From Fervidicoccaceae archaeon (GTDB lineage: Archaea; Thermoproteota; Thermoprotei_A; Sulfolobales; Fervidicoccaceae): DNA of 64,000 nt. Under the pieces are notes generated by a model. The model saw only the letters and a program-made list of their open reading frames with translations, had not been told where the DNA came from and ran no database searches. Shown here piece by piece: positions 1-64,000 of the stretch. Location: NCBI GenBank assembly GCA_038734945.1, contig JAVYOA010000001.1:1-64000 (forward strand), given 5' to 3'. Every line of letters begins with the position of its first letter. The stretch's first letter is position 1. A program made the translations under genes and the position numbers.

Positions 1-322
1 GACCATCATGCCAAGTGGCATTGGTTCTCAGCTTAAATACGTAGCAGCCACATGTGGTGTTTACATAATAGCTCTCTGCCAGTCCCGGAACCAAGTTCAG
101 GTTATTGTCGAACCTAAGCAGCGTGTCATAGATCTGTGCCTCCACCAGCCCTGCATATAGCGCACTATTGAGAGCCAGGCTTGTTGGCTCAGACGGTACT
201 GCAATTACAAGGGTTCCTCCAACCTGTATGGCTCCAACACTTGGAAACAAAATCAAGAGTGCTATGAAGGTGGCTGTAGCCGCTACCTTCACTGCATTTC
301 TTGTAGCTATATCAGTGCTCAT
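1..322 (-). CDS. Peptide/nickel ABC transporter substrate-binding protein, family 5 (N-terminal part; runs off the window start)
   Basis: Hand translation from ATG at 322: MSTDIATRNAVKVAATATFIALLILFPSVGAIQVGGTLVIAVPSEPTSL...IYDTLLRFDNNLNLVPGLAESY...YVFKLRTNATWHDG. Signal peptide plus SBP family-5 signature; GAGGTG RBS; divergent from the dpp genes. Not in the ORF track. Confidence 0.9.
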   Translation of the reverse strand, partial: MSTDIATRNAVKVAATATFIALLILFPSVGAIQVGGTLVIAVPSEPTSLALNSALYAGLVEAQIYDTLLRFDNNLNLVPGLAESYYVNTTCGCYVFKLRTNATWHDG

Positions 323-566
323 ATTTATTCTACACCTCACATGGAGTGGTTTTAAAAATATCTAGAGGAACTAACGAAAGAAACACAAACATATAAAAGT
401 ATCTTCTAATTTCAGAGGAAAACAGTGGGATTCGTAGTATTGATAATTATTTTAAACATGAAAATTAAAAAACTAATAAGTTTTTTGAGAATAACACTTT
501 TAAGTCTAAACAATTAACCGATTCTAAAATCGTGCGCAAACCTTTGTCCAAAAGAGAGAGATTGAG

Positions 567-1526
567 ATGAGTGAGTTCCTCCTCGAAGTAGATAAGTTGA
601 GCATCAGTTATCTCATGGGAAAGAACAAGTTCAGGGCTCTGAAGAATATCAATATGAAAGTTAGGAGAGGAGAAGTAGTTGCGCTAGTTGGGGAGAGCGG
701 CTCAGGGAAAACTACCCTAATAAGGAGCATTATGAGGGTTCTACCAAAATCCGCAATCATTGAAGAAGGGAAAATTCTCTTTGAAGGCATCGACATTCTG
801 AAACTTAGTGAAGAGGAGATGCTGAAAATAAGAGGGAAAAAAATCACTATGGTCTTCCAAGATCCAGTGAGCCATCTAAATCCCGTCATGACTGTTAGAG
901 AGCAAATTGTGGAATCCCTGATGCTTCACAGAAGAATGACAGAAAAGGAGGCTGAGGAGGAGGCGCTCAGACTCCTATCGCTTATGCGCCTGAAAGATCC
1001 GAAAAGGGTTCTCTCCCTATATCCTCACCAGCTGAGCGGAGGGATGGCGCAGAGAGTGCTAATAGCAATGGCTCTCTCCAGCAATCCCTCAATGCTAATT
1101 GCAGATGAGCCTACTTCTGCTCTTGACCCAACAGTCCAGGTCAGGATTCTCTCCCTCTTGAAGGAGATTCACGAAAAGGAAAATCTGACTGTTTTGATTG
1201 TTACCCACGATCTCTCTGTTGTAGCGTACATGGCTGACTATGTTTATGTAATCTATGGCGGAAGGATTATGGAATCGGGAAATGTTTTTAGATTGTTTAA
1301 AAACCCAGTGCACCCCTATACTCGCGAGCTTCTGCTAAGCCTAAGCGGAAAAGCAAATGGAGAAAGTGCAAGAGCAATAAAAGAATTTTCTGAAGATGGA
1401 TGTCCATTTGCTCCAAGATGTCCACTTGCAGATGAAAAATGCGCTGCAGGCTTTCCTCCATATATTGAAATAGGAGATGGTCTGTATGCCTGCTACAATG
1501 CCGATAAGGGGGGATTTGTATCTTGA
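567..1526 (+). CDS. dppD: Oligopeptide/dipeptide ABC transporter ATP-binding protein
   Basis: GESGSGKT Walker A, LSGGMAQR signature, ADEPTSALD, HPYT and C-terminal Cys cluster (GCPFAPRCP...C...C). Confidence 0.92.
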   Translation: MSEFLLEVDKLSISYLMGKNKFRALKNINMKVRRGEVVALVGESGSGKTTLIRSIMRVLPKSAIIEEGKILFEGIDILKLSEEEMLKIRGKKITMVFQDPVSHLNPVMTVREQIVESLMLHRRMTEKEAEEEALRLLSLMRLKDPKRVLSLYPHQLSGGMAQRVLIAMALSSNPSMLIADEPTSALDPTVQVRILSLLKEIHEKENLTVLIVTHDLSVVAYMADYVYVIYGGRIMESGNVFRLFKNPVHPYTRELLLSLSGKANGESARAIKEFSEDGCPFAPRCPLADEKCAAGFPPYIEIGDGLYACYNADKGGFVS

Positions 1527-2503
1527 CCGGAAGCAAGGTTCTCCTTGAAGCCGTTCAGCTGAAAAAATACTTCAGGGAATCCTCGTTTCTTGGAAAAACT
1601 GTTAAAGTAACGAAAGCGGTGGATGGTGTGTCCTTCAATGTTGAGAGGGGTGAAAAATTCTGCGTAGTGGGGGAAAGCGGCTCGGGAAAAACTACTTTAG
1701 CAAGAATAGTTGCTGGACTGCTTGACTATGATGAGGGGGAGCTGAGGCTTGATGGAAAAAGCTATAGAGAGCTGTTGAAAAAGGATAGAAGAGGCTTTAG
1801 AAGAAAAGTGCAAATAATATTTCAGGATCCCTATTCTGCCACCAATCCAAGAAAGAGCGTAAGAGAGATACTTGAGAGACCTCTTAAACTGCATGGCATA
1901 GAGCACACAGAAGAAGATCTGCTCCGCCTGCTGGAATCCGTAGGTCTAGCTCCAGCCAGCGAAATCATTAATAGAATGCCTTGGGAGCTCAGTGGAGGGC
2001 AGAGGCAGAGGCTGTTCATTGCAAGAGCACTGTCACTGAACCCTGAGCTGCTTGTAGCAGATGAGCCTGTATCGATGCTTGATGTTACAGTAAGAGCTCA
2101 GATTCTCACTCTCCTGAATAGGCTATACAGAGAAAGGAAGATGTCGATAATGCTCATATCGCACGACATGCTTACTGTCAATGCTTTCTGCGACAGAGTA
2201 GCTGTAATGTATCTGGGAAAGTTCGTGGAAGTGGGGAAAGCAGAGGAGCTGTATTCCCATCCAATTCATCCATATACAGAGCTTCTCGTAAGCTCAACGC
2301 TCAAACCAAATCCGGAGGAGAGAGAGAAAATTGAGCTGCGTGAGAAGGATGAAGCCTCAGCTATTCCATCCATAGGATGCAGATTCTACCCAAGATGCCT
2401 GTATGCTATTGAAAAGTGCGCAAAGGAGGAGCCCGATCTCCTTGAGGTATTACCTGGAAGACTTTCTGCTTGTCATGTTAGAAATGGGGGTAAAGTAAAG
2501 TGA
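1523..2503 (+). CDS. dppF: Oligopeptide/dipeptide ABC transporter ATP-binding protein
   Basis: GESGSGKT, LSGGQRQR, ADEPVSMLD, GCRFYPRC; 4-bp overlap with the upstream gene. Confidence 0.92.
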   Translation: MTGSKVLLEAVQLKKYFRESSFLGKTVKVTKAVDGVSFNVERGEKFCVVGESGSGKTTLARIVAGLLDYDEGELRLDGKSYRELLKKDRRGFRRKVQIIFQDPYSATNPRKSVREILERPLKLHGIEHTEEDLLRLLESVGLAPASEIINRMPWELSGGQRQRLFIARALSLNPELLVADEPVSMLDVTVRAQILTLLNRLYRERKMSIMLISHDMLTVNAFCDRVAVMYLGKFVEVGKAEELYSHPIHPYTELLVSSTLKPNPEEREKIELREKDEASAIPSIGCRFYPRCLYAIEKCAKEEPDLLEVLPGRLSACHVRNGGKVK

Positions 2504-3477
2504 AAAAGTTCACATTGTTCGTGCTCAAGAGATTCATAGCTGCTGTGTTGGTCATAGTTGCTGTGGTGCTCATTTCATTTTTTGTTATAAATTTAGCTCC
2601 AGGTAATCCCGCAGTTATGCTTGCAGGTGAAGCAGCTTCCCCCGAATACATAAAGGAAATAGAAAAAGCATATGGATTCGATAAGCCGATAGAGGAAAGG
2701 CTGGTCATATACCTTGAACGTCTCTTTGTAGGGGATTGGGGATATTCTACATATTATCAAGCACCTGTGTTGAGTGCAATTTTGAACAGGCTTCCCGCAA
2801 CTCTTCTGCTTATGCTGACCGCTCTGACTATTGCTATTTTTGCAGGGGTATATCTAGGTGCAATCACTGCTGGGAGGGCATTCACAAAGTTAGATACTGT
2901 GATCAACTATCTTGGTCTGGTGTTCTATTCATTTCCAGCATATTGGTTAGCTCTATTGCTTGTGCTTCTCTTCTCCCTATATGTTCCTCTCTTTCCAACG
3001 GGAGGTATAATTGATATAGGGATTGAAGGAGTTTTCCAAAAAGTAATCAATGTGCTTTGGCACATGGTCCTTCCAGTTTCTACCTTGGCGCTCATATTCA
3101 TGGCCTCATATTTGAGGCTAACAAGGTCTGTAATGATTGATGTCCTTTCCTCGAACTACATATTCACAGCCATAGCAAAGGGATTGCCGAGGAAAAGAAT
3201 AATTTTCAAACATGCTTTGAGGAACGCTCTAATTCCAGTAATCGCCATGGCTGGAACTCAATTCGGTCAGGTCATTGCTGGGGCTGTGCTTACAGAAACG
3301 ATATTCTCTTGGCCTGGAATTGGGTCGCTTCTAATTCAGGCAGTTACCTTTAGGGATTATCCGCTTGTGATCGGCATTTTCATAATGACTGCTATTGCTA
3401 CCTCTGTATCGAATTTTGTTGCTGACATACTCATGGCGAGGGTTGATCCAAGAGTTAGAGCTAAGTTGATGGGGTGA
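2500..3477 (+). CDS. dppB: Peptide ABC transporter permease (DppB/OppB type)
   Basis: LAPGNPA, RLPATLLL, EAA-like loop TAIAKGL..KHALRNALIP, ETIFSWPGIG, C-terminal DPRV. Confidence 0.92.
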   Translation: MKKFTLFVLKRFIAAVLVIVAVVLISFFVINLAPGNPAVMLAGEAASPEYIKEIEKAYGFDKPIEERLVIYLERLFVGDWGYSTYYQAPVLSAILNRLPATLLLMLTALTIAIFAGVYLGAITAGRAFTKLDTVINYLGLVFYSFPAYWLALLLVLLFSLYVPLFPTGGIIDIGIEGVFQKVINVLWHMVLPVSTLALIFMASYLRLTRSVMIDVLSSNYIFTAIAKGLPRKRIIFKHALRNALIPVIAMAGTQFGQVIAGAVLTETIFSWPGIGSLLIQAVTFRDYPLVIGIFIMTAIATSVSNFVADILMARVDPRVRAKLMG

Positions 3478-3486
3478 AAATGAGAC

Positions 3487-4317
3487 ATGAAGATCGGAAC
3501 AAAGCTTTCGGCTCTTGCTAAGCCAAGGAATCTCTTTCCTGCTGCCATTCTAGCAGTTGTCTTCATATTTGCAGTGTTCGCTGAGTTCATAGCTCCATAT
3601 CCGCCTCTAAAGACGGGGGTAGGTCCTGTTCTTTCCCCGCCATCGCTAACTTATCTGATGGGCACCGACCAAGTTGGCTCTGATATATTCAGTCAGGTTG
3701 TATATGGAAGTAGAACAGCGCTATATGTAGGCTTTCTATCTGGATTCATTGGTCTCGCCACAGCTCTTCTTCTTGGTTTACTTTCCGGTTACTATGGAAA
3801 GATGATTGATATGATAGTCATGAGAATCGTTGATCTTTTCCTCTCAATTCCTGTCTTCGTTTTCATGATAGTGCTGCTTGTAGTTTTTGGAAGCAATATT
3901 AACAATATAGCCCTGATTCTAGGTTTCTTTTCATGGCCTCTCATGACTAGGGTTGTTAGGTCACAAACGCTTTCAATTTCTGAGAAGGAATTCGTTGCTG
4001 CTGCCAAATCAATAGGAGAGAGGGATCTATATATATTGTTCAGGGAGATACTCCCAAACGTGTGGCCCTCGGTCATTCCCCTCTTCATGATGACAGTTAG
4101 CGGGAACATAGTAGCAGAGAGCGGAATAAGCTTTCTGGGATTGGGAGACCCGAACATTGCAAGCTGGGGAAAAACCTTGGCAATGGCCAGCAGAGCTTTC
4201 TATGCTGGATCATGGTGGGGAATCTTTTTTCCAGGATTGGTCCTAACTCTGACAATAGTATCACTGAATTTGATCAGTGACTATATTGTTAGCATCTTAA
4301 CCAGAACAGAAAAGTAA
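3487..4317 (+). CDS. dppC: Peptide ABC transporter permease (DppC/OppC type)
   Basis: MGTDQVGSDIFSQVVYG, EFVAAAKSIG, ISFLGLGDP..SWG motifs. Confidence 0.92.
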   Translation: MKIGTKLSALAKPRNLFPAAILAVVFIFAVFAEFIAPYPPLKTGVGPVLSPPSLTYLMGTDQVGSDIFSQVVYGSRTALYVGFLSGFIGLATALLLGLLSGYYGKMIDMIVMRIVDLFLSIPVFVFMIVLLVVFGSNINNIALILGFFSWPLMTRVVRSQTLSISEKEFVAAAKSIGERDLYILFREILPNVWPSVIPLFMMTVSGNIVAESGISFLGLGDPNIASWGKTLAMASRAFYAGSWWGIFFPGLVLTLTIVSLNLISDYIVSILTRTEK

Positions 4318-4441
4318 GCTGACCTCATCTTGTCCAGAGAAGAGGCTTTTTGGTTTGAAATACAGCAATTTAACTTTTTGTCTAAAAAAGTTCCGACAGT
4401 TTTTTAAGCAGATTCGGAAATGATGAACTTTGGTGGAAAAA

Positions 4442-4693
4442 ATGAGCGATGATGAGACTTATGTTGAGCTTTACGGAGAGCTCATATCGCTTAAGGAGCT
4501 TGCGATCTCCTCACTTATCTCAACAGTTCTAGCATTTGCCCTCTATTACATCTCTCCATATGCAGCTCAAGTGCTGGGGATGCCTAATTTGGCTAGTGCC
4601 TTGAAGATAACCCTTGGTGCAATAGGAGCCAGCATAGGCTTCTTCCTATCGGTGCCTATAACCAGGGTAAAGAGGGTGATTGAGGAGGATTGA
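4442..4693 (+). CDS. Small two-TM membrane protein, partner of the TctA-like permease
   Basis: 83 aa from ATG 4442 (track starts at TTG 4430); two hydrophobic helices; 4-bp overlap with the next gene. Confidence 0.7.
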   Translation: MSDDETYVELYGELISLKELAISSLISTVLAFALYYISPYAAQVLGMPNLASALKITLGAIGASIGFFLSVPITRVKRVIEED

Positions 4694-6063
4694 TCGTGGA
4701 CGCTGTTCTATTTGCCCAAGCAGCTTTGCTGTCTGTCGTTTCCTCAGTGATATATATTTTTATAGGGATTTTGCCTGGAACAGATGAAACTGCTACTATG
4801 GCCCCGATAGCTTTGGCATTAATGCTGGCTGGGCTCGATCCTCTGCTCGTTCTCGCGTGGTTCATGGCATCGATAGTTGCTTTCAAGATAGGTGATGCTG
4901 TTCCTGTCGCCCTAGCAGGAATACCTGGTGGTGTCATGGCTGTCCCTCAGGTTCCAGATGCTCTTGTTGCTAAGGAAAACGGGCTCGCTGATGCACTGCT
5001 CAGAAAGGGAAATGCTGCTGCCCTTATTTCCTCCATTGTTGTAACTCTCTTTGTCCTTGGTGTTTCATACGCTATAATGCCTATAGGAGCCTGGCTGAAC
5101 TCTCAGGACATAGTCCTTGGAGTGAAAGTATACAGGTGGTTCTGGCTAATCCTTGTTGGAGTCATAATACTAGCATTAACATCAAAAAACAAATGGCTCT
5201 CTGTATTGATGATACCATCATTTGCCATACTTGTACAGGGAGTGAGGGGGGTATACGGGAAAACCGTCTCGATAAGCCTTTTCCTTGGAATAACCATCGG
5301 CCCAATGTTATTTGAGCTGTTCAGAGCTCTGAACAAGGAGCTGAGAAAGCGGATGGAAAAGAGAGGAGTAAAAGAAGTCAGGCTGGCAAAGATAGGAAAG
5401 ATTTCGCTCAATCCCTTATCTCATATAAATAAGGAAGAGCTGCTGCATGTGCTGATATGGTCTCCGTTGTCTTCTGTTCTTGCGACAGTCATGTCTCCTG
5501 TGGGACTTACAATACTAATAGGAGACACGCTAAGAGAAACCAAGAAGGACAGGCTTCAGGGATCACTTCTTGCTTATACAGTTAGAGAAGGGGTCAAGTT
5601 GGGGACATATGTAGGAGGGACCTTGATACCCCTATTGGTGATTGGGGCTGCTACAGGTCCGATGAGTGCTGGCCCTGCCGCTCCATTCTTCCAGACAATC
5701 CAGAGCATTGGAATGCAGCCCTACAAATACATTCTATCTCACTACAGTTATGGGGAAGTTGCTGCTATGATTCTCTTCTCCGTTATCATATCCTTGCTTG
5801 TCGCATATCCTCTAATCGTTAAATACTCCAGGTCTCTAACTCTTCTGGTCTTCAGAAAGGTTTCCGCCGAAGCTCTGTATGGGCTGTTTATTGCCATAGT
5901 TCTCCTGCTCGCTTACTATGATGCTGGAATTCCCGGAATATTTGGAATGCTCCTGGTATCGTTGATATCTGGAACTTTGAGCACATTAGGAGTATCTCTC
6001 GGTGTGCTCTTCATGGTATTAGTTGGAGCCCCAACTATATCTGCCCTTTTGGCAGCCCTGTGA
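4690..6063 (+). CDS. Tripartite tricarboxylate transporter TctA-family (DUF112-like) permease
   Basis: 457-aa polytopic membrane protein with the TctA-type N-terminal motif IGILPG and a later AGIPGG motif. Confidence 0.7.
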   Translation: MIVDAVLFAQAALLSVVSSVIYIFIGILPGTDETATMAPIALALMLAGLDPLLVLAWFMASIVAFKIGDAVPVALAGIPGGVMAVPQVPDALVAKENGLADALLRKGNAAALISSIVVTLFVLGVSYAIMPIGAWLNSQDIVLGVKVYRWFWLILVGVIILALTSKNKWLSVLMIPSFAILVQGVRGVYGKTVSISLFLGITIGPMLFELFRALNKELRKRMEKRGVKEVRLAKIGKISLNPLSHINKEELLHVLIWSPLSSVLATVMSPVGLTILIGDTLRETKKDRLQGSLLAYTVREGVKLGTYVGGTLIPLLVIGAATGPMSAGPAAPFFQTIQSIGMQPYKYILSHYSYGEVAAMILFSVIISLLVAYPLIVKYSRSLTLLVFRKVSAEALYGLFIAIVLLLAYYDAGIPGIFGMLLVSLISGTLSTLGVSLGVLFMVLVGAPTISALLAAL

Positions 6064-6074
6064 GGTAACCGGAA

Positions 6075-7073
6075 ATGAGGGTTTCAGCATCCGCTCCTGG
6101 AAAAGTAACGCTGTTTGGAGAGCATGCTGTTGTCTACGGATATCCAGCACTGGTAGTTGCAATAGAAAAGCGGGTACATGCTACAGCAGAATCCAGAAAT
6201 GATAATGTAATAAAGATAAGTGCTCGAGATCTCAGAGTTCCAGGCATTGTGATTTCCTATATAGGAAACGAAGTTGTGCTGGAGACTGACTATGGAATGG
6301 TTCTTCCCGCTATAGCTTATATAAATAAGGCAATTGAGCTAACTTCCAGATACTTAGGAATTAAGAAGGGCATAAACATAGAGATAAAGTCGGAAATGCC
6401 GGTGGGAGCTGGTCTGGGAACATCAGCAGCAGTAGCTATCTCTACCATAGCAGCATATGCAGCTGTCAACGGCTATGAATTGAGCAGGGAGGAAATAGCT
6501 AAAATTGGATGGGACGTTGAAAAGGAGGTGCAGGGAATTGCTTCTCCCATGGATACATCCATAACATCAATTGGAGGATACTTGAAGATAAAATTTGAGA
6601 GGGATAATGTTGAGAGGCTACCTATTAAGGTAAATAGAGAGCTTCCTCTCATAATAGGTTATGTAGAGAGGGAGGCCAAGACAAGGGATATGGTTGCAAT
6701 GGTTAAGGAAAGAATGACTCAATATCCGGAAATATACGAGAGCATTATGAGGCTAATAGGAACTGTGGTCAATAGAGCTGAGCTCTCTCTAGAAAAGGGC
6801 GATTTAAGGGAGCTCGGCTTTCTCATGAATTTGAATCACTCCCTCCTAGATGCCCTGGGAGTTTCAACCAGGAGACTCAATGAACTGGTTCATGTAGCAA
6901 AGGACTCCGGAGCCTATGGAGCAAAGCTAACCGGTGCTGGAGGAGGCGGCTGTGTTATTGCTCTTGTTCCAGAAAAGCAGGAGATAGTTGAAACTTCGAT
7001 GAAGCTTCACGGTTCCTTAGTAATCAGAACAAAGCTAGGAGCGGAGGGCGTCAGAGTTGATTCTGTGGAATGA
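6075..7073 (+). CDS. mvk: Mevalonate kinase
   Basis: GHMP motifs APGKVTLFGEHAVVYG, PVGAGLGTSAA, SPMDT, AKLTGAGGGG. Confidence 0.93.
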   Translation: MRVSASAPGKVTLFGEHAVVYGYPALVVAIEKRVHATAESRNDNVIKISARDLRVPGIVISYIGNEVVLETDYGMVLPAIAYINKAIELTSRYLGIKKGINIEIKSEMPVGAGLGTSAAVAISTIAAYAAVNGYELSREEIAKIGWDVEKEVQGIASPMDTSITSIGGYLKIKFERDNVERLPIKVNRELPLIIGYVEREAKTRDMVAMVKERMTQYPEIYESIMRLIGTVVNRAELSLEKGDLRELGFLMNLNHSLLDALGVSTRRLNELVHVAKDSGAYGAKLTGAGGGGCVIALVPEKQEIVETSMKLHGSLVIRTKLGAEGVRVDSVE

Positions 7074-7113
7074 GGATCTCTAAAATAAAATGTGCAGGAC
7101 AAAGCTGTGGTAT

Positions 7114-7803
7114 CTACTGAAGCTTGGAGAGGATTTGCGGGAGCTCCGTCAAAGCTCGCACTATGACTGCTTTTTTTCCTATATGTATTGCTCTCTCAAC
7201 TTCTCTCCTTATAAGTACAGCAGAGACCCCCGAGAGTAGGGCCCCAGCCAGATCATTTTCGAGGGAATCGCCTATGTGCACTAGGTCCTCCACCTTGCAG
7301 TTCAATCTCTCAGCTATTGCCTCGAAAGCCCTCTTGTCCGGCTTCTGGACTCCTGCTTCATCGGAGAACAGGGAAGCATCGAAATATTCGAGGAGATCAT
7401 TTCTCTCGAGTATATACCTGGTTACCATTCCTGGCCAGAACATGACGTTTCCCAAGAGCCCCATCCTATAGCCGAGCCCCTTCAGCTCTCTGACTGCGAT
7501 CTTGGCATCCTCAAAGGCCAGCTCTTCTATCTCTCTCTTCCTTAGAATTCTGACAAAAGCTCTGAAGAGCTCCTCCTCGCTCATTCCGAGCTCCTTGGAA
7601 AAGACCGCAGCTGAATCCAGGATGGGGCTCCTGAATGCTCCTTCTAGCCTCAGAGCAAGTGCTTTCCGGTAAGCTGAAAGAAGGAGATCTCTCACTTCGT
7701 TGGCATCCCTACTGTAGGATTCAGAGATCTCTTCCGATAAGAGCGAGTAAAGCTTTTCCAGATCCAATAGGGTATTCCATATATCAAATGAAAGACATTT
7801 CAA
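7114..7803 (-). CDS. HAD-superfamily hydrolase
   Basis: Motif I FDIWNTL, QKPD, motif IV HIGDSLENDLAGA. Confidence 0.85.
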   Translation of the reverse strand: MKCLSFDIWNTLLDLEKLYSLLSEEISESYSRDANEVRDLLLSAYRKALALRLEGAFRSPILDSAAVFSKELGMSEEELFRAFVRILRKREIEELAFEDAKIAVRELKGLGYRMGLLGNVMFWPGMVTRYILERNDLLEYFDASLFSDEAGVQKPDKRAFEAIAERLNCKVEDLVHIGDSLENDLAGALLSGVSAVLIRREVERAIHIGKKAVIVRALTELPQILSKLQ

Positions 7804-7818
7804 GGGGCTCCCCTTTCA

Positions 7819-8925
7819 TCAACGAACATTTTTTGTTCCATATCTGCTTATAAATTCGTCCAACATTCTTTTTGCCTCAAATGGAGACTGCACTGGCTTG
7901 GGAGGATGCTTCATGTAGTAGGCGCTGGCCTCCTGAATGGGACCAGAAAGTCCATTGTCCAGTGCAACCTTGGCCAGCCTTATCAGATCCATCATCGCTG
8001 CAGCATACATGCTCTTGTCATCTACCTTGAGCTTTACATCGAGCTCAACCGGGAATCCCAGAAATGATGTTGCCTTTATATAGATGTAAGCAATTTTTGT
8101 GTTCCCTAAGAATGGTACCCAGTCGCTGGGGCCTATTCTGATTCTCTTGGACTGAATTATCTCTGTTGGATTCTTGAGCGTGTGTGCTACAGCACTGGTT
8201 TTGCTCTCCCTCTTGCTCATCAGCCTCTCCTCTTCTTTCATATTCAAGAAATCTGTGTTTCCTCCTATGTTCAGCTGATAAGTTTCATTGACTGTTAGCC
8301 CCCTTTCTCTCATGAGAGCGGTCAGCGAAGAGTGAAGTATGGTAGCACCAAACTGTCCCTTTATGTCATCGCCGAGAAGAGGCAAGCCTGCTCTCCTGTA
8401 CTTTTCCTGCCATTCTCCCTTTGGATCGCTAGCAATGAAGACAGGCATACCATTTATGAAGGCTGCCCCTGCTCTTAAGGCTGCCTCTGCATAAAATCTA
8501 GTTGCTTCCTCGGATCCTACTGGAAGCATGTTTATTATTATTTCTGCCCCTGAACTCTTCATGGCAGCTACAATTTCATCCATTGTTATATTTCTTCCGT
8601 GCGGCATGAAGATATCTCTCATGTGCTCCGCTACACCATCAAGGACTGGGCCTGCAATGACCTTCACTCCAGTCTTCGTATCGTCGATAAGTCTTGGAAA
8701 GATGTTTGGTCCTTCGAATATAGCTTCCCCAAGATCTCTGTTTATTTTTCTCACATCTACATCTATGGCCAAGACGAAGTCTATGTCCTGTATTTTATAT
8801 CCGCCAATTTCTTCATAGAGAAGCTCTCTAGTTCTGCTCGGTTCCTTTTTAGAAAGAAGCACCCCCTGCACTATTGCTGAAGCGCAATTTCCTATTCCTA
8901 TTAGACCAACTTTGATTTTTCCCAT
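7819..8925 (-). CDS. ino1: myo-Inositol-1-phosphate synthase
   Basis: GIGNCAS, LPVGS, GDDIKGQFGAT, YQLNIGGNTDFLNM, SKRESKT, YMKHPP. ATG 8925 preferred over GTG 8934. Confidence 0.93.
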   Translation of the reverse strand: MGKIKVGLIGIGNCASAIVQGVLLSKKEPSRTRELLYEEIGGYKIQDIDFVLAIDVDVRKINRDLGEAIFEGPNIFPRLIDDTKTGVKVIAGPVLDGVAEHMRDIFMPHGRNITMDEIVAAMKSSGAEIIINMLPVGSEEATRFYAEAALRAGAAFINGMPVFIASDPKGEWQEKYRRAGLPLLGDDIKGQFGATILHSSLTALMRERGLTVNETYQLNIGGNTDFLNMKEEERLMSKRESKTSAVAHTLKNPTEIIQSKRIRIGPSDWVPFLGNTKIAYIYIKATSFLGFPVELDVKLKVDDKSMYAAAMMDLIRLAKVALDNGLSGPIQEASAYYMKHPPKPVQSPFEAKRMLDEFISRYGTKNVR

Positions 8926-9006
8926 GGCTCTCACGTATAAATTTTTTTATATGAAACTGCATTTGATTTTCTTGGTCCAATTAAAAAACTTTTTCAGGGG
9001 AAAAAA

Positions 9007-9342
9007 ATGAATGGTTTTGAAGCATCAAGGGCATTTGAGAGGTTGAGAAAAAAACTCGAGGGGGAAGTTCTCTGGATATATGTCTCCAATTTGCTTATGA
9101 ATGGAAGAGGCCTCAGCGTTGTTGAGCTGAAGAGAGAACTCAATGAAAAGTTTCTCATATCTGTTAGAACTGTATATCTATATACAGTGCTCTACAGGAT
9201 GGAGAGGGAAGGGCTCTTAAGGAGGGAAGCCAGGAAAAGTGGGGAGAGCATTTATTTCTTGACTGAAAGAGGGAGAGAAGTATATGAGAAGGGCATAGAG
9301 TATTTGAAGAATAAGCTCCAGCTGCTTACTGCTAGGCAATAA
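9007..9342 (+). CDS. PadR-family winged-helix transcriptional regulator
   Basis: LYTVLYRMEREGLL...YFLTERG PadR pattern; divergent from ino1. Confidence 0.8.
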   Translation: MNGFEASRAFERLRKKLEGEVLWIYVSNLLMNGRGLSVVELKRELNEKFLISVRTVYLYTVLYRMEREGLLRREARKSGESIYFLTERGREVYEKGIEYLKNKLQLLTARQ

Positions 9343-10291
9343 CATTGGAAATTAAGAGAGGAAGCTCCTTGCTATAAGTTAGCTCCTCAGAGGTCTTTTC
9401 GAACACAAATATATGTTCGTGCTTAAGGAGAAGGAAGTCCTTGTTCCTCTTCATCCAAGGTATTGTTCCAATCATGTTGTGTTGAACCTTGATTATGTGC
9501 TCTTTCAATGTGAACCCAGCCCTGAGGAACTGAAGCATAACCATATACCCAAGAGGAATTATGTGCTTCTTTTTCCTCGCATCTCCTACCATAATTGCTG
9601 CAACTTTCCCTGTCTTGAGGATTCTGTAGATTTCCCTGGCTACCTCACCCATAGCCCTCAAGTATTCCTCTAATTTCATTCTAGAGAGATCCCCTTCTCC
9701 ATTGCTAGAATCTGAAGAATACTTGATGATCCCTGCATATGGCGGATGCCCTGCGACAAGCTCCACGCTCTCATCATCAATCAGATCCAGGTTCCTTGCA
9801 TCCCCCCTGTACAGCTTTACCCTTGAGCTTTCATTCAAGATCGGTTCTATCCTGCTCCAAGCCAGCATAACGGAATCTTCGTTTATATCTATTCCAATGC
9901 ATTTTCTCTTAAGCAATATGCATTCTATGATTGTCGTTCCAGAACCCATGAAGGGATCCAGTACGGTTTCCCCCTCTTCTGAATATAGAAGTATTAAGTT
10001 CCTGGCAACCTGTGGAGCCCAGTTCCCTCTATAGGAAGCATTATGCTTATGCGTCGCCCATTTTCCCCTCTGCGGAAAGCTCCATACAGTTGTTCTCTCT
10101 GCTTCAAATGATTCCGGCTCCAATACTTTTGGCTTAGGAACTCTCAGAGAAAGCTCCTTTCCTCCTATGTTTATACTCTTTCTTGTGCTTTTAAAGAGAA
10201 GAAAGTCCTCGTGTTTTATTTCCTTCATTCCCTCATGTAGCTTTAATATCTCTCTCTGCAATCCTTCTGCTTGTAACTCAGATTCCACCAT
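9332..10291 (-). CDS. Amino-type (N4-C/N6-A) nucleic acid methyltransferase, orphan
   Basis: Motif I LDPFMGSGT followed by motif IV variant HPPY; RGKWATH..YRGNWAPQ; HEHIFVF. Confidence 0.75.
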   Translation of the reverse strand: MVESELQAEGLQREILKLHEGMKEIKHEDFLLFKSTRKSINIGGKELSLRVPKPKVLEPESFEAERTTVWSFPQRGKWATHKHNASYRGNWAPQVARNLILLYSEEGETVLDPFMGSGTTIIECILLKRKCIGIDINEDSVMLAWSRIEPILNESSRVKLYRGDARNLDLIDDESVELVAGHPPYAGIIKYSSDSSNGEGDLSRMKLEEYLRAMGEVAREIYRILKTGKVAAIMVGDARKKKHIIPLGYMVMLQFLRAGFTLKEHIIKVQHNMIGTIPWMKRNKDFLLLKHEHIFVFEKTSEELTYSKELPLLISNVIA

Positions 10292-10353
10292 ATATCCCTG
10301 AAAAAAGAGTATACATTATAAAAAGGATCAAAAAGGAGAGGGCGAATAGAAAT

Positions 10354-10842
10354 TTATTCTTCAATCGCTTCGCGATCATAAGGCTTTCCGAGAGATGCTG
10401 GCATCTCAGCCCTTCTCGACGTGTAAATTAGAATTGCCAAAGTCACAATAAATGGGAGCATAAAGAGGAGCTGGTATGGAATATTTATCTCCATGGCTTG
10501 GAGCGTGTAAACCAAAACCTCAACTCCAGCAAATAGAAGTGAGCCAAAGAGTATAGGGAGAGGACTCCATTTCCCAAAGATTGTTATAGCTATTGAAATC
10601 CATCCTCTTCCACTAACTATTGTATTTGTATAGATTCCCGTGAATCCAAGAGCTAGATAAGCACCAGCTAAACCCATTAAAGAGCTTCCTAATAGAGTGA
10701 ATAGGTGCCTCATTAGGAAAACATTGATGCCTAAAGCATCTGCTGCTCTTGGGTTCTCTCCAATGCTCCTCAGCTTGAGGCCTATGGGTGTGCGAAATAA
10801 GATGTAATGGGTTATTTTAGCTATAGTGTTTGTAATATACAT
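10354..10842 (-). pseudogene. 5'-truncated nucleoside/sugar ABC permease (BPD_transp_2-like) fragment
   Basis: Only the C-terminal ~150 aa are present (RTPIGLKLRSIGENPRAADALGINV...GRGWISIA...PASLGKPY); N-terminal TM helices are missing and no partner genes are adjacent. Confidence 0.7.
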
Positions 10843-10856
10843 GCTTTTTTAAAAAA

Positions 10857-11702
10857 TTAGGGAGAGCTCATGCTCCTCACTCCTGCTGAAGCTATAGCAA
10901 GAAGTTCGATCAAGCTAAGAGCGCTTAATGCGTTTTCGACTACGAATTCGACTGTTAATCCATCTATTCTTTTTGCCCAAGGGAGGTACTCGGCAACGTC
11001 TGCATAGCTCGTATTTTGAAAAGTGACATCCAGAGTTACAGGCTTTTCCAATGCTATTATTCTTAGTTCCCCTCTCTTTGCCGCCTCAGCAGCTTCCTTT
11101 GAGGCTTTCCTAATTTCCTCAATCAATGTCACCATAGAAGGACTCAATGAGGCATATCTCCCAATTGATCTCTTGAGAGGGACAAAAATAGACCATGGAG
11201 TGAACTTTCTGACTTCCGGCTCCAGAGCGCTATCTCCTGCTACAAGTCCTACTGGGATCCCCATCTCGCTGAGGGCAAGAGCATTTATTAGAAATTCGCT
11301 GCATAAAACTTTGTTTATCTCGACTTTATGTATTGCGCTGCCACTATATGTGTGATCAAAAGTTGCGTTCTTTGTACCGAAACCAGCATGATATCCAATG
11401 AAGAAGGCTACAGAGCTTCCTTCCGCACCGGAGATCATGGATTTGAGCCTCGGATAGCCCCTAACTAGGATAGTTCCATTTGGAAGCTCGAATGGATCTA
11501 CATTCAGCATTTCTCCATGACTATCTGCTACCACAACCTCATCAAATCCATTTTCCAGGAGGGTTTTAGAGGCTTCGGAGACGAAGGCTGTAGCTATTTT
11601 CCTCCCCTCGCTCCAGAGGGGTCTATCGTGAGATAGCTGCGCTCTATGAACTATGTGAGGCAAACCTTCCAGATCAACAGATATGAAGGCTCTCTTGACC
11701 AT
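10857..11702 (-). CDS. D-aminopeptidase, peptidase family M55 (DppA-like)
   Basis: ISVDLEG, ADSHG, IGYHA, FDHTY, SE and AGD metal-ligand motifs. Confidence 0.9.
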   Translation of the reverse strand: MVKRAFISVDLEGLPHIVHRAQLSHDRPLWSEGRKIATAFVSEASKTLLENGFDEVVVADSHGEMLNVDPFELPNGTILVRGYPRLKSMISGAEGSSVAFFIGYHAGFGTKNATFDHTYSGSAIHKVEINKVLCSEFLINALALSEMGIPVGLVAGDSALEPEVRKFTPWSIFVPLKRSIGRYASLSPSMVTLIEEIRKASKEAAEAAKRGELRIIALEKPVTLDVTFQNTSYADVAEYLPWAKRIDGLTVEFVVENALSALSLIELLAIASAGVRSMSSP

Positions 11703-11888
11703 TTTTCTACACCCCTGCGAAAATCATAATGGATAAAATTAAAGTTTATTGCAGAATAGATACTTGCCTAACTTCAAAAGATTGTTGACTATATGCTTTT
11801 AAAAGAACCTTTCAGCATTCAAGCATTTTTTAATTGATAAATATTCATAATAACCAAATTTGACAGAAAATCATTTTTGGTGTGTGTA

Positions 11889-13097
11889 TTGCTCAACGAG
11901 ATAAACAACCTAATACAGGAGGCAGATGAAAAGCTGGAAGGAAAGATTCACAGAACTCCCCTTGACTATAGTGCTACATTTTCAAAAATAAGCGGGGGAA
12001 AGATCTACTTAAAGCTGGAGAATCTGCAGAAAACGGGCTCGTTCAAGGTGAGGGGAGCCCTATTTAAAATAATGAGAAACCTCGATATAGCGAAAAAAAG
12101 AGGAGTTATTGCAGCATCTAGCGGGAATCATGCTCAGGGTGTAGCATATTCCTCATCAATTATGGGAGTTCCCGCAACAATTGTAATGCCTGAGATAACT
12201 CCTCCATTCAAGGTAAATGCAACTAAATCTTATGGGGCCAATGTCATTCTTCATGGTACAGTATATGATGAGGCCTACGGCAGGGCCCTGGAGATTTCTA
12301 AGGAGAATGGAGCCATGCTAATTCATCCATTTAACGATCCAGAGATAATTGCCGGTCAGGGAACTATTGGGGTAGAAATTCTTAGGGCGCTCCCTGATGT
12401 AGATGAGGTGGTCGTTCCGATAGGAGGAGGAGGCCTGATATCTGGAATAGGGACTGCTATAAAGATGAGGCGCTCTAATGTGAAGATTATTGGTGTTGAG
12501 CCGAAGGGGGATCCCAAGTATTTCCTCTCGAGGAAGATGGGAAGCATAGCAAAGGTTGATCCCCAACCTAGCTTAGCTGATGGTGTAATAACGAAGTCAG
12601 TTGGAGACCTTACTTTCAATATTATGAATGAGGTTGTTGATGATGTCATAACTGTAAGTGAGGACTCGATAGCTAGAGCCATTTACCTTCTTATGGAGAG
12701 AACAAAGTTAGTTGTTGAGGGAGCAGGTGCTCTGCCTCTGGCTGCTCTGCTGGAGGGTGGTTCCATAGGAAAGGGGGGCAAAAAAGCTGTTCTTGTGCTA
12801 AGCGGAGGCAATATCGATCTCACGACCCTGTACAGGATAATACTCAGGGGTCTTTCAGCTGATGGTAGAATAGTAGAAATAGATCTTGTTCTGAGGGACT
12901 CTCCGGGAGAGCTGAAAAAAGCACTAGAAGTCATATACAAACATAGGGGAAATATTCTTGAAATAAGACATGACAGGATGGGGTTAAAGCTACCACCAGG
13001 ATATGCGAGAGCAGAGCTCATAGTTGAACTACCAAGCAAGGAAGAGGAGCCAGAGGTTAGGAAAGAGCTCGAAAGAGCTGGCTTCATGCTGTCTTAG
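11889..13097 (+). CDS. ilvA: Threonine ammonia-lyase with C-terminal ACT domain
   Basis: KLENLQKTGSFKVRGA PLP lysine, SSGNHAQG, PIGGGGL, SGGNID, DSPG ACT domain. TTG 11889 follows a GGTG RBS (track start 11877). Confidence 0.9.
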   Translation: MLNEINNLIQEADEKLEGKIHRTPLDYSATFSKISGGKIYLKLENLQKTGSFKVRGALFKIMRNLDIAKKRGVIAASSGNHAQGVAYSSSIMGVPATIVMPEITPPFKVNATKSYGANVILHGTVYDEAYGRALEISKENGAMLIHPFNDPEIIAGQGTIGVEILRALPDVDEVVVPIGGGGLISGIGTAIKMRRSNVKIIGVEPKGDPKYFLSRKMGSIAKVDPQPSLADGVITKSVGDLTFNIMNEVVDDVITVSEDSIARAIYLLMERTKLVVEGAGALPLAALLEGGSIGKGGKKAVLVLSGGNIDLTTLYRIILRGLSADGRIVEIDLVLRDSPGELKKALEVIYKHRGNILEIRHDRMGLKLPPGYARAELIVELPSKEEEPEVRKELERAGFMLS

Positions 13098-13230
13098 CAT
13101 CCATAATTTTTATCTCTAGCCAAAAAACTCATGTTGGAGTTGCTATGGAGAATTTTGATAGCTTTATGTTCGCCATGAGTCTTGAAGAGCAAGGCCTTCA
13201 AACGAAAGAATAGGGGGAAATTTTTTTATT

Positions 13231-14874
13231 GTGAAGAGCGCAAGTTATGACAGTTGCTTGAAAAAAGGGGAAGCTGAAACAGAGATGGCCCGAAGATTTG
13301 AGCAGTCCTTCAAAGCATTGCTTGGAAGATCTTCAAGAAAGTTAACATATGCCGCACTCAGCATTGCTGTGGCTTTCTCAGTCCTGAAAGGAACGCTGGT
13401 CTACTTTGGAGAATTGCTATTCGCTTCCTTCATGCTCTTCATATCGAGGAATAGTGCTCTAAATCTGAGAAGGATATTGACTATATCATCTGTAATAGTT
13501 GCTACAGCAGCTATGATTGAGCTAGTTCTATTCAGACCTCCTTTTTCTCTATTTCTTCTAGTTCCCTCTATCACTTCCGTCATACTTCTGTCGCTATCAC
13601 CCAACAGTTTGATCTATGTGCTGCCATTCATAATTTCATCTATAATCTACAGCAGGATAAGCGAAAAAGCTATGTTAGGGAGCTTCATTCTGCTTCTAGG
13701 AGCGGTTTTTCTAAAGCATATATCCAAGAAATTGGCTTATGGTACAGATCCATTTTATCTTTTTAGCTCCATGATTGAAACTCTATTTGGAGAAAGCAAT
13801 TCATTTGAAAGGGTTTTGAAGAGCTTGTCCGAGGACAAGGAAGTTGAGGTATATCTATTCAAAATAGATGGAATCTCTCCTATACTCCTAGTTGTATCTA
13901 ATGTTCATCCTGGCCCATTTAGGAATGTGAGTGGGGCGAAGCTCGTTAGATTGCTCAGAAATAGGCTGAATGAACGTGGATACAGGCTTGTATTCCTTCA
14001 CGGCATAGGGAGTCATGAGAATGATCCTGCTACAAGTGAGGATGTAGAGAGTCTCATAAAGAGCATTGAGTTAGCTCTCGATCAGGGCAGCTGGATGAGC
14101 TGCAGAGGGGAAGGGATCAAGCCATTTTCTCTAGAAATGGAAGATATTAGGGCAACAGGCTTTAGTCTGGGAAGCTGTCCTCCTTTGCTTCTCATATCGA
14201 GAAAAAACAGCTCTATGGATGACTTACCAGGTTTTTTGGCGCAGAAGGCCAAGGATGCTGGAGTTATACTAGTGGACTCTCAGAACAAATTCGAAGGAGA
14301 AGTTGACTGGAGCTCTAAGCACATTAATGACCTTCTTTACCTTATATCTCAGATTCCAAAGGAAAAATGCAAGCCGAGAATAGGATACTCCTCCGTGAGT
14401 ACTGAGGAGCTTGATCCTTCAGGCAATGAAATTGGACCGCTGGGAATGAGCGTAATAACGATAGAATGTGAAGGCCAGAAGGCTGCCTTTGTAGTTATAG
14501 ATGGAAACAACATGAGAGATGAGATGAGAAGAGCATTGGTTGATGCTGCAAGATCTGCTGGATTCACCATTGTTGAAGTAGCCACTACGGACAACCATGA
14601 GAGTACAGGAAGTTCGAAGGGAAGAGGATACAAAGTTGTGGGAGAAACAATACCTGCCTCCAAGGTTGTGGATGCTCTGCTCAGATCATTAAAGAGGGCT
14701 GAGAGCGAGGAATCCGAGAGAGAGGTTGCTTTTCATGTCCTTAGGCTCAACATGAGCGTAGTAGGGGAAAGGGGTATGGGACTATTTGAGAGAATAGTTG
14801 ATAGATTGAAAATTTTTGAAGCTCTTATATTTGGCTATCTTGCGATAGCTTTGATAGTATCTCTTTACATGTAA
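13231..14874 (+). CDS. DUF2070-family membrane protein
   Basis: N-terminal TM helices plus HPGPF, HG..SHEND, DSQN, DGNN and TTDNH motifs; start uncertain. Confidence 0.75.
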   Translation: MKSASYDSCLKKGEAETEMARRFEQSFKALLGRSSRKLTYAALSIAVAFSVLKGTLVYFGELLFASFMLFISRNSALNLRRILTISSVIVATAAMIELVLFRPPFSLFLLVPSITSVILLSLSPNSLIYVLPFIISSIIYSRISEKAMLGSFILLLGAVFLKHISKKLAYGTDPFYLFSSMIETLFGESNSFERVLKSLSEDKEVEVYLFKIDGISPILLVVSNVHPGPFRNVSGAKLVRLLRNRLNERGYRLVFLHGIGSHENDPATSEDVESLIKSIELALDQGSWMSCRGEGIKPFSLEMEDIRATGFSLGSCPPLLLISRKNSSMDDLPGFLAQKAKDAGVILVDSQNKFEGEVDWSSKHINDLLYLISQIPKEKCKPRIGYSSVSTEELDPSGNEIGPLGMSVITIECEGQKAAFVVIDGNNMRDEMRRALVDAARSAGFTIVEVATTDNHESTGSSKGRGYKVVGETIPASKVVDALLRSLKRAESEESEREVAFHVLRLNMSVVGERGMGLFERIVDRLKIFEALIFGYLAIALIVSLYM

Positions 14875-14962
14875 AGGATCTGCCTTTTCTTTTCGAAAAA
14901 AATGAATATATACAAAAAAACAAAAATAATATGATTCAAATTAATTAAAATCGGTGATAGAA

Positions 14963-15295
14963 TTGGAAAGACTGAAAGAGTTCAGTGAAATGTTAGCAGT
15001 TGTCCAGAAAGAGAATCCGGAAAAAGTAGCAGCTTTCATGGAGCTGCTGGAAAAGGTCGAAAAGAAGGGAGCTCTTGATGTGAAAACTAAAGAACTCATT
15101 GCATTGGCTCTTGGAATAGTTAAGCACTGTGAATGGTGCATATCTTATCATGTTCACGAGGCACTAAACGCTGGAGCCACAAGAGAAGAGGTTCTCGAGG
15201 CTGCTTGGGTAGCCGTGCTCATGGATGGTGGTCCTGGATTGGCACACCTCGTTCCAGTCCTAAAAGCTCTCAACGATTTTGCCAAACAGAAATGA
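14963..15295 (+). CDS. Carboxymuconolactone decarboxylase / AhpD-like protein
   Basis: GALDVKTKELIAL, CEWC..YH, GATREE, MDGGP; TTG start after GGTGA. Confidence 0.85.
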   Translation: MERLKEFSEMLAVVQKENPEKVAAFMELLEKVEKKGALDVKTKELIALALGIVKHCEWCISYHVHEALNAGATREEVLEAAWVAVLMDGGPGLAHLVPVLKALNDFAKQK

Positions 15296-15418
15296 GACTC
15301 TCTTCTCCCAATTCCTTTTTTCAAAATTTATTGTTTCTTTTCAGTTTCAAAGAAAATGCACAAGGAACAGATGAAGTGAAAAAAGAAATTTTTGGGGCAA
15401 TGTATAAAGAGAGTCTGC

Positions 15419-15592
15419 CTACTTCTTCTGAAGCTTCTCGACTTCTGCCTTGCTAAGTATTCTATAAATGGTTATTCCGGTCTCAGGGCTCTTTCCCCTA
15501 ACAGCAACTCTTCCATTCTTCAGAGTCACAATCTCGGGGTTCTGAAGCTTTACCTTCTTCCTAGCCTTTACATCAAACGCTTCGAATTCCAT
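15419..15592 (-). CDS. 57-aa basic protein, CC1 (crenarchaeal chromatin protein 1) / DUF5679-like
   Basis: Hand translation MEFEAFDVKARKKVKLQNPEIVTLKNGRVAVRGKSPETGITIYRILSKAEVEKLQKK; AGGTG RBS and TTTATATAA box upstream; below the ORF-track length cutoff. Confidence 0.75.
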   Translation of the reverse strand: MEFEAFDVKARKKVKLQNPEIVTLKNGRVAVRGKSPETGITIYRILSKAEVEKLQKK

Positions 15593-15637
15593 TCTTCATG
15601 CACCTTGTGAATGTTTGTGAAAATATTCCATGCGTGC

Positions 15638-15646
15638 TTATATAAA
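15638..15646 (-). promoter_or_regulatory. TATA box of the CC1-like gene
   Basis: TTTATATAA on the minus strand, about 46-54 nt upstream of ATG 15592. Confidence 0.5.
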
Positions 15647-15909
15647 CATATTTCCAGCTTTATGAAGCAAAATGCTTTATTTACCTTTTAAATCTCCAGC
15701 ATTTTCAAGCTCAAAGCAAGAAAAAAGAACAAAACTTTTTCCAAAAATTTCTTTCTATATGCGAAATATTGTAATACCATTTTGAGATTATAGGAAAAAT
15801 TAAGTTGAAGTACTACGCAAGAATGATAGTTAGTATTCCAAAACCCGCAGAAGTAATACAGGAAATACGCCAGTCGCAGCGAAAGAAATTGAACAATGGC
15901 TCTATTCTT

Positions 15910-16203
15910 TCATGATATCTTTCTTTTTCCTTTCCTTTCTTCCTCAATGAGCCATCTCACTGGAACAAGCTGCTTGACTCCTCCCCTCAGCCATCTTGCT
16001 ACAGTTATGGGGAGAACGCCTTCTTCGAGCTCCTTTTCAGCAATATATATTGGGTCTCTTGGAACAGATGTCAGGTCTATGAAGGGTGGGGCTCCAAAAG
16101 ATAGCTGAAGCGCCCTTGCGCTTATTATTCTGGCCCGCTCGAATCTTGTAAGTTTTTTCGGTGGAATAACTTCATCGATGCTCTTGGGAATCACAAAGCT
16201 CAT
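15910..16203 (-). CDS. rpoK: DNA-directed RNA polymerase subunit K (Rpo6)
   Basis: [22 protein letters not shown]...IAEKEL...LPITV. True start ATG 16203; the track extension into the thermosome gene is spurious. Confidence 0.93.
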
Positions 16204-16267
16204 GCTAACGCCCCCAAAAAGATATATGGAACAAAAATAAGGTTTTTTAAAGAAGATTAAAAAGTTT

Positions 16268-17923
16268 TTAGAATTCGGGCATCTTCGGGGTTGATCCTTC
16301 TTCTCCTTCCTTGCCTTTCTCCTTTTCTTTCTTAGGAGGCTGAGCTGCGATGAGGTCATCTATCTTCAATATCGTAATAGCAGCCTCGATAGCACTCTTG
16401 ATTGCCTGCTTCTTAACAATTATTGGCTCAATTATGTTCTCCTCGAACGTGTTCTCAACAATTGTTCCAGTTATCGCATTTATTCCTGCCTGTACCTTTC
16501 CTTCACTGTGCATTTGCCTCAGCTTCATGAGAGAGTCCAGAGCGTCGAGACCGCTGGTCTCGGCAAGTATCATTGGAACGGTCTCAAGAGCATCAGCAAC
16601 GGCCTCCACTGCCAGCTGCTTCTTTCCACCCAGAGTCATGGCGTACTTTCTCAGCTGCAAGGCAAGCTCTATTTCTGGGGCTCCTCCTCCTCCTATGACC
16701 TTTGGATCTTTCATGACGTTCCTGAGCACATGTAGAGCGTCGTTTATGCTTCTCTCGGCCTCATCAAGTATTATGTCGTTTGCTCCTCTGAGCAATATTG
16801 TAACACTCTTGGCATTCTTGACCCCCTCAACGAATACCATCTTGTCGTTGCCAACCTTCCTTTCCTCTACCAACGCGGCCTCTCCGAGATCCTCAGGCTT
16901 CAGGTCTCTTATGCTAGTCACTATCCTTCCTCCAGTTGCTCTCTCGAGCTTCTCCATGTCGCTCCTCTTGACCCTCCTCACAGCAAGGATTCCCTTCTTA
17001 GCGAGGAAGTGCTGGGCTACGTCATCTATTCCCTTCTGGCATATAACAACGTTTGCTCCGACCTCAGCTATCTTGTCGACCATTTCCTTGAGTAGCTTTG
17101 TCTCCTCGTCAAGGAATGCTCTCATCTGCTCAGGGCTCGTGATGTTTATTTTAGCTGATATCTCAGGTTTCTTTATCTCGAGTGGGGCATCTAGGAGAGC
17201 TATCTTAGCATTCTCCACTCTTCTTGGCATTCCAGGATGAACAACTTCCTTATCGAGAACTGTTCCTCTCACAAGTATTGAATCTGTTAGTGACTCTCCC
17301 TTTTTCTTCTCTATCTTCACGTTATCGAGTCTTACATTGAAACCTCCTCCGTTCTCTATTGGCTCTGCTACAGCCTTTGCTGCCTCCAGTATGAGATCGG
17401 AGAGCTTCTCAAGCGTTGCTCCGCTTCCAATGTACTTGCTGGAAATCGAGGTTTTGATTAGCCTCTTGAGCAGTTCATCATCCTGAGTTGGTACCTTTAT
17501 AGCTATATTGTCAAGTATCTCAATGGCTTTGTGAAGCGCGCTGGAATAACCTTCCATTATAAGTGTTGGGTGAATGTTTTGATCGAGGAGAAATTCAGCC
17601 TTCTCAAGTAAGCTTCCTGCCAAAACAACAGCAGTAGTTGTTCCGTCTCCCACTTCGGCATCCTGAGCCTTGGCAACTTCCACGAGCAGCTTCGCTGCAG
17701 GATGGTTCACTTCCATTTCCTTTACTATTGTCACACCGTCATTTGTTACAGTAACATCTCCAAAGCTGTCTACCAGCATTTTGTCGAGTCCCCTGGGACC
17801 CAAGCTAGTTTTTAGTATTTCAGCGAGTACTCTCGCTGCCATTATGTTTGCTCTCAGAGCATCTCTACCCGTTGTTCTCTGTGTACCTTCTTTAAGAATC
17901 AATACAGGAACTCCATAGCTCAT
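16268..17923 (-). CDS. Thermosome (group II chaperonin) subunit
   Basis: [30 protein letters not shown]; alpha versus beta not resolved. Confidence 0.96.
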
Positions 17924-18051
17924 TATTATATCACCTCAGGTGCCAATCAAATGGCTGGACTCTAAAGTGAGTTCAACTATGATCATAAAATCTACTTCTA
18001 TAAAAACTTTTCGATCTTCGGAAAATTCTCCTCAAACCTACTTGCCTTCCA

Positions 18052-18345
18052 CTATCCTCCTCCTTCTACTTGAAAAACGTCTATAGCATCGAACGTTATT
18101 CTGTCATGCTCTGACAGCCTGGCATTCTTTCCTCCTCTGAACGTGGCAGCTTCTCCATTTATCACAACGATTATCCCAGCTCTTGGTTCGCCGTTTTCCT
18201 GAAATAGAGCTGAAGCTTTAGAACCCAATCTGGTTCTAATCTTATCGTAGACGTCGGAGAGCTTATCGACATCGTTAATAGTTATTTCCTTTTCCCCTAC
18301 AATATCTATTAATCTTCCATAGAATCTTACTGTAACTGAGGCCAT
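18052..18345 (-). CDS. MoaD/ThiS/SAMP ubiquitin-like sulfur carrier
   Basis: VTVRFYG start, VVING, C-terminal Gly-Gly (VEGGG). Confidence 0.85.
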   Translation of the reverse strand: MASVTVRFYGRLIDIVGEKEITINDVDKLSDVYDKIRTRLGSKASALFQENGEPRAGIIVVINGEAATFRGGKNARLSEHDRITFDAIDVFQVEGGG

Positions 18346-18473
18346 TCTGCTTAGCCCCGCTTTTCCTCAAACTAAAAGTATGTTGGCACTTATTTAAAAA
18401 GTTTGATTATAAAAAAAGAAAAATAATTTATATATCGATGACTCTGCAATAAATTCATTTGCTTACCAGGTGA

Positions 18474-20912
18474 ATGTTCTTGAGTGCAAATCAGTTCAAA
18501 ATAATAGGAAAGCCTGTGCCACCGCCCGATCTTTATGAGAAGGTGACAGCTTCTGCCCAATACGTCTTTGACATGGAATTCCCTGGTCTTCTCCATGCAA
18601 AGCTGGTAACTTCAAGAGAGCCGCATGCGAGAATAAAGAATGTGGATTTCAGTAAAGCCCTGCAGGTTCCTGGAGTAGTCACAGTTGCCGTAGGAAAGGA
18701 TTTTCCCTATAGACTTGGGATCTACGTGGGAGATAGAGATATCTTGGCCATAGACAAGGCTCTGTGGGTTGGTCATCCAGTTGCAGCTGTTGTTGCTGAA
18801 AACGTGAGGGCTGCTGAGAAAGCAATTGATTTGATTGAAGTTGAATATGATTCTCTTCCCCCTGTCTTTGATCCTGAAGATGCAATAAAGCCAGATGCCC
18901 CGATACTTCACCCTGATCTTGGAAAGTACAGGATCTCTCCAGCATTCAAGCCGATTCCTGGCACAAATATAGCGAATCTGTTCAAGCTTCAGAAAGGGCA
19001 GGGTGAAGCGGCTATAGATTCAGCTGATGTTGTTATTGAGAGAAACTTCAAGATACCGTTCATAACACATGCATATATGGAGACATGGAACACGATTGCT
19101 CACTATAAGGTAACTGGGGACGTGGAGATTTGGACCAGCAGTCAGTCGCCCTATGCTCCAAGGTACCTAACAGCCATGAGCCTTGGAATACCTGTTGGTA
19201 AGATCAAGATAAGGATCCCCTATGTCGGAGGGGGGTTTGGAGGAAAGGCTGGAATATTGAATGAGCCCCTTGTTGCAATGCTCTCAAAGAAAGCAGGCTA
19301 TAAGCCAGTGAAGCTAACCATGTCGAGAGCTGAGCAAATGAAGAGCATGCCAATAGTTGCAGGATATAGAGCAAAGGCAAAGATGGGGTTCAGAAAAGAT
19401 GGGAGAATAGTTGCCTATTCGGTGAGATTTCTATTCGACGGTGGAGCCTTTGCAGACTATGCAGTAAACGTTGCCAGGACAGCTGGATACGCATGTACAG
19501 GAGTTTACGATATGCCAAACGTATACTGCGAAAGCATAACTGCTTATACAAACAAAGTACCAACAACTGCCATAAGAGGATTTGGATATCCTGAAAACCA
19601 CTGGGTTCTTGAGAGAATGATGGATATAGGTGCCAAGGAGCTTGGACTAGATCCTCTGGAGATCAGAAGCAAGAACTTCCTGAGAATGGGTGACCCATCT
19701 TCAACTACTGGCTATGGAACCCCGATGAGGGCTGACCAGGGAGATCTTCCTGGAGTCATGAGAACTTCGGCTGAGCTCATAGAGTGGGGGAAGGAGCCTG
19801 AGCAGCCAAAGGAGCCCTGGAAGATAAGAGCTAAGGGGATAGCAGTTAGCTTGAAGGGGCCTAGTCAGCCTCCAAACGCTGTAGATGCAGCCATAATAAA
19901 GTTCAATGAGGATGCAAGCGTAGATGTAATGGTGGCAACTGGAAACTATGGACAGGGAACAGTCAATGCCCTCAGAATGCTTGTAGCTGAATACTTCGAT
20001 CTTCCTCTTGAGAAGGTTCATATATCATGGATGAACAGCACAGAGTGGAACCCATATACCTGGCAGACTGTGGGAAGTAGAAGCTTGTTTACCGTAGGAT
20101 CAGCACTTCTCGAAGCCGCTGAAGATGCCAAGAGACAGATCTTGGATGTTGCAAGTAAAGTTTTGAAGGTGAAGCCCGAAGAACTCGAAATTGCCGATGG
20201 CAAGGTGTACGTCAAGGGTGAGCCATGGTCGTCTGTGCCACTAACCGAGATTGTTATGGGATACACGTTCCCCAATGGTCAAGTATACGGTGGGCCAATA
20301 ATAGGAAGAGGAAAGCACTATCCTGCTGTGCTAAGCTACCTTGATCCCGATACTGGGCAGGCCCTTCCGATTAATACGGAGACTGGTCATTCCGAGCCAG
20401 GACATGTTACTGTTTTCTACACGTTTGGTTCAACAGCTGTTGAAATCGAACTAGATCTCCTCACTGGAGAGGTAAAGGTCCTGAAGGCTACTCAAGTCTA
20501 TGATTTGGGGAGAGTGATCAACCCATTGACAGCAGCTGGACAGGCATATGGAGGTCTCGTTATGGGGATGAGTAGGGCTCTGTTTGAGGAGATCATATTC
20601 GATGATACAGGTGGGGTGGCCAATCCTAACTTCAGCTTCTATTATATAGCCAGAGCTAAGGATGTTCCAGATGAAGTGATGGTCAAGTTCCTTGAGACGC
20701 CTCAAGCCAATGGACCTTTTGGTGCCAGAGGATTCTCCGAAAATGTGATGATAGCTGTCATACCCGCTATAGGCAACGCCATACAGAGAGCAACTGGAGT
20801 TGAGATAACCGAGCTCCCACTCACTCACGAGAGAGTTTGGAGAGCAATCAAAGAGCAGAGGCCGGACCTAATAGAAAAAGCGATTAAAGCGCTCAAGGAG
20901 TGGAAGGGGTGA
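18474..20912 (+). CDS. Xanthine dehydrogenase-family molybdopterin-binding (large) subunit, aldehyde oxidoreductase type
   Basis: HAYMET, SSQSP, VGGGFGGK, AIRGFG, GQG, TVGSRS, GARGFSE. Confidence 0.9.
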   Translation: MFLSANQFKIIGKPVPPPDLYEKVTASAQYVFDMEFPGLLHAKLVTSREPHARIKNVDFSKALQVPGVVTVAVGKDFPYRLGIYVGDRDILAIDKALWVGHPVAAVVAENVRAAEKAIDLIEVEYDSLPPVFDPEDAIKPDAPILHPDLGKYRISPAFKPIPGTNIANLFKLQKGQGEAAIDSADVVIERNFKIPFITHAYMETWNTIAHYKVTGDVEIWTSSQSPYAPRYLTAMSLGIPVGKIKIRIPYVGGGFGGKAGILNEPLVAMLSKKAGYKPVKLTMSRAEQMKSMPIVAGYRAKAKMGFRKDGRIVAYSVRFLFDGGAFADYAVNVARTAGYACTGVYDMPNVYCESITAYTNKVPTTAIRGFGYPENHWVLERMMDIGAKELGLDPLEIRSKNFLRMGDPSSTTGYGTPMRADQGDLPGVMRTSAELIEWGKEPEQPKEPWKIRAKGIAVSLKGPSQPPNAVDAAIIKFNEDASVDVMVATGNYGQGTVNALRMLVAEYFDLPLEKVHISWMNSTEWNPYTWQTVGSRSLFTVGSALLEAAEDAKRQILDVASKVLKVKPEELEIADGKVYVKGEPWSSVPLTEIVMGYTFPNGQVYGGPIIGRGKHYPAVLSYLDPDTGQALPINTETGHSEPGHVTVFYTFGSTAVEIELDLLTGEVKVLKATQVYDLGRVINPLTAAGQAYGGLVMGMSRALFEEIIFDDTGGVANPNFSFYYIARAKDVPDEVMVKFLETPQANGPFGARGFSENVMIAVIPAIGNAIQRATGVEITELPLTHERVWRAIKEQRPDLIEKAIKALKEWKG

Positions 20913-20918
20913 GATGAG

Positions 20919-21809
20919 ATGTCTGCACCTTACTTTACCCTGCCAGAATTCAAGTATGTGAAACCAGGGAGTCTAGATGAGGCATTGAAGTTGCTGAAGG
21001 AGAACGAGGGGGCAGCAAAGATAATGAATGGTGGAATAGGTCTCCTCGGCTTCATGAAAGAGAGATTGCTTGAGGCTCAAATTGTAGTGGACATAAAGGG
21101 AATTCCCGAATTGAAGAAAATTGAATACATTCCTGGAAAGGGTCTCCTTGTAGGAGCAACAGTCACTGCCAATGAAACTAAAGAGTTCCTGGAGCAAAAT
21201 CCCGAGCTGAAGGAGAAATATAGAGCTTTGTATGAAGCTGCTCAGGTCATGGCCGACGCAATAATAAGGAACAGGGCTACTTTAGTTGGAAACATATTGG
21301 AAGGCTTGCCCTATGTTGACATACCAGGACCAGCTGTTTTGTTTGATGCCGAGGTCCATGCTGTGAGTGCAGAAGGTGACAGATGGCTTCCTGTAGATGG
21401 GTTAGTTCTTGGACCAGCAACCACCAACCTGCTTCCGACGGAGATCGTTACGGAAATTCTATTTAGGGAACCTCCTGTAGGTGGAAGGTCTACCTATGTT
21501 AAGATGCAATCGAGAACTGAATACGGAATAGTCAATCTCTCTGCTCTCATTGCAAATCCAAATGATCCTGGGAAGAGAGATGTAAGGCTCGTGGTAACAT
21601 CTGCTACGCAGCTTCCCTACCGCGCAAGAGAATTTGAGGAGAGGCTCAAGAGAGCAGAGAGGATAGAGGATGTACTTGAAGGGGAGGTTGATAATATGAT
21701 AAGCAAGTTGGATGTAATAGAGGATCCGTATGCAAGTGCAGAGTTCAGAAAGCATCTGATCAAAGTTTTGACATTGAAAGCTATGAAGACCCTTCTCTCA
21801 GGTGAGTGA
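20919..21809 (+). CDS. Xanthine dehydrogenase-family FAD-binding (medium) subunit
   Basis: FKYVKP.SLDEA, NGG, IRNRATLVGN, ASAEFRKHL. Confidence 0.9.
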   Translation: MSAPYFTLPEFKYVKPGSLDEALKLLKENEGAAKIMNGGIGLLGFMKERLLEAQIVVDIKGIPELKKIEYIPGKGLLVGATVTANETKEFLEQNPELKEKYRALYEAAQVMADAIIRNRATLVGNILEGLPYVDIPGPAVLFDAEVHAVSAEGDRWLPVDGLVLGPATTNLLPTEIVTEILFREPPVGGRSTYVKMQSRTEYGIVNLSALIANPNDPGKRDVRLVVTSATQLPYRAREFEERLKRAERIEDVLEGEVDNMISKLDVIEDPYASAEFRKHLIKVLTLKAMKTLLSGE

Positions 21810-21811
21810 GA

Positions 21812-22282
21812 ATGGCGAGAACGATAACTTTCAGGCTAAATGGTAGGCAGAGAACAGTCCAAATAGAGGACAATGAAACTCTGCTGGAAGTGCTGAGGGA
21901 CAGGCTAGGAGAGACAAGCGTTAAGGCTGCATGCTGGAAGGGAGAATGCGGTCTGTGCACTGTACTCTTCAATGGGAGGCCTGTTAAGTCCTGCATGGTT
22001 CTAGGGGTCGAGGCAGATGGAGCTGAGATTATAACTGCTGCTGGTATAAGCAAGGATGGAGAGCTTGCTCCGATACAGAAGGCTTTTATCGAGCATGGAG
22101 CGTTTCAGTGCGGCTTCTGCACTCCAGCGTTTGTAGTTGCATCGCACTATTTCCTTCAGAAGAATCCAAACCCAACCAGGGAGGAAGTCAAGGAATTCCT
22201 GAGCGGAATACTCTGCAGATGCACAGGCTACAAGCAAATAATCGATGCAATAATGGATGCAGCTAAGTACTACAGAAAATAA
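21812..22282 (+). CDS. Xanthine dehydrogenase-family (2Fe-2S) small subunit
   Basis: CWKGECGLC, QCGFCTP, LCRCTGY. Confidence 0.93.
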   Translation: MARTITFRLNGRQRTVQIEDNETLLEVLRDRLGETSVKAACWKGECGLCTVLFNGRPVKSCMVLGVEADGAEIITAAGISKDGELAPIQKAFIEHGAFQCGFCTPAFVVASHYFLQKNPNPTREEVKEFLSGILCRCTGYKQIIDAIMDAAKYYRK

Positions 22283-22283
22283 C

Positions 22284-22302
22284 TTTTTTTGAAACTTTTT
22301 TC
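22284..22302 (+). terminator. T-rich archaeal terminator after the Mo-hydroxylase operon
   Basis: Two T-tracts (TTTTTTT, TTTTTT) directly after the small-subunit stop codon. Confidence 0.45.
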
Positions 22303-22306
22303 CTGG

Positions 22307-23161
22307 TTATATAAAAGTGCTCAATGCAAATAGAATAAGTGTTGTTCCCAGGAACATAGTGAACCCTCTGAATATCTTCTTTGCCAGCTCCTTCTCAGAG
22401 CTTCTGATGTACTTCAGCTGCAGAGCTATAAGGTACAGAGCTATTGCTGAGACTAAAGCTACCGTCCATAGCTTCACTATTTTGCTGGTCCAAAGAAGTG
22501 CTATTAGAGCTATCATCATGAGAGTTACAGCTATGGAAATAGCACCTGTTTTCTCCCTTCCGACTATTATGGGGAACATCGGAACCTTGGCCCTTATGTA
22601 ATCCTCGGAATAATATGATGAAATGTACCATATATGATTCAGGGACCACATTGAAATTATCATCATGAGCACTATTCCTCCGCTCAGCGGAGAGCCAGGA
22701 TGGGCGAGCCAACCTCCCAGAGAGGGTGATCCTCCAGCTAGGCTACCAACAACAACGCTGAGGGAGGTCCTCCGCTTTAAAAGATATGTATAGGCAACAA
22801 GGTCTATGAATGTTCCTAAAAGGCCTGCTAGTAAGACCGCGAAGTTTATCAGAGCAGATGCTCCTAAACCTATGAGCAAGCAGGCTGAGGAAAATGCCAA
22901 GGCCTCCTTTTCTTTAAGCTTTCCAGAAGGAAGCGCTCTCTTGGAAGTCCTTTTCATTATTCCATCTATATCTCTATCCAAATACATGTTGAAGCCTGTG
23001 GTCCCTGCTATGGTGAAGTACAGCGATATTGTCAATATTGCTAGAATTGCTAGGTCTATGTTGCCACCGGAGGACATGATATATGCAATTATCCCAGAAA
23101 GCACCAGGAAGGCTGTTTGAGTCGGCTTGAAGAGATCGAGGAAAACTGCTGAGAGATTCAA
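22307..23161 (-). CDS. ctaB: Protoheme IX farnesyltransferase (heme O synthase, UbiA family)
   Basis: FNMYLDRDIDGIMKRTSKRALPSG, YTYLLKRRT, DY..AKVPM; TTG 23161 overlaps the thiL stop. Confidence 0.85.
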   Translation of the reverse strand: MNLSAVFLDLFKPTQTAFLVLSGIIAYIMSSGGNIDLAILAILTISLYFTIAGTTGFNMYLDRDIDGIMKRTSKRALPSGKLKEKEALAFSSACLLIGLGASALINFAVLLAGLLGTFIDLVAYTYLLKRRTSLSVVVGSLAGGSPSLGGWLAHPGSPLSGGIVLMMIISMWSLNHIWYISSYYSEDYIRAKVPMFPIIVGREKTGAISIAVTLMMIALIALLWTSKIVKLWTVALVSAIALYLIALQLKYIRSSEKELAKKIFRGFTMFLGTTLILFALSTFI

Positions 23162-24147
23162 TGATCTTCCCCACTTCTGAAGTGATCCCAACCTTCTCCC
23201 AGTATCTCTTTTCCTTTGTAAAATATTTTTCCATCTCCCCTGAGCGCCCTGCCTATCTCAAGGCATCTGATCCCAACTGCCCTACATGCTTCAATAACTC
23301 TTTCAACGGGCTCGCTTGTTGTGAAAATTATCTCGTACTCCTCTCCTCCAAACAAAGTTGCCTGAAGAGGATCTACGCTGAACTTTCTCAATAGTTTTCT
23401 CATGTAATTCGATATGGGTATTCTGCTCAGCTCAATTGAGATTTCGCTGCTTTCAGCAATTAGCCTGAGGCTCTTTGCCAAACCATCGCTGGAGTCTATT
23501 GCTGAGTCTATTCGAATCAATCTAGCTAGCTCTGAAAATGATGTCACGGCAGCTGGACGAAAGCTTAGAAGCCTCCTAGATGCCTTTTTCCAGGCTCCAC
23601 TCACAAAGAGATTGTAGAGGAGGCCAGGTTTGCCATAACCATTCTGCACTGTTGTAAATACTTTGTCTCCGGGATTGGCCCCATTTCTTGGAATAGGATA
23701 GCCTGAGGAAAGCTTTCCTATTGCTGCTACGTCAATCCATATTTCTCCCCTGCTTGAATTCAGATCTCCTCCGAGGAATGAAGCTTCATACCAGTGAAGT
23801 GCTTCTCTTATTCCCCTGGCGAGATCCTTGACTGTGCTTAGCTCCATGTTTCTCGGAATACCCAAGCTGTATACTATGCCCACTGCTCTGTAGCCTTTAG
23901 CAGAAAGATCGCTTATGGGACCTGTAACTGCTCTCCATCCCCAGTCCCTCAAGCTTTCCCATGGGTAGCGACTCATGCTCTCGCTGTAGCCATCTATTTT
24001 AACAGCGATTTCGCACCCATCTAGGGCCTGCACGTCGTCCTCTGTTGGAAAGCAGGCATTCCTATTAATGACGGGCTTCAGAATTCTCAAAATGCTCCGT
24101 ATGGTCTCGATTTCTCCCAGCTCAAATACTTTCTTGCTTCTCCTCAA
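23158..24147 (-). CDS. thiL: Thiamine-monophosphate kinase
   Basis: LGE, EDD, ISDL.AKG, GGD, IDSSDGL, GGEEYE, GWDHF. Confidence 0.88.
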   Translation of the reverse strand: MRRSKKVFELGEIETIRSILRILKPVINRNACFPTEDDVQALDGCEIAVKIDGYSESMSRYPWESLRDWGWRAVTGPISDLSAKGYRAVGIVYSLGIPRNMELSTVKDLARGIREALHWYEASFLGGDLNSSRGEIWIDVAAIGKLSSGYPIPRNGANPGDKVFTTVQNGYGKPGLLYNLFVSGAWKKASRRLLSFRPAAVTSFSELARLIRIDSAIDSSDGLAKSLRLIAESSEISIELSRIPISNYMRKLLRKFSVDPLQATLFGGEEYEIIFTTSEPVERVIEACRAVGIRCLEIGRALRGDGKIFYKGKEILGEGWDHFRSGEDH

Positions 24148-24727
24148 GCAAAAGCTCCCTCAGCTTCTCATTAAGTCTTTTCAACCTTTCCCTTCCCTCG
24201 AGTATAGATCCATTAATTATGGATAGCAAATCAGATAGAGAGGCTTCATTAATAAATATTTTAGCACTGTCTCTGAGAGGCACGAATAGCTGGGTGCCGC
24301 TTATTAGCTCAACCATGAAGCAACCCTCCGATGCACTCATTATGCCGGAGTGCTTGAAGCCAGAAGCTCTGGCAGCAATAAGGAGCTTCTTTGCTTCTTC
24401 TAGATCTCTAGAGCATATGTGGATTATTGGCCCACTTACTATTAGCCATAGGAGTTTTTTTGGCTCGAATTCAATTAGCTTCTTGAGCTCTTCGACGGTG
24501 ATCTCCCCATGCTTCTTGAAGAGAACTGGCTCTTCGTCCTCTCTTCTCCAGGGATAGTCGGAATCAACAGCTGTGATCCTTCCAATGCATGATGATGTTG
24601 TGTAGCTCCTCTTTCTAGAGTTTATCAAGCTCAACGTATCCTCAATTCCTGGGTCAAGGTATCCTATCTCCCTATCGGCTCTAATTCTTTCGAGGAATTC
24701 TGTCTTTCTCTTTTCCCAAGCATCCAT
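24122..24727 (-). CDS. taw3: tRNA wyosine-derivative methyltransferase Taw3/TYW3
   Basis: GYLD, YTTSSCIGRI, KKH, PIIHI, GFKHSG. Confidence 0.88.
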   Translation of the reverse strand: MDAWEKRKTEFLERIRADREIGYLDPGIEDTLSLINSRKRSYTTSSCIGRITAVDSDYPWRREDEEPVLFKKHGEITVEELKKLIEFEPKKLLWLIVSGPIIHICSRDLEEAKKLLIAARASGFKHSGIMSASEGCFMVELISGTQLFVPLRDSAKIFINEASLSDLLSIINGSILEGRERLKRLNEKLRELLLEEKQESI

Positions 24728-24915
24728 TTTCAGCTGCCCCTACAGCTCATTATCCTTCTACATTTTTAACCTCCATCTCTTTCTTTTAATAAAATGGGTC
24801 TCGGGTCTGCGAGCATTACCCATGATGGACCACGAACATTTTCCATGTAGAAAGTTCAGAGATCATTTGCTTAAAAACCTAGATCCATTACTAAAATTTT
24901 GTTGGTGGAAAGAAA

Positions 24916-25092
24916 GTGAAGAGATCGGGGACAGCTCTCATAACATGTAAGGTTCCGTACGAGATGGCTAAAGAGATAGACGAGCTTGTGAGCAGGGGAC
25001 GCTTTGAGAGCAGAAGCGATGCAATAAGATTTGCCATAGGTCTCCTCCTTTCCACAAATCAAGCAGAAGAGGAGCAGAATAGTGCCGTCTGA
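24916..25092 (+). CDS. Ribbon-helix-helix (CopG/Arc/MetJ) DNA-binding protein, 58 aa
   Basis: Hand translation MKRSGTALITCKVPYEMAKEIDELVSRGRFESRSDAIRFAIGLLL...; classic RHH pattern; not in the ORF track. Confidence 0.8.
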   Translation: MKRSGTALITCKVPYEMAKEIDELVSRGRFESRSDAIRFAIGLLLSTNQAEEEQNSAV

Positions 25093-25336
25093 GAGCAGAG
25101 AGTCTACGGGCGACAGGAAGAAGCTGTATCCCGATTTAAACGAAACAGAATATAGGGCCCTTGTTTACTTCATGAACAATATATCAGTAGGGGAGATCCT
25201 CGCAATAAGGGAGCTGGAGAGCATTGTTGGTATAAAGGATCCGAGGGCTGTAATTGATTCTCTAATAGCAAAGGGATATATTGAAAGAGGTGCTGGTTGT
25301 TTCAATCTATCAAGGCGGAAATTCCCACACAAATAA
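25082..25336 (+). CDS. PolB1-binding protein PBP2-like winged-helix protein
   Basis: YF..NISVGEI.A..EL..GI.DP.AVI..LI.KG.IERG.GCFNL matches my recollection of Sulfolobus PBP2. Confidence 0.75.
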   Translation: MPSESRESTGDRKKLYPDLNETEYRALVYFMNNISVGEILAIRELESIVGIKDPRAVIDSLIAKGYIERGAGCFNLSRRKFPHK

Positions 25337-25464
25337 ATAGAGATTGGAGAAAGGGTTAACAATCAGTTTTGGAATTAACTGTATTTCATGATCCTGCTCC
25401 AAGAAATTGGGCTAGAATTTGTAAAGATTTATTAGACTTACTTCAAAGTAATAAAGGCTCAGAA

Positions 25465-25539
25465 GGGCCCGTCGTCTAGCCTGGTTAGGACGCCGCCCTG
25501 ACACGGCGGAGGTCCTGGGTTCGAGTCCCAGCGGGCCCA
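25465..25539 (+). tRNA. tRNA-Val(GAC)
   Basis: GGGCCCG/CGGGCCC acceptor stem, CCGCC-CTGACAC-GGCGG anticodon arm, GGTTCGAGTCC T-arm; no encoded CCA and no intron. Confidence 0.96.
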
Positions 25540-25705
25540 CTACTTTTCAAGCTTCTTGAAATACCTGCTATTGGAGGCTCAATAGAAACTAAATGAATGA
25601 GGCAGAGTTTCGCCCATTTTTCTCTGGATTTCTAAGTGGAGCTAAGCATAATACCCTAGTTCAATTTTTATTGCATAGGAGATCCTTTCACAGCCACTGA
25701 AATTT

Positions 25706-26920
25706 TCAAAAATCTAGTCTTATTGGAATAATCCTCTCGAGCTCGTTCTTCGATACCTGCGTGTTTCCCGTGATGGCTCTTATAACCTTTTGAGCTTCTG
25801 GAGAATTCAGCCATCTAACGATTGCAAGAAGCTCCCTCATCGGAGCGCTCTTTCTGGGATAGATTACGTTCACATGGTTCTCTGCAACAAAGATTGTGCC
25901 TTCTGGAACTAGGGAAGCTCTCAACGAAGCTCTCTTTGGATGCCCAACAATTCTGGATGTAACTATGGCTGGACCTCTATCTGCTTTTTCTTCAGGCCAA
26001 ACTATATACTGTGGCTTTCCTGGCTTGTTTTCGAGAACAAGCTTGCCATCCCTAATGTTGTGAGACCATATGAGCAAGATGCCATCACGGGGATTGTCAA
26101 CGAGCTTCTCCTTGTTCTTGTTCCATACAATCTTTCCAGTTCTAACAGAATATCCAAGCTCGCGAAGTGTATAGCTATGATTTAAAGTTTTCCTAAGCAA
26201 ACCAGCCTCCTCTGAGAATATCTTTGAACCGTTTAGGTCTAGCACGTAGTTCTCGTTGCCTAAATCCAGCTCTCCTTTACCTCGCTTTCTCATAACGAGG
26301 ATTTGAAATGTATGATTCGCATCAGAAAAGATCCTCGAGCCGTCGAGAACTTTCATGTACTCTATGCTCGTATTTTTTGCTATATATTCTCTCAGCTTCC
26401 TGAAATATGCTCCATTGTTCATGGAGGAGGATACCACTAATCCTACGTAGCCTCCTGGCTTCACAACCCTGACTGCCAAATAAATAAAAAGTGAGTAAAT
26501 GTTGACTCTTCCCCAGAGAATTTCCTCAAATTTTTCTCTAATCTCATCGCTTGGCTTGAATTCATAATACGGAGGATTTGTAACTACGACGTCAAATTCC
26601 TCACTGAATGGTTTGGCGAGGGAATCTATTATTTCTATTTGGGCGTCTGGGATAAGCTTCTTTGCAATTTTCCCTAGCTCGGGATCGATCTCCCAGCAGA
26701 AGAGCTTGGGGCGAACAAAGTGTTCCCTAGCAGAAACTAGGAACTCCCCAGTACCGCAGGCTGGATCCAGTACCTTAGGCTCAATGAGCCTTGGAATTCT
26801 CCGAAGGACTTCCCTCCTCAAGCTCTTCGGAGTGAAGTATTGTCCCATCATTGCTCTATACTCTGGACTTCTGGAGCGAATGTATTCTAGCGTCTCGGGG
26901 CGAAGTTCTTCAGTTTCCAA
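25706..26920 (-). CDS. N6-adenine DNA methyltransferase, gamma class (TaqI/Eco57I-like), orphan
   Basis: GQYFTP, LDPACGTGEF, NPPY, NIYSLF; C-terminal target-recognition region. Confidence 0.85.
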   Translation of the reverse strand: METEELRPETLEYIRSRSPEYRAMMGQYFTPKSLRREVLRRIPRLIEPKVLDPACGTGEFLVSAREHFVRPKLFCWEIDPELGKIAKKLIPDAQIEIIDSLAKPFSEEFDVVVTNPPYYEFKPSDEIREKFEEILWGRVNIYSLFIYLAVRVVKPGGYVGLVVSSSMNNGAYFRKLREYIAKNTSIEYMKVLDGSRIFSDANHTFQILVMRKRGKGELDLGNENYVLDLNGSKIFSEEAGLLRKTLNHSYTLRELGYSVRTGKIVWNKNKEKLVDNPRDGILLIWSHNIRDGKLVLENKPGKPQYIVWPEEKADRGPAIVTSRIVGHPKRASLRASLVPEGTIFVAENHVNVIYPRKSAPMRELLAIVRWLNSPEAQKVIRAITGNTQVSKNELERIIPIRLDF

Positions 26921-27032
26921 ATCTCCTACCTAAACTCCTTTTTTTGTGAGTTTTTTACTCTAAATCATTATTAAAGCTAAGCGGAGATGTTTTAAAGCTA
27001 CTGCATTATTGCACTGCATTTATTAACTAAAA

Positions 27033-27054
27033 ATATCTTGATATATCGTGATAT
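27033..27054. promoter_or_regulatory. Palindromic operator upstream of the PadR-ABC exporter operon
   Basis: ATATC-tt-GATATATC-gt-GATAT, 18 of 22 positions dyad-symmetric, just downstream of a TTTATTAA box. Confidence 0.55.
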
Positions 27055-27114
27055 CTCAGGCTCATATGAAATGAAGACAGCTCAATTTCAAAATATTAGG
27101 GAGAGAGGTAGGAA

Positions 27115-27603
27115 ATGAAGCCAAAGGATAAAATTTTCGAGGAAAGGAAAGCTATAGCCAAGCGAACTTTCAGGCTGATTATACTCAATATTCTGAACGA
27201 GAGAAAGATGAATGGCTATGAAATAATTAAAACAATGAGGGAGATGTTCGAGGGAGAATATTCCCCAAGTCCTGGACTCGTTTATCCTACTCTCAGAGCT
27301 CTGGAAAAAGAGGGGCTAGTTCTAGTAGAGAACATAGGAGGGAGCAAATACTATCAGCCTAGCGATGAAGGAAAAAGAGTCTTGAGAGAGAGGAAGAAGG
27401 AGATAGAGGAAATGATTGAGAGAATAAAGGAGCTGAAAAGTGGAAAGCATGGAGAGCTTAAGAAGGCTGTGGAAAGGCTTCTCAGAACACTCTACATATA
27501 CTTGCCTGAGATATCTGAAAATAGGGAGAAAGAGATAGTTAGGATTCTTGATAACGCTAGAAATGAAGTTGAGAGAATTCTACAGGGTGGTAAAAATGGA
27601 TGA
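27115..27603 (+). CDS. PadR-family transcriptional regulator
   Basis: MNGYEIIK...YSPSPGLVYPTLRALEKEGLV...KYY. Confidence 0.9.
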   Translation: MKPKDKIFEERKAIAKRTFRLIILNILNERKMNGYEIIKTMREMFEGEYSPSPGLVYPTLRALEKEGLVLVENIGGSKYYQPSDEGKRVLRERKKEIEEMIERIKELKSGKHGELKKAVERLLRTLYIYLPEISENREKEIVRILDNARNEVERILQGGKNG

Positions 27604-28597
27604 TGTAATTGTAGAAAATCTTTGGAAGATCTATCCGGGTAATATTCAGGCAGTAAGGGGGATATCCTTCGTTGTTCATCATGGAGAGATATTCAGTCTG
27701 CTCGGTCCAAACGGTGCTGGGAAAACAACAACAATTAGCATATTGACGACTCTCATAAAGCCAACCAAGGGAAGAGCAATAGTGGGAGGCTTCGATGTTG
27801 AGAAGCAGGCCAGCAAAGTTAGAGAAATAATTGGCTTAGTGCCTCAAGACATAGTAGTGGATGATGATCTAACAGCCTGGGACAACATGATGGTGCAAGC
27901 TGCTATATACCATATTCCGAAGAGCATTGCGAAGAAGAGGGCTGAGGAATTGCTTGAGTTCATGGATCTGAGCGAATTTGCCAACAAGAAGGCCGAGAAC
28001 TTTTCCGGAGGAATGAGGAGGAGGCTGGAGCTTGCTGCAGCTCTTCTCCATAGCCCCAGAATCCTCTTCCTGGATGAGCCAACTTTGGGACTAGATGTTC
28101 AAGTGAGGACTGCGGTGTGGGAGTACATAAAGAGGATAAAGAAGGAGGAAGACATGACAGTAATAATGACAACTCATTATATGGAAGAAGCTGATAAGCT
28201 CTCAGACAGAGTTGCTATAATTGACTATGGAGAAATAAAGGCAATAGGATCTCCTGCAGAGCTCAAAGAGAGCCTGGGAGGAGATATAATAGAAATACAG
28301 GTTGATGGTCTGTCACATGAAATCGAGCTCGAAAAATTAATTCCAACGAATGGTCTCATCAAAGAAATTAAGTTGAGGGGAGATGTTATAAGAATAAAAA
28401 CTGCCGAGGGAGAGAGAGTTCTTCCCAACCTCGTTCTTGAATTGAGCAGGAAGGGGATGGTGGTGAAATCTGTGAACCTGATAAAACCATCTTTGGATGA
28501 GGTCTTTCTCGAATATACGGGGAAGAGGATCAGGGAAACAGAAGTATCAAAGGAAGAGGTCTTCAGGGAGAGGGCTATAAGGAGGAGAAGGAGGTGA
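27596..28597 (+). CDS. ABC-2 exporter ATP-binding protein (DrrA-like)
   Basis: GPNGAGKT, FSGGMRRR, LDEPTLGLD, TTHYMEEAD, SLDEVFL; ATG 27596. Confidence 0.9.
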   Translation: MDDVIVENLWKIYPGNIQAVRGISFVVHHGEIFSLLGPNGAGKTTTISILTTLIKPTKGRAIVGGFDVEKQASKVREIIGLVPQDIVVDDDLTAWDNMMVQAAIYHIPKSIAKKRAEELLEFMDLSEFANKKAENFSGGMRRRLELAAALLHSPRILFLDEPTLGLDVQVRTAVWEYIKRIKKEEDMTVIMTTHYMEEADKLSDRVAIIDYGEIKAIGSPAELKESLGGDIIEIQVDGLSHEIELEKLIPTNGLIKEIKLRGDVIRIKTAEGERVLPNLVLELSRKGMVVKSVNLIKPSLDEVFLEYTGKRIRETEVSKEEVFRERAIRRRRR

Positions 28598-28603
28598 GAA
28601 TAA

Positions 28604-29494
28604 ATGGTGAAGGAAATTGGCAGAGGAAGGTTATATTCTGAGATTGGGGCACTTACTCTCAGAGAGCTCAAGAAGTGGATAAATAAGCCTTATGTTGTAG
28701 CAATGATGTTAATCCAGCCAGTTCTCTGGATCGGCTTATTTGGCAAAGCGTTCAATTTGACAGGACTCTTCACAATACCTCCAGATATACTTAGCAATCT
28801 CCCTCCATATGTAACACAGGAAGTTCAGTCTATGTTCAATGGCATCATGACGAGGCTATTCGGAACCTCGAACATTGATTACTTCTCATATATGGCTGTG
28901 GGCATGATGGCAGTGATCTCTCTGTTTGCAGGGCTGCAGACAGGGATGAGCCTTTCATGGGATAGAAGGCTTGGTTATTTGAACAAGCTACTTGTGGCCC
29001 CTATTTCTAGGGGAAGCATAATAGTATCAAAGGTTCTCGGAGGAACGGTGAAGGCTATAGTGCAGTCTATGATAATACTGATAATTGCGATCCCCTTTGG
29101 TCTCAAGCTGAATATTGCAGGAGCCTGGGAGCTTCTTGCAGCAATTGCTGGTCTTGTTCTATTTTCGGTAGGAATAGGAACCCTGATGATATCAATAACG
29201 CTGAAGGCAAAATCATGGGAAACACAGATGACGGTTATGAATCTTCTGAATCTTCCCCTTATGTTTGCTAGCAACGTTCTCGTTCCTTTGGCTATGATGC
29301 CAAACTGGCTCCAAACAGTGGCAAAGTTCAATCCTCTAACGTACACAGCCGACATATTGAGGGAGGCTCTCCTTATGGGAAGCTCTGCTAGTTCATCAAC
29401 TATTCTAAAGGACCTGGGAATTTTATCTATTACAGCAGCCGTTCTTTTGCTCATCGGCGTCATAATAGCAAGCAGGAGCCTGAGGAAGGAGTAG
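28604..29494 (+). CDS. ABC-2 exporter permease
   Basis: QPVLWIGLFG, DRRLGYL.KLLVAP, MPNWLQ..A.FNPLTY. Confidence 0.88.
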   Translation: MVKEIGRGRLYSEIGALTLRELKKWINKPYVVAMMLIQPVLWIGLFGKAFNLTGLFTIPPDILSNLPPYVTQEVQSMFNGIMTRLFGTSNIDYFSYMAVGMMAVISLFAGLQTGMSLSWDRRLGYLNKLLVAPISRGSIIVSKVLGGTVKAIVQSMIILIIAIPFGLKLNIAGAWELLAAIAGLVLFSVGIGTLMISITLKAKSWETQMTVMNLLNLPLMFASNVLVPLAMMPNWLQTVAKFNPLTYTADILREALLMGSSASSSTILKDLGILSITAAVLLLIGVIIASRSLRKE

Positions 29495-29523
29495 CAGAAT
29501 GATCATGAAATTTAAGCAGATGT

Positions 29524-30102
29524 ATGGTGGCCATGAGAGAAGCTAAGAATTTGCTGAATAGAGCTAGGAAGAGGGCTGTTCTGGCTTTTTTGTCAGCAGT
29601 ATACAGGGTTTATCCTGCTAGCAGTAAGTTCGAGGAATACAGAATTTCTGATAGGATAAGAGAAGAATTTGCATGCAGAAAAGTGCTTGATGTAGGGTGC
29701 GGAAAAGGAAATCTTGGAAAATTGCTGAGAGATCTGGAGCTGTATGTTGGTCTTGATCTATCTGAGATATTCGAGCAAGACGAGGGGAGAGAGTACATAA
29801 GAGGAATTATGGAGAAGCTTCCGATTAGAGAGGGAAAGATCTTTGACTGTGCTTATTTTGTGAATTCGATTTTTTACTCCAGCAACTGGATGAACAGCTT
29901 ATTTGAAGCAGAAAGGGTTTCCAGAAGAGTTGTGCTTATAGATATAGATAAGAGATACCCGCACATTTGGGTTCTCGATATGCTTGAGGGGAGAATAAGA
30001 GCTCCTCCACATGATATAAAGAGGCGTTTAGAGGGGAAAATGAGGGTTTTATGGGAGAAGCACGGAACAACTTTTGCTCTCGTTCTGGAGAAATCATCTT
30101 AA
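29524..30102 (+). CDS. Class I SAM-dependent methyltransferase
   Basis: VLDVGCGKG, GLDLS. Confidence 0.7.
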   Translation: MVAMREAKNLLNRARKRAVLAFLSAVYRVYPASSKFEEYRISDRIREEFACRKVLDVGCGKGNLGKLLRDLELYVGLDLSEIFEQDEGREYIRGIMEKLPIREGKIFDCAYFVNSIFYSSNWMNSLFEAERVSRRVVLIDIDKRYPHIWVLDMLEGRIRAPPHDIKRRLEGKMRVLWEKHGTTFALVLEKSS

Positions 30103-30867
30103 GATTATTCTCTCCAGGTCATTGACTATTCTTGCTGTCTGGCTTCTCCCTTCTTTCAGTATATCAGACTCCGTCGTCTGAACATTGTGAAATCTCTCAT
30201 CAATGTGATTTAGCAGAAGGATGTTGCTTCCTATTTTTGATGCTGCTGCAATAGCCTGCCTAGCTGTGGTGTGTCCATATTTCCTGCACAGCTCCTCGTA
30301 TCTATCATCGCAGGTGGCCTCGTGAACCAGAACTTCTACCCCTCTCATTTTATCAATGCCTTGGCAGGGCTCAGAAGTATCTCCTGAAAAGCCTATCATG
30401 GTATCATCATCTCTTATGGTGAGTCCGAAGGCTGGAAGGACGTGGCATACATCTACTATCTGCATTTGATTTCTTCCCAGACTGAAGGTTCTGAGATTCT
30501 CTGCTCTATCAATGAGAAGCTGAAATGAAATGTTTGTGAAGAGATGGGGAGCAACGACTCTTATGCTTTCCTCAAGTCCAGATGGTCCGATTATTTTCAG
30601 GGGCTTCCTTCTCCCCTCCATGTGTGCCTGAAAAATCAGCTCAGGAAGGCCGAGAAAGTGATCCATGTGCATGTGGGTAATGAAAACAGCATCGAGCTCA
30701 GTCAAATATCCCCTATCGCTGAGCCTGTAGTGACAACCGACCCCACAATCCACAAGTAGGAGGGAGTCCTGAAGCTCTGCTAAGGTGGATGCCCTCCATC
30801 TGCTCGATCCAGAACTTCCTCCTGCTCCCGTGCCTATGAAAAGAAGACTAGAGCTCAAATTCTTCAC
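30094..30867 (-). CDS. RNase Z-like metallo-beta-lactamase-fold hydrolase
   Basis: FIGTG, DCG, THMHMDH, SGDT, HEAT, GHTT, NH. Confidence 0.8.
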   Translation of the reverse strand: MKNLSSSLLFIGTGAGGSSGSSRWRASTLAELQDSLLLVDCGVGCHYRLSDRGYLTELDAVFITHMHMDHFLGLPELIFQAHMEGRRKPLKIIGPSGLEESIRVVAPHLFTNISFQLLIDRAENLRTFSLGRNQMQIVDVCHVLPAFGLTIRDDDTMIGFSGDTSEPCQGIDKMRGVEVLVHEATCDDRYEELCRKYGHTTARQAIAAASKIGSNILLLNHIDERFHNVQTTESDILKEGRSQTARIVNDLERIILR

Positions 30868-31038
30868 CCTTGCTTTCTCAATTTCCGCAAATCTAAATAT
30901 TCCTTTTGCTGTTTAGTAAACAAAGTGGTTCAGAGAATCGGGAAATCAAATATGTCGAAAAGTGGTCATGGTATTTTCAGCCTCTCCATAGATAGCTAAT
31001 AGGAGAGGGAGGTTTCAATTGAAGCTGGTTGATGATTA

Positions 31039-33060
31039 ATGGCGAAGAGTGAAGTCAGCTGTGAGCAGCTGCTGGGGAAAGGATATGTGATGATTATTGC
31101 GGAGAAGCCGAAGGCAGCAGCAGCTCTGGCAAGGGCTCTAACGGGAAGGCCTGTGGAGTGCAGGGAAAGAGGGGTTGCCTACTGGATAGTGAAGATGAAA
31201 GATAGGACATATGCAATAGCGAGCACAGCGGGACATATGTTCACGCTCTCCACCAACACTGCTGGGTTTCCAGTCTTTGACTATGAATGGGTTCCTAGGT
31301 GGGAAGCAGAAAGAAAAGCCTGGCATATGAGGAAGTTCTACAGTGCTCTATCCAAGCTTGCGAGGAATGCATCTCTCTATATAAATGCCTGTGACTATGA
31401 CATCGAGGGATCTGTTATCGGATACATGATTATAAATAAGCTTGGCAACGGGGCCGAGGCCTTAAGGATGAAATATTCATCGCTAACTGAAGATGAGCTC
31501 AGAAAGGCTTTTTCCTCCCTCTCTGGAATGGATTGGGAGATGATAGAAGCTGGCCTCTGCAGGCACGAGCTAGACTGGATCTGGGGGATAAATTTGAGCA
31601 GACTGCTCAGCTGGGTGGCTGGAGAAAGAGGGAAGAAGTCGCTTAGCTCTGGCAGAGTGCAGAGTCCTACGCTCTTCGAGGTCGTCAATAGATACTTTGA
31701 ATATTTAACATTTGCTTCCCCTCCAAAGTTCGTGCTTAGGGCTGTAGTAATTGTCAATGGAGAAGAGCTGAGTACTACACATGTTTCATCTCCTTTCGAA
31801 ACTAGAATTGAAGCTGAGGACAGAAAAAAGAGGATAGTTAGAGCTAAGGAAGGGAGGGTTGAGAAGATCAAGAAAGAGCGCCAACTCCTTCCTCCTCCTC
31901 CAGCCTTCAACCTCAGTGAGCTGCAGTACGAGGCCTCCAGGATCTATGGCTTCTCTCCGAGTTACACACAGCGCTTGGCAGAGGAGCTGTATCTCGACGC
32001 TCTAATCAGCTATCCAAGGACAAACAGCGAGAAGCTTCCTCCAACAGTTCCGCATAGAAAGATAATGAGCGGGCTCTCATCAATAAAGAGCTATAGCGAA
32101 ATAGCCTCCTCTATAATTGCTATGGGAAGCTTCGAGCCAGTGCAGGGAAAAAAGGAGGATCCTGCACATCCTGCTATATATCCAACAGGAAAGATACCAA
32201 CCAAGATCAGCAGAGATGGGATGAGAATATACGATCTCATAGCAAGGAGGTATATGGCTGCCTTCATGCCTCATGCGGATATAGAAAAAGGAGATGTGCT
32301 CATTCAGATTGGGGAGGAAAAGCTCCTAGCACAAATAAGGAGAGTAGTTAAATCCGGCTGGCTATCAGCATATTACTTTGCTAGAGGCAGAGAAAGAGAG
32401 ATGGAGGTTTCTGAAGGAGATAGAGTTGAGTTGAAGTCAGCCAAAATATCTTCCTTGTTTCAGGGAAAGGTGAGACTGTACACAAAAGCATCGCTCCTGA
32501 AATGGATGGAGAATGAGAAAATCGGAACAGAAGCAACGAGAGCGCAGATAATGGAGACGCTGTTTAAAAGAGGTTATCTCATGCTCAAGGGAAAGAGTGT
32601 AGTTCCCACAAAGCTGGGGATTGCAGTCGCTCTTTTCCTAAGAGAGGAGTTCCCCGACATAACTAGAACAGAACTGACAAGGAGGTTTGAGGAAAAGCTC
32701 CTTCTGATCAGAGAGAATAGAGAGAAGAGAGAAAATGTTGTTAAAGAAGCAAAGGAATTTCTGAAAAATGAACTGGAGAAATCTATTGAGAGAGGAGAGC
32801 TATTGAGAAAGCGCATGAGAGAGTTCACTGCCCCAGAGAATAGGTGCGAGCTCTGCGATCTTCCAGCATTGAAGGAAGGGGGGCTCTGCCTAGTACATTA
32901 TACGGCTCTTCAGAGGCTAACCGAGAGCTTCGATGCATGGGAAAAGGCATTTGGAGAGAGCAGAGAGAAGATACTTAGAAGAATTGCCAGATCCGCTTCA
33001 GTTGGAAGGGCAGTGAGAGAGGTTGCGAGGGGCATAATCGAGAAAAAGATAATTTTGTAG
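31039..33060 (+). CDS. topA: DNA topoisomerase type IA (crenarchaeal TopA/Topo III)
   Basis: IAEKP, GH, DYDIEG Toprim, SGRVQSP, ISYPRT catalytic Tyr, AHPAIYP, GTEATR, C-terminal CxxC...C..H finger. Confidence 0.93.
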   Translation: MAKSEVSCEQLLGKGYVMIIAEKPKAAAALARALTGRPVECRERGVAYWIVKMKDRTYAIASTAGHMFTLSTNTAGFPVFDYEWVPRWEAERKAWHMRKFYSALSKLARNASLYINACDYDIEGSVIGYMIINKLGNGAEALRMKYSSLTEDELRKAFSSLSGMDWEMIEAGLCRHELDWIWGINLSRLLSWVAGERGKKSLSSGRVQSPTLFEVVNRYFEYLTFASPPKFVLRAVVIVNGEELSTTHVSSPFETRIEAEDRKKRIVRAKEGRVEKIKKERQLLPPPPAFNLSELQYEASRIYGFSPSYTQRLAEELYLDALISYPRTNSEKLPPTVPHRKIMSGLSSIKSYSEIASSIIAMGSFEPVQGKKEDPAHPAIYPTGKIPTKISRDGMRIYDLIARRYMAAFMPHADIEKGDVLIQIGEEKLLAQIRRVVKSGWLSAYYFARGREREMEVSEGDRVELKSAKISSLFQGKVRLYTKASLLKWMENEKIGTEATRAQIMETLFKRGYLMLKGKSVVPTKLGIAVALFLREEFPDITRTELTRRFEEKLLLIRENREKRENVVKEAKEFLKNELEKSIERGELLRKRMREFTAPENRCELCDLPALKEGGLCLVHYTALQRLTESFDAWEKAFGESREKILRRIARSASVGRAVREVARGIIEKKIIL

Positions 33061-33091
33061 CTAAAAGAAAACAACTTTTTGGTGAGCGCCT

Positions 33092-33988
33092 TTGAGTTCT
33101 GTTCTTGTTTGTGGAACAAAGTCCGAGTGGTTCTGCAGCCAGCTATCCAAGAAATTGAGCGTTGAGTTTTTACAGGTAGAGAGCAAGAGGTTTCCTGATG
33201 GAGAGAGCTACGTTAGAATAGATGGGCAGGTCTCTGGGAAAGATGTTGTTTTGGCTCATTCACTTTCTCCTCCACAAAATGATTCAATTTGGGAGCTTCT
33301 GCTCACAATGGAAGCACTCAGCGAAAGCAGAGCTAAAAAGATAATTCTCTACCTTCCTTACATTGCCTACAGCAGGCAGGACAAAATATTCTTGCCTGGA
33401 GAGCCGATCAGCATAAAGGCTCTTCTTCAGATACTTTCATTCATGGGAGCTTCAGGGCTTATAACCTTTGATATCCACAAGGAGAGATCGCTGGAGTATT
33501 TCAGGGGAAAGGCATATAGCATAATTCCTGTGGATTCGCTTTCTTCGAAGCTGAGGGAAATAACGAAGAGCCCAGTAATAGTTGCCCCTGACATTGGAGC
33601 ATTGCAGAGAGCAAAGGCAGTGGCAGATAATTTGGGATGCAAATTCTTCAATTTGAGCAAGAAGAGGGATCTCAGAACAGGAGAGGTAACAATAACTGCT
33701 GAAGAGGTTGACGTGAAAAACAGAGAGGTTGTTATCTTGGATGATATTATTAGCACCGGAGGTACTGTGGCTAAGGCTGCTTCTCTGCTCAGGGAATTGG
33801 GAGCTGATAAGATCTATGTAGCAGTTACGCATGCCCTTATGGTCGGAGATGCCTACAAAAAGCTGAAAAGCTCAGGAGTTTCAACGATCATAGCAGCTAA
33901 TACGCTTCCCCCTCTGCCAGGAATAGAGTACTTTGATGTTTCCGAAGAAGGGGCAAAAGCAATAGGAAAATTCCTGAACAATGATTGA
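33092..33988 (+). CDS. prs: Ribose-phosphate pyrophosphokinase
   Basis: FPDGE, YSRQDK, DIH, APDIG, LDDIISTGGT. Confidence 0.93.
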   Translation: MSSVLVCGTKSEWFCSQLSKKLSVEFLQVESKRFPDGESYVRIDGQVSGKDVVLAHSLSPPQNDSIWELLLTMEALSESRAKKIILYLPYIAYSRQDKIFLPGEPISIKALLQILSFMGASGLITFDIHKERSLEYFRGKAYSIIPVDSLSSKLREITKSPVIVAPDIGALQRAKAVADNLGCKFFNLSKKRDLRTGEVTITAEEVDVKNREVVILDDIISTGGTVAKAASLLRELGADKIYVAVTHALMVGDAYKKLKSSGVSTIIAANTLPPLPGIEYFDVSEEGAKAIGKFLNND

Positions 33989-34040
33989 GATTGCCTTTTT
34001 AATCTGATACTGGAATAAGCAATATGAGGAAAGCTGAAGA

Positions 34041-35045
34041 TTGACTCATGTGGCCTATGCCAACATATCGGGAAAGCATGCCTGTCTGAGCAGAGCTGAG
34101 ATGCTTTCACTGCTTGAGAATAAGGAAGGATTCAGAGAGATAGCTTCTTTCACTGGAGTGGAGCTCTTTGAAATAGGGGATCTAAATAGCATTGTGTGGG
34201 CACAGTCCGTTTCATCGACTCTGAAGTCGGTTGGAAAGGTGCTTCTCATTTTGGGTGCGAAGGGGGAGATAAGGCATTTTGCCTGTCCTGATTCCATAGG
34301 TGAAGTTGAAATAAGAAGGATGCAGGGAATGAATAGGGAAATGGGAAGGGAGAGGGCTCTGAAGACGATTGAGGGGCTACTGCGGGATAGATGTGGAAAT
34401 TTGGAGGGAGGACAAGGAAAGGTGGAAATTTTCCTCACTGATGGAGTCATAATTGTGGGAGAGTCTCTGTCCTCAAAGGGAAAGGGGGAGCTGATGAGCA
34501 GAAATCCCCATACTCTTCCATTTTATAAGCCCGGGGCCCTAAATCCCTGGTTCGCGAGGCTCCTGGTCAATCTGGCATCTCCTTTTGGAGGAAAAGCTGT
34601 ATACGATCCTTTCTGTGGTGTTGGTACTATCCTCCTAGCTGCCTCAGAATTATGGAATATAGAGCTTCTCTGCAGCGATATAAGAAGGGATATGTGTGCA
34701 GGCTCAAAAGCAAACCTTGGGGCTCTATCGCCTCAGCCGTTTGAGATAGTGAGGGCTGATGCCCTTCATCTTCCTATGAGGAGAGGGGCCTTCAGCCATG
34801 TGGTAAGTGACCCTCCATATAATAGATCAATTAGATCTCTCTATTCAGCTCCAACAGAGCTCCTCTCTGGAGCTCTACAGCAGATCTCTGAAACTATTGA
34901 AAAGGGAGGGAGGATCGTCATCTCCATAGATGAAGATCTGGCAAGAAGTGTTTCCATACCAGAGGGAGTTTTTTTGAAGCATAAGTGCCCGATGTACGTC
35001 CACAACAGGTTAACCAGAGCAGTGATGGTGATGGTGAAGGAATGA
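34041..35045 (+). CDS. tRNA (guanine-10-N2) methyltransferase, Trm11/TrmG10-like
   Basis: PFYKPGAL.P..ARLLVNL, DPFCGVG, SDPPY; N-terminal THUMP-like region. Confidence 0.75.
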   Translation: MTHVAYANISGKHACLSRAEMLSLLENKEGFREIASFTGVELFEIGDLNSIVWAQSVSSTLKSVGKVLLILGAKGEIRHFACPDSIGEVEIRRMQGMNREMGRERALKTIEGLLRDRCGNLEGGQGKVEIFLTDGVIIVGESLSSKGKGELMSRNPHTLPFYKPGALNPWFARLLVNLASPFGGKAVYDPFCGVGTILLAASELWNIELLCSDIRRDMCAGSKANLGALSPQPFEIVRADALHLPMRRGAFSHVVSDPPYNRSIRSLYSAPTELLSGALQQISETIEKGGRIVISIDEDLARSVSIPEGVFLKHKCPMYVHNRLTRAVMVMVKE

Positions 35046-35818
35046 GCGATGCATGGCTAATATTTCTGGGAACAGCTGCGGGAGTTCCCAGCGGAGGTTC
35101 GGGCATGCCGGGAATTCTGCTGCAGTACAGAGGAAAATACATTCTTCTGGATGCTGGGGAGGGAACGCAGATTTCCCTCTCAAGGCTGGGCATTGGAAGT
35201 GCCAAAATAGATGCTATCTTGGTTTCTCACCTTCACGGAGATCATATCTTCGGCCTTCCTGGTCTAATCCAGACAATGAGCATGGAATCAAGGACTAGGC
35301 CTCTTCTCGTCATTTCTCCTGCAGAAATTCGGTCTTTTCTTGATGCTTCCTTCAGAATAACCAGCTTTACTCCTTCCTTCGAAATTAAAGTAGAGGAGCC
35401 AAGCAGATTGAGCATAGGAGATGCTATAGATGTTGTGCCTTTTAGAACATGTCATACTATATCTCCTTCCTTTGGATATCTTCTGGTTGGGAAGAGTCAT
35501 GGAGGAAAAGTTAGATTTTCACTAGCATATACTGGTGATACTATGCCCTGCGATAGTTATAGAGATGCCATAAGGGGCGCAGAAATCCTAATACACGATT
35601 CCACTTTTTCTGAGGAGGTTGGAGCTGAAGCCTGGAACTATGGACATTCAACATCGAGAGATGCTGCTTTGCTAGCAAGGGATATAGGAGCAAGAATCCT
35701 ATTCCTTTTTCATATAAGCAGCAGATACAGCAGCGATCCCCTCGTTCTGGAGAGAGAGGCTAGAAGAATTTTTCCCATGAGCTTCTTGGCAAAAGATGGA
35801 ATGAAGTTTTATCTGTAG
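35042..35818 (+). CDS. rnz: Ribonuclease Z homologue (short, no flexible arm)
   Basis: FLGT, DAGEGTQ, SHLHGDH..GLPG, TGDT, HDSTF, GHST, HISSRY, AKDG; ATG 35042 overlaps the upstream stop. Confidence 0.75.
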   Translation: MSDAWLIFLGTAAGVPSGGSGMPGILLQYRGKYILLDAGEGTQISLSRLGIGSAKIDAILVSHLHGDHIFGLPGLIQTMSMESRTRPLLVISPAEIRSFLDASFRITSFTPSFEIKVEEPSRLSIGDAIDVVPFRTCHTISPSFGYLLVGKSHGGKVRFSLAYTGDTMPCDSYRDAIRGAEILIHDSTFSEEVGAEAWNYGHSTSRDAALLARDIGARILFLFHISSRYSSDPLVLEREARRIFPMSFLAKDGMKFYL

Positions 35819-35848
35819 GAAATCACTACTAGAAATTGGTGAACAGGT

Positions 35849-36703
35849 TTGCCATGTGGGAAAATCAGGTTTGGTCCTGCAGGGAAGCCAATAGATCTGC
35901 ATGGGGATCTGTTAGATGCTCCCAAATTTCTCAGAGAGATCGGACTGAATGCTATGGAGTATGAGGCTGTGAGGGGTGTAAACATATCTAGGGAGAGGGC
36001 AGAGAAGTTAGGTAGCCTTGCCAGGGAAAACGATGTTGTTTTGAGCATGCATGCTCCCTACTATGTTAATCTCTCCGCACTTGAGCAGGAAAAGGTGGAG
36101 AGCAGCATAAAAAGGCTCGTGGACTCTCTCCAGGCATCTAGTTGGATGGGCAGCTATGTCGTTGTCTTTCACCCTGGATACTACCTGGATTGGGGGACAA
36201 AGGAAGCAGTAGCCAGAGTGATATCTGCCCTGAAAGAAGTTAGAAGCAGAGCGTTGAATGTATCTGCTTCTAATGTGTGGCTGGGACCTGAAACTACGGG
36301 AAAGACGAAGCAGGTAGGTTCTGTAGATGATATAATAAAGATCTGCAGTGAAATTGACAGATGCAGGCCTGTGGTTGATTGGGCTCACCTCCATGCTAGA
36401 AGCTTGGGAAAATTCCCAACGGGCTACGAGGATGTTCTGAAGGTCATAGAAGCTTTAGAGAGAGGGCTGGGAAGAGAGGCTGTGAACCCCCTGCACACGC
36501 ACTTCTCTAAGATTGAATATACAAGAGGCGGAGAAAAGGAGCATCACACCCTCGACGAAAATTTTGGTCCTGACTTCAGTATTGTATGCCGGGCTTACAG
36601 AGAAGTAGGCATAGATGCTATAATAATAAGCGAAAGTCCTGTGCTTGAGCGAGATGCTCTAAAAATGAAGAGCATTTGTGAAGATGTTTGTTTCGAGAAA
36701 TAA
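35849..36703 (+). CDS. nfo: Endonuclease IV (archaeal AP endonuclease 2, TIM barrel)
   Basis: FGPAG, HAPYYVNL, FHPG, ETTGK, DWAH, HTHFS, EHH, ISESP. Confidence 0.85.
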   Translation: MPCGKIRFGPAGKPIDLHGDLLDAPKFLREIGLNAMEYEAVRGVNISRERAEKLGSLARENDVVLSMHAPYYVNLSALEQEKVESSIKRLVDSLQASSWMGSYVVVFHPGYYLDWGTKEAVARVISALKEVRSRALNVSASNVWLGPETTGKTKQVGSVDDIIKICSEIDRCRPVVDWAHLHARSLGKFPTGYEDVLKVIEALERGLGREAVNPLHTHFSKIEYTRGGEKEHHTLDENFGPDFSIVCRAYREVGIDAIIISESPVLERDALKMKSICEDVCFEK

Positions 36704-36727
36704 GAGCACTTGCTTGAAAGAACAAGC

Positions 36728-37015
36728 TCAAATTATGTTTTGCTTAGCTTTTCTCTCCTCCTCCGCCCTCACCTTGACAATTCCAAGATGAATGGCGCAG
36801 GAAACACAATAGCATTTCTTGACAGGGTATCTAGCTATTATTGCTCCCTTCTTCTCGAGCTCCCTTGCCAACTGGGGCTCGATGGGAGAATACATTCTCT
36901 CAACACATATTGCTTTATCCTCGGGAACAAGCCTTCCGCAGTTGTCGCATTGAATCCTCTCTACATAGCCCTTTCCTCCTTTATGTCTTCCTCTGCTCTC
37001 TCTCTTTTTCGGCAT
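36728..37015 (-). CDS. rps26e: 30S ribosomal protein S26e
   Basis: MPKKRESRGRHKG...CDNCGRLVPEDKA...YCVSCAIH. Confidence 0.96.
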   Translation of the reverse strand: MPKKRESRGRHKGGKGYVERIQCDNCGRLVPEDKAICVERMYSPIEPQLARELEKKGAIIARYPVKKCYCVSCAIHLGIVKVRAEEERKAKQNII

Positions 37016-37344
37016 TTACACACTCTCCCTCTCAAATCAGTGAAGCATATTGGCAAAACCTTTGTTCTGAAAGATTTTAAATCTTTGCAGATCGCTGTTT
37101 TCTAGCTCAAGCGGACCAGCATTCTTGAGTGTGTGAAAGCTGTTTTAATTTTTTTTAGTCTCTGCAGGATGTCTGGAATTAGCCTGGGAAGCTGTGTGGA
37201 AGGCCCAGAGATTATTTAGCTGGAAAAATTTCCATGACTCTCATTCAGAGTGATAATAGCTAATGTGAAGCTTGGAGAAGAAAGAAAAGTACACAGCAAA
37301 GCCTGCAGAAATTTAGGGCAGGAAATGGTAGTCAAATTGGATTC

Positions 37345-38778
37345 TCAATAAGTTCTAGCAAGCCTGAGAGAGGTCTTAGCCTCTCTGCCGCAGATAGGAC
37401 ATTTTTTCCCAGCAACCCAGTCCGGAGGATCAATTGGAGATCCCAGAGCCTTGAGTCCGGTTTTCTCCTGCATCTTCAGAGCGCAGTCATCTTTTCCGCA
37501 CCATGGCGTCTCAACTATTCCTTTCCTCTCCTCATAATTTTCAATTTCCTGCAGGGAAATCACCCTCCTGATGCTTGAGTTGAGCCTAGTCCATGCTCTC
37601 TCCTTCAAGTTCCTGTCAATCTCATCTCCAATTCTGATGACTTCTTCGCATATTCTGTCAGCTTCAACGACGACTTTTTTCAACAGATCTCTCCTAGCAA
37701 GGACAGCAGTTCTTCCAGCGACCTCTCTCCTTCCAATCTCAGCTCTGATGGGGATACCCCTTAGCTCAAGGTCATAGAATTTCTTTCCTGGAGTTAGCTC
37801 CTCCCTCTCATCTATCTTTGCTCTTATACCGCAATCTTTCAGCTTGCCCTCTATCTCTCTCGCATATCTCAGTGAGGAGGCTTTCTCCTCTTCATTGAAA
37901 TATATAGGTACTATTGAAACCTGCAGAGGTGCAATTCTAAATGGTAGAACTGCTCCTCTCTCGTCTCCATGCACAGCTATTACTGAGGCAATGACTCTGT
38001 CCGAAATTCCATAGCTCGTCTGCCAGACGTAATCTATACTCTCATCGCTCAGCATTACCTTAACATCTATTGGCTTTGAGAACGATTGCCCCAGATGATG
38101 CACTGTTCCTATCTGAAGAGCTCTTCCATCAGGAAATACAGTATCGAAGGCGATTGTGTAAAGGGCTCCAGCGAATTTGTCAAAATCAGGCCTTCTTGAA
38201 ATTATGTATGGGATGCCAAGGCTGTCAAATATTCTCGAATATATATCGAGAGCTTCCTTGACCTGTCTATCGGCGTCCTCGAAGGAAGAATGAGCTGTAT
38301 GAGCTTCCTTGAACGTTGTTACCTCCCTGAGCCTCAACAGAGGTCTGGTTGACTTTGTCTCATACCTGAATATGCTCACTATCTGATAGAATTTTCTTGG
38401 GAGCTGCTTATAGCTGTTAAACCAGAGGCTTTCCATATAGCTAATGGATGTCTCGCTTGTCGGTCTCAGAGCTAGCTTCACATCAAGCTCCTCGAGCCCT
38501 CCATGAGTAACCCAGTATACTTCATCCCTGAAGCCTCTTATGTGCTCCTCCTCCTTGACCAAGAGATCCTCAGGTATTAGCATTGGAAAAAGAACTTCCT
38601 CGTGTCCTGTGGAGTCCAGCTCTCTCCTAACAACATCTAGTATGTTCTTTCGGAGAGCATACCCATATGGCATCCATATTCCTACTCCCTTTATGGGATA
38701 CCTGCCGTAATCGTATATTTCTGCCTCTCTCAGTACCCTATCGAACCATTCGCTGAATTTATCTCCCATCTCAGCCAC
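37345..38778 (-). CDS. proS: Proline--tRNA ligase (archaeal type)
   Basis: [37 protein letters not shown]-terminal Zn cysteines and terminal Tyr. Confidence 0.96.
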
Positions 38779-38844
38779 TACGAACCATCTCCCTGGGGAC
38801 TGAAAACATGGAAAAAGCTTTCTAAGATGCGAATCTGGAAACGC

Positions 38845-39162
38845 TCAGATCAGAATTATTATCAGAATGGCAACTATCAAACCATATATAGCTATTCCCT
38901 CTCCAAGGGCCACAACTAGGAGAACGTTGCTGAATAGCTCCGACTTCTCCGTTAGAGCGCTCAGTCCAGCAGATCCAGCAACTCCCACTGCATACCCTCC
39001 CCCTAGACCTGCGAGTCCAACAGCTAGTGCTGCTCCTAGGGCCTTGTAGCTGGAAACGCTTGCCTCTGCAGTTGTCGTCTGTGCAGAGGCAGCTGATGCC
39101 ATCATTATTAGTGCAAGGAATACAAATAACCCATATAGAAGGAATTTGTAAGCTCTCATCAT
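38845..39162 (-). CDS. atpK: A/V-type ATP synthase proteolipid subunit K (c) with N-terminal signal peptide
   Basis: GLAGLGGGYAVG helix and ALGEGIAIYG carboxylate helix. Confidence 0.92.
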   Translation of the reverse strand: MMRAYKFLLYGLFVFLALIMMASAASAQTTTAEASVSSYKALGAALAVGLAGLGGGYAVGVAGSAGLSALTEKSELFSNVLLVVALGEGIAIYGLIVAILIIILI

Positions 39163-39278
39163 CTCTACCTCTCCATGGATTGATGTTATTAATTGGGTTC
39201 CCTCTTTTAAATATTGCTTAATTTTTCAGTTCATGATTAGGCCTGGAATTTCTTTATTATTAAAGCTCTTTTTCTATT

Positions 39279-39929
39279 TTACCCTTCTTTTTCCTCCTGT
39301 GCAGAAGCTGTCCTTTTTGCCTTAAGCACTTTGAGCCTCGTGAATTCCTCCCTCATCCTCTCGTCCAAGATAAGCGAGATGTACTTTATGCTTTTCTCAT
39401 AGTCCGGCAAAATGGCGTAGTCAATTGAATTTATCAGGCGCTGCGTTCCTTTCAGTTCTGCTATGAGTCTGAATATTGAGTTCTCGAGCTCTATGAGCTT
39501 GAGAAGCTTTTCAAAGGTATTTTTCAGCTCGTCTCTCGCTCGGAAGAAGGATGGAGGTATATCTGCTGGGAAAAGCATTTGGGGGATCGAGTCTCTGTTG
39601 AGGCTCAGATAGGGGGTTCTCACTGAGAAGACAAGCTTTGTCTTAACTGCTACTGAGAGGCTGGGTGGGACAGAGACGGCTATATCTGTTGATCGCTTCA
39701 AGCCTATCTCGAAGAGTGCCTCGCTATAGGAAGCATATGCTCTCTTCAGCTCTTCAGATGTCTCCGCATATAGCTTTTCATACTCCCCTATCATCGTCCT
39801 TATGTAGAGAAGAAGGGCGGACCTCTTCTCATCAAGAACCTTCCTTATTCTTCTTATTAGAGAGAGATCCCTCTTTAGTTTTATCAGGTTTATTTTCGTA
39901 GGTAGTCTGCTTCTTTTGTCAAAGCTCAA
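39279..39929 (-). CDS. atpD: A/V-type ATP synthase subunit D
   Basis: PTKINLIKLK, TQRLINSI, LDERMREEFTRLK. Confidence 0.93.
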   Translation of the reverse strand: MSFDKRSRLPTKINLIKLKRDLSLIRRIRKVLDEKRSALLLYIRTMIGEYEKLYAETSEELKRAYASYSEALFEIGLKRSTDIAVSVPPSLSVAVKTKLVFSVRTPYLSLNRDSIPQMLFPADIPPSFFRARDELKNTFEKLLKLIELENSIFRLIAELKGTQRLINSIDYAILPDYEKSIKYISLILDERMREEFTRLKVLKAKRTASAQEEKEG

Positions 39930-39941
39930 GCTCTGCTTACC

Positions 39942-41345
39942 TCAGTTTTTCTTGTAGTACTTCTGTATGTATTCTGGTCTGATATTGGTGAGCTCCGTTT
40001 CTGGAAGGATTGATAGAACATTCCAAGCTATTTCCAAAGTTTCCTCAATGCTTCTATTTTCCGTTGGGAGCTGATTGATAAAAGTTCTCTCAAATGCTTC
40101 CCCAAATCTCAGATATTTCTTGTCTGTTGCACTGAGGCTCTCCTCCCCTATTATTGTTGCCAGGCTCTTCAGCTCCTGAGATCTGCTATATGCTGCGTAT
40201 AGCTGATTGTAAACATCACTGTGATCCTCCCTAGTCTTTCCAGCACCTATCCCCTCCTTCATTAGCCTGGAAAGACTCATGAGAACATTCACTGGTGGGT
40301 ATATTCCCCTATTGTAAAGTCCTCTATCAAGGACTATCTGCCCTTCTGTGATATAGCCAGTGAGATCTGGAATAGGATGAGTTATGTCGTCATTTGGCAT
40401 TGAGAGGATTGGCATTTGTGTAATGCTTCCCTTCTTTCCTATGACCCTCCCAGCCCTCTCATATATTGATGCCAGATCGCTGTACATGTATCCAGGATAT
40501 CCCTGTCTTCCAGGTATTTCTTCTCTGGCAGAACTAACTTCCCTCAGTGCTTCAGCATAGTTAGTCATGTCAGTAATTATCGCGAGCACATGCATGTCTC
40601 TCTCATACGCCAAGAACTCCGCCAGCGTGAGCGCTACTCTTGGAGTGACAAGCCTTATCATTGCAGGCTCATTGGCAAGATTGACAAACATTGCTACTTT
40701 GTTTCTTGCACCAGTTTCCTCGAAGAATCTCTTGAAGAACAGGAACTCATCATATTTTATTCCAATAGCAGCAAAGACAACAGCGAATTGCTCGTTTTCT
40801 CCTCTTACTACAGATTGCCTAGCAATCTGTGCAGCAAGCAGATTATGAGGTAAGCCTCCCCCGCTGAATATTGGAAGCTTCTGTCCTCTTACCAGAGTGT
40901 TCATTCCATCTATTGCGCTGACTCCGGTCTGTATGAAGTCCTTTGGATAAGCTCTGGATGATGGATTGAGGGGCTCTCCATTGATATCCCTCTTATCATC
41001 AGCTATGATTGATGGCCCCCCATCTATGGGATCTCCAAGACCATTGAATATTCTGCCCAGCATGTCCTCGGATACTCCCAATTCGAGTGTCTTACCAAGA
41101 AAACGAACGATTGTTCCAGTTGTTGAAATCCCTGTAGTTCCCTCGAAGACCTGTATTACAGCTACTCCCCTGCTCACATCCAGTACCCTTCCTCTCCTCT
41201 TCTCTCCAGAGGATAGCTCCACTTCAACTAGCTCATCGAAAGCTACTCCAGATGAAGCCTTAACGAAAAGGAGCGGGCCTCTTATTCTCTCCACTTCCTT
41301 AGACTCAATCACTCCAGATATTCCTTTCTTTTCTCTCAGCGCCAC
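39942..41345 (-). CDS. atpB: A/V-type ATP synthase subunit B
   Basis: [49 protein letters not shown]. Confidence 0.97.
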
Positions 41346-41351
41346 GCGAAA

Positions 41352-43142
41352 TCACCTTGACTGTGATTGATTGAATGACTTTAGCTTTTCTACAATATTA
41401 TTAACAATGGAATCAAATTCCTCCGGCTTGTCGTGCGGTATAGTATATCTTCCTCTCATCAGCTGAGCTACTTGATCCGAAATAGCCGATTCGACTTCTG
41501 AGACTGTCGCCAATCCCTGCGATATTATGCTCTGAACTGCTTCATGGACAGTGAGTATAGATCGCAGCATCTTATATTGTCTTCGAGGATCTGAAAATGC
41601 ATCGATCGGATCAAATGCATTCTGCTTGAGAAATCCTTCCTTGATCAGCCTTGCTGTGAAAAGGACAAGCTTGTCCGATTCGCTTAGGCCCTCCGTTCCT
41701 ACCAATCTCACTATTTCTCTCACTTCGTTTTCTCTGTACAGTATGTCAAGAGCCTTCTTTCTGTCCTCTGGCCATCTCTGATCAACGTTCTTCTTCCACC
41801 ACTCACTCACCGTATCTGCATATGCGCTATAGCTGAGGAGCCAGTTTATAGCTGGATAGTGCCTTGAATATGCTAGAGCTGTATCGAGGGCCCAGAAAAC
41901 TCTCACAAATCTCCTGGTATGGCTTGTTACCGGCTCCGTGAAGTCTCCTCCCGGAGGCGAAACTGCTCCTCCAAGCGTCACCGAACCAATCCTTCTGGGA
42001 TTACCAATAGCTATAACCCTTCCCGCTCTTTCATAGAACTCGGCTATTCTTGAAGCCAGATAGCTGGGATATCCCTCCTCTGCAGGCATCTCCTCAAGCC
42101 TTCCAGCTATTTCTCTCAGAGCCTCAGCCCATCTGCTTGTGGAATCTGCTACTAGGAGGACATCGTAGCCTTGGTCTCTGTAGTATTCCGCCATGGTTAT
42201 TCCAACATAGATGCTTGCCTCTCTGGCTGCCACTGGCATGTTGCTCGTGTTTGCTATTAGGATCGTTCTCTCCATGAGAGGTCTTCCGGTCCATGGATCC
42301 TTATATTCTGGGAATCTCTCCAAAACTTCGGTCATCTCGTTTCCTCTCTCTCCGCATCCTATGTAGATCACGACCTTTGCCTCGCTCCACTGTGCTAGCC
42401 CATGAAGGGTTACGGTTTTCCCAGTTCCAAAGCCCCCTGGTATTGCTGCTGTCCCTCCTTTTGCTATTGGAAAAAGCGTGTCAATTATTCTGAGCCCAGT
42501 TATAAGTGGCTCAGTTGGCTCGAGCTTGTCTAAATATGGTCTGGGAATCCTCACAGGCCATGTATGATAGAGTCTGAGGGGGGTCTCTCTCCCCGATTGT
42601 TCAATAGTTCCTATTTCCTCCTCTATGCTGTAGTCTCCCTCTGGAACAATCTCCTTCAGTGTACCATGTAGATTTGGAGGAATCATTATTCTATGCTCTA
42701 TGAGCTCTGTTTCCTTCACAGTTCCAATAATGGTCCCACCTTCAAGCTTCTCTCCAGGCTTGATTTGATCGGCAGGAACAAAGTGCCATTTCTTGTCTCT
42801 CGGTAGAGCGGGAAGCTTTATTCCCCTCTTCACAAAAATTGAGTTTGTCTCTCTCTTAATTTCTTCCAGAGGTCTCTGAATTCCGTCATATATTTGGCTA
42901 ATTAGCCCTGGTCCCAGCTCAACAGACAGGGGAGCTCCTGTTCCCCTAACTATTTCTCCAGGTCTGAGCCCGGATGTGGATTCGTAAACTTGAATATAAG
43001 CAACATCTCCTTCAATCCTCGATACTTCCCCTATTAGCCCTTCGCTTCCAACCTCAACGACCTCGTACATCTTTATGCCAGCCATATCTTCTGCAACTAC
43101 TAAGGATCCTGATATTCTCCTAATTCTTCCAAGGACACTCAT
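41352..43142 (-). CDS. atpA: A/V-type ATP synthase subunit A
   Basis: [32 protein letters not shown]; no intein. Confidence 0.97.
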
Positions 43143-43147
43143 GAAGA

Positions 43148-43762
43148 TCATTCCTCTTCAAATAGAACCTTTTTTGCTGTGCTCATGAGCTCGTCTCTCA
43201 TTAGCTCAAAGGCTCTTTTCAGCGTAAAATCCTGGGATATGCCTGTTTCGGGGTAAACCAGAACAAAGCCTCCGCTTCCTTCAGGAAGATCAGCCTTTAT
43301 CTCGATTTCCTCCGCTTTTTCAGCAATCTTTTTGACAATTTTTTCAAAAATCTTCCTGTCCTTTGCCTCAACATGAAGCTCTATCGAGCTGCTGAGGGAA
43401 GATGATAGGACTCTCTTCAGGGCTGAGCTATAGAGTTTCTCCCTGTCTTTTTCGCTCATCCCGAAAATTCTTTCTTCAGAAGCTGATAGCACCTTCTCAA
43501 CAATTTCATTTATTTTCATCTGAGAGCTCAACCTGGTATTCAGCTCGAGAGATGACTCGAGGCTCCTGAGCGAATCAATGTAAGAGGAATATTCCTCATT
43601 GAGTTTAGACAGGGCTTCAGCTCTTATTTTCCTGTATCCATCATCGAGCATTGTGAGAGCGTCTTTCTTAACTCCATTTATGTACTCAGCATAATCCTTG
43701 AGCGCTCTTTCTATGACTGCTGAGGACAGTTTCTCTGGCTTACCCCCTTCCAAGCATCTCAC
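43148..43762 (-). CDS. atpE: A/V-type ATP synthase subunit E
   Basis: Helical N-terminus, GGFVL..D.T motif, position upstream of atpA; start may be TTG 43753. Confidence 0.8.
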
Positions 43763-43887
43763 CCAAGTAACGAGCTTTTAAATGGATTTCATTCCCTATA
43801 AAAACTTAGCCTCGAAAAATGACATTTTTCATTGTAATAACATAATAGTTGATCCTCCATGTGAAGCCTTGTAGCTAGGCTCGATCG

Positions 43888-44205
43888 CTATCCAAAGCCA
43901 AGTGCTTTCAGAACTAGCTCTCTCATGTTGGAGGGAGCAAAGCCGCTTCTGGGAGAGGGAAGAAGAAATATGATCTTTCCCGTCCTTCTCCTTATTCTAT
44001 CTATTTCCTTAGAAATAACCTCACCTAGATCCTTCTCAACTAGTATTAGAGAGATGTCGTTTCTATTGGCATAGACCTCGATCAGCTTTATTGCTTCTGT
44101 GGGATTTCTTTGAACCTCTCCCAAGCAGCCTATGCTCCTGTACATTGTCACAAGATCTGCATTTCCTATAACTACAACTTTACCTTCCATTGGATCTGTG
44201 CTCAT
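43888..44205 (-). CDS. atpF: A/V-type ATP synthase subunit F
   Basis: KVVVIG.ADLV...IG, LPSP, LVLKALG; ATG 44205. Confidence 0.85.
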   Translation of the reverse strand: MSTDPMEGKVVVIGNADLVTMYRSIGCLGEVQRNPTEAIKLIEVYANRNDISLILVEKDLGEVISKEIDRIRRRTGKIIFLLPSPRSGFAPSNMRELVLKALGFG

Positions 44206-44388
44206 ATTCTTACATCTCCAGAGACGGCATAAAAGCACAAAGTCTTCTAGTGTAGATTGTTTTTTCTATTATTATTTTTTATAGTTTATTTTTCAGCCTG
44301 CTATCTTTTTCTAATCATAGATAGAGAAAAAATAAATTAGAGAAGGTTAGAATTAAGAACTACCTGTCATCATCCCTGCTGAAGAGGT

Positions 44389-46398
44389 TTGCTGCTGATG
44401 TTCATCTCAAGAGAGATAGCTGAGATAACGATAATGACCTCCAGGAAGAACTCAAGCAGGCTAGCTTCAACGCTTCTCAGCACCAACATATTTCATCCAA
44501 TTTCAGTAGATGCTTCCTTTCCCGGGGATACAGATATAACTGCGCAGAAACTGTCATTTGAGCTCACATCAAAGATTAGAAAGCTGAATGATTATATGAG
44601 AGAGGTTGGGATCTTCCTCTCTTCTGGAGGCGGCTCCCTCAAGATAGCGGATTGGATAGATTTTTCAAAACAGCTTCTTTCTAAGATTTCGTCCTTGGAA
44701 GCATCGGTTGATCCAATAGTCTCAGCCCTAAGAGAGGAAAAGCAGCAGGCAACCAAGCTAGTAGATCTTCTGAGGGAATTGGAGCCTCTCTGTAACCTGG
44801 ATATTGATCTCAGGGAAATACTCGATCTGAAGCTTATTTCAGTTAAGATAGGCGAGATTCCCTCTGACTCAATTGAAGCTGCAAAAACATTTCTCAAGGA
44901 TGAGGTATTTTTCATCTGGCCAATAAATGAGAGAAGATCACTGCTTGTAGTCTTCTCCCTGAGGGAAAACGAGAAAAATGTGGAGAGGATTCTAGCATCG
45001 CTGGGCTTCAAGCAGATTGAGATTGGGGAGGGGCTTCCAAGCAATCCAATGAGGGCCTGCGAGGAAATTCGAAGTAGGCTGGAGAGACTTGAGTTAGAAT
45101 TGGAGAGCAGAAAGGCAGAGCTGTTGAGCTATAAGGACAGAATAATTGAGCTCTATGCTGAAGCCTTTACAGCAAATGAAGCAATGAAGATTCTGTCTTT
45201 CTCAAGAGTAACAGATAGCTTTATAGTAGTAAGGGGATTCATTCCCTCGGAAGAGACTGTGAAAACTAGGGATATGCTTAGAAGAGCACTCAACGATGAA
45301 TTTCTACTTTTCATAGGAAAAGTTGAGAGGGGGTTCACTGCAGAAGAGGTTCCCTCATCAATATCTGTTCCAAGCTTCCTCAAGCCGTTCAAGATGATAG
45401 TGGACAACTATGGAGCTCCTAAGGCAAGTGAAATATATCCAGTGCTTATGGTTGCTATAACTTTTCCTGTAATATTTGCTCTGATGTTCCCGGATGCTGG
45501 ACACGGGCTCCTTGTAGCGCTTTTTGGCTATTTTCTAATGAGGAGGGCGAAGGGAAGGGAAGGATGGAAGAACACTGGGCTACTGGCGATCTACCTGGGC
45601 ATTGCAAGCGTAGTAAGCGGATTGCTGGCTGGAGAGTTCTTTGGACCGCTGACAAACCTTGGAGAAATTCTGTGGCATGGTCATCCACCGCTTCCAAGCC
45701 CGTTTGAAGCTGGAGGAACCGCTGTTGACATCATGATCAATATCTCGCTGAGATTGGGTTCAACATTGCTGATTTTGGGCACTTTTATAGGTATGCTGAA
45801 CTACATTATCTCCAGGGACTTGATCGGGGCAATTGAGGTAGGGCTACCAAAGTTCATTGCCTTCACATTTGCTCTATATCCTTTCGTTATTTATAATTCA
45901 GCTGAGGCCGGAAGCATTATATACAGAGCCGTCTTCGGTGGAGCAGGAGACCTTCAGAGCTTCCTTGTGAGGTGGGGATCGATATCTGGCCTTCTTCTTA
46001 TGTTCCTCGCAGAACCCATTTTCCACGTTGTAAAACATGAAAGGGGATCTGTGTCCTCAGCAATCACTATGTCCTTCATGGAAATGTTCGAAGCTGTTCT
46101 CATGATGATAGGCAACACTGCCAGCTTTCTTAGGATTTTGGGACTGAGTGTTGCCCATGCAGGGCTAATGTACAGCTTCACAGTTCTAGCAAAGCTCTTG
46201 ATGAGTGGCACGGCTGGAATAGTAGCAGGAATCTTGATCTATGTGATTGGAAACCTATTAGCTGCAGGACTAGAAGGAGTTATTGTGTTTGCCCACTCTC
46301 TCAGGCTGCACTATTACGAGTGGTTCAGCAAGTTCTATTCTGGGAGTGGAATTCCTTTCACTCCGCTGAGGCCCCTTCTCAACATAGTGATAGAATAA
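44389..46398 (+). CDS. atpI: A/V-type ATP synthase subunit I (a), divergent from the other atp genes
   Basis: MFPDAGHG, NTASFLRI.GL..AH, HSLRLHYYEWFSKFY.G.G.PF.P. Confidence 0.93.
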   Translation: MLLMFISREIAEITIMTSRKNSSRLASTLLSTNIFHPISVDASFPGDTDITAQKLSFELTSKIRKLNDYMREVGIFLSSGGGSLKIADWIDFSKQLLSKISSLEASVDPIVSALREEKQQATKLVDLLRELEPLCNLDIDLREILDLKLISVKIGEIPSDSIEAAKTFLKDEVFFIWPINERRSLLVVFSLRENEKNVERILASLGFKQIEIGEGLPSNPMRACEEIRSRLERLELELESRKAELLSYKDRIIELYAEAFTANEAMKILSFSRVTDSFIVVRGFIPSEETVKTRDMLRRALNDEFLLFIGKVERGFTAEEVPSSISVPSFLKPFKMIVDNYGAPKASEIYPVLMVAITFPVIFALMFPDAGHGLLVALFGYFLMRRAKGREGWKNTGLLAIYLGIASVVSGLLAGEFFGPLTNLGEILWHGHPPLPSPFEAGGTAVDIMINISLRLGSTLLILGTFIGMLNYIISRDLIGAIEVGLPKFIAFTFALYPFVIYNSAEAGSIIYRAVFGGAGDLQSFLVRWGSISGLLLMFLAEPIFHVVKHERGSVSSAITMSFMEMFEAVLMMIGNTASFLRILGLSVAHAGLMYSFTVLAKLLMSGTAGIVAGILIYVIGNLLAAGLEGVIVFAHSLRLHYYEWFSKFYSGSGIPFTPLRPLLNIVIE

Positions 46399-46415
46399 GT
46401 ATTGTGATTTAAGCT

Positions 46416-46857
46416 TCACCGTTTATCCAATATTTGTCTGTCTAGCTTGAAACCGCATCGTGGGCAGGTTTAAAAAGCGTTGTGCGGAGAAACCTTAACG
46501 ACTAGTGCCTTCTCTGAGAGCCTCTTATGCATTGCTTCCCAGGGTCTTCAAGCATTTCCCTTCCCTCCTCTTCTAGCTAGCTTTCCCTCTAGCAACCAAG
46601 CCTTCCTTTTCGAGGTCTTCAAAAACATGAACAGCTTTGGGGAAAAGGTGGTTAACTGCTTAGCGAGCTTGCTTACGAAATCTCTCTATTTTTCTCTCGC
46701 TTAGCATACTTCTCGAATAGCTCTCTTTTGCCAACGGATTATGCAACAGCTTTCTTCTTCTCGTAGACAATTTTCAGGCTCTGAAATAGCCTAAATTAAC
46801 CTTGATGAAGCCTGCGCCAGGAGAGCAACCATCCAGAGATAGCTCTTTTGAATCCAT
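46416..46857 (-). pseudogene. tnpB: Heavily decayed TnpB (IS200/IS605/IS607 accessory nuclease) relic
   Basis: Translation across frameshifts and stops: MDSKELSLDG..GFIKV / VYEKKKAVA*SVGKRELFEKYAKREKNR / DFVSKLAKQL / HVFEDLEK / PWEAMHKRLSEKALVVKVSPHNAF*TCPRCGFKLDRQ. Homologous to 59295-59410. Confidence 0.8.
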
Positions 46858-46923
46858 GCAAAACCCTAAAAATATAAATCGTGTTTTTTTAATACTAAAG
46901 TATGCTTAAACCGGAGAATTACC

Positions 46924-48144
46924 ATGGGAAAGGTTGAGTGGAGCATAAGGAAGATTTCCAGAAATATTACGATGATAAGGATCATTGATTCTGAGACGAG
47001 GTTCTTCGAGGCCCTCTGGGAGATTCCGGAAATGATATCCTACAATTCATATTTTATATCAACTGAGGAGGGGGGCATCTTAATCGACACGGGCCCCAGG
47101 GATTCCTATGCATTTCTCGAAGCCCTGGACTCAGTAGCTTCTCCAAAGGATGTTTCTTTTCTCGTTGTCAACCACATGGAACCAGATCACTCCGGAGCTC
47201 TGGAATTGCTCATTGAGAGGAACAGAGACATCAAGATAGTATCCCACCCAATTTCCTTTCACCTGATGAAGAGCTTCTATGGGATTTCGCCTTCTTCCAG
47301 ATTGGAGATTAAGGATGGGGGGACGCTGAAGGTTGGAAAAGATGAGCTGAGGTTCTTTCATGTGCCCTGGCTCCATTGGCCTGAGACTATAGTGACCTAT
47401 CTTGAAAGCAGAAGGGCTCTTTTCACGGGCGATGTGTTTGGTGCCTATTCAATTGAATCCGAGCTTCTAGAAAGTGAAGAAATTGTAAGAAATGAGAAAT
47501 ACCTCTGGGAAATGAAGAAATACTTTGTTAATGTTATAGGTGCATATAGAAACAATGTTGTGAGCGCAGTTAGGAAGCTCAGAGAGCTCAATCTCAATGC
47601 GGAAATAGTTCTGCCTGCCCATGGAGCTGTTTTTCATGGAAATGGGGCTCTCGAATCCCTTCTCTCCATATATGAGGGCTGGTCCCTATGTGGAGAGAAG
47701 AGGGAGGCTATTATTGCTTTGAGCTCTATGTACGGCTTTTCCGAGGAGGTTGCCAAAGAAGTTTCGGAAGCTCTAGAGCAATTTGGTGTACCCAGCAAAA
47801 TTTTCAGATTCACATCCAAGATGAGGAATAACTTCTCCGATGCAATAGCAGCTATGCAAGATGCTTCTTTGATTGTAATCATATCCTCGACGTATGAGAA
47901 TTCTCCCCACCCCATCATTGAATATTTGGTTTCCCTTATGGGGAAAAAGCTATGCAGGGAAAAGAAAATTCTCTTGATCGGAACATATGGGTGGGGAGGG
48001 GGGACTGCTGCATCAATTCTCTTAGAGAACCTGGTTAAGAAGGGGTTCAAAGTCCCCGAGCCAATAATGGTGAATTCCAAGCTGACTTCTTGGGATAAGG
48101 AAAAAATTCATGAAGTGGTTGCTAAGCTATTTCTCAGCAGCTAG
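46924..48144 (+). CDS. fprA: Flavodiiron protein (A-type flavoprotein, O2/NO reductase)
   Basis: YNSY, NHMEPDHSG, LHWPE, GDVFGA, PAHG, SMYG, YGWGG flavodoxin domain. Confidence 0.92.
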   Translation: MGKVEWSIRKISRNITMIRIIDSETRFFEALWEIPEMISYNSYFISTEEGGILIDTGPRDSYAFLEALDSVASPKDVSFLVVNHMEPDHSGALELLIERNRDIKIVSHPISFHLMKSFYGISPSSRLEIKDGGTLKVGKDELRFFHVPWLHWPETIVTYLESRRALFTGDVFGAYSIESELLESEEIVRNEKYLWEMKKYFVNVIGAYRNNVVSAVRKLRELNLNAEIVLPAHGAVFHGNGALESLLSIYEGWSLCGEKREAIIALSSMYGFSEEVAKEVSEALEQFGVPSKIFRFTSKMRNNFSDAIAAMQDASLIVIISSTYENSPHPIIEYLVSLMGKKLCREKKILLIGTYGWGGGTAASILLENLVKKGFKVPEPIMVNSKLTSWDKEKIHEVVAKLFLSS

Positions 48145-50547
48145 GCCAACCTTTCTGAATATTAGGACCTTTAGAGGATCGATGCCTAATGTGAATGCTG
48201 CCGAATAGATAAGGGAAAAGAGGGAGGCTGTCAGTGGAATTGGCTTGACGATCAACCCGAGGGTTCCAAGGGCAAGAAAGGCAGCTATGACCCCTATGAT
48301 GGAAATTGATAGTTCCCTTCCCGGCCTTGTTCTCCAGAACCACCTTCTCTCCCTCACAATTAGGACTCTGAATTGGCTGGTGAAGACCATTACCAGCAAA
48401 ATGAATGTCTGCATCTCATGCTGACCGAAGGCAAATAGCCTAAGTCCCAGGTATATGGCTATGAGAGCTTCAAAGAGAAGAGCTATTCCAATTATTGAGG
48501 AAGATATCATTAGATTTCTTATGCTCCATTTGTTTGGACTGAGTGAGGGTTCTGCATTGTCTGTAGCCAATGACATTGTGGCAAAATCATTGGCAAAAAT
48601 CAGGAGGGCCATTCCCATTAGAGTAAGGACATCGTAGCGCAGCCACATCAGGCCAAGTACCAGCAGTAATGTAAACTGAATTACCTTTGCAACCTTGTTC
48701 AATATCCATGTGAGCGCTCTCTGATATACTTCCCTGCTCTGAATTATAGCATCCACTATTCCCTTGAGTCCAGGAGTCAGAAGAACTATGCCTGCTGAAG
48801 CCTTAGCAACATCTGTGGCATTGCTCACCGCTATTCCAAGCTCGGCCTGCCTGAGGGCAGGAGCATCGTTTACTCCATCTCCCGTCATTCCTACCATGTG
48901 CCCTCTATTCTGAAGCCCCTTCACAATTGAATATTTATCTTCTGGATAGACCTCTGCAATGAAGTCCACCATCTCTATTGTTTGAGCAAATTTCTCCTGA
49001 TCGTAGGACTTTATTTGCGATAGGGATGCTCCCTTGTCCCCTATTCCTACTTTCGCTGAGACCTCCTTCGCTATGAGGAAGCTGTCACCCGTCAGCATCT
49101 TGGGCTTTATGTATATTTCCTTGAGCTTTCTTATCAGTTCTGCTGAGTCTGGCCTTGGGGGGTCTGAAAGTCCTATTGCTCCTACTATCTTCATTTCTCC
49201 TCCTTCTTCTCCATATGAAACTAGAAGAGTCCTCAGACCCCTTGTAGCAAGATCCTCAATAATTTTTTCCAAATTTTGAGATGCCTCCTTGCATAGATTC
49301 TTTATTATCTGGGGTGCACCTTTTGAGACGCGGATTCTCTTCCCATCAAGTTCCACTATTCCCTCAGATCTCTTGAGGGAAGGATCGAAAGGAGTAAAAG
49401 ATAGCTGTTTTCCCCTTGGCACAATCCCTAGCTCCTTGGCCTTCCTTGCTATTGCAGCATCTATTGGATCTCCAGTTTCTGTACTGCTTGCATATAGGGC
49501 AAGCTCCAGGAGCTCCTTCTTATCAATGGAACCCAGGGGGATCAGCTCTGTTACTTCTATGGATCCCATTGTAATTGTACCAGTTTTATCTAGGCAAAGC
49601 ACATCCACCGAGGCCGCATCCTCAACTGCATCAAGCTTAGCAACGAGAACGCCCTTCTGTGCCAGCTCTCTTGCTCCTGCTGCCTGCATAATTGTCAGAA
49701 CTGCGGGGAGAGCTACTGGGACACAGCCCATTAGGATAGTTACATCGAATGCTATTATTGAGATAAGTTCGTTCTTTAGTCCTGTAAGATAAGTGAATAT
49801 GCTGGCTACTATCATAACTGCAATGCCCAAATACATTGAATATTTAGTTATTGAGAGCATTATCTCCTGCTGATGTGACTTTGGTCTCGCTATTCTGACG
49901 AGTTCAACGGTCTTTCCAAAATAGGTGTTCTTTCCAGTATTAACAACTAAGCACTTTGCCTTTCCTCTCCTCACAACAGAACCTGAAAATATGACGTCTC
50001 CGGAAGAGAGATCCACCGGAAGGCTTTCCCCTGTTAGAATGGATTGGTCCACTGAAATGCTTCCTTCAAGGATTTTGCAGTCCGCTGGAACTACGTCTCC
50101 AAGCTCTACTATTACTATGTCTCCTGGAACGAGAAATTTTGCCTCAATATTTTTCAGTCTTCCCGATCTTATAACTTTGGCCCTCAGTGCTAGCTTTGAC
50201 TTCAGTGTTTCAAGGACCTTCTTGCTCGAGTGCTGATGTGCAAAGCCAACAATGGAATTTATTACGAGTAGAGCTGCTATTATGACAGCTTCAATCGTAT
50301 GCCCTATTATAAGAGAAAGGGCTATGGCAATTTCAAGCAACCATGGCATTGGACCCCAGAATCTCCTGAGAAATTCGAGCATTGGATTTTCCTTCTTTTC
50401 CTCAACAGCATTGAGCCCATAGTGCTTCAATCTTTCCTCGGCCTCTGAATCGCTGAGACCTTCAGCATTTGTGCTCAAAAGCTTCATGGCATCTTCAGCA
50501 GAGATTTTCTCGAAGTCCTTTGTAGAAGTTTGCTTGGTGCTGCTCAT
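48127..50547 (-). CDS. Plasma-membrane proton-efflux P-type ATPase (P3A)
   Basis: FWGPMPWLLE, TGES, VPVALP, DKTGT, DPID, KGAPQ, TGDGVNDAP, and ANDF with the TM6 Asp. Confidence 0.9.
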   Translation of the reverse strand: MSSTKQTSTKDFEKISAEDAMKLLSTNAEGLSDSEAEERLKHYGLNAVEEKKENPMLEFLRRFWGPMPWLLEIAIALSLIIGHTIEAVIIAALLVINSIVGFAHQHSSKKVLETLKSKLALRAKVIRSGRLKNIEAKFLVPGDIVIVELGDVVPADCKILEGSISVDQSILTGESLPVDLSSGDVIFSGSVVRRGKAKCLVVNTGKNTYFGKTVELVRIARPKSHQQEIMLSITKYSMYLGIAVMIVASIFTYLTGLKNELISIIAFDVTILMGCVPVALPAVLTIMQAAGARELAQKGVLVAKLDAVEDAASVDVLCLDKTGTITMGSIEVTELIPLGSIDKKELLELALYASSTETGDPIDAAIARKAKELGIVPRGKQLSFTPFDPSLKRSEGIVELDGKRIRVSKGAPQIIKNLCKEASQNLEKIIEDLATRGLRTLLVSYGEEGGEMKIVGAIGLSDPPRPDSAELIRKLKEIYIKPKMLTGDSFLIAKEVSAKVGIGDKGASLSQIKSYDQEKFAQTIEMVDFIAEVYPEDKYSIVKGLQNRGHMVGMTGDGVNDAPALRQAELGIAVSNATDVAKASAGIVLLTPGLKGIVDAIIQSREVYQRALTWILNKVAKVIQFTLLLVLGLMWLRYDVLTLMGMALLIFANDFATMSLATDNAEPSLSPNKWSIRNLMISSSIIGIALLFEALIAIYLGLRLFAFGQHEMQTFILLVMVFTSQFRVLIVRERRWFWRTRPGRELSISIIGVIAAFLALGTLGLIVKPIPLTASLFSLIYSAAFTLGIDPLKVLIFRKVGLAAEK

Positions 50548-50703
50548 TGTACAATCACTTCACAGCTTCCTCGCACATTATAGCGTAGCAAATTTAGCTA
50601 TAAAAAGCATTTTTCGCTCTTAATAATTTTATGAGATTGTAGCATCTTTTAAAATGTCGCACTAAGCTTTCCACTGGAGAGATTGCTTCCAGAGGTCGTA
50701 GGA

Positions 50704-51444
50704 TCACTTTTTTGCTTCGAGAATAAAGACCGCTCCCCCTAGCATGTAGTAGCACTTTGCCTTTCCAAATATTTTTTGAAAAAGAAATTTGATTGCTGGA
50801 GTGCTCATGAATCTTGTATATGTTCTTCTGAGCTCAATGTATCTGGTTATCCCTCTCCACCCCATCAGCACAGCTCCAGCTATGGCAGGAAGAAAGAGCA
50901 TGTAAGGCCCTTCCAATATTTTGGAATAGATCCTTTTCCTCAGAGGCTTGCCAAGGTCGAGTATTAGGACAGCTGCTCCCTCTCTCGCCACTCTCCAAGC
51001 CTCTTTAGCTGCTCTGAAGTAGTTGATGGCATCCCTGAACGAAAATGAGAACGTTATGGTGGAAATGCTTCCATCCCTGAACGGAAGGGCTTCGAAGACT
51101 CCCCTAACAAGCTCTATCCCCTGCCTGTTGCCGTGCCTTCTTAAGGCTTCTTCAAGCATGCTCGTGAGGGGATCCAGGCCAATGATGTAGGATTCTTCTC
51201 CGAGGGATTCCAACAGAGCTTTTATTGAGCTTCCAGGACCACAACCAGCATCCAGAACAGGAAATTTAGTCCTCGTTGAGAGCTTTCTCACATTAATCTT
51301 GAATATTTCCCTAACATAGACAACGCTGCCAATGCTCATTATCAAGTTTGCTAAATCATAGATTTGAGGAATATCGCTTAGAACCTTTACTATTCTCGAC
51401 CAGTAGCTGAGAGATACTTGCTTATCGCTGGGAGATGAGGCCAA
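50704..51444 (-). CDS. UbiE/MenG-like class I SAM methyltransferase
   Basis: YDLANLIMS, LDAGCGPG, LPFRD, FSFRD, LDLGKP. Confidence 0.78.
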   Translation of the reverse strand: MASSPSDKQVSLSYWSRIVKVLSDIPQIYDLANLIMSIGSVVYVREIFKINVRKLSTRTKFPVLDAGCGPGSSIKALLESLGEESYIIGLDPLTSMLEEALRRHGNRQGIELVRGVFEALPFRDGSISTITFSFSFRDAINYFRAAKEAWRVAREGAAVLILDLGKPLRKRIYSKILEGPYMLFLPAIAGAVLMGWRGITRYIELRRTYTRFMSTPAIKFLFQKIFGKAKCYYMLGGAVFILEAKK

Positions 51445-51446
51445 AT

Positions 51447-52880
51447 TTACTTCCTCATTATGTATTTTGTTTCAAGGCCACTGTCCTGCAGCTCGATGCC
51501 CATTTCTCCCAGAGAGCTCCTAATTCTATCAGAAAGCTCGTACAGCCCTCTCTCTCTCAAGCTTCTTCTAACGGCTATTAAGAGCTCAATCATTTGCTTC
51601 AGCCTCTCATCTTCCCTAGCGAGAGATGCTTCTTCTGGTACAAAGTCGAAGACCAGATTGGCCTCATGAAGGAAGCTGAATAGCTGTGCTGCTATTGCTG
51701 GATTCCAGCTTCTCTTCAATATTGAAAAGTAAATATCGGTTGCCCTCCTCGCGCTTTTTAATGCAGCGGCCGTGTTGAAGTCGTCGCTCATTGCCTCATG
51801 AAATTCCCTGTGAAGGTATTCTATCTCCCTTATGACCTTTATCTCATCGTCTTCCAATCGGAAATTCTGGGAGAAATCCCTGAGTGAGGCTCTCAATTCT
51901 CTATATGCTGTTGCCAGCCTCTGCTGGTTTGCCTCGTGTTGCTGAAGCGATTCCTCGTTGAATTCAAGTTGGCTCCTGTAGTGAGAGCTGAGGACCCAGA
52001 TTCTTATAACTTCGGGGCTCCAGCGCTTTAGAACTTCATCTATGTATATCATGTTTCCCAGGCTCTTGCTCATCTTCTCCCCCCTTATGGTGAGCATGCC
52101 AGCATGCATCCAATATCTAACCCACGGTCTAATTCCAAACAGAGCCTCAGACTGCGCCCTTTCGTTTTCATGATGGGGAAAGATTAGATCCCCTCCTCCT
52201 GCATGTATGTCTATGGGGACCCCAAGATACCTAGAAGACATAACACTGCACTCTATGTGCCATCCAGGCCTCCCTTCCCCCCAGGGGCTGCTCCAATGGG
52301 GCTCTCCCTCCTTCATTCTCTTCCAGAGAGCAAAGTCGAATGGATTTCTCTTTTCCCTGAGCGTCTCTTCCTCCTGTCTCCAGCTCTCCATGCTCCTCCT
52401 ACCTGATAGCTCTCCGTAGTATGGGTATTTACTCACATCGAAATATACGCTCCCATTTGATTCATATGCGTAACCAAGCTCAATGAGTTTCTGAATTGCG
52501 GAGATAATCTCCTCTATATGATGGGTTACCCTGGGAGAAAGAGTGGGATATATTTTCAGCTTGCTGAGAGCTTCAAGATATGCTTTTATGTTCTCCTCCG
52601 CAACTTCTTCCCATTTCTTCCCAGTCTCCTGTGCTTTTTTTATTATCTTATCATCTATGTCGGTTATGTTCTGTATATGGACTACGTGATATCCCCTGAG
52701 CATGAGGTACCTCTTGACGGCATCGAAAGCTATATATGTCCTAGCATGCCCGAGGTGAGATCTGTCGTATACTGTTGGACCGCAGACATACATTCTCACT
52801 ATTCCAGGCACAGCTGTCTGGAATGACTCGGTTCTTCTAGATGCTGTGTTGTATACTCTCAGCTCTGGCAGACTGCTCAT
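51447..52880 (-). CDS. cysS: Cysteine--tRNA ligase
   Basis: CGPTVY, HLGH, DFALWK, GRPGWHIECS, FPHHENE, KMSKS. Confidence 0.97.
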   Translation of the reverse strand: MSSLPELRVYNTASRRTESFQTAVPGIVRMYVCGPTVYDRSHLGHARTYIAFDAVKRYLMLRGYHVVHIQNITDIDDKIIKKAQETGKKWEEVAEENIKAYLEALSKLKIYPTLSPRVTHHIEEIISAIQKLIELGYAYESNGSVYFDVSKYPYYGELSGRRSMESWRQEEETLREKRNPFDFALWKRMKEGEPHWSSPWGEGRPGWHIECSVMSSRYLGVPIDIHAGGGDLIFPHHENERAQSEALFGIRPWVRYWMHAGMLTIRGEKMSKSLGNMIYIDEVLKRWSPEVIRIWVLSSHYRSQLEFNEESLQQHEANQQRLATAYRELRASLRDFSQNFRLEDDEIKVIREIEYLHREFHEAMSDDFNTAAALKSARRATDIYFSILKRSWNPAIAAQLFSFLHEANLVFDFVPEEASLAREDERLKQMIELLIAVRRSLRERGLYELSDRIRSSLGEMGIELQDSGLETKYIMRK

Positions 52881-52917
52881 CTTACTGACCTCAGCAAAAA
52901 TATTGGAAAGAGGATTA

Positions 52918-55518
52918 TTATCGTTTCATCTTGATTGCTATGAGCGCTCCAAATATAATTGTGATTAGGGCAGCTATGGGGAGAGGCACAGATATAGGGA
53001 TGCTGACGCTGCAGGAAGAAACCGAAGGATCATCCAATGTGAGGATCTGTTCGCGACTCATGAATGAAATGCTCTCATTTGTTGAGCTTCCACAGGTAAG
53101 TGTTGAAAGTGTTAGCACGTTGGGCAATCCAAGCAAGGATGTTTGTATAGCTGCTCTAGCCCTAAAGACCCCCCTCCCCTCGATGGGATTGTTTAGAGTA
53201 GCATTTGAAAGCACATTGCCCTGAGAGGTTGAGATATAGAGAAGCTGAAATGATAGAGAATATGCATAAATTCCACTATTTCCATGAACTGTGGATGCGA
53301 GAGATGAAAGGTTCAAGGAAGTTCCCTCAGGAAGCCAAGCTGTGTAGTTTCCGTTGAGAAGCTGTATATTAACGAGAAACTCCCTTTCATATTTGAGAAG
53401 CACATCGACTGGAGAGTTAACAGTGAAGTTTAAGTCCAGGGCTGTTCCATTTGGCAAGAAAGCTCCAACTAGAACGAGCCTCGTATTATTATTAAAAGCT
53501 ATTATCTTGCTTGAAAGCAAGTTGAGGTTTTCTCCTGGCTCTATCCATACATCGCTCTCATTGAACGGGCTAATGATTTTCACCAAGTATTCTGTAACAT
53601 ATATAGCCTCAAGCCTTCCAGGAGAGCTAAGGCTGAAGGTCTGCGGATTGATATAGGTTCCGTTGAACTTGAGGGAAGAAAGCACCAGAGAAGTTCTGTT
53701 TCCAAGATCTATCCTTTCTGGTATAAGCGAGAGGAAATCCCTTCCCTCTCTTATCCATATATTCTTTTCTCCATTATAGGTGAGAAGATCCACAAGATAT
53801 TCTTTTCCATAAACTAATGTCAGGTTAATTGGGCCGGAAATTGAATAGCTGCTGAAGTCTATTTTATTGCTATCTATGAAAGCTGAAATAAGAACCATTC
53901 TCTCGCTCTGCGATAGATATATTGTTGTGTTTATTAGATTCATCAGAGGGGTTCCATCGATTGCCCAAATCGAGCTGTTTCCTAATGGGGAACTTACTCT
54001 CACCAGGTATTCTCTAGTATAATTGATGAAGACGACAGTTCCCATGGGGACCGTGCTTCCGTTTACCTCCCTCCCGTCCACATAGGCTCTTGGTAGGATT
54101 AGCCTTGTTCCGTTGCCCAAATCGATCTCCTTAAGATATTGAGATATGTCGTTGCTTTCCTGCATGAAAACTCCATAGGGAGTCACTACTATTACGGAGC
54201 TCGACCAGAGCTGGTAAGCTTCTGCATTTCCAGGAAGCACAGCTGCTGAGTGGGGGAAAATAGCTATGGAGTTTGCTCTAGCTCTCTCATAGGTAGCAGT
54301 TCCAATGCTCCAGGCCGCTAGAGGAGGGATCCAACTTCCAGAAAGATTGTAGTACAGAGAGAGCTCAATGCTTCCTCCACTGAGAACAGCTATTGGCTCT
54401 TCCGCTGAATATCCAGCAAATACGAGTTCCAGATCCAGAGGAGTGCCGTACGAAGTCTTTATAGAAGGATCAATGTAGATTTCTGCTCTATTGGCAGGAG
54501 CATAGGGCTCTATGAGCACAGAGTCGTAGACTTTTCCATCCAGAATGAAGTTCACAATAATGCTAGAACCTTTAAGAGCAGTGGAAATTGTTAAATCATG
54601 GGTTCCAAATGCTATGGTGCCTTCCTTCCCATAGGCATAGTACTGCTCTCCTCCTCCCCAATACCAATATGTTCCTCCATTTCCAACAATTCTTCCCTGA
54701 GAAAATTGGGATGGGGCTGATGTGGCATTCCATATATTGTCGATATATCCTAGCATTGAACCATAGCTGCTTTTCCAATTGAGGCAGTTCTGAAGCCAAT
54801 ATATCTGCCTTTTTCCATCAGCCAGATCGACAACGAGGAATGCATTGAGCTGAATGGAGAAGCCGGGAAAAGCCGCTGTGCCATTTGCATAATAGGAAAT
54901 GGAAGATGGGGGATTGGTTATGTTCACAATGCCTCGCACCGAATTTGTTCTAATCGAATAGAAGAATGCTTCACCGGAGAGGGAGGTAACGCCATAATCA
55001 ACCACTCCAACAGGTGCTATGCTTCCAAGCTGAGAGATTGTTGCCTTTATATTGCCATTTATCCAGGCTGCTACAGCAGGAGATCCGCAGAGCTCAACAG
55101 AGATGTAGCCGTAGTAATCAGCTGGATAGCTTCCAGGATTGTATATGCCTATCTCCAGAATTGCTGGTGTAGAAATGTTTGCAGTGAAAGTTAGGCTCAG
55201 ATTGCTTGAAGCGCTACTTCTATATATCTCTTTTCCAGTTATGCTATCCTTGATAACTAGTTCCAATGGTTGCGTCGAAAATATAGATGAGAAGATGGAA
55301 ATGCCTATGCTTCCGGGAGCAGATATGTTTTCAGAGTAGTAAACTTCATAGTTGGGGGCTATGCTTCCGAGCCTCTCATGCGAATAGGTGAAGTTGAGAG
55401 TTTCCATGTAGCATTGAAATGCATGCAGAGTTTCCCCCTGTGCCAGTGCTATTTTCCCCGATAGCAGGAGAAGAGTTACCAGCCACAACAGCGCTCCAGC
55501 AGTTAGATACCTGTTCAT
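52918..55518 (-). CDS. Thermopsin-family (peptidase A5) membrane-anchored surface protein with C-terminal repeats
   Basis: Signal peptide, APVGVVDYG, SIQLN, YWLQN, DNIWN, DLELVFAG; many N-x-S/T sequons; C-terminal TM helix. Confidence 0.8.
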   Translation of the reverse strand: MNRYLTAGALLWLVTLLLLSGKIALAQGETLHAFQCYMETLNFTYSHERLGSIAPNYEVYYSENISAPGSIGISIFSSIFSTQPLELVIKDSITGKEIYRSSASSNLSLTFTANISTPAILEIGIYNPGSYPADYYGYISVELCGSPAVAAWINGNIKATISQLGSIAPVGVVDYGVTSLSGEAFFYSIRTNSVRGIVNITNPPSSISYYANGTAAFPGFSIQLNAFLVVDLADGKRQIYWLQNCLNWKSSYGSMLGYIDNIWNATSAPSQFSQGRIVGNGGTYWYWGGGEQYYAYGKEGTIAFGTHDLTISTALKGSSIIVNFILDGKVYDSVLIEPYAPANRAEIYIDPSIKTSYGTPLDLELVFAGYSAEEPIAVLSGGSIELSLYYNLSGSWIPPLAAWSIGTATYERARANSIAIFPHSAAVLPGNAEAYQLWSSSVIVVTPYGVFMQESNDISQYLKEIDLGNGTRLILPRAYVDGREVNGSTVPMGTVVFINYTREYLVRVSSPLGNSSIWAIDGTPLMNLINTTIYLSQSERMVLISAFIDSNKIDFSSYSISGPINLTLVYGKEYLVDLLTYNGEKNIWIREGRDFLSLIPERIDLGNRTSLVLSSLKFNGTYINPQTFSLSSPGRLEAIYVTEYLVKIISPFNESDVWIEPGENLNLLSSKIIAFNNNTRLVLVGAFLPNGTALDLNFTVNSPVDVLLKYEREFLVNIQLLNGNYTAWLPEGTSLNLSSLASTVHGNSGIYAYSLSFQLLYISTSQGNVLSNATLNNPIEGRGVFRARAAIQTSLLGLPNVLTLSTLTCGSSTNESISFMSREQILTLDDPSVSSCSVSIPISVPLPIAALITIIFGALIAIKMKR

Positions 55519-55542
55519 GATTGGGATCCTCACTTTAGAAAA

Positions 55543-56793
55543 TCAGATCTTCTTCAACAGCTCTCCCAGCTTCCTCGCATATTCTTTTAGATTGAGCTCC
55601 TTTACCCTCTCCACAGATGCCCTTGAAAGCCTTCTCCACTCCCCCTCATTGTTCATGAGCCTGAGAACAGCATCTGCTGCCTCATCCCCATCCACATATC
55701 CAAGGGCATTTCTCCCATCCTCAGCCAGATCGCTCCATGCACCTCCAGATCTGTGAATCACTGCTGGAATTCCCCTGGCCATTGCCTCTGCAACAGCAAT
55801 TCCCCAGTGCTCGTTTACTGTTGCATGCATGAATACCCTGGATCTGTCCATGATTTTAAGCTTGAGCTCGCTTGGAGCATTGAGCAAGAGGCATATGCTC
55901 TCACTGCATTCTTCCTTTTCAGAGATCTTGATCCCCATGCTCCCAGCTAGCTTCATCAGCCTACTCACATATGCTCTGGAATGGGGGGTGGAGGAGGACC
56001 CAATTATGTATAGCCTTATCTCAGGATCCTCCCTGAGGAGCCTCGGCAATACCTCCTCTATGACCCAGTGATACCTCTTCTCCTCGCTGTACCTCCCAAT
56101 CATGACCACGCTCTTCTCCCTCTCCTCAAAGTCCCTTGGCCTCTCAACTATCTCCATCGATGGCGGGATTGGGGGGTTCAATACAGTGGGCTTCTCCCCA
56201 TACACCTCCCTCACAATGTTTCCAGTCCAAGAAGAGTTTGTTAGAACGAGATTTGAAGCATCAAATGGATTTATACCTGTGAACTGCGGAAGAATCTTCT
56301 TGTATACCCACCAGTACAGATTCATCGGAAACCTACCGTACCTTTCGAGAATGTACGGATCGTTTCCATAGAAATACCCCTTCTTTCTGTAATCCTCGTT
56401 AACGGCTGCCTCAAGAGGAAAATGAATGTACTCTATGGTCTCTATTCCCCTCTCTCTGAGCTCTTTCAATGCTCTTCGTGACGTAGCCTCATCGGAAAAT
56501 ACTATCTCTGCATTGAATTTCTCAGCTGCTCTTTTCCCCACATTGCCTACGAAGAGCCTTAAGTAAATTCCAAATGCCTTCAAGTCTATTGGATAGCTAT
56601 ATGTTTCAAAGTCTTCCAGGGAAATGCCGTACCATTGGGGATACTTGCTAACATCTATTTTCATGGGTGAGGCGAGGACGGGATCAAATCCCATAGCTTT
56701 CAGAGCGATTGCCGTGGATGAGCATACAAGCTCTCCTCCTCCTGGCTCGTTCCAGTAGTGATGAAGAACTACAGCTTTAGCCATCTCAATCAA
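55543..56793 (-). CDS. GT4 glycosyltransferase, ALG11-like
   Basis: GGGELV, YIHFP, NSSWT, NPP, RYSEEK, NEHWGIAVAEAMARG, HRSGG. Confidence 0.85.
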   Translation of the reverse strand: MIEMAKAVVLHHYWNEPGGGELVCSSTAIALKAMGFDPVLASPMKIDVSKYPQWYGISLEDFETYSYPIDLKAFGIYLRLFVGNVGKRAAEKFNAEIVFSDEATSRRALKELRERGIETIEYIHFPLEAAVNEDYRKKGYFYGNDPYILERYGRFPMNLYWWVYKKILPQFTGINPFDASNLVLTNSSWTGNIVREVYGEKPTVLNPPIPPSMEIVERPRDFEEREKSVVMIGRYSEEKRYHWVIEEVLPRLLREDPEIRLYIIGSSSTPHSRAYVSRLMKLAGSMGIKISEKEECSESICLLLNAPSELKLKIMDRSRVFMHATVNEHWGIAVAEAMARGIPAVIHRSGGAWSDLAEDGRNALGYVDGDEAADAVLRLMNNEGEWRRLSRASVERVKELNLKEYARKLGELLKKI

Positions 56794-56858
56794 CTACAGA
56801 GAATTATTGAATAACTGCTAAAAACGTTTTTTTACTAAGCAGAATTTCCCTTTTTCTT

Positions 56859-57746
56859 CTATGAGAACTCCATGCTCATTCCAACGTGGATCTGCTTGAA
56901 CTTTGTCCCAAAGCTCCTCAAGAGCTCACAGCTGGCTCTCAATCCAGTACAGTGACCTGCGCAAATGGCATCGATATCAAGCTTAGAGAGATGGCTTACT
57001 GTTCTGATTATCCTCTCATCCGATGCCTCTGCTAGATGAAGGCCTCCTATGATGAACTTTATTTTCGTCTCACCGGTTAGAGCTCTTGCTTTTTCCAGGA
57101 TGTTTATTATGCCTGAATGCCCGCACCCGGTAACTATTCCAATGCCACTTCTGAACTTTATGACAAGAGCTATGTCATCGGATATGATGTCGCGCTCCAG
57201 CACTCCATCCTTTCCAACAAACATATAGGGCTCCTCTACTTTCTCAAAATCATTCCTTCTCTCGATTTCTCCAGTTGTCAGAATGCCTGGGGCTATCTCT
57301 ACAGGATCTCTGGATAGAATGGGATAGCCTCCCAATCTCTTCAACTCGCCTATTTCTGAAAATGACAAAATTCCAACAGGACGGATGAACGGCTCACTGA
57401 TGAAGGATGTCTTGAGGGCAAGGGGATGCATTACGATGGGTATTTGCTTTCCTTCAGCTTTTTCGAGCACCTTCAGAAGCCCTCCTGTATGATCCCAGTG
57501 TCCATGTGTTATAACAATTGCATCAATGCTCTTTGGATCTATCTCGAGCATTTTCATGTTGAACAAAAGGGCCTCCCCGTTCCATCCAGTATCCACAAGA
57601 ATCCTTCTCTTCTCCTCCCCCCAAGATGCCTCCAGAAAATATGAAGCGCCGTGCTGAGCGAGAAGTTTCCCTCTGAATCCTACCTGATTGTCCGCCAGGA
57701 CTCTTATTCTTATTCTATCTACAAATTTATCCTTCATCATTGTCAA
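56859..57746 (-). CDS. MBL-fold metallo-hydrolase (MJ0301/DHPS-like family)
   Basis: QHG, DTG, THGHWDHTGG, DD, GCGHSG, GGLHL, HCTG. Confidence 0.82.
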   Translation of the reverse strand: MTMMKDKFVDRIRIRVLADNQVGFRGKLLAQHGASYFLEASWGEEKRRILVDTGWNGEALLFNMKMLEIDPKSIDAIVITHGHWDHTGGLLKVLEKAEGKQIPIVMHPLALKTSFISEPFIRPVGILSFSEIGELKRLGGYPILSRDPVEIAPGILTTGEIERRNDFEKVEEPYMFVGKDGVLERDIISDDIALVIKFRSGIGIVTGCGHSGIINILEKARALTGETKIKFIIGGLHLAEASDERIIRTVSHLSKLDIDAICAGHCTGLRASCELLRSFGTKFKQIHVGMSMEFS

Positions 57747-57898
57747 CTCCCTATTTTTAATATGTAGGGGGTTTCCTATTAATCCGTTGCTTTGCTTCTT
57801 TATCTAGTTATTTATTATTTGAAAAATATATGTTAATATATATAATTTAGAACAATTTATAGAAAGATATATAAACTTTCCACTAAATTTGTAGATTA

Positions 57899-59287
57899 GT
57901 GACAAAATTGAGAAATCCATTCGATGAGCTGAACAGAACTGGGCTCACTCGTGGACATTTAAAGCTATTGATAGTCTCAGGATTTGGGTTCTTCACAGAT
58001 GCATACGACCTGTTTGTAATAGGCGTTGTGCTTTTAATTCTCTCAAGCGATGCCTCTACATCATTTCACCTTGCTGGAAATGAAGTGGGTCTCATAGGTG
58101 CCTCTTCCCTAGCATCAGCTATTCTAGGACAGCTGCTATTTGGAAAAATAGCTGATGTCTATGGGAGAAAGAAGGTCTATGGAACAGAACTAGCTATATT
58201 GATAGCTGGAGCAATCATGAGTGCTCTTTCATGGAATTTCTCTTCCCTGCTGATTTCCAGGATCATTCTCGGAATAGGAATAGGAGGAGACTATCCAGTG
58301 AGTGCCACAATTATGAGCGAATATTCCAATGCGAGGGACAGGGGAAAGCTTGTTGGACTTGTCTTTTCCATGCAGGGGTTGGGCGCTATTTCTGCTGTTC
58401 TTGCTGCTTATTTTCTTGCATCGAAATTGCCTGCTGAGATTGCGTGGAGAGCTCTGCTTGGAATTGGAGCAATTCCTCCGAGCTGTGTTGTTTTTCTGAG
58501 AAGGAAAATTAGGGAAACTCCGAGATTCTCTCTCTTTGTAGCAGGTAACGAGAAAGAAGCATCAGAGGCCCTGAGAATTGTTTTGGGAGAGAAGGTCAGC
58601 AAGCAGATTGAAGGTGTTAGGGGAAGAGGTTCGGCATTTAGCTTCAATGAGTTTCTCAGAGAATATCGAAAGCCATTGATTATAACTTCACTTTCATGGT
58701 TTCTCATGGATATAGCATTCTATGGAACTGGAATATATTCTGGTTTCATAGTTTCTCAGATCGTCATGCTGCACTCATTTCAAGGAAGAATTCTAGCAGC
58801 GGGGATACCCTATTTCATTGGAGGCTTTGGATACTTCCTTGCAGCTTTTCTAATGGATAAAATGGGTAGGAAGAGGATACAACTGCAGGGATTCTTGGCG
58901 ATGTCAGTGATATATATCCTAGTAGCGGCTTCTATAGTTGCTGAAGGGAGCAGGATAATAGGATTCTTATTTCCGAGAGAATTAGCGTTTCTGATCTACA
59001 GTCTATCGTTTTTCTTCATAAATTTCGGTCCAAACGAGACTACATTCGTTCTCCCATCAGAGCTTTTCCCAACCAAGTTCAGATCCACTGCTCACGGCAT
59101 TGCATCTGCCTCCGGAAAGGCAGGAGCTGTAATTGGAACTTATCTCATGCCGTTTGCCCTTGAAAGTATTGGAGTGAGAGGAGTTCTGGTGATCCTTTCC
59201 ATTGTTTCAGTTATCGGAGCCATAATTTCTCTTGGTCTGAAGGAGCCAGCAGGTCTCCCTCTCGAAGTTGTATCTCATGAGATTTGA
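57899..59287 (+). CDS. MFS transporter, phosphate:H+ symporter (PHO84-like) family
   Basis: GFFTDAYDLF, GIGIGGDYPVSATIMSE, FSMQG, LMDIAFYG, NFGPN.TTF, RSTAHGI.SASGK. Confidence 0.85.
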   Translation: MTKLRNPFDELNRTGLTRGHLKLLIVSGFGFFTDAYDLFVIGVVLLILSSDASTSFHLAGNEVGLIGASSLASAILGQLLFGKIADVYGRKKVYGTELAILIAGAIMSALSWNFSSLLISRIILGIGIGGDYPVSATIMSEYSNARDRGKLVGLVFSMQGLGAISAVLAAYFLASKLPAEIAWRALLGIGAIPPSCVVFLRRKIRETPRFSLFVAGNEKEASEALRIVLGEKVSKQIEGVRGRGSAFSFNEFLREYRKPLIITSLSWFLMDIAFYGTGIYSGFIVSQIVMLHSFQGRILAAGIPYFIGGFGYFLAAFLMDKMGRKRIQLQGFLAMSVIYILVAASIVAEGSRIIGFLFPRELAFLIYSLSFFFINFGPNETTFVLPSELFPTKFRSTAHGIASASGKAGAVIGTYLMPFALESIGVRGVLVILSIVSVIGAIISLGLKEPAGLPLEVVSHEI

Positions 59288-59294
59288 GAGATCT

Positions 59295-59614
59295 TCCCCT
59301 CACAACACTTCTCGAACCTGCCCACGATGTGGGTATGTAGTGAAGAGACGAGTGAGCAGGGCATTCAAATGCATAAAATGCGGTTTCAAGCTAGATAGGC
59401 AGAAGCTGGCATCTCTCACATCTACCTCAAGTACACCAGTATGTTGGGTTTTTCCTGCAGCTGTGAGCCGGAGCTGGATGAAGGGGAGCTATGGGTTGGG
59501 GTTACCCTGAATGGGCGGAAACCGATAATGTGAGTACCGATAAAAGGTGCTCCGAGGTCTGTGAAGCCAAGAGTTACATCAGACTGCATCAACTAACATG
59601 AAACCCGAACCCCC
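59295..59614 (+). mobile_element. 3'-terminal remnant of a TnpB-carrying IS element (Zn finger, RuvC-III and right-end RNA scaffold)
   Basis: SPHNTSRTCPRCG...FKCIKCGFKLDRQKLASL (frameshift) IYLKY, followed by a structured G/C-rich tail; homologous to the 46.4-46.9 kb relic. Confidence 0.8.
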
Positions 59615-59748
59615 GAAGGAAATTTACACGATCACTGAAACTATGAGCTGAAGAAAAGGTTATCGATATTTAGTTCAGAACCTTTGATAATTCTGCTAAT
59701 TTGAAAAATTTATATATAATATATTTAAATTTTTCTTCGGTGATAGTC

Positions 59749-60381
59749 ATGGCAGAGAAAGCTGATAGCGTAGGAAGGGCTCTGGGAAAGCTGATTTTAT
59801 ACATAGTTATTGTTGCAATTTTTCTCGGGATAGTTAATTACTTCTTCAATGTCTTTATACCTCAGATCGGAGAAAGCTATCCAAGCCTAAAAAGCTTAAG
59901 TATCCTCAAGGACTATTATCCATATGTAAATGCTATATTGATCCTCATCCTTGGATGGCTAATCATAGTTTCAACGGCAAATGCTTTCTATGCTATGCTG
60001 AAACCAAAATACGGGGTTTCAGCAGCAGGAGCGGTCAGAAGTCTTGTGAGGATCCTTGGAATTGCTGCCTTAATAGCTGGGGTTGCTGGAAGTGCTGCAG
60101 GAGGAGCTTCTGGCGTGGCCCTAGGTGGGTTCATTGGAATGATAGTCGGATATGCCACACAGCAAGTTCTGGGACAGGCTGTCGCTGGAATCTTTGTGCT
60201 AATTTCGAGACCATTCAAGATAGGCGATCTTATCGATGCTGCTGGAGAAAGTGGAGTTGAAGTTACTGAAGTAGCTACCCTTTTCACAATTGCTAGGAGA
60301 AAGGATGGCAATGTTGTACTCATACCAAACAATGCTCTGATAGGACAAAAGATAGTTATAAATGCTAGAAAAGAAGGATAA
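59749..60381 (+). CDS. Small-conductance mechanosensitive channel (MscS family, short form)
   Basis: IVGYATQQVLGQAVAGI...RPFKIGD...IPNN; ATG 59749 after GGTGA. Confidence 0.85.
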   Translation: MAEKADSVGRALGKLILYIVIVAIFLGIVNYFFNVFIPQIGESYPSLKSLSILKDYYPYVNAILILILGWLIIVSTANAFYAMLKPKYGVSAAGAVRSLVRILGIAALIAGVAGSAAGGASGVALGGFIGMIVGYATQQVLGQAVAGIFVLISRPFKIGDLIDAAGESGVEVTEVATLFTIARRKDGNVVLIPNNALIGQKIVINARKEG

Positions 60382-60451
60382 GGAACTCGAAAAATATGCT
60401 TCAGTGATTAATTTTTTTAAGGTTTAATCCAATACCCTTTTAGAAGTGTGC

Positions 60452-60558
60452 GCCGCGGTAGCTCAGCCTGGTTGGAGCGCCGGACTCATACGGAGTATGA
60501 AGCAATAGGTCGCTCCTGAGATATCCGGAGGTCCCGGGTTCGAATCCCGGCCGCGGCA
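60452..60558 (+). tRNA. tRNA-Met(CAT), elongator, with a 32-nt intron at 37/38 (60491-60522)
   Basis: GCCGCGG/CCGCGGC acceptor stem; CCGGA-CTCATA[intron]A-TCCGG anticodon arm; canonical BHB (CTCA/TGAG central helix, TAC and ATA bulges, GGAG/CTCC outer helix). Confidence 0.93.
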
Positions 60559-60576
60559 CTCTTCCTTAAAGCACAC

Positions 60577-61647
60577 TCATCCACTCTGTGTTCTTTTTTT
60601 CTCTGCTTCTGAGCTCTTGATTGAGCCAAAAATGAGGGGCTTCTCCTTAAATATTCCATTTGGATTAATTAACAATATAGCTATGATTGAAATACTGAGA
60701 AGAAGATAGTCAAGCCAAGCTACATTGAATGCTAGGAAAGATGCCAGCTGCTGCTTATATGTGTAGATCAGTGTTCTTGCTGTAACGAAGACAAATGTTC
60801 CAACAACTGGCCCCAAGTTTGTGCCCATTCCTCCCAACATCATCATTACCCAAGGCCAAAATGTCCAGGAAAATCTGTCGAATGCAGTTGCTATGACACC
60901 TAGGGTGTAGTAAGCATATAGGCTTCCAGCAAGAGCTGCTGTGGCAGAGCCTATGAAAATTACTGTAGCTCTTTTTGCAGCTATGTCTTTACCCAGGGCA
61001 CCTGCAGCATCTTCATTTTCTCTTATGGCTTTGAGAGCTCTTCCAAAGGGAGTTGTAAGCATTTTCCAGTATATGAGAAACACGATGATAGCAATGGCGG
61101 AGAGCAGAGCCGTGTAGTACAAGTATCTATTTCCACCAAGGGAATAGAAGGGATCTGGCACTTGAACTCCAGAGGTTCCTCCAGCTATTGGCTCATAATT
61201 GTAGCCAACAACCCTGATGGTTTCAGCCATCGCCAGGAGAGTGATACCCAGGTAGTCCTCTCTGAGCCTGACTGATGGGATAACGCTCAAAAGACCTATA
61301 ATCCCTCCTACCAAGCTGGAGAGAGCTACTGTTGAGATGAATAGAAGAGCTGCTGCCCAAGCATTGGAGGATAGCCATGGATTGACTGTGGATACTATAA
61401 TGTTGTTCTGAGTCACGTAGTTGCTCACTGAAATGGGATTGTTGCCTTGAAGAGCATTGTAGAGAAATACTCCTATCCTTGGAGAGAACCAAGCAGTAAA
61501 TAGAGCGCCAGAAATTACCGCAAGCATTTTCCCAAAATTTGGAATCCCTGTGAATCCAGCTTCAAGGTTGAGGCTAATTACGACAATGAGATATATTGAG
61601 GCCATTGAAATGACTGCCAGGGAAAGCTGAATAATCTCTGATGACAG
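60577..61647 (-). CDS. livM: Branched-chain amino acid ABC transporter permease (LivM type)
   Basis: SLNLEAGFTGIPNFG, LREDYLGI, FGRALKAIRENE.AA.ALG, MLGG.G; start uncertain (CTG 61647 or ATG 61605). Confidence 0.88.
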   Translation of the reverse strand: MSSEIIQLSLAVISMASIYLIVVISLNLEAGFTGIPNFGKMLAVISGALFTAWFSPRIGVFLYNALQGNNPISVSNYVTQNNIIVSTVNPWLSSNAWAAALLFISTVALSSLVGGIIGLLSVIPSVRLREDYLGITLLAMAETIRVVGYNYEPIAGGTSGVQVPDPFYSLGGNRYLYYTALLSAIAIIVFLIYWKMLTTPFGRALKAIRENEDAAGALGKDIAAKRATVIFIGSATAALAGSLYAYYTLGVIATAFDRFSWTFWPWVMMMLGGMGTNLGPVVGTFVFVTARTLIYTYKQQLASFLAFNVAWLDYLLLSISIIAILLINPNGIFKEKPLIFGSIKSSEAEKKRTQSG

Positions 61648-61653
61648 TTCTCC

Positions 61654-62700
61654 TCACCTCCTCTTTATCTTGAATGGGCCTATTCCTGCCAATCCCTTTG
61701 GGAAGAGCATGAGGGTTGCTGTCATTATGAGGAGGGGAATTATTGGCCTGTAGGCACTGCTTATTCCGGTGAGCGCTGTTATGTAGCCAAGAAGGACTGT
61801 TTCGCTTAGCCCAATAATGATCGCACCAAGCACTGAGCCGTACAGCGAACCAATGCCTCCCAATATGCTTGAAGCGAATATGCTTATTATAAGCGTCATT
61901 CCAGTTGATGTGTTTGTGTAGAATTTCAGTGGTATGAGAGAGCCTGCTATTCCAGAAACTCCTCCTGATATGAACCATGCAGCAACGCTAGCGAGCTCCA
62001 CATTGATGCCTATGACACCCGAGAGATTTGGATTCTCGACGACTGCTCTCAGAGCTATTCCAAATTTGGTCTTTTTGAGAAGGAGTTCGAGGGATGAGAG
62101 TATTGCTGCTAATAGAATTGGTGCTATAAAGAGAGCTCTCTGCACGCCAGCTTTTCCCATTAGGTCATAACTATAATAGGTGAAGTCCCTCGCATCTATG
62201 CTCAGCGGAACTTTGTATCCAGCTTGGTTGGACAAAGTTGAAATTGCTGAGAGAAAGCTGGAACTAGCAGCATCAACGTAGATATTGAGAACGGAAAAAA
62301 TGAACATGTCAGTTGCTATTGTAGCTATCATTAGCACAGTTGGAGATCCTCCTCTTCTCTTGAGGGGTCTCAGCACTGCTAGGTATTGAGCAACTGCAAC
62401 CAGCCCTACAATAATGAATGAAACTAGAATGAATTCCAGATATACAGATAGGGGGATCGAGTAGTTGTAGACGGAGGCGTTTATCTCCAGGGGATTGGCT
62501 CCAGAGAGGAGGGCATTTTTCACGGCTCCTATTCTGCTCAAGCTGACTAAGGTCCATGTGGTATATGCACCGAGGATGGCGAAGCTGGCCTGAGCAAAGT
62601 TTGGAACCTTTGTTATCGAATATGTGAGGGAGAGCCCTAAGCTGAGAAGGGATAGAATGGAGCAGTATATTATAGCATTTACAAGCTGAGGAGGCAGCAC
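61654..62700 (-). CDS. livH: Branched-chain amino acid ABC transporter permease (LivH type)
   Basis: GLSLTY...PNFAQ, TKFGIALRA..ENP.L..VIGIN, ILGGIGS..G, PKGL. Confidence 0.88.
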   Translation of the reverse strand: MLPPQLVNAIIYCSILSLLSLGLSLTYSITKVPNFAQASFAILGAYTTWTLVSLSRIGAVKNALLSGANPLEINASVYNYSIPLSVYLEFILVSFIIVGLVAVAQYLAVLRPLKRRGGSPTVLMIATIATDMFIFSVLNIYVDAASSSFLSAISTLSNQAGYKVPLSIDARDFTYYSYDLMGKAGVQRALFIAPILLAAILSSLELLLKKTKFGIALRAVVENPNLSGVIGINVELASVAAWFISGGVSGIAGSLIPLKFYTNTSTGMTLIISIFASSILGGIGSLYGSVLGAIIIGLSETVLLGYITALTGISSAYRPIIPLLIMTATLMLFPKGLAGIGPFKIKRR

Positions 62701-62774
62701 GGGCTAACCCTTCTTTGGATTTTAAAGGATTTCAATTATAAGTGGATTATATTCCTTTCTCACTATTAAAAAAA

Positions 62775-64000
62775 TTAGCTGAATGTGAATGATTTTGTAG
62801 CTGTGTCGTACATTCCTTTGTAGCTCCATACATACTGGCCCTGCTGGCTGTCCACTGCATATATAAAGTAATTAGCATATGCCCTATCTCCATTGGCATT
62901 GAGCTGAGTCCAGCCTGTTACTCCATAGTAGTTAGAAGCTATTGTTGGGAGGATCTTGATAACTTTGTCCGGAGAATAGTCTCCTGCTGTTATTATAGAT
63001 AAGGTCAGGATCCATGCTATATCGTATGTGTTGTAGGCATATGAAATGGGCTCTGTTCCCAGACTCTGGATAAACCTCGCTGTGAGGTTCTCGTACTTTG
63101 GATTGGGCAGTGTTCCAGCTATAGTGGCAGTGAAGTTCGTCTTTACTGCGAAGGAAGCTGCAACTGGATCGCTAATTAGCTTGCCAGATTTAGCTATTCC
63201 ATCTGTTCCTATCCATCTTACGCTGGAGAGTGATTGGTACTGACTTGCCTGATCGATGAATTGGACTCCTTCCTCAAAGGATATGAGGACAACTCCAACG
63301 CTTGATTCCCCGTATTTTCCTATCAGAGAGCTCACAGTATTAGCAAGCTGGTTCACTTCAGAAGTGTAGTCGCTTGCCTGCACGGAATATCGAGGTCCAG
63401 TGATCGCATCGATTCCGAGCAATGCCATGTTAGCAATTGTGGAATTAGCCAGGTTGTCTCCCCAGTCATCTCCTCTCCAAACAATAACAACATGTTTGAG
63501 ACCGTAGTACTTTGCCAATTGTGCCAGAGCCTCCCCCTGCATTCTATCATCGACAACTAGCCTGAAAATGAAGTCGTTAGGAATAGCTAGAGCTGGAGAT
63601 GTACTAGAAGGGCTGAATATTATTATATGGTTCGAATTAGCGAAGCCCATGATGTTCTTAACTTCAGAGCTTGCCATTGGACCAACTATGAATTTCACTC
63701 CTTGTGCATAGAGGCTCTGCAGCTTTTGAAGCGCCACGTTTGGATTAGTCTGTGTATCCTCAATGAAGACCTTCACTTGGTATGGAAGCCCGGAGGAGTT
63801 GAGGAATGCATTTATGTCTGAGGCAGCCAGCTGAAGAGCCAGACTGTTCTGCTGTCCAAAGGTCTGAAGATCTCCGCTGAGGGGGAAGAGGCCTCCCAGA
63901 GCTATTGTGGTTAAGGTTTTCGCCGATGTGCTCTGCTGTGCAGTTGTATTTGTGCTAGGAGTTGTGGATGTTGTTTGGGTCTTCAGCCCAAATCCTACAG
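62775..64000 (-). CDS. Branched-chain amino acid ABC substrate-binding protein (start lies beyond the window end)
   Basis: Frame is open to 64000: Thr/Ser-rich linker, LGGLFPLSGD, EDTQT.P, GPMASS, SPSSTSPAL, YD, GVTG...GDR. Confidence 0.9.
   Translation of the reverse strand, partial: VGFGLKTQTTSTTPSTNTTAQQSTSAKTLTTIALGGLFPLSGDLQTFGQQNSLALQLAASDINAFLNSSGLPYQVKVFIEDTQTNPNVALQKLQSLYAQGVKFIVGPMASSEVKNIMGFANSNHIIIFSPSSTSPALAIPNDFIFRLVVDDRMQGEALAQLAKYYGLKHVVIVWRGDDWGDNLANSTIANMALLGIDAITGPRYSVQASDYTSEVNQLANTVSSLIGKYGESSVGVVLISFEEGVQFIDQASQYQSLSSVRWIGTDGIAKSGKLISDPVAASFAVKTNFTATIAGTLPNPKYENLTARFIQSLGTEPISYAYNTYDIAWILTLSIITAGDYSPDKVIKILPTIASNYYGVTGWTQLNANGDRAYANYFIYAVDSQQGQYVWSYKGMYDTATKSFTFS

Follow-up and report, generated by a model that had tools for sequence, protein, structure and literature searches.

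Which compound is carried by a TctA-like permease whose gene lies directly upstream of that for mevalonate kinase (Mvk)? This question is raised by a locus in a 64,000-nucleotide stretch of DNA from a Fervidicoccaceae archaeon (assembly GCA_038734945.1, contig JAVYOA010000001.1, positions 1 to 64,000 of the forward strand), hereafter called the window. In a preliminary description, made from the letters of the window alone, a small membrane protein and the permease were taken for a two-subunit importer that delivers external mevalonate to Mvk. Here, we analyzed the locus, its genome and its relatives computationally.

Organization of the locus

Three co-directional ORFs, as described earlier, were recovered on the + strand between positions 4442 and 7073, encoding an 83-aa membrane protein, a TctA-family permease and a mevalonate kinase, the latter two with family matches. 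The features of the locus are as follows.

about 4374..4409, + strand: conserved upstream block with the TATA-like box TTTTTTAA at 4400-4407
4442..4693, + strand: small subunit gene (ATG start; GGTGG at 4432-4436; 83 aa)
4696..6063, + strand: TctA-family permease gene (PF01970), with GTG start (455 aa), or from TTG 4690 (457 aa)
6062..6066, + strand: GAGGT Shine-Dalgarno-like motif, overlapping the permease TGA stop and 8 nt before the mvk ATG
6075..7073, + strand: mevalonate kinase gene (332 aa; TIGR00549)

The T-rich TATA-like box that had been noted near 4400 was identified in this way, and it lies ~38 nt upstream of ATG 4442. In the alignment with a locus of the same genus (L010), ACTTTTTGTCTAA..AGTTCCGACA.TT.TTTAA is retained in the 4374-4409 block, and the block is probably the promoter of the three-gene unit. 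A second promoter for mvk may lie inside the permease gene (CTATAT near 6037-6042). The first two genes had been reported to overlap by 4 bp, which is correct only when the permease starts at TTG 4690. On the other hand, GTG 4696, which is the collection's own gene call (P0004, 455 aa) and is better suited by GAGGAGGA at 4682-4689, leaves a 2-nt gap. The small gene and the permease gene are tightly coupled under either start codon. The intergenic gap between the permease gene and mvk (6064-6074) is 11 nt, and the sequence bears out both this length and the GAGGT motif claimed for it.

This gene arrangement exceeds chance, since the small gene was immediately upstream of the permease gene in 77 of 84 clustered loci, and the gap between permease and mvk was -14 to +11 nt in all seven archaeal loci with mvk downstream. 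For the 7 loci where ORF picking missed the small gene, tblastn recovered 5 (L025, L027, L028, L036 and L037), and gave merely a truncated or weak match in L030 and L078. Note that 3 metatranscriptome runs from the same study, each sampled to some 3-5%, gave 0 reads on positions 3900-7500, a result with no bearing on expression or co-transcription.

The permease and its small partner

The permease matched PF01970 with 57.4 bits (cut-off 28.9) over profile positions 3-418 of 423, whereas no NCBIfam model matched, and it is the sole PF01970 gene in the genome. It carries the conserved motifs GILPGTDETATMAPI and SPVGLT; in 17 sequences, P29, G30, D32, E33, T34 and A35 as well as P270, V271, G272 and T274 were invariant. 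Full-length identity to Bacillota members was 36-41%, with PG(T)DET.A and P-V-G-.-T as common motifs. A structure model of the permease was obtained with a pLDDT of 86.4 and a pTM of 0.86. A sequence-profile search for solved relatives gave 0 matches at E <= 1, and Foldseek with the model gave nothing at E <= 0.001. In a wide structure search (VIA), the top match was the OPT-family protein YS1 (Z 14.2 over 282 aligned residues; rmsd 6.9), and the model aligned weakly to Pho90, LaINDY, DiT1, VcINDY, ArsB, IseQM and SiaQM (Z 5.5-7.4; without Pho90 and DiT1, 5.5-7.0); Z values of this size in helical proteins may reflect just a common arrangement.

The 83-aa protein has an acidic N-terminus, two predicted membrane helices and a basic K-x-K-R tail. 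It matched no Pfam family and has no OB fold; its bacterial counterparts are likewise without a Pfam match, and all Atlas clusters of the small protein are annotated 'hypothetical protein'. In alignment A2 (32 rows from Archaea and Bacillota), G62, F67, K77 and R78 were invariant, and the window has the two-helix, K-x-K-R-tailed subunit directly upstream of the permease, as in most loci of the subfamily. When the two membrane proteins were co-folded, as the preliminary description had suggested, the ipSAE was 0.66 (median of 3 runs), whereas the best of 3 controls scored 0.00; of 157 solved complexes, 116 attained the mark applied to this score, as did 2 of 215 mismatched pairs. At least 93% of the contacts agreed between the runs, and the partner's pLDDT was at least 76. 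Given that structures have been solved for none of the sequence relatives, this outcome is unlikely to reflect memorized structures, and the predicted complex supports binding between the small protein and the permease.

Mevalonate pathway of the window genome

The mvk product was assigned by TIGR00549 (256 bits; cut-off 163) and by the GHMP N- and C-terminal domains (PF00288, 70 bits, and PF08544, 57 bits). It is the only TIGR00549 match above the cut-off genome-wide, indicating a single-copy gene. It had been asked whether HMG-CoA reductase or HMG-CoA synthase might be missing; neither is, the genome encoding the reductase and the archaeal HMG-CoA synthase. Auxotrophy for mevalonate is thus ruled out, and uptake would serve salvage and not the rescue of an auxotroph. 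The preliminary description had also pointed out that no TctC-type binding protein is adjacent. This absence extends further, as TctC (PF03401) and TctB (PF07331) gave no match anywhere in the 99.95%-complete genome.

Mevalonate genes beside the transporter in Bacillota

To see the company that the transporter keeps, gene neighborhoods were examined for the best 80 of 299 confirmed relatives, comprising 50 Bacillota and 30 archaeal loci; the genomes are related, so that the counts given below overstate independence. Among the 50 Bacillota loci of this set, 18 had the transporter within or beside mvaK1-mvaD-mvaK2-fni, in three gene orders. At locus L055, for instance, mvaK1, mvaD, mvaK2 and fni scored 259, 359, 318 and 405 bits, respectively, each above its cut-off. 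In 10 others of the 50, the transporter was directly downstream of a degradative-type HMG-CoA reductase, in many cases after a gene for a sigma-54 activator; a representative reductase matched TIGR00532 with 457 bits. Small-protein and TctA pairs beside such reductases had been mentioned in the preliminary description, and they do exist. In total, mevalonate genes adjoined the transporter at 28 of the 50 Bacillota loci, again among the best 80 of 299 relatives.

The gene content of these genomes is informative as to what the transporter may supply. In 15 of the 18 genomes with the lower-pathway operon, two of them complete chromosomes, DXR and Mvk were present and HMG-CoA reductase was absent. 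Of five genomes tested for HMG-CoA synthase, one scored above the cut-off, and the reductase is present in that genome too. Where the lower pathway stands without the upper one, mevalonate has to be imported. Five reductase-linked genomes had DXR and no Mvk, and their sole reductase was the copy beside the transporter; this combination suggests that imported mevalonate is broken down. Mevalonate kinase and HMG-CoA reductase have no metabolite in common but mevalonate. HMG-CoA reductase or Mvk was encoded in 49 of the 50 Bacillota genomes. At two loci in genome G192, and likewise in G070 and G083, the transporter was distant from the mvk of the genome. No TctC-like cluster recurred among the 84 clustered loci.

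Co-occurrence in an unselected family sample

We also analyzed an unselected sample of 151 genomes from one bacterial family. The transporter was found in 22 of them; HMG-CoA reductase was found in 17 and Mvk in 5, and these 17 and 5 genomes are exactly the 22 with the transporter. Neither enzyme was found in the other 129 genomes. An enzyme gene adjoined the transporter at 18 of the 20 loci fetched from this sample, and 15 of these 18 belong to a further clade whose members are 31-33% identical to the window's protein. Together with the Bacillota counts, this is the outcome that the preliminary description anticipated for its neighborhood test.

Archaeal relatives and the possibility of another carboxylate

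In archaea, the permease was found in 7 of 41 relatives, and mvk was directly downstream in 6 of these 7. One archaeal group has a permease with 67-68% identity to that of the window and a kinase with 28-29% identity, the latter being still an Mvk according to TIGR00549 (237 bits). The archaeal mvk link accordingly spans two kinase types (28-31% identical) with different flanking genes. The subfamily's genomic link to mevalonate enzymes crosses domains, being found in Archaea and Bacillota. In a quick tree, the mvk-linked archaeal loci formed a single clade (7 of 32 rows, 100% SH-aLRT), so that the archaeal link may be one historical event. Note that L009, whose gene order led us to regard it as a duplicate of L034, and loci with permease ORFs <400 aa (L035, L085 and L087) were omitted from the tree. 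Among the 30 archaeal loci within the best 80 of 299 relatives, 4 had an Mvk gene in the flank and 26 did not; the neighbors of the latter, among them genes for a glycoside hydrolase and a subtilisin-like protease, showed no connection to the pathway. Since archaeal and bacterial proteins are just about 36-41% identical, a change of substrate is possible.

These archaeal data bear on the reading that the pair carries another carboxylate, for example a di- or tricarboxylate as classical TctA does, and that the proximity of mvk is an inherited accident of gene order. In line with it are the membership of the permease in the TctA family, the 26 loci without mvk, the confinement of the archaeal link to one clade, and a window genome that needs no external mevalonate. 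However, three separate clades (the archaeal one, the main Bacillota one and the further one at 31-33% identity) are linked to mevalonate, the phyletic match in the family sample was 22/22 versus 0/129, and two kinase types with different flanks are involved in archaea, all of which argue against an accident. We therefore regard another carboxylate as unlikely, although it deserves some weight.

Mevalonate relatives, export and DNA uptake

A further 17 Bacillota loci (Lentibacillus, Virgibacillus, Oceanobacillus and others) had no adjacent mevalonate gene; instead, a gene for an MBL-fold hydrolase was found, with or without one for an esterase. The hydrolases gave lactonase-like NCBIfam matches, all below the cut-off, and the esterases were often EstD-like. 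Mevalonate lactonizes readily, and these loci would suit a transported species closely related to mevalonate, namely mevalonolactone or 3-hydroxy-3-methylglutarate. Nevertheless, only mevalonate serves as a substrate in both the kinase-linked and the reductase-linked contexts, no lactonase or CoA-transferase gene recurred beside the pair in the lower-pathway or reductase operons, and TctA-family carriers are known for anions, as far as the available parts of the sources describe them. A relative of mevalonate as the transported species is therefore very unlikely.

Export of mevalonate, as an overflow valve or for sharing, would accord with the ability of secondary carriers to work in either direction and with the archaeon's own mevalonate synthesis. 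It is highly improbable, because the 15 genomes with the transporter in the lower pathway and no reductase have nothing to export, and because the reductase-linked operons, with their sigma-54 activators, look catabolic.

Finally, according to the available part of PMC10133366, two methanogens cannot be transformed without a TctA-like protein whose gene is preceded by that of a small membrane partner, and the permease could be of this type, comparable to MMJJ_13030 of Methanococcus maripaludis with its upstream OB-fold partner MMJJ_13020. We rejected this hardly credible assignment as concerning a different subfamily, because two PF01970 genes were found in each of three euryarchaeal genomes, one of the window type and a shorter one, the shorter gene in L121 follows one for an OB-fold-like protein (weak PF01336 match, E 5.5e-5), a Thermococcus stand-in chosen by this neighbor (L121:1486-2643) aligned with the window protein over just 47 residues (BLASTP E 0.007, not significant), and the window's 83-aa partner has no OB fold.

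Proposed function

Taken together, the small protein and the TctA-like permease probably constitute a mevalonate importer feeding Mvk in this archaeon, as judged from gene content and gene order. The two-subunit importer that had been proposed is supported by comparative genomics (28/50 and 18/20 loci), in a salvage role only. The following account of what is carried, in which direction and with which ion, and of co-transcription, is our inference. The 83-aa two-helix protein and the permease would form a secondary transporter working without a binding protein, through which external mevalonate, a hydroxy-monocarboxylate, would enter the cell, presumably with H+ or Na+. Mvk, encoded 11 nt downstream and probably on the same transcript, would phosphorylate the imported mevalonate and thereby trap it for archaeal isoprenoid lipid synthesis. 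Such a salvage route would operate beside the cell's own mevalonate synthesis and could save three acetyl-CoA and two reductions per molecule.

Bacterial uptake of mevalonate has long been known physiologically. Searches of the openly accessible literature turned up neither a gene for a prokaryotic mevalonate transporter nor any report tying TctA to mevalonate. In the available part of PMC12405511, a mutant form of MCT1 from mammals is named as the sole known mevalonate importer, and evolution of a yeast carrier was needed for this purpose. The balance of evidence leans slightly towards the permease and its two-helix partner being the first natural mevalonate transporter family, present in hyperthermophilic archaea and Bacillota, with roles in archaeal lipid salvage, in a lower-pathway shunt of MEP bacteria and in growth via the degradative reductase. 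If so, a natural, compact two-gene importer would be at hand for feeding mevalonate to engineered isoprenoid producers, the orphan lower mevalonate pathway in many MEP-pathway bacilli would be explained, and Bacillota would be shown to scavenge and catabolize mevalonate. Some archaea would recycle a lipid precursor from their surroundings, and free mevalonate would be a metabolite exchanged in microbial communities, including those of hot springs. Furthermore, a binding-protein-independent branch of the TTT family would gain a function, as would a new family of small subunits.

Comparison with known systems

TctABC, the tripartite tricarboxylate transporter of the TTT family, takes up citrate in Salmonella, and its TctB has four helices. 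The window pair resembles it in that its large subunit scores above the cut-off for the TctA Pfam family, that a small membrane protein predicted to bind the permease is encoded directly upstream, and that a carboxylate would be carried. However, the Pfam score of the window permease is low (57 bits), with no NCBIfam model, the partner, with two helices and 80-110 aa, belongs to no family and is not TctB (PF07331), the genome is without a TctC binding protein, and the presumed substrate is a hydroxy-monocarboxylate. TRAP transporters (DctQM/SiaQM) likewise combine a large permease with a small membrane subunit, but no sequence relationship to them or to other elevator carriers of the ion-transporter superfamily (VcINDY, LaINDY and ArsB) was detected, and the window has no binding protein.

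The archaeal arCOG04469/MMJJ_13030 proteins, as far as the available part of their source describes them, share the Pfam family, an upstream membrane partner and the absence of TctB and TctC. They differ as a separate subfamily that coexists with the window type in the same genomes, as judged via the Thermococcus stand-in; their partner is of another type (OB fold, single helix), and a role in DNA uptake is reported for them. Mammalian MCT1 F360C and evolved yeast JEN1 Y180C/G are alike in the proposed substrate and import direction, but are laboratory-made variants of carriers that belong to other, unrelated families. In Pseudomonas mevalonii, mvaAB reportedly provides a degradative HMG-CoA reductase used for growth on mevalonate, and we know of no transporter gene for that system. 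The reductase-linked Bacillota loci presumably follow the same logic, with the transporter attached.

Gene organization around the permease

Three co-directional genes, encoding a small membrane protein, a TctA-like permease and a mevalonate kinase, were confirmed in the window, as stated in the preliminary description. They and the flanking features are as follows.

567-4317, + strand: four ABC genes of the Opp/Dpp type (two for ATPases followed by two for permeases), ending 125 nt before the small gene
4442-4693, + strand: small membrane protein gene, 83 aa, ATG start
ending at 6063, + strand: TctA-family permease gene (Pfam TctA), 455 or 457 aa depending on the start chosen
6075-7073, + strand: mevalonate kinase gene (mvk), 332 aa; TIGR00549, 256 bits against a cut-off of 163
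7114-8934, - strand: adjoining HAD hydrolase and inositol-1-phosphate synthase genes, downstream of mvk
10354-10842, - strand: 162-aa ORF whose match to a branched-chain amino-acid ABC permease is confined to the C-terminal half

The 83-aa protein is acidic at its N-terminus, contains two hydrophobic helices and ends in a K-x-K-R tail; its ATG is preceded at 6 nt by GGTGG, and it matched no family in Pfam and NCBIfam profile searches. The permease matched Pfam TctA weakly but above the cut-off (57.4 versus 28.9 bits) and matched no NCBIfam model. The 4-bp overlap described between these two genes exists if TTG 4690 is the permease start and disappears if the start is GTG 4696; the collection's 455-aa call (P0004) corresponds to GTG 4696, which GAGGAGGA at 4682-4689 also fits better. 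The 11-nt gap carrying GAGGT before mvk was present as described. The TATA-like box TTTTTTAA at 4400-4407 lies within an intergenic block conserved in a same-genus relative. Immediately 5' of this box, in the conserved block at 4374-4399, an inverted pair TGTC...GACA (TTTTTGTCTAAAAAAGTTCCGACAG) was found, which could be a regulator site.

As for the flanks, no binding-protein gene was seen with the Opp/Dpp-type cluster in the stretch examined. The HAD hydrolase and inositol-1-phosphate synthase would provide myo-inositol for lipids or solutes; the same HAD gene is also located 3' of mvk in genomes G001 and G004. The 162-aa ORF covers profile positions 144-262 of 269 and may be a truncated gene.

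Genome content of the archaeon

Whole-genome profile searches of the assembly (1.34 Mb, 99.95% complete) detected a single TctA-family gene, and a single mevalonate kinase gene was found. Neither the binding protein TctC nor the small subunit TctB was found anywhere in the genome, extending the earlier remark that no TctC gene adjoins the pair. The proposed check for absence of HMG-CoA reductase or synthase was negative: the reductase and the archaeal synthase are both encoded, so the organism is not a mevalonate auxotroph.

Archaeal relatives

The permease occurs in 7 of 41 genomes of the window's order, in all seven directly behind the small gene and in six directly before a GHMP kinase gene. 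In family f7 (three genomes), the permease is 67-68% identical to that of the window while the kinase is only 28-29% identical, although still assigned to Mvk by TIGR00549 (237 bits). Flanking genes are unlike between the two mvk-linked archaeal groups, and gaps between permease and mvk range from -14 to +11 nt. The archaeal permease-mvk link is thus real and tight, and its spanning two very different kinases argues for selection. Since all seven mvk-linked archaeal rows form one clade (100% SH-aLRT in a quick maximum-likelihood tree of 80 rows), the link may have a single origin; in a wider scan, Mvk was in the examined flank of only 4 of 30 archaeal loci.

Mevalonate kinases of the order fall into types only ~30% identical, even inside one family (for example, those of genomes G005, G003 and G007 versus G004 and G006), a pattern that suggests kinase replacement during the order's evolution. 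Genome G002, of the window's genus and 98% complete, has no permease and no mevalonate kinase over the cut-off (best match, 47.5 bits), which could reflect an assembly gap or real loss of the whole block.

Bacterial relatives

We examined the best 80 of 299 confirmed relatives, 50 of which were from Bacillota at 36-41% identity; ORFs were called in every locus and clustered, and cluster representatives were annotated. Enzymes were searched across the whole genomes of the 50 Bacillota, with DXR as marker of the MEP route.

Three contexts were distinguished. In context A (18 loci), the pair lies inside the lower-pathway operon mvaK1-mvaD-mvaK2-fni, in three gene orders; at locus L055 the four products scored 259, 359, 318 and 405 bits, every one over its cut-off. 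Fifteen of these genomes have DXR and Mvk without a reductase, and the other three have a reductase without DXR; HMG-CoA synthase was over the cut-off in one of five tested. Having the lower pathway but no upper one can sensibly be read only as a sign that mevalonate comes from outside.

In context B (10 loci), where a sigma-54 activator usually comes first, the pair is directly 3' of an HMG-CoA reductase gene (TIGR00532, 457 bits for the representative), matching the bacterial pairs mentioned in the preliminary description. Five of these genomes have DXR, no Mvk and, as sole reductase, the pair's neighbor; four have two reductases and Mvk without DXR, and one has a reductase, Mvk elsewhere and DXR. 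A lone reductase in an MEP organism makes sense only as an entry to mevalonate catabolism.

In context C (17 loci: L042, L046, L051, L062, L063, L065-L067, L070, L072, L073, L075, L077-L079, L081 and L088), no mevalonate gene is adjacent. An MBL-fold hydrolase gene with lactonase-like matches below the cut-off lies 3' of the pair in all 17, together with an EstD-like esterase gene in eight; the hydrolase might be a mevalonolactone hydrolase. Sixteen of the 17 genomes encode reductase and Mvk but lack DXR, which marks these organisms as users of the mevalonate pathway. The remaining five Bacillota loci were short or different.

The neighborhood survey thus placed the subfamily beside lower mevalonate genes or HMG-CoA reductase in 18 and 10 of the 50 loci, respectively, and reductase or Mvk was found in 49 of the 50 genomes, the exception being a metagenome-assembled genome. 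The kinase and reductase contexts have a single compound in common, mevalonate, and these relatives are the decisive evidence for the mevalonate reading.

We also drew 151 genomes evenly from the family of one Sporosarcina, a sample chosen so as not to select by the counted feature; its counts are descriptive and were given no statistical test because related genomes are not independent. The transporter occurred in 22 genomes, reductase in 17 and Mvk in five; the latter two sets are disjoint and sum exactly to the 22 transporter genomes, and neither enzyme was found in the 129 transporter-less genomes. An enzyme gene was adjacent in 18 of 20 loci fetched out of 23, as well as, from match coordinates, in the G197 locus outside those 20. 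Fifteen of the 18 belong to a further clade, whose members share 38-39% identity with the Sporosarcina protein and 31-33% with the window's; their gene lies ~450 bp downstream of a reductase gene.

The mevalonate-import reading is accordingly supported by strong comparative evidence from archaea and bacteria alike; it needs correcting in one respect, since uptake in this archaeon would be salvage by a prototroph. Judged on sequence comparison, the archaeal pair probably imports mevalonate, and import by the Bacillota members is likelier still.

Predicted structure of the pair

The small gene directly precedes the permease gene in 77 of 84 loci, and its family, which is common to archaea and bacteria, has no name in Pfam or Atlas; G62, F67, K77 and R78 are invariant in the alignment. 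Co-folding of the two proteins, as had been proposed, gave a median ipSAE of 0.66 over three runs versus 0.00 for the best of three controls. Of the 157 solved complexes used for calibration, 116 attain the mark applied, as do 2 of the 215 mismatched pairs; these counts are valid only approximately here, own alignments having been used. The runs share at least 93% of contacts, with partner pLDDT of at least 76, and predicted contacts on the permease involve residues 385-410, loop 222-234 and residues 29-48 beside the PGTDET motif.

The permease was modeled with confidence (pLDDT 86.4, pTM 0.86). No solved structure was found among sequence relatives, and Foldseek returned no match. A wide structural search placed the OPT-family YS1 on top (Z 14.2), followed by elevator-type carriers of the ion transporter superfamily (Z 5.5-7.4), which is suggestive, not decisive, of an elevator-type carrier.

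Comparison with known systems

Two methanogens are reported to depend for natural transformation on a TctA-like protein with an OB-fold partner encoded upstream (PMC10133366), and archaeal TctA genes (arCOG04469) are mostly solitary (PMC5898192). A second, shorter TctA gene accompanies the window-type gene in three euryarchaeal genomes. At locus L121 (311-2643) of Thermococcus genome G091, a 385-aa TctA gene begins within the gene for a 401-aa OB-fold-like protein, in agreement with the methanogen pair. Assignment of the window's permease to this transformation type was rejected: the shorter L121 protein has no significant similarity to it, so the window's permease represents a separate subfamily.

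All homologues are named 'tripartite tricarboxylate transporter permease' or 'hypothetical' in their sources, and no gene for a prokaryotic mevalonate transporter was found in the open full-text literature. According to PMC12405511, bacteria do have mevalonate import systems, yet MCT1 F360C was the only importer known.
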